DNA of 51,367 nucleotides, from NCBI GenBank assembly GCA_046260515.1, contig JBHEPB010000041.1:1-51367 (forward strand), read 5' to 3'. A program made the translations under genes and the position numbers. The stretch comes from Candidatus Binatia bacterium. Its GTDB lineage: Bacteria > Desulfobacterota > Binatia > UBA1149 > CAITLU01. Below the pieces are notes generated by a model. It did no database searches. It had not been told where the DNA came from and was given only the letters and a program-made list of their open reading frames with translations. Of the stretch, positions 1 through 51,367 are shown piece after piece; within the stretch, counting starts at the first letter, position 1, and each line of letters begins with the position of its first letter.

Positions 1-1961
1 GCCCAGCCGGAAGTCGGCAGCTCGTCGTTGTAGGCGGCGGTCTTGTCCTGGCGCGCTGCCCACACCACCTCGACGGCGTTCTGCCAGTTGCCGGGCCGAT
101 GCCCGAGGGCGAAAAGCCCGCGCAGGGGCGCGATGCGGTAGAGATTGTCGTCGCGGTCGCGGTCGCGGCCGCGCACGTAGCTCATCCAGCCGTCCAGGGT
201 GAAGTGCGCGCCGAGGTCGAGGGCTCCCGAAACGTCGATGCCGTAGAGATCGGCGCGGTCGAGGTTCTGGTACTGCAGCACCGTGCCCATGCCGTAGGGC
301 ACCGGCACGCCCTGGATGTAGTCGCTGACGAAGTTGTAGTAGGGCGTCGTCCGCAAGCGCCAGCGGCTCCCCTGCCAGTCGGCGGTCAGCGAAAGCAGGT
401 GGGAGGTCTCGGGATCGAGGTCGAGGTTGCCGATGTAGGTGCGGCCGTCGGCCTGCCCGGCGTTCGCGGCGAGCGGCGTCCACAAGTAGCGCTCGAGGAG
501 GCTGGGGGAGCGGTTCTTGCGCGCGAAGCCGAGTTCCCAGGCGCCGGCCCTGGTCGTCGTCAGGCGCAAGGTCGCGGTCACGTCGAAGTTCGGGTCCACG
601 AAGTCGTGGCCGCGCGCGTTGAACGCAGCGGCGTCGGCGGGCGCCGTGCCCATGGGGTTGAAGCGCCGGATGTCGGCGGCGTCGCTCAGCACCGTGTCGT
701 TGCGCACGCCGACCACCGACTTCCAGCGCGACGACCAGTCCGTCTGCCACTCGCCGTAGGTGCCGATGCGCGCCCTCCAGGCGTTGCGGAACGTGTCCTG
801 CTGCATCCCCGTCATCGCGTTCTGCTGGTAGACGTCCATCCGGTTCAGGTGGAACCCGGTGCCCACGCGGAAGGTGCTGCGTCCGTGCGGCAGCGTGGCG
901 TCCACGCCGGCGCCGGTGTCGTCGCTGGCCGCGTCGGAGAACATTTGCATCGCTCCCGGCGCCAGCGGCCTCATGGAGTAGTTGTCCATCAGGTGGTCGA
1001 TCGTGTTGTGGTAAACGAGGCCGCGAAGCGTGCCGAAGCCCAGCGTCAGGTCACCGTCGAAGGCCATGCGGAGTCCGTCGTCCTCGATCATGTCCATGGG
1101 CAGGGCCGGCGTGCCCGCGTCGCGGGTGCTCAGCACAGCGACTTCGGCGCCCCACAGCCCGCTGCCGCCGCCGCTGCGGTAGTCCGAACGCACGGTGTGC
1201 TGCTGGGTTTCGTACCCACTGGCACGGACGCGACCTCCCGGATAGCGCAGATCGTCGCCCTCCTCCCGCGTGCCGTGGTAACGCAGGCTGATGTCGTCGG
1301 TGGCGGCGCCGACGCCGCCGTGCACGCCGTAGCCCTCGTTGCTGCCGCGGTAGTGGGAGCCGGCCCGCGCGCTCCATCGCGTGGCGCCGTCGGCCGCGAA
1401 CACGGGCGCCGCCGAGTCGACGAGCACGCTTCCGCCGATGCTGTCGCCGCCGAGGCTCACGGGCGTGATGCCCGCCATCACCGTCATCGACTCCACGTCG
1501 GACGGAGCGGCGTAGTGCAGGGGAGGGTCCATGTGGTTGGGACAGGCCGGAGTGACGGTTGCGCCGTCCAGGGTCACCTTGACCCGGTCTCCGCCCAGGC
1601 CGCGAAGCTGGACGATGCCGGTCTGGGCGCCGTTGCGGATGACCGCCGCCCCCGGCACGCCCTGCAGCATTGCGCCGGCGTCGGCGCCGCGCGATGTGGA
1701 GGCCGCGGTGGGACGAACGGTTTCGGTCGCCAGGGGGGATGGCTCGTGAGGCGGCTGCGCGGACTGGTCACCCTCGACGAGAATCGGGGGCAGGCCTGCG
1801 GCCTCGCCGGACGGAGTGGCCGACTCGGTAGTCTCCGAGCCGGTGTCTTCTGTGCGCGGGGCTGGGTCGGCGTCTTGCGCGGAGGCATCGAAAGCCGACA
1901 GCAGGGTCGCCAGGACCACGGCTGCCGCCGGCAGGGATCGTTTCAAGGTTCTGCATTTCAC
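1..1961 (-). CDS. TonB-dependent outer-membrane receptor; the 3' end runs off the left window edge
   Basis: Absent from the ORF track because the frame is open to the window edge. Hand translation of the minus strand from GTG 1961 (alternative TTG 1946) gives the signal peptide VKCRTLKRSLPAAAVVLATLLSAFDASAQD. A plug domain follows (GIVQLRGLGGDRVKVTLDG, MTVMAGITPVSLGGDSIGGSVLVDS). A long barrel follows that (RSPSLLERYLW, NLDRADLYGIDVSG). The frame stays open to base 1. Confidence 0.85.
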   Translation of the reverse strand, partial: MKCRTLKRSLPAAAVVLATLLSAFDASAQDADPAPRTEDTGSETTESATPSGEAAGLPPILVEGDQSAQPPHEPSPLATETVRPTAASTSRGADAGAMLQGVPGAAVIRNGAQTGIVQLRGLGGDRVKVTLDGATVTPACPNHMDPPLHYAAPSDVESMTVMAGITPVSLGGDSIGGSVLVDSAAPVFAADGATRWSARAGSHYRGSNEGYGVHGGVGAATDDISLRYHGTREEGDDLRYPGGRVRASGYETQQHTVRSDYRSGGGSGLWGAEVAVLSTRDAGTPALPMDMIEDDGLRMAFDGDLTLGFGTLRGLVYHNTIDHLMDNYSMRPLAPGAMQMFSDAASDDTGAGVDATLPHGRSTFRVGTGFHLNRMDVYQQNAMTGMQQDTFRNAWRARIGTYGEWQTDWSSRWKSVVGVRNDTVLSDAADIRRFNPMGTAPADAAAFNARGHDFVDPNFDVTATLRLTTTRAGAWELGFARKNRSPSLLERYLWTPLAANAGQADGRTYIGNLDLDPETSHLLSLTADWQGSRWRLRTTPYYNFVSDYIQGVPVPYGMGTVLQYQNLDRADLYGIDVSGALDLGAHFTLDGWMSYVRGRDRDRDDNLYRIAPLRGLFALGHRPGNWQNAVEVVWAARQDKTAAYNDELPTSGW

Positions 1962-2084
1962 GGACGAACTCCATTGCGCCTGCCCGCGCGCGATCGCATC
2001 GCTGCACGGGGCGAGAAAGGACGCAGGGCGGCACCGCAGGCACGGCGGTGCGCTCGCGAGGTGAGAGGCGGAGGGCGGGGGAGT

Positions 2085-2489
2085 TCAGGCCGTGCGGGGA
2101 GGGGGATCCGGGGGAACGGAAATGAAGTCGGCGGGTCGGACCGGGAGTGCCACGGCGAGCGCGCGGGAGTCGCGGGATGGATCGCCGCAGGGGAAGGAAG
2201 GCACCGCCATCCACTGCCGCGGCGAGGGATCGCTGCTCGCGATGGCCGAAGGCTGCCGTTCTTTGTCGCGCCCGGCCTGGATCTGGTGACACATCGAGCA
2301 GGCGTGCTCGCGATCAAAGGTCCGGTCGATCGCGGTCACCAGGGTGTCGGTGCGCACGTTGTCGAGGAACATCTTCGTCCAGGCCACCGACTGCAGTACC
2401 ATCCAGTGGCCGCCGCTCGCGAGGAACATCGCCAGCAAGGAAGCCGAGAGACCGGACAGGCGCAAGGCGCGTTTCACGGAAGATCGCAT
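2085..2489 (-). CDS. small membrane protein with an H-x-C-x-x-C-H motif, directly upstream of the TonB-dependent receptor
   Basis: 134-aa ORF. It has an N-terminal hydrophobic segment (LSASLLAMFLASGGHWMVLQSVAW) followed by FDREHACSMCHQI. It is on the same strand as the receptor gene, 123 nt upstream of it. No family name is assigned. Confidence 0.55.
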   Translation of the reverse strand: MRSSVKRALRLSGLSASLLAMFLASGGHWMVLQSVAWTKMFLDNVRTDTLVTAIDRTFDREHACSMCHQIQAGRDKERQPSAIASSDPSPRQWMAVPSFPCGDPSRDSRALAVALPVRPADFISVPPDPPPRTA

Positions 2490-2717
2490 CGCAGCGAAGC
2501 GATCGTAGGGCCGGAGGTCCCGAAGTCAATTTGCGGGTCAGCAAGGATGCGTCGTGGTTGTGGATGCCGTGCCTGCCCAAGGTCCGCGAAAGGAGAGCGG
2601 CTTCGAACAAGAGGTCTTCGGCCGTCTCGAAGTACAAGTTGGCGGAGATCGGGGTCACGCCCGGAACGCCGCCACCCCGACCGAAGATTGACACGAACCC
2701 GGTGCTGCCGTACCTCC

Positions 2718-2736
2718 GAAATTGAACATCGTTTTC
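2718..2736. promoter_or_regulatory. candidate Fur box upstream of feoA
   Basis: GAAATTGAACATCGTTTTC matches the 19-nt Fur consensus GATAATGATAATCATTATC at 13 of 19 positions by hand count. It lies 14 nt upstream of the feoA ATG, in an AT-richer patch. A TTGACA hexamer sits at 2689-2694. Confidence 0.3.
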
Positions 2737-2749
2737 AGAACGGCAGGTC

Positions 2750-3045
2750 ATGGTCACCCTTCTTTCCCAGCTTCCCCTGCGCAGTCGCGCCAAGGTCCTC
2801 CGGGTCGGGGGCCAGCCCGGCTTTCGGCGCCGCCTGATGGAGTTCGGCCTGGTGCCGGGGACCACGGTGGAAGTGGTGAGGGTGGCTCCCCTCGGCGACC
2901 CCGTCCAGCTTCTGGTGCGCGGCTGCCGGCTTTCCATCCGCCGCGCCGAAGCGGCCGAAGTGACTGTATTTTCTGGTGAATTGACGGACGCCCTGACGCC
3001 GGAAGCCGACAACCCGGGAGGCAGCGCCTGCGCGGGCTGCCGCTC

Positions 3046-3049
<4 letters not shown>
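2750..3049 (+). CDS. feoA: ferrous iron transport protein A (FeoA)
   Basis: 99-aa small SH3-like protein (RVGGQPGFRRRLMEFGLVPGTTVEVVRVAPLGDPVQL). Its stop overlaps the feoB GTG start (GTGA). Confidence 0.9.
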
Positions 3050-5232
<2,183 letters not shown>

Positions 5233-5280
5233 TGCCCGTGGCCGGGCTGGGCTGACGGGCTTGGCCGGGCCGGTGTTCCG

Positions 5281-7017
5281 ATGCGGCTGCTCCCGCGCTA
5301 TCACCGCACCGTGAAGTTCGCGGTGCTCGCCCTGGCGGCGCTCCATGCCGCCGTCTTCGGCTTCTACACCTGCCTCCAGCACGAGCGCTTCCGCACCTTC
5401 GCCTACGACCTCGGCACCTTCGACCAGGGAATCTGGCTGGCGGGCCAGGGCGGCGACCTGTTCGTGACGGTGCGCGGCCTCCACCTTCTCGGCGACCACG
5501 TCCGTCTCTTCTCCTTCGTGCTGGCGCCGCTGTACTGGGCCTGGGACGACGTGAGGGCCCTTCTCGTCCTGCAGTCGGTGGTCATCGCCGCCGGGGCCTT
5601 CTTTCTCGCACGACTGGCTTCACGCGAACTGCCGGGAAGGCCGTGGCTGGTGCTGGCCCTGGTGGCCGGCTACCTGCTGCATCCCGCGGTCCAGAACCTC
5701 AACCTCGACCACGCCCATCCCGACGCTTTTGCGACGACCTTGCTGCTTGCCTGCCTCGACTTCCTGAGGGCCGGGCGCCTGCTGCCCTTCTCCATCGCGG
5801 CGGCACTGGCGATGTCGTGCAAGGAAGACGTGCCCTTGGTCTTCGTGGCCCTGGGATTCGCGTTGATGCTGGATCCGCGGCAGCGCCGCGTCGGCGCGGT
5901 GCTGGCGGCGGTCGCGGGAACTTACTTCGCGATGTGCATCGGCGTCATCCTGCCGGCCTTCAACGGCGTCGGTTTTTTCCGTACCGGCAGCCGCGGCTTC
6001 TTCGCGGGGCTCGGCAGCCACGCGATGGACCCCTCCTGGCTGCTCGCGCGACTCTTTCGCCCAGAGAGCGCCGACTACCTGTTCTCACTCGGGGCGCCGA
6101 ACCTCTTTCTCTTCCTCCTCTCGCCCTTGTCCGCGGTCCCGGCCCTGCCGGCCCTGGCCGCCAACCTGCTTTCGGACGCTTCCTACCCGCGCGACCTCCA
6201 CTACCACTACCAGACCTCGATCCTGCCCTTTCTCTACCTGGCTACCATCGACACTCTGGCCAGGTTCCAGCGCGCGCGAGACGATGAGAAGCCCCAGGCC
6301 AGCGACGGTCGCGGCTCGCGATGGAGCAGCGCCTTGCTGTTCGCCTTGCCCGCGCTGCTGTTCGCCGCTGCGCTGGCGGCCAACGCGCGTTGGAGCCGTC
6401 TTCCCCTGCCCGAAGTCCCTGCGAAGATCCGTGAAGCGGCCGCTTCCCTGAAGAGCGACCAGCGCATCGCCCGCCTGCATCGCCTGGTGGATGGCATCCC
6501 CGCTGACGCGGTGGTCTCGGCCCACTACACGCTCGTTCCCCACCTCAGCCACCGAAGGGGAATCTACCTTTTCCCCAATCCCTTCGAGGTGAGCGAGTGG
6601 GGAATCGCCGGCGAACATCCCCATGATCCCGAGTCGGTGGACTATATTTTCGTGCAGGACGCATTGGGCCACGAAAGGGCGACGCCGATGGCCGCCACGA
6701 TCGCCGAGCGTTACGGACTGGAGCCCATCGAGAGGGACAACTGGGTGGCCCTCTACGCAAGGCCGCTTCCAGCTGCCGATGCCACCTGCGGCGACTGGGA
6801 CGGCGACGGCAGCATCGACGCCGAGGACCAGCGCCGCATCGGCGCCGCCGTGCTGCGCTCGCGGGGCTGCCCCCTGCATGTGTGCGACGCCGACGGCGAC
6901 GGCGCGGTACGCGCGGCCGACGTGATGCGCATCGGCAAGCGCGTGGGTGATCCGGCCGCGATGCTGCGGTGTCCGCCGCGGCGACCGGGGCCTGAGCGTC
7001 CGGCAGCGATGCGGTGA
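5281..7017 (+). CDS. DUF2079-type polytopic membrane protein with a C-terminal dockerin-like (two D-x-D-x-D-G loops) extension
   Basis: N-terminus FRTFAYDLGTFDQGIWL plus many TM segments, as in the DUF2079 family. The tail reads CGDWDGDGSIDAEDQRRIG...CDADGDGAVRAADVMRIGKRV. Confidence 0.8.
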   Translation: MRLLPRYHRTVKFAVLALAALHAAVFGFYTCLQHERFRTFAYDLGTFDQGIWLAGQGGDLFVTVRGLHLLGDHVRLFSFVLAPLYWAWDDVRALLVLQSVVIAAGAFFLARLASRELPGRPWLVLALVAGYLLHPAVQNLNLDHAHPDAFATTLLLACLDFLRAGRLLPFSIAAALAMSCKEDVPLVFVALGFALMLDPRQRRVGAVLAAVAGTYFAMCIGVILPAFNGVGFFRTGSRGFFAGLGSHAMDPSWLLARLFRPESADYLFSLGAPNLFLFLLSPLSAVPALPALAANLLSDASYPRDLHYHYQTSILPFLYLATIDTLARFQRARDDEKPQASDGRGSRWSSALLFALPALLFAAALAANARWSRLPLPEVPAKIREAAASLKSDQRIARLHRLVDGIPADAVVSAHYTLVPHLSHRRGIYLFPNPFEVSEWGIAGEHPHDPESVDYIFVQDALGHERATPMAATIAERYGLEPIERDNWVALYARPLPAADATCGDWDGDGSIDAEDQRRIGAAVLRSRGCPLHVCDADGDGAVRAADVMRIGKRVGDPAAMLRCPPRRPGPERPAAMR

Positions 7018-7138
7018 CCGCGGCGTGAGCAACCGGCAGCGACGCGGCAAGCGCCCCGTCGCAGGTGGCCCGGGGTCGACTGGCGCCGGCCCTTCGCGTA
7101 GACGGGGCCAACATCGTTCGCGTTTCCCGGAGGACACC

Positions 7139-8263
7139 GTGCTATCGAAGTTCGACGACTACCCCATCCACCAGACTCCCGAGCCCGTCGCCCACCCGGC
7201 CTCCAGCGACCGCAACGTGTACGACCGCTACTGGTTCAACGGCTACGCCGCCGACGGCGAGTTCTACTTCGGAATCGGGATGGGTCTCTATCCCCACCGC
7301 GGCATCCTCGACTGCGGCTTCTCCATCGTGCGCGACGGCGAGCAGCACAGCTTCCACGCTTCGCGCCGAGCGCCCACCGAACCCACCGACACCACCGTGG
7401 GTCCCTTCTCGATCGACGTCGTCGAGCCGATGCGCAAGCTGCGCGTAAAGCTGGAGCCCAACACCACCGGAATCGAAGCCGACCTCGAGTTCATCGCGCG
7501 CACCGCCTGCGTGGAGGAAGGACGCCAGACCAAGCGCTACGGCCAGCGCATCTACATGGACGCCACGCGCTTCGCCCAGTACGGGCGCTGGCAGGGCACC
7601 ATCCGCTACGACGGCAAGACGCTGGCGATCGACCGCGGCCGCGTCTTCGGCACCAAGGACCGTTCGTGGGGCATCCGTCCGGTGGGCGCGCCGGAGCTGG
7701 ACGGGGCGCCGCGAATGGAAATGCCCCAGTTCTTCTTCCTGTGGGCGCCCATCCAGTGGAAGCAGCGCTGCACCCACTTCGCGACCTTCGAGGAATCGGA
7801 CGGCAAGGCCTGGCACCAGGACGGCGCCCTCGTTCCCGCCTACGAGACTCCCGAGGACATCCCCGGCGTGAACGACGCGGGCATCCAGTACATGGCCCGC
7901 GTGGAGCACCGCCTTCACTACGTGCCCGGCACCCGCCGCACGTCGAGGGCCGAGATCGCGCTCGTCGAGCGCAGCGGCGCCCGCCACGAGATCGCCCTCG
8001 AGTCGCTGCTCACCTTCCAGATGAAGGGCATCGGCTACCAGCATCCGGAGTGGGGCCACGGCCACTGGAAGGGCGAGCTGGCCATTGCCGGCGAGTCCTG
8101 GAAGTCGGCCGACATCGATCCCCTGGCCTTCGAGAACCTCCACACCCAGCAGGTGGTGCGCGCCCGCATGGGCGACGAAGAAGGCGTGGGCGTGCTCGAA
8201 CAGATAGCGATCGGCCCCCACCAGCCGTCGGGACTCCAGGGCTTCATGGAAGGGGCGGAGTAG
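7139..8263 (+). CDS. conserved hypothetical protein
   Basis: Track ORF 6947-8263. Its 5' part overlaps the previous gene. GTG 7139 is preceded by GGAGGA (7128-7133) and gives VLSKFDDYPIHQTPEPV...YDRYWFNGY. The composition is non-shadow-like (rich in W, Y, F, K, E). Confidence 0.7.
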   Translation: MLSKFDDYPIHQTPEPVAHPASSDRNVYDRYWFNGYAADGEFYFGIGMGLYPHRGILDCGFSIVRDGEQHSFHASRRAPTEPTDTTVGPFSIDVVEPMRKLRVKLEPNTTGIEADLEFIARTACVEEGRQTKRYGQRIYMDATRFAQYGRWQGTIRYDGKTLAIDRGRVFGTKDRSWGIRPVGAPELDGAPRMEMPQFFFLWAPIQWKQRCTHFATFEESDGKAWHQDGALVPAYETPEDIPGVNDAGIQYMARVEHRLHYVPGTRRTSRAEIALVERSGARHEIALESLLTFQMKGIGYQHPEWGHGHWKGELAIAGESWKSADIDPLAFENLHTQQVVRARMGDEEGVGVLEQIAIGPHQPSGLQGFMEGAE

Positions 8264-8269
8264 GCGAGT

Positions 8270-9583
8270 CTAGGCCCGCGTGAGATTCCTCAGTCTCCAC
8301 ATCAGCACCGTCACCGACAGGAAACTCGCGACGACGATGGCTTCCATGAGGCCGGCCACGCCGCGGCCCATGTACTCGCCGAGCCACCAGGCCAGGGGCG
8401 GCATCACGACCACGTAGGAGAGAACGTGGCTGGCCGTCGGCAACCAGTTGTCGCCGCGGGCGCGAAGGGCGCCGGCCACCACCACCTGTCCGCCGTCGGG
8501 CACCAGCACCAGGGCGGCCACCGGCATCAGCGAAGCCACCAGCGCGGCGAGCGCGGCATCGGAGGTTAGGGCGCCGGCGATCCAGCCGCTGGCCACGAGC
8601 AGCAGCGCGCCGCAGGTCAGCATCGCGGCGGTGTTGAGGCCGAGGCCGGACCAGGCGATGCGGCCCGTTTCTGCGCTGTCGCGTCTTCCCCAGGCTTCCG
8701 CCACCAGCACGGCGGTGGCCGCCGTCATGCCGAGGGCGATCATGAAGACAACGGCCAGGGTATTGAGCAGCAACTGGTAAGCAGCGACAGCCTCGGCGCC
8801 GATGCGGCCGGCGATCAGCGTCAGCGACGAGAAGGCCCCTGCTTCTGCGAGCTGGCTCACCGCAGCCGCCGAGCCCACGCCGAGCAGGGCCCGATAGCTC
8901 GGCGCGTGCGGTGCGCGGCTTCGCGAACCATGCGCGCGCCCCGCCGACGACGTGAGGATCCACGCCGCCAGCGCAACGAAGAGAAAGACGCGCCCGCCCA
9001 CCGTGGACCAAGCCGATCCGCGTGCGCCGAGGGTGGGCACGAGCCACAGGTTGAGCGCGAGGTTCACGACGTTGGCCGCCCAGATGACGATGGTGCCGGC
9101 CATCGGCCTCTGGATGGCCTCCACGAAAAAGGTGCAGCACACGTAGCCGAAGTGCAGAGCGAGGCTGAGGCCGAGAATGGCCGACACCTCGGCGCTCGCC
9201 TTGGCCAGCGCCGGTTCGATGCCGGTGAGCACGAGCACGCTTTCGGTGAGCGTGGCCAGGCCGGCGGCGCTCACCACGCCCGCCAGGACCGCCAGCACGA
9301 GGCCGCGCCGCCACACCGCGCCGGCGTCGTCCGGGCGACCTTGTCCCACCGCTCGCGCCGACAGCACCTGCACGCCCATGAGAAGACCGATGCCGGTCAC
9401 GAGCAGCACGCCGGTCGGCGCCCATCCGAGGGCGAGGGCGGGGAGATCGGCGGGCGCGAGCTGGCCCACCACGATGGTGTCGGCGATGCCCATGCCCATG
9501 ATGCCGAGGCGAGCGAGAGCGACCGGCGCGGCGATGCGCGTCAGCGATCGGACGAGGCTGGAAAGACTTCTTCTACCCGGCAT
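8270..9583 (-). CDS. MATE family efflux transporter
   Basis: 437 aa with about 12 TM segments. The N-terminus SLTRIAAPVALARLGIMGMGIADTIVVGQL is typical of MATE pumps. Confidence 0.85.
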   Translation of the reverse strand: MPGRRSLSSLVRSLTRIAAPVALARLGIMGMGIADTIVVGQLAPADLPALALGWAPTGVLLVTGIGLLMGVQVLSARAVGQGRPDDAGAVWRRGLVLAVLAGVVSAAGLATLTESVLVLTGIEPALAKASAEVSAILGLSLALHFGYVCCTFFVEAIQRPMAGTIVIWAANVVNLALNLWLVPTLGARGSAWSTVGGRVFLFVALAAWILTSSAGRAHGSRSRAPHAPSYRALLGVGSAAAVSQLAEAGAFSSLTLIAGRIGAEAVAAYQLLLNTLAVVFMIALGMTAATAVLVAEAWGRRDSAETGRIAWSGLGLNTAAMLTCGALLLVASGWIAGALTSDAALAALVASLMPVAALVLVPDGGQVVVAGALRARGDNWLPTASHVLSYVVVMPPLAWWLGEYMGRGVAGLMEAIVVASFLSVTVLMWRLRNLTRA

Positions 9584-9759
9584 GGCTGCGACCGTGAACC
9601 GGCGCTTGTAACCCCGCCCGCGCCGCTTTGCGAAACCAAAGGCGAGAACTCTCCGGAGCCGGGAAATGTCGCGCGCGTCACCCGCGCGGCGCCGCTTCTT
9701 TCGTCGCCGCGGTGCCCGCGCTACACGTCAGCTTCGTCTTGGGACAGAAGGGAAATTCG

Positions 9760-10596
9760 ATGTCGAAACTCGTGCCGGCTCCGCCGCTTCCAAAAAGTGT
9801 CTTCGCGCCCGACCTGCTGGCGGGCCGGGTGGCGCTGGTGTCCGGCGCGGCCGGCGGTCTCGGCCGCGCCATTTCCCAGGGGCTCGCCGACGCCGGCGCC
9901 GATTTGCTGCTGACCGGCCGCGACATGGACAAGCTCGATGCCTTTGCGGCCGAGCTTCGCGCTCGCACCGACCGCCGCGTCGAGACAGGCCAGGTGGACA
10001 TCCGCAACCGCGAAACGGTGGAGGCCCTGCGCGAGCGCGCGGGCCAGCTGTTCCCGCGCATCGACATCCTGGTGAACAATGCCGGCGGCCAGTTCGCGCA
10101 GCCGGCCCGCGACTACAAGCCCAAGGGCTGGAACGCGGTGATCGACACCAACCTGACGGGCACCTGGAACATGACCCAGGTCTTTGGCGTGCCCATGCTC
10201 GACGGCGAGGGCGGCTCCATCGTCAACGTCATCGCGGTGGTGGGCCGCGGTTTTCCCGGTATCGCGCACACCAGTGCCGCACGCGCCGGTGTGCTCGAAC
10301 TCTCGCGCACCCTGGCCTTCGAGTGGGGCCCCAAGGTGCGCATCAACTGCGTGGCGCCGGGAGCCGTGCAGACGGCGGCCTTCGAGGCCACCTACCACCC
10401 CGACATCCTGAAACTGAGCGAGGGCATCCCCAACCCGCGGCCCGGGCGTCCCGAGGAAGTTTCCTACGCGGTCACCTTCCTGGCCTCGCCGGCCGCAGCC
10501 TGGATCACCGGCGAAGTCCTCTACGTGGCCGGAGGCCAGCAGATCTACGGGAACAATCAGGCCCTCTTCGACGAGGCTCTCGGGCGGCCGTCGTGA
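9760..10596 (+). CDS. SDR family oxidoreductase
   Basis: Internal ATG of track ORF 9628-10596. MSKLVP...VALVSGAAGGLGRAI contains the Rossmann glycine motif and is followed by NNAG. The stop overlaps a possible GTG start of the next gene. Confidence 0.85.
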   Translation: MSKLVPAPPLPKSVFAPDLLAGRVALVSGAAGGLGRAISQGLADAGADLLLTGRDMDKLDAFAAELRARTDRRVETGQVDIRNRETVEALRERAGQLFPRIDILVNNAGGQFAQPARDYKPKGWNAVIDTNLTGTWNMTQVFGVPMLDGEGGSIVNVIAVVGRGFPGIAHTSAARAGVLELSRTLAFEWGPKVRINCVAPGAVQTAAFEATYHPDILKLSEGIPNPRPGRPEEVSYAVTFLASPAAAWITGEVLYVAGGQQIYGNNQALFDEALGRPS

Positions 10597-10610
10597 ACGC
10601 GGACGTGACC

Positions 10611-11564
10611 ATGCAGCTTCGCGCCCTCGACGCCGACGTGTACACCTGCCTGCAGCCGGATCGCGGCTTCGGCTGGAGCAATTCGGGCCTCATCGCCCGC
10701 GGCGGCGGCCTGGTGGTGGACACCTTCTGGGACCTGCCGCGCACACAGGCCATGCTCGACCTCTACGCCGGCGTGCATCCGGACGCGCCGCGCCGCGTGG
10801 TCAACACACATCACAACGGCGACCACTGCTGGGGCAACCAGCTGTGCATCGGCGCCGAGATCATCGGCCACCGCCGCTGTGCCGAGGCCATGCGCACCGA
10901 CATTTCGCCGGAGGTGATGCAGCGCCTCGGCGACACGACGTCGCCCCTGCCGGGCCTCGAGCGCTTCGCCAAGGCCCTGTCCGACTACGATTTCAGCGGT
11001 ATAGTCGTCACGCCGCCGACGACGCTGTTCGAGGAAGGGCTTAGCCTGGACCTCGATGGGCTGCGCGTGGACGTGCTGTACGTGGGGCCGGCCCACACCG
11101 TCGGCGATTCCATCGTCCACCTGCCCGAGCGCGGCATCCTGTTCGGCGGCGACGTGCTGTGGAACGGCTGCACGCCCATTGGCTGGGAAGGCAGCTACGC
11201 GCAGTGGTACGCCGCTCTCGACCGCGTGATCGCGCTGGCGCCCGACATCGTGGTGCCCGGCCACGGCGGCCTCACCGATACCGCGGGCGTGAAGCTGCTG
11301 CGGAGCTACTTCGAGTACGTCGAGGCCGAGTGCAAAGGCTTCTTCGAGGCGGGGCTCGACGAGATGGAGGCGGCCAAGCGCATCGACCTCGGGCCCTACG
11401 CGGCCTGGACCGAACCGGAGCGCGTCATCTTCAACGTGAGGCGGGCTTACCGGGAGCTGAGGGGCGAGGGCTGGGACGCCCACATCGACGTGCTGGACCT
11501 GCTGAGGGAGATGGCCGTGCTCGGCGAGTTCTACGACGCCCGCCGCCGTACCCAGGCGCGTTGA
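10611..11564 (+). CDS. MBL-fold metallo-hydrolase
   Basis: The real part of track ORF 9666-11564. It carries VVNTHHNGDHCWGN (H-x-H-x-D-H). An alternative GTG start at 10593 overlaps the SDR stop. Confidence 0.8.
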   Translation: MQLRALDADVYTCLQPDRGFGWSNSGLIARGGGLVVDTFWDLPRTQAMLDLYAGVHPDAPRRVVNTHHNGDHCWGNQLCIGAEIIGHRRCAEAMRTDISPEVMQRLGDTTSPLPGLERFAKALSDYDFSGIVVTPPTTLFEEGLSLDLDGLRVDVLYVGPAHTVGDSIVHLPERGILFGGDVLWNGCTPIGWEGSYAQWYAALDRVIALAPDIVVPGHGGLTDTAGVKLLRSYFEYVEAECKGFFEAGLDEMEAAKRIDLGPYAAWTEPERVIFNVRRAYRELRGEGWDAHIDVLDLLREMAVLGEFYDARRRTQAR

Positions 11565-11663
11565 GCATCGCGACACGGCGCGCTCAACTCCGCGCCACCA
11601 CCGGCTGGCGATGGGCCCGCCGCGCGCCGGGCGCCACGTGCGGGGCACCGCCAACGCGGCCGC

Positions 11664-13898
11664 TCAGGCCGGCGCCACCGTCACCCGGATCGACTTGTAG
11701 GCGGGAGTGCGGCTGCCCTCGGCGAAATCCTCCAGGGCCACCAGCGCGTTGGCCTCGGGAAAATAGGCGGCCAGGCAGCGCCGCGGAATGTCGTAGGGCA
11801 CCACGCGAAAAGCGTGGATGGAGCGCGCCGTGCCGCCCGAGTGGCTGGTGATGTCCACGCGGCTGTCGGCGCCGAGGCCCGCTTCCTTCGCATCGTCCTC
11901 GTTCATGAACACGACATCGCGCTCGCCCTGGATGCCGCGGTACAGGTCGTCCTTGCCGTAGATCGTGGTGTTGAACTGGTCGTGGCTGCGGATCGTCATC
12001 AGCAGGAACTCGCCTTCGGCCAGGCGCACTCCCGTCAGCGGATTGACGGTAAGGCGGGCTTTGCCGCCGGCGGCGGTGAACTCGCGGTCGCGGGCCGCGT
12101 TGGGCAGGCGAAAGCCGCCCGGCGCCTGCACGCGCTCGTTGAAGCGCTCGAAGCCGGGGATCACGCGCTCGATGCGGTCGCGGATGCGGCCGTAGTCGGC
12201 GACGAGGTCTTCCCAGGGCACGCGGCTCCTCGCGCCGAGGGTGGCGCGAGCAAGCCCCGCCACGATGGCCGCTTCGCTGCGCAGGTATTCGGAGGCCGGC
12301 GCCAGCGTTCCTTCGGAGCGGTGCACCATGCTCATCGAATCCTCGACGGTCACGAACTGGCGGCCGGAGAGCTGTTCGTCGCGTTCGGTGCGGCCGAGGG
12401 TGGGCAAGATCAAGGCCTCTTCGCCGGTGACGAGGTGGGAGCGGTTGAGCTTGGTGGAGACGTGCACCGTCAGGCCGCAGCGTGCCAGGGCTTCGGCCGC
12501 CCGGGCGCGGTCGGGCGTGGCCGCCGCGAAGTTGCCGCCCATCGCGAAGAAAACCTGTACCTGTCCCTTTTGCATGGCCTGGAGGGTCTCGACGGTGTCG
12601 AGGCCGTGCTTGCGCGGCGACGTGATTCCGAACTCGGCGTCGAGGCTGTCCAGGAACTCGGGGCGGGGCCTTTCCCAGATGCCCATGGTGCGGTCGCCCT
12701 GCACGTTGCTGTGGCCGCGCACCGGGCAGAGGCCGGCGCCGGGGCGGCCGAGGTTGCCGCGCAGCAGCAGCAGGTTGGTCACCTCGCGCACGTTGGCCAC
12801 ACCGTGCTTGTGCTGGGTGAGGCCCATGGCCCAGCAGGCGATCACGTTCTTCGCGCCGAGGTAGATGTCGGCAGCTGCCTTCATCTGCCCGCGGCCGAGG
12901 CCGCTCTCGGCTTCGAGGTCTTCCCAGTGCGCAGCATCCACGTGCTCGCGCAGCTGGTCCAGGCCTTCGCAGTGCTGGTCCAGGAAGGCGTGGTCGAGAA
13001 CGGTGCCGGGCGCGGCGGCCTCGGCCTCGAAGACGAGCTTCAGCATTCCCTTCAGCAGCGCGATGTCGCCGCCGATGCGCACTTGCAGGTAGAGGTCGGT
13101 CAGCTCGGTGCTTCGCCCCAGAAGGTCGAGGGGGCGCTGGGGGTTGGAAAAGCGCAGCAGGCCGAGCTCGCGCAGGGGATTGATGCTGACGATGCGGCAG
13201 CCTCTTTCCTTGGCCTTCTGCAGCGTCGTCATCATGCGCGGATGGTTGGTGCCCGGGTTCTGGCCGAGGATGAAGATGGCGTCGGCCAGCGCGAAATCGT
13301 CGAGGCCGACCGTTCCCTTGCCCACGCCGATGGTCTCGCCGAGGCCGGTGCCGCTCGATTCGTGACACATGTTGGAGCAGTCGGGCAGGTTGTTGGTACC
13401 GAACTCGCGCACGAAGAGCTGGAAGAGGAAGGCCGCTTCGTTGCTCGTGCGGCCCGAGGTGTAGAACACCGCCTCGTCGGGCGAGGCAAGGCCGCGCAGC
13501 CTGGCGCCGATGCGTTCGAAGGCCTGCTCCCAGGAGACCGGCTCGTAGCGGTCGCTTCCCTTCGCCTTGTGCATGGGCCGGGTGAGGCGGCCCTGGGCTT
13601 CCAGCCAGTGATCGTCGCGGGCGCTCAAAGAAGCCAGGTCGTACTTGCGGAAGAAGTCCTCGTCGGCCCGCGCGAAGGTGGCCTCGTGGGAGACGGCCTT
13701 GGCGCCGTTCTCGCAGAACTCGGCCGCCGAGCGGTCTTCGGCCTCGGGCCAGGCGCAGCCCGGGCAATCGAAGCCGCCGTCCTGGTTGAGGCGCGTCAGA
13801 AGGCGGGCCGTGCGAAGCGGCCCCGTCTCCATGGCAGTGCGGCGCAGCGAACGCAGCACGGCGCGGAGGCCGGCGGCGGCGCGGCGGTCGTCGCTCAC
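11664..13898 (-). CDS. molybdopterin oxidoreductase of the YdeP/FdhF-like (formate dehydrogenase alpha-like) type
   Basis: Motifs GGFDCPGCAWPE, FGTNNLPDCSNMCHESSG and LGQNPGTNHPRM. The GTG start at 13898 overlaps the fdhD stop (GTGA). The longer track ORF to 14375 is an out-of-frame extension through fdhD. Confidence 0.9.
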   Translation of the reverse strand: MSDDRRAAAGLRAVLRSLRRTAMETGPLRTARLLTRLNQDGGFDCPGCAWPEAEDRSAAEFCENGAKAVSHEATFARADEDFFRKYDLASLSARDDHWLEAQGRLTRPMHKAKGSDRYEPVSWEQAFERIGARLRGLASPDEAVFYTSGRTSNEAAFLFQLFVREFGTNNLPDCSNMCHESSGTGLGETIGVGKGTVGLDDFALADAIFILGQNPGTNHPRMMTTLQKAKERGCRIVSINPLRELGLLRFSNPQRPLDLLGRSTELTDLYLQVRIGGDIALLKGMLKLVFEAEAAAPGTVLDHAFLDQHCEGLDQLREHVDAAHWEDLEAESGLGRGQMKAAADIYLGAKNVIACWAMGLTQHKHGVANVREVTNLLLLRGNLGRPGAGLCPVRGHSNVQGDRTMGIWERPRPEFLDSLDAEFGITSPRKHGLDTVETLQAMQKGQVQVFFAMGGNFAAATPDRARAAEALARCGLTVHVSTKLNRSHLVTGEEALILPTLGRTERDEQLSGRQFVTVEDSMSMVHRSEGTLAPASEYLRSEAAIVAGLARATLGARSRVPWEDLVADYGRIRDRIERVIPGFERFNERVQAPGGFRLPNAARDREFTAAGGKARLTVNPLTGVRLAEGEFLLMTIRSHDQFNTTIYGKDDLYRGIQGERDVVFMNEDDAKEAGLGADSRVDITSHSGGTARSIHAFRVVPYDIPRRCLAAYFPEANALVALEDFAEGSRTPAYKSIRVTVAPA

Positions 13899-14746
13899 GA
13901 CAGGATCCTTGCCGGGTGGGCGTACACGTTCATCTTCTGTTCCCTCAGGAATGCCACCAGCGTGATGCCCGCTTCCTCGGCCAGGTCGATGGCCAGCGAA
14001 GTGGGAGCCGACACGGCGGCCACCAGCGGAATGCGCGCCGCCAGGGCCTTCTGCACGATCTCGTACGACACACGGCCCGAGACCATCAGCGCGTGTCCAG
14101 CCAGGGGCAGCAGCCCCTCGCGGGCTGCCCATCCTATGACCTTGTCCACGGCGTTGTGGCGGCCCACGTCCTCGCGCACCGCCAGCAAGCTGCCGTCGGC
14201 GCGAAAAAGACCGGCGGCGTGCAGGCCGCCGGTCAGGCGGAAATCGTCCTGGAGACGGCCGAGGCCGGCGGGCAGTTCGCGGACGACGGCGGCGGCGAAG
14301 CGCGAGTCGTCGCCGGAGAGGGCAGAGGCCGTGGCCATCGCGTTCTCGATCGTGGCCTTGCCGCAGATGCCGCAACTGCTGCTGGCGTAGAGATTGCGGC
14401 GCAAGGCGGCCAGGTCCACCTCCACGTGAGGCGCCAGCACTACGCGGATCACGTTGTCCTCGGCCTCGGGCGACGCGGCGGTGGAACAGTGGCGGATGGA
14501 GACGATGTCGGCGGGAGAGGCGACGACGCGTTCGGTGACGAGGAAGCCGAGGGCGAGGTCTTCGTCGTGACCCGGCGTGCGCATCACCACCGCCAGGGAG
14601 GCCGGGCCGAGCTGGATCTCCAGCGGTTCTTCGCGAGCGACGAGGTCCTCGCGGCGCAGGGCCGCGGCTCCGTCCAGGGAAAGAACGTCGGCCGTCCTCA
14701 CGCCGGGCGGCGTGGAAACGGGAGCCTGCTTTCCGGAGCTTCGCAT
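13895..14746 (-). CDS. fdhD: formate dehydrogenase accessory sulfurtransferase FdhD
   Basis: 283 aa with SSCGICGKATI and DVGRHNAVDKVIG. It is translationally coupled to the molybdoenzyme gene. Confidence 0.9.
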   Translation of the reverse strand: MRSSGKQAPVSTPPGVRTADVLSLDGAAALRREDLVAREEPLEIQLGPASLAVVMRTPGHDEDLALGFLVTERVVASPADIVSIRHCSTAASPEAEDNVIRVVLAPHVEVDLAALRRNLYASSSCGICGKATIENAMATASALSGDDSRFAAAVVRELPAGLGRLQDDFRLTGGLHAAGLFRADGSLLAVREDVGRHNAVDKVIGWAAREGLLPLAGHALMVSGRVSYEIVQKALAARIPLVAAVSAPTSLAIDLAEEAGITLVAFLREQKMNVYAHPARILS

Positions 14747-14830
14747 GTTGCAGCCGGGCCGCGCGGCCCGGCTGCGGACCCTAGCAGAAACGGCGAGGCC
14801 GCGTCATGCGGCGGCATCCCGTGCCGCGTT

Positions 14831-15223
14831 TCAGCCGAGGATGCGCGTCAGGATCAGGATGTCGCCGAGCATAGCGACACCGAACACCGCCGTGCGAACG
14901 TAGGGAATGCCGACCATGTAGACGCCCACGTAGGCCACCCGGGCGACGAAGAAGATCTGGGCGCCGAGGGCCGTAGTCGCGTCGGCCTTGCCGCCGAGAT
15001 GGGCCGCCAGCACGAGGCAGGCAAAGGGCACCAGGTTCTCCACCGTGTTGGCATGAGCGCGGCGCGTGCGCTCCATCCAGCCGGGAACCTCGAAGGCGGA
15101 GTCGCGATTGCCGAAGCCCCAGGCCGGCCCTCCGGGCATCGTCATCAGGGCGACGATGCCGAAGTAGGGAATCATCAGGCAGAACACGGCCGAAAAGACG
15201 AGCATCCAGAGATCGGTGGTCAT
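14831..15223 (-). CDS. MAPEG family membrane protein
   Basis: Internal ATG 15223 preceded by GGAGGA. The product begins MTTDLWMLVFSAVF... and contains RAHANTVENLVPF. It has four hydrophobic segments. Confidence 0.75.
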   Translation of the reverse strand: MTTDLWMLVFSAVFCLMIPYFGIVALMTMPGGPAWGFGNRDSAFEVPGWMERTRRAHANTVENLVPFACLVLAAHLGGKADATTALGAQIFFVARVAYVGVYMVGIPYVRTAVFGVAMLGDILILTRILG

Positions 15224-15516
15224 GGTGGTCCTCCTGGAGACGACAGGGCTGCGCTGGCGTTCGGTGGCCGGGGCATCCGGCGGTGGCGAGAGGCCGAACA
15301 GCGCGCCCGCTGTAAGGATCACGCGCGGTGGCGCTCCGTCAACACCCTGGGCCCGGGGCGTGCAGGAAAGCGCCGTGCCGGGGACGTCGCTGGGATCCTG
15401 ATGCGTTTTTCGTCGCCGGCCGGAGCGTCGCATCGGCCTCGCGGCGGACATTGTGCAAGGCGCCGCTTCCGACGCGGGGCGGTCAAGGGTAGGCTCCGCC
15501 GACTTTCGATGAAGAG

Positions 15517-16452
15517 GTGGTGGAAATGAGTGAGGAGACCGGCCGGATCGGCCGTCCCCAGGTCGAGGCCCTCGATGCGATTCTCGGGGTGCCGCTGAAG
15601 GTGCTCGACGACGGTTTCGTGCGCGTGGTCGATTACATGGGCGCCGACGAGTCCATCGTGCAGGCCGCCCGCGTCTCCTACGGACGCGGCACGCGCAAGC
15701 TGCACGAGGACCGCGGACTCATCCGCTACCTGATGCGCCACTGGCACACGACGCCCTTCGAGATGTGCGAGATCAAGCTGCACGTGCGCGTGCCGATGGA
15801 CTGCTGGCGGCAGTGGATTCGACATCGCACGGCCTCTACCAATGAGATGTCCACACGTTATTCGATTGCCATCGATGCCTCGCAGCGCACGGCAGAGAAC
15901 GAGTGGCGCGGACAGTCGAGCGACAATCGTCAAGGGAGTTCCGGAAGCATTGACACCGTGCAGGGTGCCATGCTGACCGCACGAGAGACGGAGTTGCAGG
16001 ATTTCGCACGCTCCATCTACCAGGAGCGCCTCGATCTTGGCGTGGCGCGCGAGCAGGCCCGCAAGGATCTGCCGCTGTCCACCTACACCGAAGCGTACTG
16101 GAAGACGGACCTGCACAATTTGCTGCACTTCCTGCGCTTGCGCATGGACTCGCATGCCCAGCTGGAGATCCGCGACTACGCCACCGTGATCGGCGAGCAG
16201 ATCGTCGCCAAGTGGTGTCCCTTCGCGTGGGAGGCCTTCAAGGATTACCAGTTCCACTCGGTGGGGCTGACGCGCCTGGAGCAGGCGGTGATCCGCGCGG
16301 TGTCGACGGGCGGCAAGGAGGCTGCCCTCGAGGCGGCCAAGGGTTTCGGCTGGCTCGAGCGCGGGGAGAAGGGGCTCAAGACCAACCGCGAACGCGCCGA
16401 GTGCGAGGCCAAGCTCGAAGACATGGGGCTCGCGGTGCCCTGGAAAGACTAG
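15517..16452 (+). CDS. thyX: FAD-dependent thymidylate synthase ThyX
   Basis: ThyX signature RHRTASTNEMSTRY. 311 aa. An alternative ATG lies at 15526. Confidence 0.9.
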   Translation: MVEMSEETGRIGRPQVEALDAILGVPLKVLDDGFVRVVDYMGADESIVQAARVSYGRGTRKLHEDRGLIRYLMRHWHTTPFEMCEIKLHVRVPMDCWRQWIRHRTASTNEMSTRYSIAIDASQRTAENEWRGQSSDNRQGSSGSIDTVQGAMLTARETELQDFARSIYQERLDLGVAREQARKDLPLSTYTEAYWKTDLHNLLHFLRLRMDSHAQLEIRDYATVIGEQIVAKWCPFAWEAFKDYQFHSVGLTRLEQAVIRAVSTGGKEAALEAAKGFGWLERGEKGLKTNRERAECEAKLEDMGLAVPWKD

Positions 16453-16500
16453 ACGGATTCTTTTCCCGCCCTCCAACCCAGGTTTGCGCGGAGGTTCCCC

Positions 16501-17421
16501 ATGTCCCTCGTTTCCATCGTGAAGGGCCGGCGCGGAGCCAGCGGCCACGGCTATGCTTCGAGCGCCGAGGAAGTCACCGAAGGGCTCGACCTTCGCGGCA
16601 AGAGGATCCTCATCACCGGAGTCGGCTCCGGCCTCGGCCAGAAGAGCGCCACGGTGCTGGCCATGCGCGGCGCGAAGGTTTTCGGCGCCGCGCGCAGCGA
16701 GCAGAAGGCCGCCGAGGCCTGCCGCGGCTTCGGCAGCGATGCCGTTCCCCTGGCCTGCGAGCTTTCCGACCCCGATTCGGTGCGCGCCTGCGTGGAGAGG
16801 GTCCGGGCCATCGGCGAGCCGCTGGATGCCGTGCTCTGCAACGCCGGCATCATGGCCCTGCCCAAGCGCGAGCTTCGCCACGGCCAGGAACTGCAGTTCT
16901 TCACCAACCACATCGGGCACTTCCTGCTGGTGATGGGGCTGGTGGACCAGCTGACCCCCACCGGCCGGGTGGTGATGCTGTCGAGCGACGCCCACAACAT
17001 GGCGCCCAAGGTGGGGATCCAGTTCGACGACCTGTCTTTCGAGAAGGGCTACCGGCCCTGGACGGCCTACGGCCAGTCGAAGCTGGCGAACCTGTTGTTC
17101 GCGCGTTCCCTTGCCCGCCGCTTCGAGGGCTCATCGCGGACCGCGAATTCACTTCATCCGGGCGTCATCGCCACCAATCTCGGACGGCACATGAACATCG
17201 TCGCCCGCGTGCTGTTCCCGGTGGCTGCGGTCGTTGCGATGAAGAGCATTCCCCAGGGCGCGGCGACCCAGTGCTATGTGACGACGCATCCGTCGCTGGC
17301 GGGCGTCAACGGGGAGTATTTTGCCGACTGCAATGTGGCACGGTCTTCGCGCCATGGGCGGGATGCGGCGATGGCGGAGAGGCTTTGGGAGGTGACGGAG
17401 GGGATTGCCGCGCGCATCTGA
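16501..17421 (+). CDS. SDR family oxidoreductase (retinol-dehydrogenase-like)
   Basis: ILITGVGSGLGQ glycine motif, CNAG, and YGQSKLAN (Y-x-x-x-K). Confidence 0.85.
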   Translation: MSLVSIVKGRRGASGHGYASSAEEVTEGLDLRGKRILITGVGSGLGQKSATVLAMRGAKVFGAARSEQKAAEACRGFGSDAVPLACELSDPDSVRACVERVRAIGEPLDAVLCNAGIMALPKRELRHGQELQFFTNHIGHFLLVMGLVDQLTPTGRVVMLSSDAHNMAPKVGIQFDDLSFEKGYRPWTAYGQSKLANLLFARSLARRFEGSSRTANSLHPGVIATNLGRHMNIVARVLFPVAAVVAMKSIPQGAATQCYVTTHPSLAGVNGEYFADCNVARSSRHGRDAAMAERLWEVTEGIAARI

Positions 17422-17451
17422 GCGCCGGCGCCGCGATGCTTTCGCCGGCGC
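17422..17451. terminator. GC hairpin between convergent genes
   Basis: GCGCCGGCG (17422-17430) pairs with CGCCGGCGC (17443-17451). It lies between the SDR stop and the stop of the channel-like gene. There is no clear T-tract. Confidence 0.4.
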
Positions 17452-17462
17452 CTGGGACGCTC

Positions 17463-17828
17463 TCAGGACTCGTCGCTCTCGATGTGAAAGCGGTGGAGGA
17501 GGCGATGCGCGACCGGCGCCAGGATCACGCCGGCGGCGAAGATGACCGCCAGGCCGCAGTACAGCGCGTACAGGCCGGCGAAGACTTTCCCACCGAACGT
17601 CACGGGAGGGTGAACGGGGCCCATGCCCCCGAGGAGCATGGAGGCGTCCAGGAAGGCATCGATCCAGCTGAGGCCCTCCAGCACGTGATAGCCCACCATC
17701 CCGATGCCCAGCGAGACGGCGATCAGCACAAGGGCGACGGCTCCGCTGTGGGCCAGGCGCACGAGGAACTGGCGCAGAGGAATGAGGGGTTGAGCGCGGT
17801 GCTCGAAGATGGGGAGGAGTTGGTTCAT
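17463..17828 (-). CDS. small two-TM ion-channel-like membrane protein
   Basis: Internal ATG 17828. The product begins MNQLLPIF. It has two long hydrophobic helices flanking WIDAFLDASMLLGGMGP, a pore-loop-like segment. Confidence 0.5.
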   Translation of the reverse strand: MNQLLPIFEHRAQPLIPLRQFLVRLAHSGAVALVLIAVSLGIGMVGYHVLEGLSWIDAFLDASMLLGGMGPVHPPVTFGGKVFAGLYALYCGLAVIFAAGVILAPVAHRLLHRFHIESDES

Positions 17829-18023
17829 TTCTCGTCCAGGCGGAGTTCGCCGGTGTGTCCGATAGCCAACCACGCGGCATCGCCTTCCAGTTGAGTGAAA
17901 TGTTATGGAACACGCCCTGTGGGCCGATAGAAAGCGTAGGCCGACGTCAGCGCCGATGTTGCGGCGAAAAACCACGAGAGAGCGTTCGGCGATTCGTATA
18001 GGCCAAATCACGGCGTAGGCAAT

Positions 18024-18674
18024 CTAAGCGAACTTGCTCAATAGCAGTTGCTCGACCATGCCGATCACGCTCGCGACGTCGGTGTCTTGAATCCTATCCC
18101 AGTTCGCATGCATCGAAGCATCCCGAATCTTAGGCATTACCTCCAGGAGCGATTTCTGTGCACCGCTGACGAGCCTCTTCGCCTTAAGCGCGGAAACGAC
18201 TTCCTGCATCACTTTATCATCGACATCTAGGCCGTTGAGGCGAGCAAATCGCTTTAGCGAGTCTTCAAGTGCAGCGCATGCGAGAACGGCAGCCACATCC
18301 TTATGGCCGTCTGCCAGCGAGATCTTGGCCATTCCCAAGAAGTCCCCGAGGACCTCTCCAGAAATAGTTGCCTCGACGGAAGTTGAGTAGCCACCACGAT
18401 AGTCGGCCGCAGCAGCGCGAAAGACACCGACTAAATCAGCGATCTCGTACTCACGGCCGGTGCATTTGTCGTAGGCACCCTTGAAGTTGGCGAAATGAAC
18501 AGAACCTTCTCCAAAGGTTAAAGCGATGAGGTGCATGGCGCTTGACGCCCAGCTACGCCATTCTTCCCCTGATGAATACCGGTAGTGAAGATGTTCATCG
18601 CGGCGCCACGCGATTGCGCCCAACTGAGCTTCGAGATCGATGAATCTCTGCGCAAGTCGTTCAATGAGCGCCAT
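18024..18674 (-). CDS. HEPN-like (DUF4145-type) domain protein; last gene of the low-GC operon
   Basis: Start ATG 18674 lies 2 nt after the stop of the upstream gene. The C-terminal region reads AALEDSLKRFARLNG...LLEVMPKIRDASMHANWD. It contains R-x4-H in the arrangement I remember for DUF4145/HEPN. Codon usage is AT-richer than the flanks. Confidence 0.6.
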   Translation of the reverse strand: MALIERLAQRFIDLEAQLGAIAWRRDEHLHYRYSSGEEWRSWASSAMHLIALTFGEGSVHFANFKGAYDKCTGREYEIADLVGVFRAAAADYRGGYSTSVEATISGEVLGDFLGMAKISLADGHKDVAAVLACAALEDSLKRFARLNGLDVDDKVMQEVVSALKAKRLVSGAQKSLLEVMPKIRDASMHANWDRIQDTDVASVIGMVEQLLLSKFA

Positions 18675-18676
18675 AA

Positions 18677-19426
18677 CTAAACGTCCCTGGCTAACACTTG
18701 AGTTGGGCGGCGCGCAGCGTTGTGGCGCCACGGAGCGGGCAACGAACCCGGGAAGGGTGGGGGCGTTATGCTGCTGCGCGTCCGCTCAAGCGAAGGGTTG
18801 GCTGCCCTTCCGCGACGCTCCCAGAGTGCCTCGGTCCTTGCATTGATTCGTTCGTGCCAAGGCACACCAGGCCGCCATGGGCGGGGGTATTTGAGTTGCG
18901 AGACAAACCTGAGCGCCTGTCGCTCACCGATCTCGTCAAGGTGCGGACCAAACCTAGCCTTCAGACCCGCGAGACCACTGCAGCCGCTGCCGTAGAAGGC
19001 GATCGCCAAATACGCTGATGCGATTGCTCTCTTTCCACGGTGTCGCGCGAGGGCGATTGCCAACAGCTGCTCTCGGAGCTTGCGGAGAAGTGTGCGTTCA
19101 TAGCGCCCGGTTACAACCCTCACGAACTGCTGCTCGATGGTGCTTGCGCCCTGGACGTGTCCGGAGAAAATACGTACCCATAAGGCACGAAACATTCCGA
19201 TTGGGTCAACGCCGCGGTGATACTCGCTGCGATGATCTTCTGCTGCCACCAACGCATCAATAAGTACGGGAGGCACCGAATTTTGGTGTCGGTCGACGTA
19301 GTCTAGGCAACGTCCCAAGTCTGACCTGAACGTTCCAGAGGATAGGCCCTCCATCCATCTGGACATGGCAAGTTGTGGCGCAGACATCGCCCAAAAGATG
19401 AGCTTTAGAAGTCGCTTCTTTGCCAT
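18677..19426 (-). CDS. GT51-like peptidoglycan glycosyltransferase (transglycosylase) domain protein with no obvious TM anchor
   Basis: Motifs in canonical order: AAEDHRSEYHRGVD (ED..F..H.G, with S in place of F), GASTIEQQFVR (GGSTITQQ), RKLREQ (RK..E) and AYLAIAFYGSG. The ORF start overlaps the upstream gene by 22 nt. Internal ATGs are possible true starts. Confidence 0.7.
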   Translation of the reverse strand: MAKKRLLKLIFWAMSAPQLAMSRWMEGLSSGTFRSDLGRCLDYVDRHQNSVPPVLIDALVAAEDHRSEYHRGVDPIGMFRALWVRIFSGHVQGASTIEQQFVRVVTGRYERTLLRKLREQLLAIALARHRGKRAIASAYLAIAFYGSGCSGLAGLKARFGPHLDEIGERQALRFVSQLKYPRPWRPGVPWHERINARTEALWERRGRAANPSLERTRSSITPPPFPGSLPAPWRHNAARRPTQVLARDV

Positions 19427-19905
19427 CTGGCGGTGCCCGATTGGTTGGCAATCATCGAAGTAAAGCTGCCGTTCAGTACCGTGTCTGCGTTCGCCACGAG
19501 TTCGTAGAAGTTGGTGGATACGCGCCCGTGGCCATCTTCGGTGACGTGTAGGAAGAGTTTGTCCTTCCCGAAATAGTTCTTCTCAATGTAGCCTTGGACT
19601 TTGCCTCTAGTGCGTTGGGTTCCATCGAAATGCCGCACACCGGTCGTAGAGCTCTCGTATATCTTTTCCACCGTTCCCTCGACTCGATCTCCCTCGCGCC
19701 ACAGCATGGCGATGTACCGGAGAGTCATGTCTTGGTAGGGATTATAAGACGTACTGGTGGTGCGCATTTCGAAGTGCCAGCGCCCTGTGATGTTCGGGAA
19801 GGGGACGATCTTTTCACGGAACCAGAAGAACAAGACCGCCAACACTACGCCGCCAACAAGAGTGGCCAGAATGTCCGCCCAGAAGGATTCAAAGTTCACG
19901 TGCAT
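19405..19905 (-). CDS. hypothetical membrane-anchored protein (N-terminal TM plus a beta-rich domain of about 135 aa)
   Basis: 166 aa. GGAG lies 5 nt upstream of the ATG. The TM segment is ILATLVGGVVLAVLFFWF. The composition is not shadow-like (K, Y, F, N, E). No family recognised. Confidence 0.65.
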   Translation of the reverse strand: MHVNFESFWADILATLVGGVVLAVLFFWFREKIVPFPNITGRWHFEMRTTSTSYNPYQDMTLRYIAMLWREGDRVEGTVEKIYESSTTGVRHFDGTQRTRGKVQGYIEKNYFGKDKLFLHVTEDGHGRVSTNFYELVANADTVLNGSFTSMIANQSGTARWQRSDF

Positions 19906-20087
19906 GCTCCGGAGGTTCAGGGCCTGCTAGACTGATGTGGCCGGCCGCGCGCTACTGTCGCCAGCCCGCGCTGCGGCACGCGACCGGCCGTCTGGTTGAG
20001 TGAGTGAGACGACATGCACTGTATCCATGCGACTATACACTTCCGATTGCGTTTCGATCTGAGATGGCACGGAGGTGATTCTTGGCA

Positions 20088-20807
20088 CTACTCGTCGGGC
20101 CACTTCTGCGGACTGCACATCCCGACCAAATGACGACCGTCCTCCTTCGCCTCCACTACAGGCAGCGGTCGGGCGTTCCTTTCCAGATAGTCCGCAAGAA
20201 GTGACTTGAGCCGTCCCGTTCGTTGAAGGATCCCACTGGCGATTTCGCGAGCGGTCTTCACGTTGTTTTCCGTCATTCCACCGCGTGAGCAGGCGGTCCG
20301 AAGGGCCTCGAACCAGTTCTTGGCTTTGCCGATATCTACACTATTGAGCTTGAGCGTTGCCCGCACGTTGGCCGGCGCCGACGGGTTCTCGGAGAGCGAT
20401 CCACAGGCTGAATCTTCGGGGGCGAGCATTGAACTGGTTCCCATCTCTGCGTTCGACAACGCCTCCAAGGCCATGGTGTTGAGGGCCGTTTCCGTAAAGC
20501 AGTTCTCGACTTGGGCGAGTAGATCCTGGGATCTAGATGATTCGAGTTGCTGGGCAAGCTTCTCGACTCGCTGAGTAAGCTCCAAGAAAGCCTCCGATTC
20601 AGCGACTCCCGGGAATGCTCTGATTGCTGCTGCTTGGAAGGGCGCAAGTACTTCCTCTAAATGGGATTTTTCCAAGGACAACTCGTCAATCTTCCAGAAC
20701 GCGTAGACGTTGCTCCCGATGAGTACCACGAGAATCATTAGCCCGACCGTCCGTCGAGCGAGGCCCTTGGGGAGGAGTTTGATGAGCTCGTCTATTAGTC
20801 GGTCCAT
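20088..20807 (-). CDS. hypothetical membrane-anchored protein (N-terminal TM plus a helical/coiled region)
   Basis: 239 aa. The TM segment is TVGLMILVVLIGSNVYAFW. The helical stretch contains LELTQRVEKLAQQLESSRSQDLLAQVE. It is the first gene of the low-GC operon. No family recognised. Confidence 0.6.
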   Translation of the reverse strand: MDRLIDELIKLLPKGLARRTVGLMILVVLIGSNVYAFWKIDELSLEKSHLEEVLAPFQAAAIRAFPGVAESEAFLELTQRVEKLAQQLESSRSQDLLAQVENCFTETALNTMALEALSNAEMGTSSMLAPEDSACGSLSENPSAPANVRATLKLNSVDIGKAKNWFEALRTACSRGGMTENNVKTAREIASGILQRTGRLKSLLADYLERNARPLPVVEAKEDGRHLVGMCSPQKWPDE

Positions 20808-20889
20808 ACTCAGGTCGCTCGGAAACAGGCCGTTGTGACAGCAAAGTTGCGGGCTACGCCGCTTCGGTAGCCGAGCGGGCTCTTGCTCA

Positions 20890-21350
20890 GATTGCTCCTC
20901 CGGCTAACTTCCCAATATCCCGCCCGATTTGTCCTTCAATATCTCCGCGATACGCCGCGATACACCGCGGCCAGCTGCGTATATTGCGTCCCGCCGCAGC
21001 CCGAGCAAGCCCAACCCTGCGATGTGCCACGCCATAGGTCCAGCGGCAGAGGCCATGCCCCGCGGCCGGTGTCCGCCGCCGAGTTCAGTGCCTCACGTCA
21101 CAGATGGCCGCATTCACGCAGCCACCCCAGCCGTGAACTTGCCCCGGAGCTGCGTCGCCAGGGCGGGCGGGCCGTGGCGATCCAGATCTTCACGCGGCAG
21201 GCACGGGATGATCGAGCCTACGGCTGGCGTAGCGGAGGCAAGCCTGGATGTCCGCCAGACCCAGATTCTGTGGATCCGCGATTACCTCTTGAGGAGCAGG
21301 CCAGTCGCAAGCAGGTCGAGGAAGACAACGACTGAAATAATCGGCGGTCG
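20890..21350 (-). pseudogene. possible decayed DUF433-like / DUF5615 (PIN-like) pair
   Basis: Hand translation of the minus strand gives RGPRPPIISVVVFLDLLATG. After a frame change it gives PQEVIADPQNLGLADIQACLRYASRRL, which looks like a DUF433 C-terminus. Its TGA (21189-21191) overlaps a GTG that opens VKIWIA. After another frame change comes PPALATQLRGKFTAGVAA, resembling the N-terminus of DUF5615-type partners. Downstream there are several stops and frameshifts. Recognition is from memory of family consensus only. Confidence 0.3.
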
Positions 21351-21419
21351 CGGCCCACGCAAGACTTCAGGTCCGCATGCGACCGCCCGACCGGTCAAGC
21401 GAATCGCCCGTCGCCACTT

Positions 21420-21689
21420 CTACAGCTGGCGTAACAATCGCTCGTATTCAGGGTGCGTCCCAATCCAGAACCAAACGACGTCCTGTCCGTCGAGCGTCGC
21501 CACCGCGCGGTAGCCGAGCCCGATGCGAGCAGAGTAGATCGGGAGCGTCGGGTGGACGCGCTTGAACTGCAGCCCAGGATGGGAGGGGTCGTCTCGGAAC
21601 AGCCGGTAGGCATGTCGCGCTCGACGACGCACCTGGGCTGGGAGTGCCGCCAACGCGGCGCGGAATCTCGCGGTGGTCCGCGAAGTCAT
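21420..21689 (-). CDS. type II toxin, RelE/ParE superfamily
   Basis: 89 aa with PGLQFKRVHPTLPIYSARIGLGYRAVATLDGQDVVWFWIGTHPEYERLL. Its start overlaps the upstream antitoxin stop (ATGA). Confidence 0.8.
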   Translation of the reverse strand: MTSRTTARFRAALAALPAQVRRRARHAYRLFRDDPSHPGLQFKRVHPTLPIYSARIGLGYRAVATLDGQDVVWFWIGTHPEYERLLRQL

Positions 21690-21904
21690 AGTGCGTCGGG
21701 ATCTAGTGGCTTCGACAGGCCCGCGCGGTGCTCGCGGAGGGCTTCCTCTGCGAGGCGCTCCAGAGTCGGAAGAGAACCGGCGATCGCTGCGTCGAAAGCC
21801 TCTTCAGCGCGGAGTTCCTCGAGAATCGCTTCCGCGAGTTCGTCCTGCTGCTGGATGGGCAGCTTGGAGGCGATCTCGAATGCCTTCTGAAGCGCGGTCG
21901 TCAT
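21686..21904 (-). CDS. cognate antitoxin (small acidic helical protein)
   Basis: Internal ATG 21904. The product reads MTTALQKAFEIASKLPIQQQDELAEAILEELRAEE..., 72 aa. It is coupled to the toxin gene. Confidence 0.7.
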   Translation of the reverse strand: MTTALQKAFEIASKLPIQQQDELAEAILEELRAEEAFDAAIAGSLPTLERLAEEALREHRAGLSKPLDPDAL

Positions 21905-22021
21905 GGCGACAAGATACTCCGTTCCGCGAGGCTCGGGCAAATCCCAAATTGCGGCTGACTTCCAAGTATCCCGCCCCGCGACCCTCGACAATGCGTCCCG
22001 GCCCGCCCTCCAGAACAACCC

Positions 22022-22867
22022 TCACTCCCGCCCAAACCTCCCCTCAAACCCGCGCAGCGCCGCCACGTACTCCCCCCTGCTCACCGCAAACGCATCATTA
22101 TGCCCACCCCGCAATTCCACGAAGTGCTTCGGCCCACCCGCCGCGTTGAACAGCGCCTGCCCATGCGAAAACGGCACAAGCTCGTCACCGCGCCCATGCA
22201 CTACCAGCAGCGGCGCCGAGAGTCTCGGCATCCTCTCCAAGCTCGGATACCCGAGCCGAACAAAACTGCGCAGCCCCGGCACCGGCATCACCGTAGCCAC
22301 GACGTCCGCGATCGAAGTGAACGTCGCCTCCAGCACCAGCCCCGCTACCGGATGATGCTCCGCCAGCCACGTCGCCACGCCGCCGCCGAGGGAGCGGCCC
22401 ACTACGAGGATGCGCGACGGATCGATGCCGCGGTCGACGCTCAAGTGACGCCAGGCGGCCTTGGCATCCAGGTAGGTCCCTTCCTCGGTCGGTTCGCCCT
22501 CGCTGCGGCCGTAGCCGCGGTAGTCGAGCAGCAGCGTGTTCCATCCCACTTCGCGAAAAACCGTCGCGGCTTCCACCCAGTACGAGACGTTGCCCGCGTT
22601 GCCGTGCAGGAAGAGCACGGTCCTTTCGGCGCCGGGAGCCGGCAGCCACCAGGCGTGGATGCTGAGGCCGTCCTCCGTGCGCAGCTGCACGTCCTCGCGC
22701 TCGAAGCCGTAGTCGGCGGGCGCGGCGATGAAGTCGCGGATGGGGAAGTAGAGGAAGCGTCGCTGGAAAGCGGTCAGCATGATTTCTCGCGGCCAGGGCA
22801 GCAGTAGCGCGGCGACGACTGCGACCAGCACGGCCGCGGGAGCCAGGCGCCGCGCCCTGCCACTCAC
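22022..22867 (-). CDS. alpha/beta hydrolase
   Basis: LFLHGNAGN, nucleophile elbow GRSLGG, and HGRGDELVP. It has an N-terminal TM or signal segment. Confidence 0.85.
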   Translation of the reverse strand: MSGRARRLAPAAVLVAVVAALLLPWPREIMLTAFQRRFLYFPIRDFIAAPADYGFEREDVQLRTEDGLSIHAWWLPAPGAERTVLFLHGNAGNVSYWVEAATVFREVGWNTLLLDYRGYGRSEGEPTEEGTYLDAKAAWRHLSVDRGIDPSRILVVGRSLGGGVATWLAEHHPVAGLVLEATFTSIADVVATVMPVPGLRSFVRLGYPSLERMPRLSAPLLVVHGRGDELVPFSHGQALFNAAGGPKHFVELRGGHNDAFAVSRGEYVAALRGFEGRFGRE

Positions 22868-23727
22868 GCCTTGGCCGTCACGATCCAGACGGCGCCGGCC
22901 ATCTTCACGCCGTCGGGGCCTGCGTGGCCGGCGATCGCGTCACGGACTTCGCGGGTCACCGTGTGGCGAAGCTCGGGCGGGGCGTCCACCATCAGGCGGC
23001 TGAGGGGACCCAGCTCGACTAGGAAGTCGGCGGCCTCTTCGGCGCTGCCGCCGCCTCCGACGGTGAGGACCACGTCCACGCCGGCGATGTCGATGCCCTT
23101 GAAGCCGGACTCGCCAAGAATCCTGTCCACGCGCGTGGCGTCGGCGAAGGCGAAGGGCCCCGGGGCTTCGGGATTGGGCGGGGCGTCTATCGTGACGTGC
23201 TTGAGGGCCGCCATCATCGGCACCGTCATCCAGGGGTTGCGGTGCATGGCCTGCCAGCAGGCGAAGGCCAGGCGGCCGCCGGGCTTGAGGCTCCTTCGCA
23301 GGTTGGTGAAGGCCCGCGTCGGGTCGTCGAAGAACATGACGCCGAAGCGGGAGAAGAGCACGTCGAATTCGGGCTGGAAGTCGTGGGCCTGGGCGTCGGC
23401 CTCCAGGAAGGCGGCGTTGTCGATGTCGGCGGCGCGGGCCCGGTCGCGGGCCAGTTCGAGCATGGTGCGGGAGATGTCGATGCCGGTGGCCCGGCCGCCG
23501 GGGTTCACGCGCGAGGCGATCTCCAGCGTGGTCGAGCCGCAGCCGCAGCCCACGTCGATCACGGCGTCGCCGCTGCGAAAGGCGGCGGCTTCCATGGTCG
23601 TGTGTCCGATGGCGTCGAGCTGGTGGTCGAGCAGCGCCTGGTAGCGCACCCATTTCGGGCCGCCCACCTCGTTCCAGTAGGCGATCTGCTCGGCGTTCGA
23701 TGCTCCAGTAGAGAGGGATGTCGTCAT
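22864..23727 (-). CDS. class I SAM-dependent methyltransferase
   Basis: Internal ATG 23727 preceded by AGGAAGGA. Motif I is VIDVGCGCGSTT. The stop overlaps the start of the downstream hydrolase gene. Confidence 0.85.
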   Translation of the reverse strand: MTTSLSTGASNAEQIAYWNEVGGPKWVRYQALLDHQLDAIGHTTMEAAAFRSGDAVIDVGCGCGSTTLEIASRVNPGGRATGIDISRTMLELARDRARAADIDNAAFLEADAQAHDFQPEFDVLFSRFGVMFFDDPTRAFTNLRRSLKPGGRLAFACWQAMHRNPWMTVPMMAALKHVTIDAPPNPEAPGPFAFADATRVDRILGESGFKGIDIAGVDVVLTVGGGGSAEEAADFLVELGPLSRLMVDAPPELRHTVTREVRDAIAGHAGPDGVKMAGAVWIVTAKA

Positions 23728-23902
23728 GTCGTCCTTCCTGTGGCCAAGCTGCCCTGCCGGGAAGCTCTCTTCCCGGCGCCGTGGCGGCAGACTAGCTTCG
23801 TCTTGTGAGAAGTCGAAATGTCGTTTAGGTTCCGGCGCCCCATAGGGCAGGTCCCGCCTCTTTCGTGCGCGGATCGCAGACGTTTCCCGAAGGAGCCCGC
23901 CC

Positions 23903-24769
23903 ATGGCCATGCCGAACGGAATCGGCGTCATCGACCTCATGCTCGAGCTGCCCACGGACGACCGCGGCACCTGGTACGACTTCATGAAGCCCCTGCTCAT
24001 GGACCAGGAAAGCCGCGAGATGTTCAAGATGCCGGCCGAGTACATGTTCAAGTCCATCCCCACGGTGCGCGACTCCGACGACTACATCGGCATCGCGCTC
24101 GACGAGATGGACAAGCACGGCATCGAGAAGGCGATGATCAGCGTGCGCTTCGGCAACCCGCTGGGCGCTCGCGCCCTCAAGGAACACCCGACGCGCTTCA
24201 TCCCCAGCTTCGCGGTCAATCCGAACCTTGGGATGGAAGGGGTGCGCGAGCTTCGCAATGCTGTCTCCGAGTTCGGCGTCAAGGCTGCCACGGCCTTCCC
24301 CGCGGGCTGCGTGCCCCAGGTCCCGATCAACGACAAGAAGTTCTTCCCCATCTACGCGGCCTGCATCGACCTGGACATCCCCATCTTCGTTTGCGCGGGC
24401 GTGCCCGGCCCCCGCGTGCCGATGATGTGCCAGGACGTGTCGCTCATCGACGAGGTGTGCTGGTTCTTCCCCGAGCTTCGCTTCGTGACCCGCCACGGCT
24501 GCGAGCCGTGGACGGACCTGATGGTGAAGCTGATGCTCAAGTACCCCAACCTCTACTACTCGACGAGCGCCTTCGCGCCCCGGCACTACCCGAAAGACAT
24601 CGTGGACTTCGCCAACACGCGCGGGGCCGACAAGATCCTGTACGCCGGCTATTTCCCGATGGGGCTCAGCCTGGAAAGGATCTTCAAGGACATGCCCGAG
24701 GTACCCTTCCGCGACCACGTGTGGCCGAAGTTCCTGCGCGAGAACGCCATGAAGGTGCTCAAGCTCTGA
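23903..24769 (+). CDS. amidohydrolase family protein (amidohydrolase-2/ACMSD-like)
   Basis: 288 aa beginning MAMPNGIGVIDLMLELP. The composition is real-gene-like (K, F, Y, M, D). The family is assigned by overall resemblance only. Confidence 0.75.
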   Translation: MAMPNGIGVIDLMLELPTDDRGTWYDFMKPLLMDQESREMFKMPAEYMFKSIPTVRDSDDYIGIALDEMDKHGIEKAMISVRFGNPLGARALKEHPTRFIPSFAVNPNLGMEGVRELRNAVSEFGVKAATAFPAGCVPQVPINDKKFFPIYAACIDLDIPIFVCAGVPGPRVPMMCQDVSLIDEVCWFFPELRFVTRHGCEPWTDLMVKLMLKYPNLYYSTSAFAPRHYPKDIVDFANTRGADKILYAGYFPMGLSLERIFKDMPEVPFRDHVWPKFLRENAMKVLKL

Positions 24770-24775
24770 CCAACA

Positions 24776-24792
24776 GGCGGCCGCAGGCCGCC
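24776..24792. terminator. short GC hairpin between convergent genes
   Basis: GGCGGCC-GCA-GGCCGCC, followed by GGTTCAAAA. It lies between the amidohydrolase stop and the DsbD-like stop. Confidence 0.35.
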
Positions 24793-24812
24793 GGTTCAAA
24801 AGGGAGACGGAG

Positions 24813-27143
24813 TCAGGCCGCCGCGCTGTCGAGGGCCGCGCGCACGATGGCCGGCGTGAGGAGCTGGGGCAGCACGATGGGTTCGCGGGCCGGGTCGCGG
24901 GGATAGACCACGTACAGCGGCACGCCGCTGCGCCCGAAGGCGGCCAGCGCTTCGGTGATGCGCGGGTCGGCACGGGTCCAGTCGGCCTTCATCACGATGG
25001 CCGAGTGGGCGCGGATCGACTCGGCGAACTCCTCGCCGGTCAGAGCCACGCGCTCGTTCACCTTGCACGACAGGCACCAGTCGGCGGTGAAGTCGACGAA
25101 GACCACGCGTCCCTCGCTGCGGTGGCGCGGGATGGCTTCCGGGTCCCAGGCCAGCCACTCCACTCCATCCGCGTGCACGGTGTCGGCCATCGACGACGTG
25201 GGCGACGGCGAGGCGGCCAGCGCCACCAGCAACACGGCGCCCACGATACAGGCGCCGCCGAAGGCACGCGCAAAGAAATGCGCGTGGCCGTCGCGAAAGC
25301 GCCCGAGGGCCCACGCACCCATCGACCCGAGCAGCAGGGCCAGCATCAGGCGCAGCACGCCGTCGTTGCCGGCCTGCTGACCGAACACCCACACCAGCCA
25401 CGCCACCGTGGCCAGCAACGGAAAGGCCATCAACTGGCGAAACGTCTCCATCCAGGGGCCGGGCCGCGGCAGGCGGCGCAGCAAGGCGGGAACGCAGGAC
25501 AGCACGAGGTAGGGCGCGGCCATGCCCGCGCCGAGCGAAGTGAAGACGGCCAGCGAAACGATGGCCGGCTGGGCCAGCGCGAAACCGATCGCCGTGCCCA
25601 TGAAGGGAGCCGAGCAGGGCGTGGCGAGCACCGTGGCGACCACCCCGCTCAGGAAGGATCCCCGGTAGCCCGACTCCGAATCGAAACGACCGACAGCGCC
25701 CGACAGCGAGGAGCCGAACTCGAAGACGCCGAAGAGATTGAGGGCCATCGCCGTCAGCAGCGCGGCGATGGCCGCGACGAAGAGCGGTTCCTGGAGCTGG
25801 AAGCCCCATCCCAGCGCTCCGCCCGCAGCGCGCAGCGCGATCAGCAGCCCCGCCAGCACCCAGAACGACACGAGCACGCCGGCGGCGAAAGCGTAGCCGT
25901 GGCGACGGACCAGCGCGGCCTCGTGGTGGGCGACGTGGAGGAATCCGAGGACCTTCAGCGACAAAACCGGGAACACGCAGGGCATGAGGTTGAGGACGAG
26001 GCCGCCAAGGAAGGCCAGGCCGATGGCCACCCAGAAAGTCACGCCGGCGACGACGGCGGATCCGGGCAAAGCGCTTGCCGGCAGGCTGTTTGTCCCGCCG
26101 ACGGCGGGCTCTGCCGTGCGCACTGCTTCAGGCGACGCCGCAGCGGCGTCGAGTTCGGCCGAAGCGACCGCTCCGCCTGCGCCGATCTCCGCTTTCGAAT
26201 CGCCGACTACGCCGGCCGCCGCCGGCGGCCCTCCGATGCGCTGGGCATCGACGCGAAGCGCATGCACGCCACCGGCGGCGTCCCAGCCGCCTTCGGCCAC
26301 GAGCACCAGCCCCAGCGTTTCGGGCAGAGGCTCGGCCTTCTCGTCGCAGGGCGCCTCGATGACGAAGCCGGCCTCGGTCGCGGTAACCGACGTCTGGGCC
26401 GATGCGTCCAGGATGTTGGCCGTCATCGGATAAACCTGGATGCCGGTGGTCGAAGGCCGCGCGAAACCCGGCGCGACAACCTCGATGCGGATGCGCCCTT
26501 CCTGTTCGGCAGCGGTCGCCCTCCAACCCTCCAGCCTGCGCGGCAGGCGCGCACGCGCGGCGTCGAAGGCCTCGCTCCAGCGCGAGTCGCGATGCGGCGG
26601 CGTGTTCTCGACGGCGATGCGCAGCGACAGTGCGGCCTTGCCGGGGATGCAGGCGTCCTCGCGACAGGAAAGGAAGCGGGTCTTCGCGACGAGATCCACG
26701 TGGGAACCGGCGCGCAGGGAGGCCGGAGCTTCGAGGCGGGCCAGCAGCAGGACGTCGCCTTCGTAGCCGTAGGTAACGAGGGGCGGCATGCCGAGGCGGA
26801 CGGGATGGGGCCACTCGAGATCCCCGGACTTCAGGCCGGCGGGGAGGGTCCACTCCACCGTGGTCGGATAGCCGCTGTCGCCGGGGTTCTGCCAGTAGGT
26901 GTGCCAGCCCGGCGCCGGTCTCAGGGCCACGCCCACGGTGAAGGGCTCGCCGGGGCGGATGGTCTCCTGCTCGCTGAGGAGTTCGGCCGAGACGTTGGCC
27001 GAAACGACGGGTTGGGCCCAGGCCACGCCCGCCGCCCTCGCGGTCGGAGCCAGAAAGGCGAGGACGACGAGGAGGGCGGCCATGCAGGGGCCGCTTTGCC
27101 GCAGCGCGTTCGATGCGGCGTGGGGTAGGCGCTTCTTCAGCAT
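24813..27143 (-). CDS. DsbD/ScsB-type thiol:disulfide interchange protein (N-terminal periplasmic domain, TM core, C-terminal thioredoxin)
   Basis: NLMPCVFPVLSLK and ATPCSAPF in the membrane core. The C-terminal thioredoxin motif is DFTADWCLSCK. The signal peptide is MAALLVVLAFLAPTARAAG. The start is uncertain between ATG 27143 and GTG 27176. Confidence 0.85.
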   Translation of the reverse strand: MLKKRLPHAASNALRQSGPCMAALLVVLAFLAPTARAAGVAWAQPVVSANVSAELLSEQETIRPGEPFTVGVALRPAPGWHTYWQNPGDSGYPTTVEWTLPAGLKSGDLEWPHPVRLGMPPLVTYGYEGDVLLLARLEAPASLRAGSHVDLVAKTRFLSCREDACIPGKAALSLRIAVENTPPHRDSRWSEAFDAARARLPRRLEGWRATAAEQEGRIRIEVVAPGFARPSTTGIQVYPMTANILDASAQTSVTATEAGFVIEAPCDEKAEPLPETLGLVLVAEGGWDAAGGVHALRVDAQRIGGPPAAAGVVGDSKAEIGAGGAVASAELDAAAASPEAVRTAEPAVGGTNSLPASALPGSAVVAGVTFWVAIGLAFLGGLVLNLMPCVFPVLSLKVLGFLHVAHHEAALVRRHGYAFAAGVLVSFWVLAGLLIALRAAGGALGWGFQLQEPLFVAAIAALLTAMALNLFGVFEFGSSLSGAVGRFDSESGYRGSFLSGVVATVLATPCSAPFMGTAIGFALAQPAIVSLAVFTSLGAGMAAPYLVLSCVPALLRRLPRPGPWMETFRQLMAFPLLATVAWLVWVFGQQAGNDGVLRLMLALLLGSMGAWALGRFRDGHAHFFARAFGGACIVGAVLLVALAASPSPTSSMADTVHADGVEWLAWDPEAIPRHRSEGRVVFVDFTADWCLSCKVNERVALTGEEFAESIRAHSAIVMKADWTRADPRITEALAAFGRSGVPLYVVYPRDPAREPIVLPQLLTPAIVRAALDSAAA

Positions 27144-27330
27144 GGAGGAGGTCTCGGTCCGGCTTTCGATTAGCACCGGGTTAGCGCGCCCGCGAGCCGG
27201 ATCGCTTCGCCCCGCAGGCGGCGGGCCTTGCGCGATACCCTTCCACGGACTCGGGCCATCCCGTAGGTTGACGCCCGGACGGCCTTCAGGTTTCGCGACT
27301 ATCCGCGAACCCTATGGTTTTCCCGAGCGA

Positions 27331-28488
27331 ATGATGGTCCATATCGCCGACGACTACCAGGATGCGCTGAGCTCCACCGGAGTCGCGACGCTCACGGCCC
27401 TCGGCGCTCTCGAAGCTGCCGCACGCTACCTGCATCCGCCCGAGATCCCGCAGCTGCGAAGTGCGCTGGCTCCGCATTTCGCCGAACTCGAACGAGCGCT
27501 GGCGGTGTATCGCGCTGCGACGCCGCCGGTGCAGCTGGCCGCCTTCCACGCGCGCTTCGGCGACGGCGCCGAGCTGACACGGCAGTCCCTGGAGATGTTC
27601 CTGGCCTCGGCAGGTCCCCAGGAAGCCATCGTCAAGATGCTCGCGAGCCTGCGCACCTTCTGCCGCGCCCTCGAATCGCTCTACGGCCTGCACCGCTTTC
27701 CGCCCCTGTCGCGCTACTTCGTGGAGGCCCCTTTCCACGATCGCCTCGCGGATCTGGAGCGCACGCCGCCCGAAGGCATCAGCGTCGGTCTCCATCACAG
27801 CGGCGGCGAGCGCGGGGCCGACGTGCGCGGCGGCTTCTGCCTCTACGTTCCCGAGAGTTACGACGGCAGCGAAGCCTGGCCGCTGGTGGTGGCCCTGCAC
27901 GGAGGCTCGGGCAGCGGCCGCGACTTCCTGTGGAGCTGGCTGCGCGAGGCTCGCGGCCGGCGTTTTCTGCTGGCTGCTCCCACTGCGCAGGGACCGACGT
28001 GGTCGCTGATGGGGCCCGACCAGGACTCGCGTAACCTGCGCGCGATGGTTGGCTACATTTCCGGGCGCTGGCGCGTGGATCGCAGCCGCGTGCTGCTGAC
28101 GGGACTTTCCGACGGCGCCACTTACACGCTGCTCGAAGGGCTGTCCGAGGATTCTCCCTTCACGCACCTGGCGCCGGTATCGGGCGTGCTGCATCCGGCC
28201 AACCAGGTGGGCGGCAACCTGGCGCGCGCGTCGGGTCGCAAGATCTGGCTGGTGCACGGGCGCCTCGACTGGATGTTCCCGGTGGAGACGGCCGAGATGG
28301 CTGCCGAGCAGCTCGTCGCGGCCGGCGCCGATCTCACCCTGCGCGTGATCGAGGACCTCTCGCACACCTATCCCCGCGAGGAGAACGACCGCATCCTCAC
28401 CTGGCTGGACCCGCGCCTTGCGTTGCCGAGGACGGACGAGATGCCGGCTGCCCAGCCGGCGGCCGGCATTCGCGGCGGCGTCATTTGA
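27331..28488 (+). CDS. alpha/beta hydrolase (phospholipase/carboxylesterase or PHB-depolymerase-like esterase) with an N-terminal helical domain
   Basis: Internal ATG 27331. It contains VVALHGGSGSGRDF and the nucleophile elbow GLSDGA. The upstream part of track ORF 26899-28488 is antisense to the DsbD-like gene. Confidence 0.75.
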   Translation: MMVHIADDYQDALSSTGVATLTALGALEAAARYLHPPEIPQLRSALAPHFAELERALAVYRAATPPVQLAAFHARFGDGAELTRQSLEMFLASAGPQEAIVKMLASLRTFCRALESLYGLHRFPPLSRYFVEAPFHDRLADLERTPPEGISVGLHHSGGERGADVRGGFCLYVPESYDGSEAWPLVVALHGGSGSGRDFLWSWLREARGRRFLLAAPTAQGPTWSLMGPDQDSRNLRAMVGYISGRWRVDRSRVLLTGLSDGATYTLLEGLSEDSPFTHLAPVSGVLHPANQVGGNLARASGRKIWLVHGRLDWMFPVETAEMAAEQLVAAGADLTLRVIEDLSHTYPREENDRILTWLDPRLALPRTDEMPAAQPAAGIRGGVI

Positions 28489-28546
28489 GCGCGAAGCCGT
28501 TCCGGTCCATTCGGGGCAGGACAGCCCGCCGGCTGCAGGAAACGCC

Positions 28547-29107
28547 ATGGCCATACGACCCGTCCTGACCATCGGGAACCCGCTCCTCCGGCAGGTGGCC
28601 CGTGACCTTTCTCCTTCGGAGATCCACTCGGCGCCGTTTCGGCGCCTTCTCGAGGACATGGTGGAAACCATGCACCACGAGCAGGGCATCGGCATCGCTG
28701 CGCCCCAGGTCGGCGAGTCGGTGCAGGCGGCGGTCATCGAGATCGATCCGGAGTCGGCCCGCTACCCGGGGCAGGAGCCTTTTGGGCAGCGCGTTTTCCT
28801 GAATCCGCGCATCACGGTGCTCGACCCGGGCGAGCAGGGTTTCTGGGAAGGCTGCCTGTCGGTGCCGAACCTGCGCGGCTTCGTCGAAAGGCCGCGCCGC
28901 ATCCGCGTGGACTACCTGGACGAGGATGCGATCGAGCGCACGATCGAGGCCGAGGGTTTCCTGGCGACGGTCTTCCAGCACGAGCTGGACCACCTGCAGG
29001 GCGTGCTTTACGTCGATCGCATCCGCGACATGACCAAGCTGGCTACCATCGAGGATTACCTGCGCTACCACCGGGACGATCCCTCGGAGCAGCACCTGCC
29101 GGACTGA
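28547..29107 (+). CDS. def: peptide deformylase
   Basis: All three Def motifs are present: GIGIAAPQVG, EGCLSVP and QHELDHL. Confidence 0.9.
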   Translation: MAIRPVLTIGNPLLRQVARDLSPSEIHSAPFRRLLEDMVETMHHEQGIGIAAPQVGESVQAAVIEIDPESARYPGQEPFGQRVFLNPRITVLDPGEQGFWEGCLSVPNLRGFVERPRRIRVDYLDEDAIERTIEAEGFLATVFQHELDHLQGVLYVDRIRDMTKLATIEDYLRYHRDDPSEQHLPD

Positions 29108-29129
29108 GTTTTCTTGCTGGGGTGGTATC

Positions 29130-29219
29130 GGTCGGGGGCTGGGGGTGTGCGTGCGGGCTAGTCCTCGCTCGCTTCGCTCGCTGCGGAGACGCCCGCACGC
29201 ACACCCCCAGCCCCCGACC
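29130..29219 (+). repeat. palindromic intergenic repeat element, copy 1 (29-bp perfect stem, 32-nt loop)
   Basis: GGTCGGGGGCTGGGGGTGTGCGTGCGGGC (29130-29158) pairs perfectly with GCCCGCACGCACACCCCCAGCCCCCGACC (29191-29219). The loop TAGTCCTCGCTCGCTTCGCTCGCTGCGGAGAC is shared with copies 2 and 3. The same flanks recur: ATCGGTC on the left and TCCAAGA on the right. Confidence 0.85.
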
Positions 29220-29322
29220 TCCAAGATACGGCCTACGACCCCTCAGCTTCCGAGATACGGGTGCCAGGTCTTCCGGCCCGCTCTCTCCAAGACACGGGTG
29301 CTGCGTCTTCCGGCCCCGACCG
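29220..29322 (+). repeat. degenerate tandem repeat (about 37-nt unit, roughly 2.8 copies) appended to repeat copy 1
   Basis: Units TCCGAGATACGGGTGCCAGGTCTTCCGGCCCGCTCTC (29249-29285) and TCCAAGACACGGGTGCTGCGTCTTCCGGCCCCGACCG (29286-29322), plus a partial unit at 29220-29248. The tract ends in CCCCGACCGATACC, the inverse of GGTATCGGTCGGGG at 29124-29137. Confidence 0.6.
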
Positions 29323-29335
29323 ATACCAACCCCAG

Positions 29336-31756
29336 CTACGGCGCGAACGTCGTCGTCGTTGTGGAGGCGGTGGGCTCGGGGCACTCGAGCTGGGTCGGGA
29401 GTTTGGCGCAGGTTCTCAGGACCATCAGGGCGTCGGTGGCGGTTACCGTGCCGCTGGAGTCCACGTCGCAGGTACACAGCTCGCACTCGCGCAGGTCGAG
29501 GGCGCCCTGGAGCACGAAGACTGCGTTGACCACGCAGCGCTCGTTGCTGAAGGGTTTGCCGCAGATGCGGCAGGCGTCTTCTTCCTCGTTGCAGGTGTCG
29601 CCGCAGGCTTCCGTCGGTGGGCAGGTGGGGTCGCCCACGCACAGGCCTCCCTCGCAGCGGTCGTTGGTGGTGCAGAAGAGGCCGTCGTCGCAGGGGCCTT
29701 CCACGTTCCCCGAGCCGCAAGTTCCCTGGCCGTCGCAGGTGTCTTCCGTGCAGGGGTTGCCGTCGTCCGTGCAGGCGGTGCCCGAGGCCTCGTTGCAGGT
29801 GTCGGCGCCCTCGTTGCAGGTGTCGGCGCACTCGGCGCCGCCGGCGCAGGGGTCGCCGGTGCCGGTGCAGACTCCGGCCGCGCAGGTGTCGGTGGCGGTG
29901 CAGAAGGCGCCATCGTTGCACGGGGTGTCGTTGGGCTTCGGCGTCGCCACGCACTCGCCGCCCTGGCCGGTGCAGACGCCGGTGTTGCAGTCGTCGGTCA
30001 GGTCGGAGCAGTCCACGGGTGTGCCGCCGCACTGGCCCGTCGTGCACTCGTCGTCGGTGGTGCAGGCGTCGCCGTCGTCGCAGGGCGTTCCCGTCTCCGC
30101 GTCGGCGAGCACGCACTCGCCGCTGCCCGCATCGCAACTGCTCTGCTGGCAAGGGTCGAGAGGAGGCTTGCAGGTGATGGGGTCGCCGACGCAGGTGCCG
30201 CCGCTGCACTCGTCGCTCTGGGTGCAGTTGTCGCCGTCACTGCAAGGGCTGCCGTCCTCCACCGGATCCCCGATGCACTGGCCGGTGTCCGGGTTGCAGG
30301 TGCCGACGATGCAGGAGCCGTTCTCGGCCGAGCAGTCCACCGCGTCGCCGAGGCACAGGCCCCTGGTGCACTGGTCGCCGGTGGTACAGAGGTTGCCGTC
30401 GCTGCAACCAGTGCTGTCCTCGACGGGATCGGCTTCGCACCCGCCGGTATCGCCGTTGCAGACGCCGATGGTGCAGGCGCCGTCCTGGCCGGAGCAGTCC
30501 GTCGGCGTGCCGACGCACGCTCCGTCGTCGCACTGGTCGCCGGTGGTGCAGAGGTTGTCGTCGCTGCAGGTGAGGGCCTGCGGGTTCGGCTGCTTCTCGC
30601 ACTGGCCGGTGTCGCCGTTGCAGATGCCGAAGTTGCAGGCGTCGGCCGAGGCCGAGCAGTCCACGGGGTCGCCGACGCACTCGCCGTCGTCGCACTGCTC
30701 CCCCGTTGTGCAGGGATCGCCGTCATCACAGGGCGTGCCGTTGTCCGCGGCCAGCGTCCCGCACTGGCCGGTCTGCGGGTTGCAGAAGGCGCTGTTGCAG
30801 TCGTCCTCGAAGGCGGAACAGTCCACGGGTGCGCCCGTACACTCCCCCAGGCCGCAGGTGTCGCCCGTGGTGCAGAGGTTGCCGTCGTTGCAGGCGGGAT
30901 TACCCGCCTTCGGAGTGCTGAAGCAGCCTTCCTCGGACTTCTGGTCGCAGCCTGCGTCGTTGCACTGGTCGGCGAAGGAGGAGCAGTCCTTGGGCGAGGT
31001 CTCGCAGGTGCCCGCCTTGCAGTTGCCGGCATCGGTGCAGCCGTTGGTGTCGTCGCAGGGGGTGCCGTCTTCCTTCTGGACGGCGTAGCAGCCGTTGGCC
31101 TCCACGTCGCAGAAGGCGTCGTGGCAGGCGTCGGCGAAATCGGAGCAGTCGGTGGGCGGCTGGATGCACTCGCCGTTCTCGCACTGGCCGGGGTCGGTGC
31201 AGGTGCTGGGATTGTCGCAGACCGTGCCGTCCTCGCGCTGCGTGGTTTCGCAGAGGCCGTTGTCGACGTTGCAGTTGGAGACGTTGCAGGCGCTGTTGAA
31301 GACGGAGCAGTCGGCCGGATCCCCGAGGCACTGTCCGCTGAAGCAGAGGCCCTTGCTGCCGCAAAGGGCGTCGTCACTGCAGGGGGTCTGGTCCTCCTCC
31401 ACAATGTCGAAGCTGCAGATGCCGTCGGAGTTGCAGGTCTCGCCGATGGTGCAGCTGTTGCCGTCGTCGCACTCGGCGCCCTGGAAGATGAAATGGATGC
31501 AGGTCCCTTCCCCGTTGCAGAAGTCGCCGGTGCACTGGTTGCCGTCGTCGTCGCACGCGGACTCGGCGGGATCGAATTGGCAGTCCTTGTCGCAGCAGTC
31601 GCCGTCCAGGTTGTTGCCGTCGTCGCACTCCTCCCCGTCCTCGAAATTGCCGTCGCCGCAGATCGCGTAGGCGTCGGTCGGGGGCAGCACCACCACAGCC
31701 AGGGCCGTCGCAGCAAGGAAGAGGCGGACGAGGGTCGTGGCGATGGTGAGGCTCAA
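29336..31756 (-). CDS. secreted giant Cys-rich repeat protein (Myxococcus-type CGDG..EECDDGN repeat, eight 54-55-aa 8-Cys units, dockerin-like C-terminal module)
   Basis: TTG start at 31756, 4 nt after GGAGGA, gives the signal peptide MSLTIATTLVRLFLAATALAVVVLPPTDAYA followed by ICGDGNFEDGEECDDGNNLDGDCC. Eight consecutive units are marked by P-x-DCS (for example DCSDFADACHDAFCDVEANGCYAVQKEDGTPCDDTNGCTDAGNCKAGTCETSPK). The C-terminus is CDVDSSGTVTATDALMVLRTC...TTTTTFAP. The track ORF to 32191 is an out-of-frame extension through the upstream gene. Confidence 0.85.
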   Translation of the reverse strand: MSLTIATTLVRLFLAATALAVVVLPPTDAYAICGDGNFEDGEECDDGNNLDGDCCDKDCQFDPAESACDDDGNQCTGDFCNGEGTCIHFIFQGAECDDGNSCTIGETCNSDGICSFDIVEEDQTPCSDDALCGSKGLCFSGQCLGDPADCSVFNSACNVSNCNVDNGLCETTQREDGTVCDNPSTCTDPGQCENGECIQPPTDCSDFADACHDAFCDVEANGCYAVQKEDGTPCDDTNGCTDAGNCKAGTCETSPKDCSSFADQCNDAGCDQKSEEGCFSTPKAGNPACNDGNLCTTGDTCGLGECTGAPVDCSAFEDDCNSAFCNPQTGQCGTLAADNGTPCDDGDPCTTGEQCDDGECVGDPVDCSASADACNFGICNGDTGQCEKQPNPQALTCSDDNLCTTGDQCDDGACVGTPTDCSGQDGACTIGVCNGDTGGCEADPVEDSTGCSDGNLCTTGDQCTRGLCLGDAVDCSAENGSCIVGTCNPDTGQCIGDPVEDGSPCSDGDNCTQSDECSGGTCVGDPITCKPPLDPCQQSSCDAGSGECVLADAETGTPCDDGDACTTDDECTTGQCGGTPVDCSDLTDDCNTGVCTGQGGECVATPKPNDTPCNDGAFCTATDTCAAGVCTGTGDPCAGGAECADTCNEGADTCNEASGTACTDDGNPCTEDTCDGQGTCGSGNVEGPCDDGLFCTTNDRCEGGLCVGDPTCPPTEACGDTCNEEEDACRICGKPFSNERCVVNAVFVLQGALDLRECELCTCDVDSSGTVTATDALMVLRTCAKLPTQLECPEPTASTTTTTFAP

Positions 31757-31773
31757 GGCATCCTCCGGGGGCG

Positions 31774-33141
31774 CTAGGGCGCGAACGTGGTGGTGGTGGT
31801 GGATTCGGGAATGGTGCACTGCAGGTCCACGTCCAGCCCGGCGCAACTCCTCAGGATGAGCAGGGCGTCGGTGGCGGTGACGGTGCCGCTCGAGTCCACG
31901 TCGCAGGTGCAAAGCTCGCAAGCGCGAAGGTCGAGGGCCGCCTGCAGCACGAACACGGCGTTGACCACGCAGCGGTTGTTGCTGAAGGGGTGCCCGCAGA
32001 GTCGGCAGGCGGCGGCCTCTTCGTCGCAGGTGTCCGTGCAGCCGGGCCCACTGGCGCAGGCCGGCTCGTAGAGGCAGGCCCCGGTCTCGACATCGCAGGA
32101 GTCGATGGTGCAGGCCGTGCCGTCGTTGCACTGGAAATCGTTGGTGCAGCCACAGGTGCAGTCGTTGACGCAGGTCTGGACGCCGCCGCACTCCTCGTTG
32201 CCGCCGCCGGCCGGGTCACATTCTTCGCCATCGTCGAGCACGCCGTTGCCGCAAGGGGCCGAGCCGGCGCCGAGGTCGAGCATCATCGCCACCAGGCTGT
32301 GGCAGTCGCCGGTCGTGAGCATGCCGGAGAAGGAGATCGTCTGGATGCCTGGAGAGCCGAAGGCCGCGGTGATGTCGAAGGTGTGGATGTCCCAGAGAGA
32401 GTCGTTGCCGGCGCGGCTGAAGCCGGCGTTGGGCACCGACTTGCCGTCCCAAAGCAGCGTCGTGTCGGGGATGTCGACCGTGGAGGCACCGGTGAACGAA
32501 ATCGTTCCGTCATCGAAGAACTGCCCGTCACCAGCGTGGATCTGGGCCAGGACCGTTCCCCCGGTGTAGTTGATGTTGTCCAAGGTGGCGGTCCAGCCGT
32601 TGGCGTCGCCCGCAGGAAACCCGGTCAGGATGAAATCGGAGTCGTTGCCCTCGAAGAAGACGAGGTCGCTGTCGTTGTCCGGGTTGCCGTCGTTGAAGAG
32701 CACGATCAGGGAAGCGCCGTTGCCGTTGTGGCCGACCTGGGCGTTGAGGCCCGAGATCGGGTAGCTGCCGTTGCCGCCAACCAGGCGGGTGACGTCGGCG
32801 AAGAAGGCCCGGCTGCTGCCGTTGCCCCAGCAGTTGGTCTCGGCGTCGCCGAGGCTGACGCCGGTCACGTTCTCGCCGGCGAAGCTGATCGTGGGGTTGT
32901 CGTACACGGCCAGGGAGGAGCCGTTGTCGATACCGTGCCAGTAGAGGAAGGCCTTGCGCACGCTGCCGGCGACGCCGGCAACCGTGAGAGTGCCGGGGCC
33001 GTTGCCGATGCCGCCGATGCCGGCCGAAACGTAGTCCGTGCGGGACTCGGTACGCCCGAGGCGCACCGGCGTTGCCGACGCCGACGACGCAAGGACAACG
33101 ATTCCCGACACCACCAGACTGGCCATGATAGCTCTCGACAT
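31774..33141 (-). CDS. secreted protein: N-terminal domain of unknown function (about 290 aa), Cys-rich region, and the same dockerin-like C-terminal module
   Basis: ATG 33141 (alternative 33126) gives the signal peptide MSRAIMASLVVSGIVVLASSASA. The N-domain contains VRKAFLYWHGIDN, AFFADVTRLVGGNGSY and GASLIVLFNDGNPDNDSD. The protein then continues through CGNGVLDDGEECD and ends CDVDSSGTVTATDALLILRSC...TTTTTFAP. Confidence 0.8.
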   Translation of the reverse strand: MSRAIMASLVVSGIVVLASSASATPVRLGRTESRTDYVSAGIGGIGNGPGTLTVAGVAGSVRKAFLYWHGIDNGSSLAVYDNPTISFAGENVTGVSLGDAETNCWGNGSSRAFFADVTRLVGGNGSYPISGLNAQVGHNGNGASLIVLFNDGNPDNDSDLVFFEGNDSDFILTGFPAGDANGWTATLDNINYTGGTVLAQIHAGDGQFFDDGTISFTGASTVDIPDTTLLWDGKSVPNAGFSRAGNDSLWDIHTFDITAAFGSPGIQTISFSGMLTTGDCHSLVAMMLDLGAGSAPCGNGVLDDGEECDPAGGGNEECGGVQTCVNDCTCGCTNDFQCNDGTACTIDSCDVETGACLYEPACASGPGCTDTCDEEAAACRLCGHPFSNNRCVVNAVFVLQAALDLRACELCTCDVDSSGTVTATDALLILRSCAGLDVDLQCTIPESTTTTTFAP

Positions 33142-33280
33142 TCCCTTCCCCCCTGCGGGCATCCCTCGTGCCCGATCGAAGGGGCCACGATGCCCCGTGC
33201 TCCGCGCCCACGTCAAACCGTCGCTGTCTGCCCCGCGTGCGATGGACGCAGCCTCCGGTGCGCCGCTACACTGCCCCCTC

Positions 33281-35491
33281 ATGCCTGCCGCCCCGTCGAG
33301 ACTCCGGCTGACCCCGATGCGGATCGCTGTCGCCTGCGGCATCGCGCTGGCGGTCATCCGTTTTGTCGGGATCACCCCTCTGGACCTGCTCGACGCCCGG
33401 GCCGTGGACCTTCGCCTGATCGCTCGCGGACCCCAGGCGGCCTCGACCGAAGTGGTGATCGTGGCCGTGGACAACGCCGCCATCGAGCAGGTGGGGCGCT
33501 GGCCGTGGTCGCGCACCATGCTGGCTACCCTCCTCGAGCGTATCGATGCCGCCGAACCCCTCGTCGTCGGCTTCGACATCGTGCAGTCCGAGGCCACGGC
33601 CGTGCCGGACCTCGGCGGCCTGGCCGACCGCGTGGACAAGGGTTCGCTGGAGCAGGTGGCCCGCGTATTGGCCGACGGCAGCCCGGAGGACCGTGCCCTG
33701 GCCGTCGCCGTGAAGAAGTCGGGACGCGCAGTGCTTGGCTATTTCTTCGACTTCTCCGAGGGTGCCCACGCCGGCGACGGCGATGAAGCCATGACGAGCT
33801 ACGGCGCGGTGCAGTCCCAGGCCAGGGCGGCCGGCGAGGGCGGCGAATCCTACCTGCCCCACGCCAAAGCCGTGGTCAGCAACCTGCCCATGCTGACGGA
33901 GGCGGCCCGGGCGACGGGCTACTTCAACACCTTGCCGGATCCCGGCGACGGCCATTTCCGCCGCTTGCCGATGGTGGTGCGTTCCGGCGAACGCATGGCG
34001 ATGCCGCTGGCGCTTTCGATGCTGGCGGCGGCCTGGCCCGATCGCCAGCCGCGGCTGCGCATCGCGGACTACGGGGTGGAAGTCGTGCACCTCGGCAAGC
34101 AGGCGATCCCGGTGGCCGAGGACGGCCAGGCTTTGCTCAACTTCCGCGGACCGGGGCGCACCTTCCGCCACGTGCCCGCCGGCGACGTGCTCACGGGCAA
34201 GTCGGATCCGGAACTGCTGCGGGGCAAGCTGGTGCTGGTGGGAGTAACGGCCACCGCGGTGGGGGACATCCGCGCGACGGCCTTCGACGGCGTTTATCCC
34301 GGCGTCGAGATCCACGCGACTGCTCTCGACAACGTCCTGCGCGACGATTTCCTCGACCAGCCGCGCTGGACGGTGCTGGTGGAGATCGGCGCCATCTTCT
34401 TCGGCGTGCTGGTGCTCGGGTGGGCTCTCAGCCGCTTGCGCGGCGTGGGCGCGGCGGTGGTGGGCGGAGTCCTGGTGGCAGCATACCTGGGGCTCAGCCA
34501 GTGGCTCTTCCTCGCCACCGGGGTGCCGCTCGGCATCGTCTATCCCCTGGTCGCCATCGCGCTGGTCTACATGGCGATCAGCGTCCACCACTTCGTGACC
34601 GTAGACCTCGAGAAGCGCCGCACCCGCGAGGCCTTCAGCCGCTACCTCAATCCGGAGCTGGCCCGCCTGGTGAGCGAGAACCCGGACATGCTCCAACTCG
34701 GCGGCTCGCGGGCCCATCTCACGGTGCTGTTTTCGGACATCCGCGGCTTCACCTCGATCTCCGAAGGGCTGGAGCCGGAAACGCTGGTCGAGGTCCTCAA
34801 CGTCTACCTCGGCGAGATGACCGACATCATCTTCGAGCACGACGGCACCCTCGACAAGTACATCGGCGACGCGATCATGGCGGTGTGGGGCGCGCCGGTG
34901 GCCTCCGAGCACCACGCGGCTTCGGCCTGTTCGGCGGCCCTCGACATGGGCGCGAGGCTGGCGGAGCGCCGCGAGGAGTGGATGGCCCGGGGCTGGCCGA
35001 AGATCGCGGCGGGCATCGGCCTGCACACCGGCGACATGGTGGTGGGCAACATGGGGTCGGCCGCCCACCTCAGCTACACGGTGATGGGCGACAACGTGAA
35101 CCTCGGCTCGCGCCTGGAGGGCCTGACGAAGAACTACGGCGTGAGCCTGCTCATCAGCGAGGCGACGCGCGACGCGGCGGGCGACGCTTTTCTTTCCCGC
35201 GAACTCGACCTGGTGGCGGTGAAGGGCAAGGCGCTGCCGGTCCGGATCTTCGAGTTGCTAGGCCGCGCGAGCGACAAGGAACTCTGGCAGGACCTGATCG
35301 GCTCCTTCGAGGAAGGACTCGCGATGTTCCGGGCGCGGCGCTGGGCGGAAGCCGAAGCGGTCTTCGCTTCCATCCTCGAGCGTCGCCCCGACGACGGCCC
35401 CTCGCGCCTCTACGTCGGCCGCTGCCAGACCTACGCCGCCACTCCCCCACCTCCCGAATGGACCGGCGTCACCGTCATGGAAACCAAGTAG
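33281..35491 (+). CDS. CHASE2 sensor domain-containing class III adenylate/guanylate cyclase
   Basis: The CHASE2 part contains VIVAVDNAAIEQVGRWPWSRTMLATLLERI. TM segments follow. The cyclase core contains LTVLFSDIRGFTSISE and KYIGDAIMAVWGAP. The start is ATG 33281 or 33317. Confidence 0.85.
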   Translation: MPAAPSRLRLTPMRIAVACGIALAVIRFVGITPLDLLDARAVDLRLIARGPQAASTEVVIVAVDNAAIEQVGRWPWSRTMLATLLERIDAAEPLVVGFDIVQSEATAVPDLGGLADRVDKGSLEQVARVLADGSPEDRALAVAVKKSGRAVLGYFFDFSEGAHAGDGDEAMTSYGAVQSQARAAGEGGESYLPHAKAVVSNLPMLTEAARATGYFNTLPDPGDGHFRRLPMVVRSGERMAMPLALSMLAAAWPDRQPRLRIADYGVEVVHLGKQAIPVAEDGQALLNFRGPGRTFRHVPAGDVLTGKSDPELLRGKLVLVGVTATAVGDIRATAFDGVYPGVEIHATALDNVLRDDFLDQPRWTVLVEIGAIFFGVLVLGWALSRLRGVGAAVVGGVLVAAYLGLSQWLFLATGVPLGIVYPLVAIALVYMAISVHHFVTVDLEKRRTREAFSRYLNPELARLVSENPDMLQLGGSRAHLTVLFSDIRGFTSISEGLEPETLVEVLNVYLGEMTDIIFEHDGTLDKYIGDAIMAVWGAPVASEHHAASACSAALDMGARLAERREEWMARGWPKIAAGIGLHTGDMVVGNMGSAAHLSYTVMGDNVNLGSRLEGLTKNYGVSLLISEATRDAAGDAFLSRELDLVAVKGKALPVRIFELLGRASDKELWQDLIGSFEEGLAMFRARRWAEAEAVFASILERRPDDGPSRLYVGRCQTYAATPPPPEWTGVTVMETK

Positions 35492-35531
35492 CGAAACCCG
35501 GGACAGGTACAGGTTTCCGGGCGTGGCGATC

Positions 35532-35620
35532 GGTCGGGGGCCGGGGCATTCGTTCGGCCGCTGTCCTCGCTCGCTGCGCTCGCTGCGGAGGCGACCTCAA
35601 GAACGCCCCGGCCCCCGACC
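35532..35620 (+). repeat. palindromic intergenic repeat element, copy 2 (16-bp perfect stem)
   Basis: GGTCGGGGGCCGGGGC (35532-35547) pairs with GCCCCGGCCCCCGACC (35605-35620). The interior contains TGTCCTCGCTCGCTGCGCTCGCTGCGGAGGC, homologous to the loop of copy 1. It is followed by TCCAAGAC. Confidence 0.8.
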
Positions 35621-35762
35621 TCCAAGACGACGTAGAGCTATGTGAACGGCGGAGTTCGACGCTTGGTGCTAGTCGGATCTACGTTGCGGATGGGACGTGC
35701 CGCCTGTTTACCGACGGCGTATTGGAGGGAGGGCGGTGCGGTGTCCGCGATGACTTCGCTCG

Positions 35763-35842
35763 TGGAGGGAAGGCGCCGGTTTGTGCGCGCGAACCTTGCT
35801 GTTGGAGGGAAGGCGCCGGTTTGTGCGCGCGAACCTTGCTGT
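35763..35842 (+). repeat. 40-nt tandem direct repeat (2 perfect units) related to the outer arm of repeat copy 3
   Basis: TGGAGGGAAGGCGCCGGTTTGTGCGCGCGAACCTTGCTGT occurs twice back to back. A degenerate unit precedes it (35721-35762). The next unit runs into the arm of copy 3 (TGGAGGTCGGGCGCCGGGGGCGTGCGTGCGGG). Confidence 0.85.
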
Positions 35843-35846
35843 TGGA

Positions 35847-35936
35847 GGTCGGGCGCCGGGGGCGTGCGTGCGGGCGTCTCCGCAGCGAGCGCAGCGAGCG
35901 AGGACTAGCCCGCGCGCACGCCCCCGGTGCCCGACC
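35847..35936 (-). repeat. palindromic intergenic repeat element, copy 3 (inverted orientation, 29-bp stem with 2 mismatches)
   Basis: GGTCGGGCGCCGGGGGCGTGCGTGCGGGC (35847-35875) pairs with GCCCGCGCGCACGCCCCCGGTGCCCGACC (35908-35936). The loop is the reverse complement of the copy 1 loop (GTCTCCGCAGCGAGCGCAGCGAGCGAGGACTA). Confidence 0.8.
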
Positions 35937-35981
35937 GATGGATACGCTCGTCTTCGCAGCGAGACGCGCTTGTCGTCGCGA

Positions 35982-36872
35982 CTAGAAACGCACGTCAACG
36001 TCGGTGGGGGCTTCGAGGACCGGCTGCGGTTGGCCGAGGAGGTCGCCGCCGGTGTGGCCGGGGGCGTCGGGGGGAAGGTCGGCCAGGGGCTCGCTGCCGC
36101 TGGTGCCGGTCGTTCCGTTGGTGCCGCCCGTCGGGGTTTCGAAGACGTTGCCGTCGGCCGTGTCGGGCAGGGGAACCTGCTTGCCGCCGAAGGCCGGGTC
36201 TTCGAGGAGAAGCGTCTCCGGCAGTCCGCCGCCGGGCAGGTCGAGGCCGGCCATCAGGCGCTGGTAGCGCTCGTCGTCGGTGGTGATCTGGCGCGGCGTC
36301 GTCGGGTACTTGCCCTTGGCGATCTCGGTGATTTCGTTGGCGTGCACCAGCACGCCGCGGTTCTTGCGGTCGATGGTGCCGTGCACTTCCACCGTGCCGC
36401 CAAGGCCGAGCACTTCGCTGAAGGCCGTCGAGGCGTCGTGGGACATCACGAACTCGGTGCCGCGCACGCCCGAGACCGCCGTCGCGGTCTCGATCCGGTA
36501 GGTGCCCTGGCCGCCCGAGTAGTAGTCGCTGACCAGCGCGCGCACCTTGCCGCCGAGGAGGCGGATCAGGGTACTGGCAGCGCCCTTGCTGGCGTCGAAG
36601 ACGGTTTCGTCGATGACGAGCGTGGTGTCGTCGCCGAGGTTCAGCACCGAGTCGTCGGCGAACAGGATGCGGGCGCGGCCCGGGTTGCCGGTGCGGATGG
36701 TGTCGCCGGACTGCACCGGGCTGCCGACGATCGCCGCCGCGAAGGCGCCGCCGCGGCCGATCTCGACCGTGCCTTCCAGGCTGACGACCGTGCCGGCGTC
36801 GTCGGCGCGGACGGTGGTGGCGGCGAACGTGAGAACCAGGGCTGTCAGTACCGTCAGGGTCGCTCGTAGCAT
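35982..36872 (-). CDS. FecR domain-containing periplasmic protein
   Basis: The signal peptide is MLRATLTVLTALVLTFAATTVRA. The FecR-like region reads GSPVQSGDTIRTGNPGRARILFADDSVLNLGDDTTLVID...VSGVRGTEF. Its ATG lies one base after the stop of the upstream gene. Confidence 0.8.
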   Translation of the reverse strand: MLRATLTVLTALVLTFAATTVRADDAGTVVSLEGTVEIGRGGAFAAAIVGSPVQSGDTIRTGNPGRARILFADDSVLNLGDDTTLVIDETVFDASKGAASTLIRLLGGKVRALVSDYYSGGQGTYRIETATAVSGVRGTEFVMSHDASTAFSEVLGLGGTVEVHGTIDRKNRGVLVHANEITEIAKGKYPTTPRQITTDDERYQRLMAGLDLPGGGLPETLLLEDPAFGGKQVPLPDTADGNVFETPTGGTNGTTGTSGSEPLADLPPDAPGHTGGDLLGQPQPVLEAPTDVDVRF

Positions 36873-36873
36873 C

Positions 36874-38430
36874 TCAGTACCTCAGCTCGACGCCGAGCGA
36901 AGTGATGTGGCGGCTGTACTCGAAGGAAACCTTGTCCGAGTCGTTGCGGCGGTAAATGTAGGAGCCCGTGAGCCACACGTAGTCGGCCACGCGCTTCTCG
37001 ATCCGCGCCAGGATCTGGTGCTCGTCGTCGTCGCGGTTGAAGCTGGCGGCCGAGTAGTCCTCCAGCTTGTAGACGTAGGCGGCGTCCACTGCGAGATCCT
37101 CGTCGAAGGCCCAGCCCAGGCCGATCTCGAACTGGTGCCCGTGGTAGTTGTACTGCTTGCCGATCTCCACGTCGGCCAGGTCGGAGTCGAAGCGGTAGCC
37201 CACGAAGATGTTGCGGTCGCGCTCGCCGAGCGAGAAGAACTGCCTGGCGCCGGCGGCGTGGTTGTAGGAATCGCGAATCGGGTCGAAGGAGTTGGGCAGG
37301 AAGTCGCGGCGGCGCATGCGGTAGTAGAACTCGCTGCGGCCGAAAGCGCCCTCGTCCACGCTGATCCAGGGCAGCACCGTGCCGCCGTTGAGGAGGCTGT
37401 CCTCGTTCAGCAGGGAGTGCTCGTAGGCGGAGGTGACGCCGAAGGTGACGGGGCCGGCCAGGTAGCGCGCGGTGCCGCCTACCGTGTGGGTCTGCACGTC
37501 GAAGGCCTCGAGGTCGAAGTGGAGGCTCTGCAGGAAGTCGTAGCCGAGGGCCAGGTTGAAGGAGGGCATGGACACGACGGCGTAGCGTCCGCCGGCCGTC
37601 ATCACCGCGCGGCCGTCCGATTCCTCGCTGATGGCGTACACGTTCTGCGCGACGGCGTTGTCGTCGGGAGCCAGCGCCACGTTGCTGTCGTACTCGAGGG
37701 CGAGGCCGGCATAGAGGCGGTAGCGCCGCGCGCCGCCGTCGCCGATGCGGTCGAGGAAGGCCGAAGCCTCGCGGGCGTAAGGACTGTCGCCGCCCTGGGT
37801 GCTCACCCACGTGAACTGCTCGACGGCGGCGTCCACGTCGCCGGCTCGCCAGGCCGCGAGGCCCTGGTAGTAGCGCGCCGGCAGGGCCCGGGTCGCATCC
37901 ATGTTCTCCACCTTGGCCAGCGCGGCGCGCGCGGCTTCGTTGTTGCCGCGGCGGCTCTCGACGATGCCGAGCAGCATGGTCGCCTCGGCTGCGCTGCGGC
38001 CCTTCTGCGAGGCGATCTCCAGCTCGGCGGCAGCCGCGTCGTAGCGCTCCAGGCGGTAGAGGGCGTAGCCGAGTTCGAGGCGATCCCTCTCGATGGACGG
38101 GTCGTTCGCCGCCACCACCTTCCTCAGGTCGGTCACGGCCTCTTCGAAGCGGCCGGCGTGGCCGTAGCCGAGGGCGCGGTAGTAGAGGCTGCGGACATCC
38201 GCGGGGTCGGCGATCACGGCCTGCTCGAACAGCGCCAGCGCGGCGTCCGTGCGTCCGGCGTGGAGCTCGGCGATGCCTTTGGTGTAGAGGCGCTCGGAGC
38301 GGCCGCGTTCGGTGGCGCCGGCGGATGTCGCCATCACGCAGGCGAGCAGCATGGCCGTGGCCAGCAGCACGCGGCTTCGGGTCGAGTGCGAAAACGAGGC
38401 CGGGGACTTGTCACGCTTCAGAGGGGACAT
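36874..38430 (-). CDS. TPR-repeat protein fused to an outer-membrane beta-barrel-like C-terminal domain
   Basis: ATG 38430 is preceded by GAGGAG. The signal peptide is RVLLATAMLLACVMATSAGA. TPR helices follow. The C-terminal half shows alternating-pattern strands (YAGLALEYDSN, GYRFDSD, LTGSYIYRRNDS) and ends LGVELRY with a terminal aromatic residue. The track ORF to 39879 is an out-of-frame extension. Confidence 0.8.
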   Translation of the reverse strand: MSPLKRDKSPASFSHSTRSRVLLATAMLLACVMATSAGATERGRSERLYTKGIAELHAGRTDAALALFEQAVIADPADVRSLYYRALGYGHAGRFEEAVTDLRKVVAANDPSIERDRLELGYALYRLERYDAAAAELEIASQKGRSAAEATMLLGIVESRRGNNEAARAALAKVENMDATRALPARYYQGLAAWRAGDVDAAVEQFTWVSTQGGDSPYAREASAFLDRIGDGGARRYRLYAGLALEYDSNVALAPDDNAVAQNVYAISEESDGRAVMTAGGRYAVVSMPSFNLALGYDFLQSLHFDLEAFDVQTHTVGGTARYLAGPVTFGVTSAYEHSLLNEDSLLNGGTVLPWISVDEGAFGRSEFYYRMRRRDFLPNSFDPIRDSYNHAAGARQFFSLGERDRNIFVGYRFDSDLADVEIGKQYNYHGHQFEIGLGWAFDEDLAVDAAYVYKLEDYSAASFNRDDDEHQILARIEKRVADYVWLTGSYIYRRNDSDKVSFEYSRHITSLGVELRY

Positions 38431-39803
38431 GGGGTCTCCTCGACCACGACGGTCGCATTGGCAGGCGAAAGGTCGGGGGCCGTGGCCTCGGTCACCTGGA
38501 TCACCACGTTGGTAAGGTCGAGGGGCGCCACCTGCCGGAACTCGCACTGGGCCAGGCCCGTCGGTCCCGAGAAGGTCTCGGCGCTGACGATCGCTGTGGT
38601 GAGGGTGCCCTGGTCGTCGTCGTTGAACGAGGCCAGCGTGGAGTTGGGATTGGTTTCGAGCAGGTTGAAGCAGGAGACGTCCTCGCCGCTTCCCGGGAAC
38701 TCGCCGTCGCTGTTGCCGTAGCCGACGTCGTAGGAGATGCCCACGAGATCGACGGCGTTCGTCACGGAGAACTTCACGCAGAAGGAAGCGGGGAAGCCGA
38801 GCGTGGTGGTCGTCGTGTCGATGGTGGTGGTCGTGGACGAAGACGTGGTGGTGTCGATGGTATTGGTGGTGGTGGTTGTCGTCGCACCCGGCGGGACGTT
38901 GAAGGTCGTGTTCGACTCCATGTCGCGAGGGGTTGACGCGAGGTTGCTCGCCCGGATGCGAAGCTGGGCCAGGCCCTCGGGAATCACCTGCGGGGAGACC
39001 GACGTGACGAGGAGCCCCTGCACCTCGAGCTCGCCGTCCTCGCTGCAGTCGGGAAGTTCGGCGTCGCCGTCGCGGCACTCTTCGCTGGTCAGGATGTCGG
39101 CCTGGACCGTCACCGGTTCGTTGCGGATGCGGATGCCCAGGTCGGCATCGACCGGGTGGTTGGCGTCCACCACCGCAAAGCTCACTGTGGGAGTCGCGCT
39201 GTCGGCCGCGCCGCCGTCCTCGGGGTCGAGGTCGAGGAGGAAGGGCAGCGAGTGCACGTCCACGTTCACGATGTTCTGGAAGCCGGGGACCACGTCCACC
39301 GGGATTTCCTCGCTGCCGAAGCTGGGCAGCGTGTTCTGGGCGCCGCTGCAGGGCGATCCCTCGCCGGGAGGACGGGTCGCGCAGGTGGCCGAAACACCCG
39401 CCGACGGCGCGAACTGCGTGGGGAAGCCGTGGACTTCGAGACTGCCGAGGCCGGGGGACACGTTGGCCAGCAGGATGCGACGGTCCTCGAAGGGCTGGCT
39501 GCCGCGCTTCACGACGAGGCAGCAGGGCGGGGCCGCTTCCGGCCTCAGGATGAAACGAATGGCGCTGACCGAGGGAGGGATGGGCGTGTCGAAGGCGGCC
39601 GCCGGCAGGCCGTCGCCGGCCGTCGAAGCAGCGGCGCCCGCCTGCTGCTCCCAGGCCACGCGGAAGGCGACGTCGCCCCCGGATGTCACGGCGCCCGAGT
39701 CTCCGCCCCCGCCGCATCCGGCGGAAAGAGCGGTGACGGCCGCTGCGGCCAGGGCCCTCGCAAGGTTCGAACGTGACCGGCTTCGCTGTGTTTGGATCAC
39801 CAT
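38418..39803 (-). CDS. lipoprotein of unknown function with an internal poly-Thr linker
   Basis: Lipobox VTALSAGC followed by GGGGDSG. The linker is PPGATTTTTTNTIDTTTSSSTTTTIDTTTTTLGFP. A Cys-containing C-terminal domain of about 125 aa follows. The stop overlaps the downstream start by 13 nt. Confidence 0.75.
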   Translation of the reverse strand: MVIQTQRSRSRSNLARALAAAAVTALSAGCGGGGDSGAVTSGGDVAFRVAWEQQAGAAASTAGDGLPAAAFDTPIPPSVSAIRFILRPEAAPPCCLVVKRGSQPFEDRRILLANVSPGLGSLEVHGFPTQFAPSAGVSATCATRPPGEGSPCSGAQNTLPSFGSEEIPVDVVPGFQNIVNVDVHSLPFLLDLDPEDGGAADSATPTVSFAVVDANHPVDADLGIRIRNEPVTVQADILTSEECRDGDAELPDCSEDGELEVQGLLVTSVSPQVIPEGLAQLRIRASNLASTPRDMESNTTFNVPPGATTTTTTNTIDTTTSSSTTTTIDTTTTTLGFPASFCVKFSVTNAVDLVGISYDVGYGNSDGEFPGSGEDVSCFNLLETNPNSTLASFNDDDQGTLTTAIVSAETFSGPTGLAQCEFRQVAPLDLTNVVIQVTEATAPDLSPANATVVVEETPCPL

Positions 39804-40288
39804 GAATTGTCCGCGTGCTGGTGGAGAACGGAAGCTCGAAACCGCCGGAAGCTATACGAACTCGGCCATCGCTACACAAGCGATTCCGGCTGCGCCCGGC
39901 GGGCCGGGGGTGCGACCCTTCCTGACGACAGGCTGAGGCCTCGAGGGATGTGGGAACGAGATCTCCGGGGCGTCACCGGAACAGGCGAACCAACGGGTCG
40001 AGTACAGGCGCTCGAAAGAGATTGACCCGATCCACTGCGTCCGCACCCGGCCCGGTTCGAGATGTGGTGCGACGGCGGAGGCTTCTCGCCGAAGCGGACA
40101 CGGTCGGCGAGAGCCCGCTGCGAGCGGGCGACAGTCCGCTACCTGAGTATGGGGTGGGCACTTCCGATTGGAGGCGGCGCCCCGCAAGGCCGATGCGGCG
40201 GTCCCAGGTCGCGGCACCAGATGAGGTCGCCCGGTTGCGTCCTTTGATAGCCGGCGTCGCCTGCCGGATTGAGCCATTTGGGTATATG

Positions 40289-40327
40289 ACCATGAAAATC
40301 TAAGTTGAGATTTTGGATTTTCATGGT
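40289..40327. promoter_or_regulatory. 12-bp perfect inverted repeat in an AT-rich patch just upstream of the AAA ATPase gene
   Basis: ACCATGAAAATC (40289-40300) and GATTTTCATGGT (40316-40327), separated by 15 nt. A TATAT stretch lies at 40283-40287. The ATG of the next gene is at 40339. Confidence 0.4.
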
Positions 40328-40338
40328 AGCTGCCCCCC

Positions 40339-41511
40339 ATGATGATTGCCCGCGACCGACTGTCGGCTGTTCTGCGGGATGCGCTCGAGCGTCGTCCTGT
40401 GGTGGTCCTGACCGGACCTCGCCAGTGCGGAAAGACAACGCTGGCCCGACAGGTGCTCGGCGCGCCCGCTCCCACCTATTTCGACCTGGAGGATCCGCGT
40501 TCCCGTGCGCTCTTCGACGAGCCCATGACGGCTCTCGAATCCCTTACGGGTCTCGTCGTGATCGACCAGGTGCAAAGGGCGCCCGACCTCTTTCCGATCC
40601 TGCGTGTGCTCGCCGACCGTCGTCCGCTGCCCGCGCGCTTCCTCATCCTGGGCAGTGCGTCGGGATCGCTGCTGCGCCAGAGCTCCGAGAGCCTCGCCGG
40701 TCGCGTGGAGTATCTGCGCATGGGGGGGGTCGCCCTCGATGAAGTCGATTTCGGACGAGTGGACCATCTTTGGCAGCGCGGCGGCTTCCCGGAGAGCCTG
40801 CTGGCGCCTGACGAGAGCGACTCCATTCGCTGGCGGCGGAATTTCATCGACACGCTCGTCGAGCGGGACCTGCCGCAGTGGGGCGTGCAGGTGTCCACCA
40901 CCGCGATGCGCCGATTCTGGACGATGGTGGCCCACTACCACGGCCAGATCTGGAAGAACGCCGATCCGGCGCGCGCCCTCGGGGTGAGTGAACCCACCGT
41001 GCGCCGTTATCTCGACCTGCTCACCGACGCTTTGGTCCTGCGTCAGTTGCAGCCGTGGCACGCCAACCTGCGCAAGAGGCAGGTCAAGTCTCCCAAGGTC
41101 TACGTGCGCGACACGGGGTTGTTGCACGAGCTGCTCGGCATCGCGGACCAGGATGAACTGCTGCACCACCCGAAACTCGGCTCGTCGTGGGAAGGGTTCG
41201 CCATCGAACAGGTCCTCGCCACGGAACCGCATACCGACGCATCGTTTTGGGCCACCCACCAGGGCGCCGAGATCGACCTGCTCCTCCAGCGCCGCGGCAA
41301 GCTGTTCGGAGTGGAGTGCAAAAGGGTCGATGCGCCGCGCATGACCCCGTCAATGCGCATCGCGCTCGACGACCTGGGGCTGGAGCGCATTGCCGTGATC
41401 TATCCGGGGACCAGGCGCTACGCCCTGGCGGATCGGGTGGAGGCGGTGCCGTTGGCGACACTGGCCACGCCGGGGCGATTGTTCGGGGAACCGGATGGAG
41501 AGGGGCATTGA
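40339..41511 (+). CDS. AAA+ ATPase with a C-terminal DUF4143-type domain
   Basis: Walker A VVVLTGPRQCGKTTLA. It also has VVIDQVQRAPDLF, PKVYVRDTGLLH and EIDLLL, typical of the AAA_14/DUF4143 architecture. Confidence 0.8.
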   Translation: MMIARDRLSAVLRDALERRPVVVLTGPRQCGKTTLARQVLGAPAPTYFDLEDPRSRALFDEPMTALESLTGLVVIDQVQRAPDLFPILRVLADRRPLPARFLILGSASGSLLRQSSESLAGRVEYLRMGGVALDEVDFGRVDHLWQRGGFPESLLAPDESDSIRWRRNFIDTLVERDLPQWGVQVSTTAMRRFWTMVAHYHGQIWKNADPARALGVSEPTVRRYLDLLTDALVLRQLQPWHANLRKRQVKSPKVYVRDTGLLHELLGIADQDELLHHPKLGSSWEGFAIEQVLATEPHTDASFWATHQGAEIDLLLQRRGKLFGVECKRVDAPRMTPSMRIALDDLGLERIAVIYPGTRRYALADRVEAVPLATLATPGRLFGEPDGEGH

Positions 41512-41638
41512 CCGATGCCGCTCGCGGTGCGGCGTGCCACCCGGGCACGACCTGCCGATCGGCTCGCGGATGCTCGAAAATCAGGACGTTCGCGTCCACC
41601 GCGATGCCGACCGAAGCCCTTGCCGGGCGCGGCCAAAA

Positions 41639-41658
41639 GTATATCATCGGGTATATCA
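41639..41658. promoter_or_regulatory. direct repeat GTATATCA x2 (12-nt spacing) upstream of the antitoxin gene; candidate promoter or operator
   Basis: GTATATCA occurs at 41639-41646 and at 41651-41658. AAGGAG and ATG 41669 follow immediately. Confidence 0.35.
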
Positions 41659-41668
41659 AGGAGTTTAT

Positions 41669-41908
41669 ATGGGAAAGCCGTTGATGCTGCAGCAGGCTGA
41701 CGACGATCGGATCGAGGCGCTCAAACGAAGGCTCAAGGCCCCGACCAAGATCGCCGTCGTCCGTTCCGCCCTCGATCTTCTCGAAGAAAAGGCCGCGCGC
41801 GACGCACGCGTCGTCAGGTGGCGCAGGGCGGTCAAGGTCGTCGCGGCCGAGAGCCGCAAGGTGCAGAAGGAATTCGCGGCTCACAGTCCTCTCCACGAGA
41901 TCGAGTAG
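41669..41908 (+). CDS. antitoxin (ribbon-helix-helix-like) of the MazF/PemK toxin
   Basis: AAGGAG RBS. The 79-aa product reads MGKPLMLQQADDDRIEALKRRLKAPTKIAVVRSALDLLEE. It lies directly upstream of the toxin gene. Confidence 0.7.
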   Translation: MGKPLMLQQADDDRIEALKRRLKAPTKIAVVRSALDLLEEKAARDARVVRWRRAVKVVAAESRKVQKEFAAHSPLHEIE

Positions 41909-41913
41909 ACCGC

Positions 41914-42261
41914 GTGCCGGTTCCGCAACAGTGGCATGTCTACGTCGTTGATCTCGCGCCCCGTGTAGGCACGAAGCCGGGCAAGCAGCGTCCCTGCCTG
42001 GCGATTCAGCCGCAGGAGTTCGCGGAGGCCGGCCTGAACAGCTCCGTTGTACTTCCGATCACGAGCAGGGTCGCTGCGGATGCAGCTCCGTTACGAGTGC
42101 GCCTGCCCGCGGGTACCTGCGGACTCTCCGCCGAGAGCGATGTGATGATCGACCAGGTCCTGGCGTGGAGCAACGATCGGTTTCGCAAAGACCTGGGCCC
42201 CTTGCCGGCTGCGTTGCGCGTAGAGGTCCGGGAGGCGTTGCAAGAGTTTCTGGACCTCTGA
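41914..42261 (+). CDS. type II toxin, MazF/PemK family endoribonuclease
   Basis: GTG 41914 gives VPVPQQWHVYVVDLAPRVGTKPGKQRPCLAIQP...VVLPITSR...SDVMIDQV, the typical PemK pattern. Confidence 0.8.
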   Translation: MPVPQQWHVYVVDLAPRVGTKPGKQRPCLAIQPQEFAEAGLNSSVVLPITSRVAADAAPLRVRLPAGTCGLSAESDVMIDQVLAWSNDRFRKDLGPLPAALRVEVREALQEFLDL

Positions 42262-42431
42262 GGCGTAGCGCATCCACAGTCGCCCCCGGAGCTGACCCCA
42301 GTCCTCCCAAGGACAAGCGGCACTGGAGGGGGGAGACCTCCCAGGGGCCGGGTACCGGGCCGGGCAAGTTCAACTATCCTGTTAATATTCAAGCAGTTAG
42401 TGGATGTACGCTCCTGGCATTCGACTGGGCT

Positions 42432-42516
42432 TGCGGAGAATGATGGGCCTATTCTCCGCAAGTAGTGCGAAGAATTCTTGTCGCTCTGCGGAGAATAGAG
42501 GCTACAATCTCCGCAG
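42432..42516. promoter_or_regulatory. two palindromes sharing a GCGGAGA core upstream of fic
   Basis: TGCGGAGAAT (42432-42441) pairs with ATTCTCCGCA (42451-42460). CTGCGGAGA (42486-42494) pairs with TCTCCGCAG (42508-42516). The second overlaps the RBS region of the fic gene. Confidence 0.4.
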
Positions 42517-42528
42517 GAGGTGCGGATA

Positions 42529-43635
42529 ATGTACATTCACCAGTCCCCAGACTGGCCGAAGTTCCGCTGGGACAAAGACCAGCTTGCCGAGCCACTGGCG
42601 GACGTTCGCCATCGGCAAGGGCGGTTGATCGGCCGTATGGAAGCCTTGGGCTTCGGTCTTCGCGAGGAAGCCGTCCTTCGCACGCTCACCGACGATGTCC
42701 TGAAGACCAGTGAGATCGAGGGCGAAAAACTGGATTCCGAACAGGTTCGCTCCTCTATCGCGCGCCGCCTCGGCATGGACATCGGCGCCCTGACCCCGGC
42801 CGATCGCAACGTCGAAGGGATCGTCGAGATGATGCTCGACGCAACCCGGGACCACGATCAGCCGCTGACGGCGGAGCGCCTGTTCTCATGGCACGCCGCA
42901 CTGTTCCCGACAGGGCGCAGCGGAATGACCAGGATTACGGTGGGAGCATGGCGGGACGACAGCACCGGCCCGCTGACCGTGGTCTCTGGTCCGATCTCAA
43001 AAGAGAAGGTGCGCTATGAGGCCCCGAGAGCGGCACGTGTTGATGGCGAGATGCGCGCCTTTCTTCGATGGTTCAACGCCGCGTCGGAGAGCGATCCCGT
43101 CCTACGCGCCGCCTTGGCGCACTTCTGGTACGTGACGATTCACGCGTTCGACGACGGCAATGGCAGAATTGCGCGCGCCATCGCCGACATGCTTCTCGCG
43201 CGTTCGGAGCAGAGTCCCCACCGCTTTTACAGCATGTCGGCCCAGATTCGGACCGAACGTTCAGACTACTACAACATCCTGGAACGTACCCAGAAAGGGA
43301 CGCTCGACATCACGCCATGGATGGGCTGGTTTCTTGGCTGCCTTGGTCGTGCCATCGACGGGGCGCAATCGACGCTGAGTGCCGTTCTTGTCAAGGCGCG
43401 ATTCTGGGAGCGTCACCAGCGCGTTTCGCTGAATGACCGGCAGCGCCTCGTCCTGAACCGCTTGTTGAGCGGCTTCGAAGGAAAGCTCACCAGTACGAAG
43501 TACGCGCTGCTCGCGAAATGCTCACAAGACACCGCCGGCCGCGACATTCACGCGCTCGTTGAGCAGGATATCCTCGTCCGCAGTGCATCGGGAGGGCGTA
43601 GCACGAGCTACGATCTCGTGCTCGACGCGGTGTAG
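42529..43635 (+). CDS. Fic family protein (DUF4172 N-terminus, Fic core, C-terminal winged-helix-like region)
   Basis: MYIHQSPDWPKFRW start. The Fic motif is HAFDDGNGRIARA. An upstream TSEIEG matches the [S/T]xxxE[G/N] inhibitory helix motif. GGAGG RBS. Confidence 0.85.
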   Translation: MYIHQSPDWPKFRWDKDQLAEPLADVRHRQGRLIGRMEALGFGLREEAVLRTLTDDVLKTSEIEGEKLDSEQVRSSIARRLGMDIGALTPADRNVEGIVEMMLDATRDHDQPLTAERLFSWHAALFPTGRSGMTRITVGAWRDDSTGPLTVVSGPISKEKVRYEAPRAARVDGEMRAFLRWFNAASESDPVLRAALAHFWYVTIHAFDDGNGRIARAIADMLLARSEQSPHRFYSMSAQIRTERSDYYNILERTQKGTLDITPWMGWFLGCLGRAIDGAQSTLSAVLVKARFWERHQRVSLNDRQRLVLNRLLSGFEGKLTSTKYALLAKCSQDTAGRDIHALVEQDILVRSASGGRSTSYDLVLDAV

Positions 43636-43665
43636 GCATCTCTTTCGCTGTGGTGTGCCGATGCC

Positions 43666-44135
43666 TTAGTCTTCGTAGGCCGGCGCGCGTCCGTCGCGCC
43701 GGGCCCGGATGGCCTCATCGAGGTTCTGCGTCGTCATCCGCACCAGGAGCTGGTTGCGGTTCTCCAGGTCGATGGCGGCCTTCAGGCTGCCGGCCTCCAG
43801 GTTGGACCACAGCACTTCCTTGGTCATGGCGAGGCCGTGGGCGCTGAAACCGCACATGCGTCCGGCCAGTTCGAGGGCCGCGGGCAGGAGGTCGCCGTCG
43901 TCGACCGCGCGTGAGACGAGGCCGATGGCGGCGGCCTCCTCGGCGTCCACCTCGCGCCCGGACAGGATGATCTCGTTCGCGCGTGACGCGCCGATCAGGC
44001 GAGGCAGAAGAAAGCTCACCCCACGCCGCGAAACGTTGCCGACCTCGCGGCAATGCGGATGTCGGCCCCCAGCGTCAGGCACATGCCACCCCCGTACGCC
44101 GGGCCGTTCAGCGCCGCGAGGAGAGGCTGGGCACA
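43666..44135 (-). pseudogene. 5'-truncated, frameshifted copy of the 3' part of the enoyl-CoA hydratase gene found at 47409-48245
   Basis: Hand translation gives AQPLLAALNGPAYGGGMCLTLGADIRIAARSATFRGV. A deletion of about 36 nt and a frameshift follow, then VSFLLPRLIGASRANEIILSGREVDA...DEAIRARRDGRAPAYED. It aligns with the intact paralogue (PQPLIAAINGPSYGGGMCLPLGADIRIAARSATFRGAGINNGLTGTECGVSFLLPRLIG...). Nucleotide identity is roughly four-fifths by eye. Confidence 0.8.
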
Positions 44136-44137
44136 CG

Positions 44138-44674
44138 TTGCCATTTTGCCACCTGACCTTGAGGGCCGAAAAACCTAAAGATTCTCGATACCCGAAGGAA
44201 CTCAGGACGATTGGCGACCGGCTCAAGCAGCGCCGGCTCGACCTCGGCGTCCGGCAGCAGGACGTGGCTGCGAAGCTCGGTGTGTCGTCGTCTACCGTAC
44301 GAGACTGGGAACTGGGTCACAAAACGCCCAAGCTCCAGCACCGGCCGACTCTCCACGCATTCCTTGACGAGGAGCCGCCAAGGGAGATCGCGACGACGTT
44401 TCCTGAGGGCCTTCGGGCCGCCCGTCGGGCAATGGGGCTCAGCCGGAGACGCCTCGCGGGACTCGTCCGGTTCGGTTGCCCGGACACAATTGCCGATTGG
44501 GAGCATGGGATCCGCATGCCGATGCCGAGGCACCTGGAGCGCCTCAAGCTGTTCTTCGAGACGGCGGGTCGGTCGCTCGAATTCGTCGATGTGGCAGTGG
44601 AGGAGTCCTCCGCCCGCCGATCTGAGGGTACGTCGAGGGCGTGGGCGACGAGACGCGCGAGGCGCCGGATCTAG
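44138..44674 (+). CDS. XRE-family regulator with two helix-turn-helix modules
   Basis: The two modules are LRTIGDRLKQRRLDLGVRQQDVAAKLGVSSSTVRDWELG and LRAARRAMGLSRRRLAGLVRFGCPDTIADWEHG. No ATG or GTG start is available. TTG 44138 lies after GAGGAGAGG, and TTG 44159 is the alternative. The upstream part of track ORF 43709-44674 is antisense to the pseudogene. Confidence 0.6.
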   Translation: MPFCHLTLRAEKPKDSRYPKELRTIGDRLKQRRLDLGVRQQDVAAKLGVSSSTVRDWELGHKTPKLQHRPTLHAFLDEEPPREIATTFPEGLRAARRAMGLSRRRLAGLVRFGCPDTIADWEHGIRMPMPRHLERLKLFFETAGRSLEFVDVAVEESSARRSEGTSRAWATRRARRRI

Positions 44675-47404
44675 CTAGGGCCATTGGCGAGACCGCATCG
44701 GAGATTCGAGCGAAGGGCAAGGATCCGCTCCCATCGGATGAGATAGCTCGAAGAGGCACTCCTCGCTGGCGCCTGTATTGACATACCATCCGGACGCTGG
44801 CGGAAACGTGCACCACGTCGCGTGGCCCAGCTGCATGTCGATCATCGTGACGAAGGTCGCGAAGCTCGAGCCGGCCGAGGGTTCGTCGAACTTCCAGCCA
44901 CTCGTCCAGAATTTCGAGAGCTCGCCCCTGCGGTCGTAGAGATTCGACGCGACGATGCGATACGTCTCCTGGTCGACGTAGAGAAGCCGCTTCGAATACG
45001 CGTAAGCGGCGTCCTTCGGAGTTCCTTCGAGCTCCCAAACCTTGCGAGGCTCCCACGGAGTGTCCGGAAGGTAGTTCCATGGCGGTGCACTCCACTCGGC
45101 CGGAGAGTCATCGGCGTGAAATGGGCTGAGGATCGTTCGCTCGCCGAGAATGCGCCATTCGAAGCTCTCGGCCGGCGCCGCAAACCCTGCGACGCTGTCG
45201 GCATCGATGTCCTGTCCGAGCAGGGGTTCAGATCGCTGCGCCGGCGGCAGTCGCCGGACTCGGCGAAGCTGGGCCAAATACAGCCACGTGTCCATCGGCT
45301 TGTCATCGGCGAGGTAGCGAAACGAAGCCCAACCGTTTCCTCGCTGGTCCATCGGCTCGACGAGCCCGAAGACGACCTCCTTGAAGCGGACCGCGTCGCG
45401 GTTCGGCTCCAGCAATGGCTTCGGCTCCGCCTGCCATCGACCGGCGAATCCGAGCCTGTACATTCCTCTCGACTTGAAGTTACGCTCGACCACGATGCCG
45501 TTCGCGTTCGTTCCGATCGCGGCGGTATCGCATTCCACCTGAGTGATGTGCAGGTCATCCACGGACGCCGCGGCTTCGACGTTCCAGATCAGATGCCTGC
45601 CCGCCTGGGGATGTGTGAGATCGATGGTCGGGATCGGCAGGCCGGCTACGTAGTTCTTCAGCGTCCATCCCTGCTGGTAGACCCGAGCCGAGTAAGTTTC
45701 GGTGGCTTGCGCGAATGCGGCGGGCAGCGAGGCCCTGCGGTATTCCCCGAGCTTCAGCGTCGCACCGCGCTCGAGGATCCACGAGTGCGAAGGACCGAGG
45801 CTCGATGCGACCCTTGCTGCGCTCGATTTGTCGATGATGCGGGAACCGGCCGGGTGCGTCGCGGCATTCGATCGCTTGCCGGTGACGCTCGGTGCTGCCT
45901 TCGGCGCCGCCAGAACGGTTTCGCCTTGCTCGCGTAGCAACTCGAGCACACGCGCGTGTCCGTCAGAGGTGAAAAGCAGGTGGCGGCGAGCCCAGCTCGA
46001 CGGCGATTCGCCGTCTGCTGTAAGAGCGTTTACGTCGGCGCCGGCTTTCAGCAGGAGGTCCGTCGCTTCGACGCTGCCGCCTTCGGCTGCGTAGTGCAGT
46101 GGCGTTGCTCCTTTTGCATCGGTCGCCCTGACGTCTGCCTTGCGTTGCAGGAGCAACTCGATGGCCGGAACGTTCCCGGCTCGGGCCGCAGCGTGAAGCG
46201 GCGTGGCGCCGTCGCGATTGCGCAACGAAACGTCTGCGCCGGCCGCGAGCAGCTGCCGGAGTGACTCCGTTTGTCTAGCGAACGCCTGACGTCGCCATTC
46301 CACGTCCTCGGGACGATGGCTGGTCGAGAAATAGACGGCCGATGCCCGGTTCGTGGCGGAAGCCGCGTGGTGCAGGGCGGTCTCGCCGTCTGTGTCCTGC
46401 CCGCCCACAACCGCGCCCGCGGCGAGCAGCACTTCGACCATCTCCGGCGAGGTCGCGACGACGATCGGCGTGCGTCCCTCTGCGCTCGATACATTCACGT
46501 CGGCGCCGGCCTTGACGAGAAGCCTCGCGATCTCGACCTCGTCGCGTGTCACGGCTTCGAGCAGAGCCGTCTGGCCGTGAGCGCCGCGTGTCAGATGGTC
46601 GAATCTCCGGTTGGGGTCCGCGCCCGCTTCGAGCAGCAGCGTCACTGTTCCGGCCGGGTCTCCGTCGGTTCCCATGATCGCGCGGTGAAGGGCGGAGACG
46701 GCGGGGCCGCGCGGGTCTCCGGCGCTGCGCGGCTCTACGGTGCCTCCCGGCGGCTCGACGGCCGCGCCGTGCTCGAGCAGCACTGCGACGACGTCCGTGC
46801 GCCGCCATTCGGCTGCACTGTACAGCGCCGTCTCGCCGGTCCGGCCAGACTTGTCGATCGAGGCGCCGGCACGGATCAGCTCACGGGCGACCGCCGCATT
46901 CGCCGCGATTCGCAAGGGGAACTCGGAGCCGCCGGTGCACTTGCCGTCAGCATTCGCGCCGCGTCGCAAGAGCTCGACGACGACGTCCGTCTTTCCTGCG
47001 CCGCTGGCCTCCGCGAGCGGCGACATGCCCGACGAACAGGCTTCGACGTCGGCACCCGCGTCAAGGAGCAGCCGCACGATGCGCACGTCGCCGGCGCGCG
47101 CGGCAACGTGCAGGACCGTGCCTCCGTACAGGCCCTCGTAAGAGAACGAGCAGTTCTTCTCTTTGCGGCACCAGTACGAATAGCGCTCGACCTGATCGAC
47201 GTTGGCGGAGTCGACGGCATCGCGCAGCGACATCGTCGGTGGCTCTGGTGCGGCCGCGCACCTGTCGGCGAAGACGAGGCTGAAGAGGGCGAGCGTCCAT
47301 GCCGCCGAGCCGCTGCGGAAACGAAGACGACGGCTCGAACGCACGCCGGAATCTACGACGGCGTCCGAAGTATTGGCAACAGCTTTCTCGACAACGTGTC
47401 GCAC
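44675..47404 (-). CDS. secreted ankyrin-repeat protein fused to a C-terminal DUF1329 (LolA-like) domain
   Basis: The signal-like segment is SAAWTLALFSLVFADRCAAA. About ten ANK repeats follow (for example GATPLHAAARAGNVPAIELLLQRKADV). The C-terminal part has WLYLAQLRRVRRLPPAQRSEPLLGQDIDADSVAGF...FEWRILGERT, typical of DUF1329. The start is GTG 47404 or GTG 47344. Confidence 0.8.
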   Translation of the reverse strand: MRHVVEKAVANTSDAVVDSGVRSSRRLRFRSGSAAWTLALFSLVFADRCAAAPEPPTMSLRDAVDSANVDQVERYSYWCRKEKNCSFSYEGLYGGTVLHVAARAGDVRIVRLLLDAGADVEACSSGMSPLAEASGAGKTDVVVELLRRGANADGKCTGGSEFPLRIAANAAVARELIRAGASIDKSGRTGETALYSAAEWRRTDVVAVLLEHGAAVEPPGGTVEPRSAGDPRGPAVSALHRAIMGTDGDPAGTVTLLLEAGADPNRRFDHLTRGAHGQTALLEAVTRDEVEIARLLVKAGADVNVSSAEGRTPIVVATSPEMVEVLLAAGAVVGGQDTDGETALHHAASATNRASAVYFSTSHRPEDVEWRRQAFARQTESLRQLLAAGADVSLRNRDGATPLHAAARAGNVPAIELLLQRKADVRATDAKGATPLHYAAEGGSVEATDLLLKAGADVNALTADGESPSSWARRHLLFTSDGHARVLELLREQGETVLAAPKAAPSVTGKRSNAATHPAGSRIIDKSSAARVASSLGPSHSWILERGATLKLGEYRRASLPAAFAQATETYSARVYQQGWTLKNYVAGLPIPTIDLTHPQAGRHLIWNVEAAASVDDLHITQVECDTAAIGTNANGIVVERNFKSRGMYRLGFAGRWQAEPKPLLEPNRDAVRFKEVVFGLVEPMDQRGNGWASFRYLADDKPMDTWLYLAQLRRVRRLPPAQRSEPLLGQDIDADSVAGFAAPAESFEWRILGERTILSPFHADDSPAEWSAPPWNYLPDTPWEPRKVWELEGTPKDAAYAYSKRLLYVDQETYRIVASNLYDRRGELSKFWTSGWKFDEPSAGSSFATFVTMIDMQLGHATWCTFPPASGWYVNTGASEECLFELSHPMGADPCPSLESPMRSRQWP

Positions 47405-47408
47405 CGCA

Positions 47409-48245
47409 CTAGTCTTCGTAGACGGGCGTGCGCCCGTCGCGCCGCGCGCGAATGGCCTCGTCGAGGTTCTGCGTCGTCATGCGCACGAGAAGCTGGTTGC
47501 GGTTCTCGAGGTCGATGGCGGCCTTGAGGCTGCCGGCCTCGAGGTTCGACCACAGCACTTCCTTCGTCATCGAGAGGCCGTGCGTGCTGAAGCCGCACAT
47601 CTGGCCCGCGAGCTCGAGCGCGGCCGGCAGCAGCTCCGCGTCCTCAACGACTCGTGAGACCAGTCCGATGCGCTCGGCCTCGGCCGCGTCCACTTCGCGG
47701 CCTGACAGGATGATCTCGTTCGCGCGCGACGCGCCGATCAGGCGCGGCAGCAGGAAGCTGACGCCGCACTCGGTGCCCGTCAGGCCGTTGTTGATGCCGG
47801 CGCCGCGGAAGGTCGCCGAGCGCGCGGCGATGCGGATGTCGGCGCCGAGAGGCAGGCACATTCCGCCGCCATAGGACGGTCCGTTGATGGCGGCGATGAG
47901 CGGCTGGGGAATGGCCCGCATGGCCGGCACCACGTCCGACATGAAGGACATCGCGCGGATGGCGATGCGCGAGATCGGGAGCCCCTCGCTGCCCGGCGGC
48001 ATGCCCACGTCGGTGAGGTCCATGCCCGAGCAGAAGCCGCGCCCGGCGCCGGTCAGGATGGCCACCGAGCAGTCGTTGTCGGCTGCCACCTGCGCGAGCG
48101 CGGCGTAGAGCGACTCGACCAGCGGAAAGGACATGGGGTTCAGGCGCTCGGGGTGGTTGAGGGTGATCACCCGCACGCGAGGCAGGGGGCTGTCGATGGT
48201 GACGTAGGGGGCGCCGTCGCCGCGCTCTTGGATGCGGTGTTTCAT
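47409..48245 (-). CDS. enoyl-CoA hydratase/isomerase (crotonase) family protein
   Basis: ITLNHPERLNPMS, ILTGAGRGFCSGMDL, AAINGPSYGGGMCLPLGADIRIAA. The start is ATG 48245, with an alternative at 48281. Confidence 0.85.
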   Translation of the reverse strand: MKHRIQERGDGAPYVTIDSPLPRVRVITLNHPERLNPMSFPLVESLYAALAQVAADNDCSVAILTGAGRGFCSGMDLTDVGMPPGSEGLPISRIAIRAMSFMSDVVPAMRAIPQPLIAAINGPSYGGGMCLPLGADIRIAARSATFRGAGINNGLTGTECGVSFLLPRLIGASRANEIILSGREVDAAEAERIGLVSRVVEDAELLPAALELAGQMCGFSTHGLSMTKEVLWSNLEAGSLKAAIDLENRNQLLVRMTTQNLDEAIRARRDGRTPVYED

Positions 48246-48435
48246 GCTGGTGCACACACCGTTCGCGCGGGGCTGAGTCAATGAGGAGAGGCCTGCGAAA
48301 GCCCGCCGTCGGGAATCAGCCGGCCTGCGGCGCTTCCAGTGGCAGGGCCCACACGCGCTCGGCCCTTCCGGTTGACTCGCTGGGCGACCGCGATCCAGAT
48401 GCCGCGCATTCCGCCCTCACCCAAGGAGAACGACC

Positions 48436-49050
48436 ATGATCACGTTGTACGGCGTCCCCGGATCCCGCGCCTTCCGCACCATCTGGATGCTCGAGGAACT
48501 CGGCCTTCCCTACGAGAACGTCCCCACCCACTTCGCCAGCGGCGACACGAAGAAGCCCGACTTCCTCGCCCTCAACCCCAACGGCCACATCCCTTGCCTC
48601 GTCGATGACGGCGTCGCCTACTGGGAGTCGATGGCCATCAACCTCCATCTGGCCAGGAAGTACGACAAGGGCCTCCAGCCGAAGACCCCCCAGGACGACA
48701 GCCACGCCGTGCAGTGGAGCTTCTGGGCGATGACCGAGGTGGAGAACCCGCTGATCGACGTGCTGATGCACCGCATGTTCCTGCCGGCCGAGGCCCGCGA
48801 TCCCAAGGCCGCCGAGGCCGGTATCGCCAAGCTCCAGGTTCCCCTCGGCGTGCTCGACCGTCACCTGGCGGGAAGGAAGTACGTGCTCGGCGACCAGTAC
48901 AGCGTGGCCGACGTGAACCTGGCCTCGGTGCTGTCGTGGTCGACGCTGGTGGGAGTGGACCTGGCGCCCTTCCCCGACCTGGCCCGCTGGCTCGGCGAGT
49001 GCTCGGCGCGCCCGGCTGCCCGGACGGCAAGTGCCAAGGCCATGGGCTGA
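48436..49050 (+). CDS. glutathione S-transferase
   Basis: MITLYGVPGSRAFRTIWMLEELGLPYE...LNPNGHIPCLVDDGVAYWESMAI. 204 aa. AAGGAGAA RBS. Confidence 0.85.
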   Translation: MITLYGVPGSRAFRTIWMLEELGLPYENVPTHFASGDTKKPDFLALNPNGHIPCLVDDGVAYWESMAINLHLARKYDKGLQPKTPQDDSHAVQWSFWAMTEVENPLIDVLMHRMFLPAEARDPKAAEAGIAKLQVPLGVLDRHLAGRKYVLGDQYSVADVNLASVLSWSTLVGVDLAPFPDLARWLGECSARPAARTASAKAMG

Positions 49051-49184
49051 GATCGGGGGAAGGAGGCGAAGGGGGGCTCGGCTGCGTTTCGGCCACGGAA
49101 GGGGACGGGAGCGCTGGTCGGAGTCGGGCACGAGCGTTAAAAGGCCGAGGCGGCCGCGACGTGCCGTCCTGGTCGAACGCAACC

Positions 49185-51205
49185 ATGTCCTCCCATTACC
49201 GGTCCGACGTCGATGGCCTGAGGGCCGTCTCGATCCTCCTCGTCGTGATGTTCCACGCGTTCCCGGCGTTGCTGCCGGGCGGCTACCTCGGCGTGGACGT
49301 GTTCTTCGTGATCTCGGGCTTCCTGATCACCGACCTCATGCTGCGCCGCGCCGCGCAAGGCTTCTCCAGTTTGGGCGAGTTCTATGCACGACGCGTGCGA
49401 CGCCTGTTCCCCGCCCTGTTGGCGGTAACGGTGGCTTGCCTCGTCTTCGGTTGGTTTGCGCTTCTTCCCGGGGAGTACGCCCAACTCGGCCGGCACGCGC
49501 TCGCCGCATCCGTGTTCGTGCCGAACGTGGCGTTCTGGTCGGAGGCCGGCTACTGGGATACGGCATCCCGGCTCAAGCCGCTCCTGCACCTGTGGTCCCT
49601 CGGCGTCGAAGAGCAATTCTACCTGGTCTGGCCAGCACTCGTGTTGCTGCTCGGCCGCACGCGATTGCCCTTCCCGGCCTGGGTGCTGCCCGTAGCGGCG
49701 ATCTCGTTCGCCGCGAACTTGTACGCGGCGAACGCTGATCCTGCTGCGGCGTTTTTCCTGCCACAATTCCGGATATGGGAGTTGATGTTGGGCGGCCTGC
49801 TGGCGCACAGAAACTTCAGCCCAGCAGCCCAGCAGCCCAGCAGCCCACCAGCCCAGTCGACGTTCCGGCCTGCCCAGGTGCCGACGTGGACAGGTTGTCG
49901 GACGGGACGCGTTTGCTGGCGAGCGCGCAGTCGGTCGCGGGCTTGGCGATGATCGTCGCGGCCGCTGCACTGTTCGGAGGCGAAACGACGCACTCGGCGC
50001 TGCCGGTGCTGATGCCGGCCCTCGGCGCACTGCTGGTGATCGGTGCAGGCGCTTCAGGTGGGGTCAACCGCGTGCTGCTCGGGAACCCGGCAATGGTGCT
50101 CCTCGGCAAGGTCAGCTACCCGCTCTACCTGTGGCACTGGCCGGCCCTGTCCTTCCTGACGATCGTCGAATCCGGCACCGAACCGTGGACGTGGAGGCTC
50201 GGCGCTGTCGGCGCCAGCTTGGTGCTCGCGTGGCTGACCTGGCGCTTTCTCGAGCTTCCGGTGCGACGCTTGCCGAAGGCACGGGCGGTGGCCCCACTGC
50301 TTGCGCTGTCGATCACGACCGGCGTGGTAGGGGGCCTGGTGCACGTCGAGGGCGGGTTCCCTCATCGCATGCGAGACCTGGATTCGCAGTTCGAGGCGTT
50401 CGAATGGGAATCCATGGGGCTGTTCGAAAGGGACGACTGCTCCGCGAGCCTTGGTGTGCCCGGCCGCTGTCTGAGCAACGGGCGCCCGCACAGCGTAGCC
50501 GTCGTCGGCGACAGCTTCTCGACGAACATGTTCCTCATCTTGCAGGAGCTGCATCGCGACGACGGTGTGGGAGTGATGCGGCTCGGGAGGGCTGGCTGCC
50601 TGCCGTTTTTCGGCGTGGAGAGGTACCTCGGAAGTGCCAGCCAGCAGTGTCGCGACGCGATGAACCGCAACCTGGAACACGTGCTCCAGGACCAGGCCAT
50701 CACGACTGTAGTGCTGTCGCTGAGGGAATCGTTGTACCTCGGCCGTGCCGGCGGCAACCGATTGGAACTCGCCGGAGAGGTCAACCCACGTCCTCCCTTC
50801 GAGGTGTTCCGCAGTGCTCTCGAGCAGACTGTTGCCCGCTACTCCGCCGCCGGCAAGCACGTGATCTACGCGTTCGGTTGGCCGGAGCTGTCCTTCGACC
50901 CGAAGGCCTGCGTCGATGTGCGCCCGCTGCGGCTGCGATCCTACGAGCAGGGGGCCTGCACGATGGACCGCCGCGACGTGGAGGCGCGCAGCGCGGGCTA
51001 CCGCCGGATGGTGCTGGACGTGCTCGCCAGGTTCCCGCGCACCTCGTACTGGGACCCGTATCGCGTTCTCTGCGATGACCTTGCCTGCTACTCGAAGCGG
51101 AACGGAGTGATGCTGTACCGGGACGGCCATCACCTGTCGCTGCCAGGCTGCGAGTACCTGGGGAGCCGCTTTACCCTCGAACCTGTGGCGGGTGACGACC
51201 GATGA
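49185..51205 (+). pseudogene. OafA-type O-acyltransferase (acyltransferase-3 membrane domain plus SGNH domain) split by a frameshift inside an octanucleotide repeat
   Basis: Frame 1 (49185-49952) reads MSSHYRSDVDGLRAVSILLVVMFHAF...HLWSLGVEEQFYLVWP...FRIWELMLGGLLAHRNF. Frame 2 (to 51205) reads ...VLLGKVSYPLYLWHWP...VAVVGDSFS...YRDGHHLS. Removing one 8-nt unit joins the two frames into an ORF of about 670 codons. This was verified by hand codon walking. Confidence 0.8.
49817..49856 (+). repeat. octanucleotide tandem repeat CCAGCAGC (3 perfect units, 1 degenerate unit, partial units at both ends)
   Basis: CAGC-CCAGCAGC-CCAGCAGC-CCAGCAGC-CCACCAGC-CCAG. The perfect units are at 49821-49828, 49829-49836 and 49837-49844. 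Confidence 0.9.
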
Positions 51206-51220
51206 GAGCAGGCAGCGGGC

Positions 51221-51262
51221 AAAAAAAGACCCGGCGTTCCTCTGGCCTTGGAACGCCGGGTC
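51221..51262 (-). terminator. intrinsic terminator for leftward transcription entering from the right window edge
   Basis: 13-bp perfect stem: GACCCGGCGTTCC (51228-51240) pairs with GGAACGCCGGGTC (51250-51262). On the minus strand the hairpin is followed by T7 (A7 at 51221-51227 on the plus strand). Confidence 0.6.
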
Positions 51263-51269
51263 TGGGTTG

Positions 51270-51349
51270 CCCGAAGTCTCGGGGGGGAGGTCAGACTTCG
51301 GGCGGGAACTGTCTCGATGGGGGGGGGGGGGTCAGTCGAGACAGTTCCC
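51270..51349. repeat. two further stacked hairpins with poly-G loops
   Basis: CCCGAAGTCT (51270-51279) pairs with AGACTTCGGG (51293-51302), with a loop containing G7. GGGAACTGTCTCGA (51304-51317) pairs with TCGAGACAGTTCCC (51336-51349), with a loop containing G13 (51319-51331). Confidence 0.7.
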
Positions 51350-51367
51350 GGGACCCTGTAGAGCACG

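Follow-up and report, generated by a model that had tools for sequence, protein, structure and literature searches.

An octanucleotide repeat within the frameshift interval of a putative OafA-type O-acyltransferase gene of a Candidatus Binatia bacterium

Results

The analysed window (the whole stretch of 51,367 nt) carries at the contig end, 3' of a GST gene, two overlapping open reading frames (ORFs) on the same strand, which together represent one interrupted AT3-SGNH gene and therefore a disrupted member of this class. The upstream ORF (49185..49952, forward strand; ATG at 49185, TGA at 49950-49952, 255 codons) codes for the N-terminal part of an AT3 domain with the predicted helices 1-6. 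It is native to about codon 211-224 and continues beyond this point as an out-of-frame tail to its stop codon. The native coding part of the second frame (49857..51205, forward strand; TGA at 51203-51205) comprises the AT3 helices 7-10, the SGNH domain and, linking the two, an 11th helix. This frame had initially been annotated as open from 49775, which is indeed the position of its first ATG (476 codons), but it is open already from 49739 and stays so to 51205. The frame changes in the -1 direction between ~49800 and ~49896, and the division into two frames by a single frameshift (ORFs 49185-49952 and 49739-51205) holds as originally described. In the protein collection the upstream ORF is called as P0121 and the downstream ORF as P0001 (439 aa). 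The best named homologues belong to Halieaceae and Steroidobacteraceae (42-48% identity), and no LPS, EPS or other glycan cluster was seen near the acyltransferase gene within the 51-kb window.

Deletion of 8 nt, that is of one unit of the tandem repeat described below, results in an ORF of 2013 nt with 670 codons, which lies within the span of 641-681 aa covered by the aligned homologues. A change by one unit toggles the product between the 255 codons of the present allele and these 670 codons, while the addition of 8 nt or the removal of 16 nt gives no intact ORF by the same frame arithmetic. The proposal of the initial annotation, that loss of exactly one unit leads to a protein of normal size (670 aa), is borne out by this arithmetic.

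The read-through product matches the Pfam families Acyl_transf_3 (PF01757; residues 8-351, 125.6 bits with a cut-off of 31) and PF19040, an SGNH domain fused to AT3 (residues 422-660, 126.3 bits with a cut-off of 27), in agreement with the initial assignment to OafA-type acyltransferases that combine both domains. The R-X10-H motif R13...H24 (49221..49256, forward strand; agg at 49221-49223, cac at 49254-49256) is invariant in the alignment with 19 homologues, and its two residues match R14 and H25 of Salmonella OafB, which are essential in that enzyme (PMC9833829). Within the SGNH domain (PF19040; 50456..51172, forward strand) the GDS serine Ser441 (50513-50515) and the D-x-x-H pair Asp644 (51122-51124) and His647 (51131-51133) are invariant alignment columns as well. 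Judged by these domains and residues, the gene codes for a putative AT3-SGNH sugar O-acyltransferase of the OafA/OafB/OatA type.

In an AlphaFold model built on the homologue alignment (pLDDT 84, pTM 0.81), the residues up to 385 form a helical membrane bundle, the helix topology being a prediction, and an alpha/beta domain follows. Foldseek recognised the SGNH half only, with target TM-scores of 0.57-0.64 for the similarity of the alpha/beta domain to PatB and to a GDSL esterase, and a phmmer search against PDB chains gave no match. There are only two internal segments with a pLDDT below 50, residues 119-127 in the re-entrant-loop region and residues 216-233, which are part of a 26-residue loop between the modelled helices 193-210 and 237-260. 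The repeat tract encodes about residues 212-222 of the read-through protein and hence the beginning of the loop that connects helix 6 with helix 7. According to the model and the homologue alignment, the repeat-encoded segment is predicted to be a disordered, hypervariable and length-tolerant loop between these two membrane helices.

The tract itself was identified by Tandem Repeats Finder as five units of the octanucleotide CAGCCCAG at 49817..49856 on the forward strand, with one mismatch in unit 4 (period 8, 5.0 copies, 93% matches, score 73). In an alternative register it reads as three exact units of CCAGCAGC starting at 49821, 49829 and 49837 (49821-49844), followed by CCACCAGC and then CCAG. 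The three exact 8-nt units plus a variant unit that had been noticed initially are thus present, as part of a full tract of five units. The tract lies inside the ORF, one third into it and away from the 5' end, and its unit of 8 nt is not divisible by three. It is the sole perfect tandem repeat with at least three copies of a unit of at least 7 nt in the 51-kb window. Since any such repeat arose in just 1 of 300 dinucleotide shuffles, and a perfectly periodic run of 31 nt in none of the 300, the octamer tract is well beyond chance. The idea that the same octamer tract might recur in other genes found no support, as there is none in the rest of the 51-kb window. With three perfect units (five in total, one of them with a mismatch) the tract corresponds to the laxest cut-off in use for surveys, which demands at least three units of a tetra- to octanucleotide (PMC7383803). 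For three tetranucleotide units, switching at 0.5-2 x 10^-6 has been reported (PMC7383803).

Concerning the position of the shift, the first frame is backed by the homologue alignment as far as the sequence WELMLGGLLA (~49808), and from ~49913 onwards the alignment backs the second frame. The codon-usage change-point profile is flat over ~49800-49896, with two peaks, at 49877-49879 and at 49832-49834, whose heights are just 0.5 ln units apart. Codon statistics therefore do not separate the tract from positions 49857-49896 as the shift site. Of the interval 49800-49885, which had been proposed originally, it holds true that the tract lies inside, but its 3' border has to be relaxed, since the profile stays flat to ~49896. 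The tract makes up 40 of the ~100 nt that are permissible for the shift, and there is neither a homopolymer of at least 4 nt nor a second repeat in this interval (~49800-49896). Between 49739 and 49950, the zero frame was found to contain no slippery heptamer of the form X XXY YYZ, and no Shine-Dalgarno sequence precedes the internal starts. Indels arise in unique sequence far less frequently than entire units are added to or lost from a tandem repeat. A lesion by the gain of a single unit is therefore the most parsimonious assumption, and from this we infer that the extra octamer unit is what disrupts the gene.

The loop in question varies considerably in length among the relatives, from 38 aa in the protein studied here and 36 aa in P0002 to about 19 aa in P0122/P0241 and ~15 aa in Halieaceae-type homologues. 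P0002 (JGI 3300050207, Ga0502764_0000302) is an intact relative of 675 aa with 56% identity, and the octamer repeat is absent from it as well as from P0122/P0241. A syntenic relative, in which a GST gene likewise stands beside the AT3 gene, was found in two groundwater runs (X3/X13), with a nucleotide identity of ~85% in the AT3 gene and ~94% over the GST region. Its loop begins with CGGATCCTTCATCATCGCGACGCGTCCGGC and finishes with CGGGCCGACACGGCGACCGGCAGGCGGTTC, and no octamer repeat occurs in the visible 30 nt at either loop end. When the flanks of the tract were compared with public runs, none of the relatives obtained was more than ~85% identical. Copy-number variants of the tract, for which the initial annotation suggested to look in related genomes, were therefore not encountered: P0002 and P0122/P0241 have no tract, and X3/X13 have none in the visible loop ends. 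By these sequence comparisons, the octamer tract appears to be specific to the lineage, and orthologues do not seem to share it with differing copy numbers.

Some of the relatives are broken themselves. The closest protein relative, P0122/P0241, with an identity of 72% over the N-terminal part, is split into ORFs of 197 aa and 450 aa within the conserved FFLPHFR/WEL motif, a non-repeat site. This position was deduced from the protein ends only, as were the lesions in both of the closest broken relatives (JGI 3300071358, 3300041967), and a break at a non-repeat site would fit ordinary gene loss. P0242 is an SGNH-only ORF with 61% identity, which has a 4-nt overlap with an unannotated upstream ORF of 354 aa that has no Pfam record, and the split of the P0242 gene is thus uncertain. 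A more distant homologue, L083 (contig_1463, from a long-read-style assembly), is split in the same loop and has no repeat there. It is the single exception among 81 homologous genes, 80 of which are single-frame, but L083 was fetched as an already known split, and the set was chosen by the best tblastn matches and is biased to intact genes.

Of the 53 residues downstream of the shift that do not vary among 19 homologues, the interrupted gene retains 52. The mean identity to 18 outgroups amounts to 43.7% in the remainder of the AT3 domain and to 38.8% in the SGNH domain, compared to 41.9% and 37.5%, respectively, for the intact P0002. The homologue comparison thus gives no sign of decay or relaxed evolution downstream of the shift, and the break should therefore be recent, reversible or artefactual. 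A dead pseudogene with more inactivating mutations, to which the initial annotation had alluded, does not agree with the retained 52 of 53 invariant residues.

About 25 other genes of the window have full-length Pfam matches, for instance those for FeoB, DUF2079, MatE, ThyX, DsbD, deformylase, CHASE2 cyclase, ankyrin-DUF1329, Fic, GST and enoyl-CoA hydratase, and a GC3 frame plot revealed no further clear frameshift in the window. Consequently, the assembly is not riddled with indels. The acyltransferase gene matched none of the public sequencing runs, and other stretches of the window matched such runs at only 5-9% of words. A conspecific locus was not found in metagenome, genome or protein collections. 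In the scan of metagenome contigs, matches to the conserved YPLYLWHW motif prevailed and none of the relatives obtained exceeded 40% identity, the scan of genome contigs with the SGNH half gave one match (27%), and exact look-ups of P0001 and of the neighbouring GST protein gave no match.

Homopolymer runs are present in related genes. P0002 has a run of ten G (G10) at codon 244, which belongs to the same loop, and this is the sole homopolymer of at least 8 nt in 22 kb. In L033 (Ga0334722_10052852), a distant AT3-SGNH gene, a Shine-Dalgarno sequence, an ATG and eight codons are followed by a run of 16 C (C16), and the acyltransferase frame is one base out of register, which is the textbook OFF-state arrangement of a poly-C tract. 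Altogether, four independent G/C runs of at least 8 nt were counted in 165 kb of AT3-SGNH genes versus two to three in 486 kb of flanks, so that such runs look mildly enriched in these genes. The numbers are small, but agree with the precedent of H. influenzae oafA. The G10 run of P0002 and this enrichment hint that selection may favour switchability, which would shift the interpretation in the direction of genuine phase variation.

Discussion

The explanation that we tentatively prefer, with somewhat less than even confidence, is a real and recent slipped-strand gain of one octamer unit, which switched off a bona fide AT3-SGNH O-acyltransferase and could revert at a modest rate. The lineage-specific tract would encode a disordered, length-tolerant loop that leads from membrane helix 6 to helix 7, and slipped-strand mispairing would have inserted one additional 8-nt unit into it. 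Translation from the ATG at 49185 would then leave the native frame within or just past the tract and end at 49952. The predicted product is a fragment of 255 aa without helices 7-11 and without the periplasmic SGNH domain, and for this reason no acyl transfer would be expected of it. The loss of one unit or the gain of two would restore the frame. Since the lesion would be located in a tandem repeat, reversion is expected far more often than an ordinary reversion, and ON revertants should therefore occur in large populations. That the allele is real and revertible is something we infer, and in our view the tract is a weak and incidental simple-sequence repeat, not a contingency switch that has demonstrably evolved.

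It is possible, but on balance rather unlikely, that the gene is such an evolved phase-variable contingency locus, whose tract is retained because units are frequently gained and lost and thereby switch the O-acylation of a surface glycan in the population, for example under phage or grazer pressure, and that the assembled allele represents the OFF phase. Several features point in this direction. The unit is not divisible by three, the tract is situated within the ORF, a change by one unit toggles between full-length and truncated product, and the gene is pristine apart from the frameshift. Moreover, the tract reaches the published survey cut-off (PMC7383803) of at least three units, which applies to repeats of tetra- to octanucleotides, and with the GCAA repeats of H. 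influenzae oafA there is a precedent in the same gene class. The homopolymers of related genes can be added to this list, namely the G10 run that the intact P0002 has in the corresponding loop, the C16 run behind Shine-Dalgarno sequence and ATG in the out-of-frame L033, and the four G/C runs of at least 8 nt in 165 kb of AT3-SGNH genes as opposed to two to three in 486 kb of flanks. However, there are just three perfect units and an imperfect fourth one, and three units of a tetranucleotide switch at a rate of only ~1e-6 (PMC7383803). In addition, the tract is conserved in no relative, a second one of this kind does not exist in the 51 kb, its position a third into the ORF is remote from the 5' end, and the gene does not belong to any LPS or EPS cluster.

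We also consider it unlikely that the extra unit arose as an error of sequencing or assembly, or that the assembler chose a minority allele. In either case the organism would in reality possess an intact gene that lacks this unit. A lone frameshift in an otherwise perfect gene is what one would expect from such an error, the site is a low-complexity repeat, where consensus errors cluster, and the allele is known from a single, unreplicated metagenomic contig. L083, which stems from a long-read-style assembly, is likewise split in the loop. On the other hand, the remaining genes of the window look intact. The usual errors of short and long reads affect 1-2 nt in homopolymers and not a whole unit of 8 nt, and the present case would be atypical as a platform error, the more so as there is no homopolymer of at least 4 nt at the site. 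Furthermore, a tract of 40 nt fits well inside a single read.

A broader view, which we regard as doubtful, would be that the loop leading from helix 6 to helix 7 is a recurrent home of independent frameshift-prone repeats in this AT3-SGNH clade (the octamer x5 here, G10 in P0002) and provides free-living high-GC environmental bacteria with stochastic ON/OFF switching of surface-glycan acylation.

It seems improbable that an ordinary indel of +1 or -2 nt occurred just 3' of the tract (49857-49896), so that the repeat would be an in-frame bystander and the gene a plain nascent pseudogene. The maximum of the change-point profile at 49877-49879 falls into this stretch, tied within 0.5 ln units with 49832-49834, the first frame keeps a high GC3 for ~11 codons past the tract, and in the relative P0122/P0241 the break lies outside any repeat. 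But a flat likelihood profile expresses no real preference. In non-repetitive DNA, indels are orders of magnitude rarer than in a tandem repeat of five units, and an indel at this place, which offers no homopolymer as a substrate, would accordingly be expected orders of magnitude less often than slippage in the tract.

A functional split, either by a programmed -1 ribosomal frameshift or as two polypeptides that assemble, is extremely improbable and was rejected: the frame does change in the -1 direction and further clade members also appear as two ORFs, but the overlap contains no X XXY YYZ slippery heptamer, the internal starts are not preceded by a Shine-Dalgarno sequence, the relatives are broken at differing positions, and 80 of 81 homologous genes in a set biased to intact genes are single-frame.

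The slipped-strand gain of an octamer unit that we prefer can be compared to several known systems. The phase-variable oafA of Haemophilus, which the initial annotation had named as an example, is documented in the literature. In H. influenzae, the LOS O-acetylase gene oafA is phase variable via GCAA repeats, and frameshifted OFF alleles occur among sequenced genomes, the first Rd genome being one of them (PMC9558356, PMC10505976). The tract has been described for 10 probed NTHi strains and for 61 of 105 complete NTHi genomes, and switching was shown experimentally (PMC10505976, PMC9558356). Common to both genes are the affiliation to the AT3 family of O-acyltransferases, a repeat within the ORF with a unit not divisible by three, and the toggling between a full-length and a truncated product. 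Nevertheless, there are substantial differences. The unit comprises 4 nt in H. influenzae but 8 nt here, where three perfect and five total units are present, whereas H. influenzae switches of the oafA kind consist of long repeat tracts (PMC10505976). Unlike the H. influenzae tract, the one described here is lineage-specific, resides in a mid-gene loop and is known from its sequence alone. The hosts of the two genes also differ, an AT-rich human-adapted pathogen in one case and an uncultured high-GC environmental bacterium in the other.

The O-antigen acetyltransferases OafA and OafB of Salmonella share with the putative enzyme the AT3 domain, the 11th helix and the periplasmic SGNH domain, as far as the topology predicted here is concerned, and the R-X10-H motif as well as the Ser, Asp and His residues of the SGNH domain are present here, too. 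In contrast, the sequences are only distantly related, and the gene of the window is located outside a glycan cluster. Salmonella OafB is also switched, however epigenetically and not by a repeat (PMC9558356).

A third group for comparison, alike in having a slippage-prone repeat in a surface-modification gene, are contingency genes with homopolymers, to which P0002 with its G10 run and L033 with its C16 run come close among the relatives. Poly-G/C homopolymers of this kind are known from surface genes in Campylobacter, Neisseria and Bordetella. The tract of the window differs from them in being an octamer, for which a much lower rate is expected.

Contingency loci have been documented almost only in host-associated pathogens. 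If the tract turned out to vary within populations, an uncultured bacterium from the environment would offer a clear example of an enzyme for surface modification being switched by a repeat, and this would suggest that phage or predator pressure shapes the acylation of cell surfaces in sediments and groundwater. If repeats indeed recur in the helix 6-7 loop, contingency behaviour would reach far past host-adapted pathogens to bacteria of soil, groundwater and estuary, with an octanucleotide as an unusual unit. If, however, the extra unit is a one-off slippage or an assembly slip, the locus is an ordinary disrupted accessory gene and should be annotated as one frameshifted acyltransferase and not as two genes.

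Repeats and apparently split genes among relatives of the acyltransferase

The intact 56%-identical relative P0002 carries a run of ten guanines (G10) at codon 244 of its gene (L001:10732-10741, contig Ga0502764_0000302), which is the sole homopolymer of at least 8 nt in the 22-kb L001 locus. Both this run and the octamer tract of the window lie in the helix 6-7 loop, and at this orthologous site the G10 run adds to the octamer a frameshift-prone repeat of another kind.

Further members of the acyltransferase clade seem to be present as two ORFs apiece, and the position of the split differs in each. For the 72%-identical relative (P0122 and P0241, on a 7.7-kb contig from JGI 3300071358) the protein ends place the apparent split within FFLPHFR|WEL, and for the 61%-identical SGNH-only ORF P0242 (6.6-kb contig, JGI 3300041967) they place it near helix 11. 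The more distant homologue at L083:5001-6930 is split in the helix 6-7 loop, without a repeat.

A distant AT3-SGNH gene (35% identity) from an AT-rich organism shows another arrangement at its 5' end (L033:1254-1335, contig Ga0334722_10052852). There, GAGGA is followed by an ATG at 1262, eight codons and a run of sixteen cytosines (1286-1301). The acyltransferase frame is out of register with this ATG by one base, and no in-frame start for it occurs ahead of the TTG at 1333. The arrangement resembles that of a poly-C phase switch in its OFF state.

Repeat elements elsewhere in the window

Downstream of the acyltransferase gene, at 51220-51350, an A7 run is followed by three perfect hairpins in succession, with stems of 14 bp (51227-51263), 11 bp (51269-51303, G7 in the loop) and 15 bp (51303-51350, G13 in the loop). 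Copies of this element with approximately 85-97% identity are present on several estuary-metagenome contigs, and their depth in estuary metagenomes exceeds that of the acyltransferase gene. The element looks like a REP-like dispersed repeat; its first hairpin is possibly a terminator serving the opposite strand.

A large minus-strand ORF (29336-32191) contains 162-nt tandem repeats at 30182-30829 (2.4-2.8 copies, 75-77% matches). It has no Pfam match, and GC3 is high on both strands of this region. A 40-nt tandem repeat (35763-35859; 2.4 copies, 94% matches) is intergenic: it falls after the end of a CHASE2 adenylate/guanylate cyclase gene at 33038-35491 and before a minus-strand FecR-domain gene at 35982-36872.

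Coding anomalies and a gene islet

The GC3 frame plot switches frame on the minus strand at 38340-38460, the junction of ORF 38418-39803 with the TPR-containing ORF 36874-39879, which could reflect either a pair of neighbouring genes or another frameshift besides that of the acyltransferase gene. Between 17400 and 22000 the GC3 coding signal is weak, and the two ORFs scanned in this stretch (17149-17913 and 20088-20807, both minus strand) gave no Pfam matches; the stretch may be non-coding or of foreign origin. The segment 40339-44674 holds a cluster made up of an AAA/DUF4143 ATPase, a DUF4172-Fic protein and an HTH protein. This cluster is located upstream of the ankyrin-DUF1329 gene and resembles an islet of the mobile or defence type.
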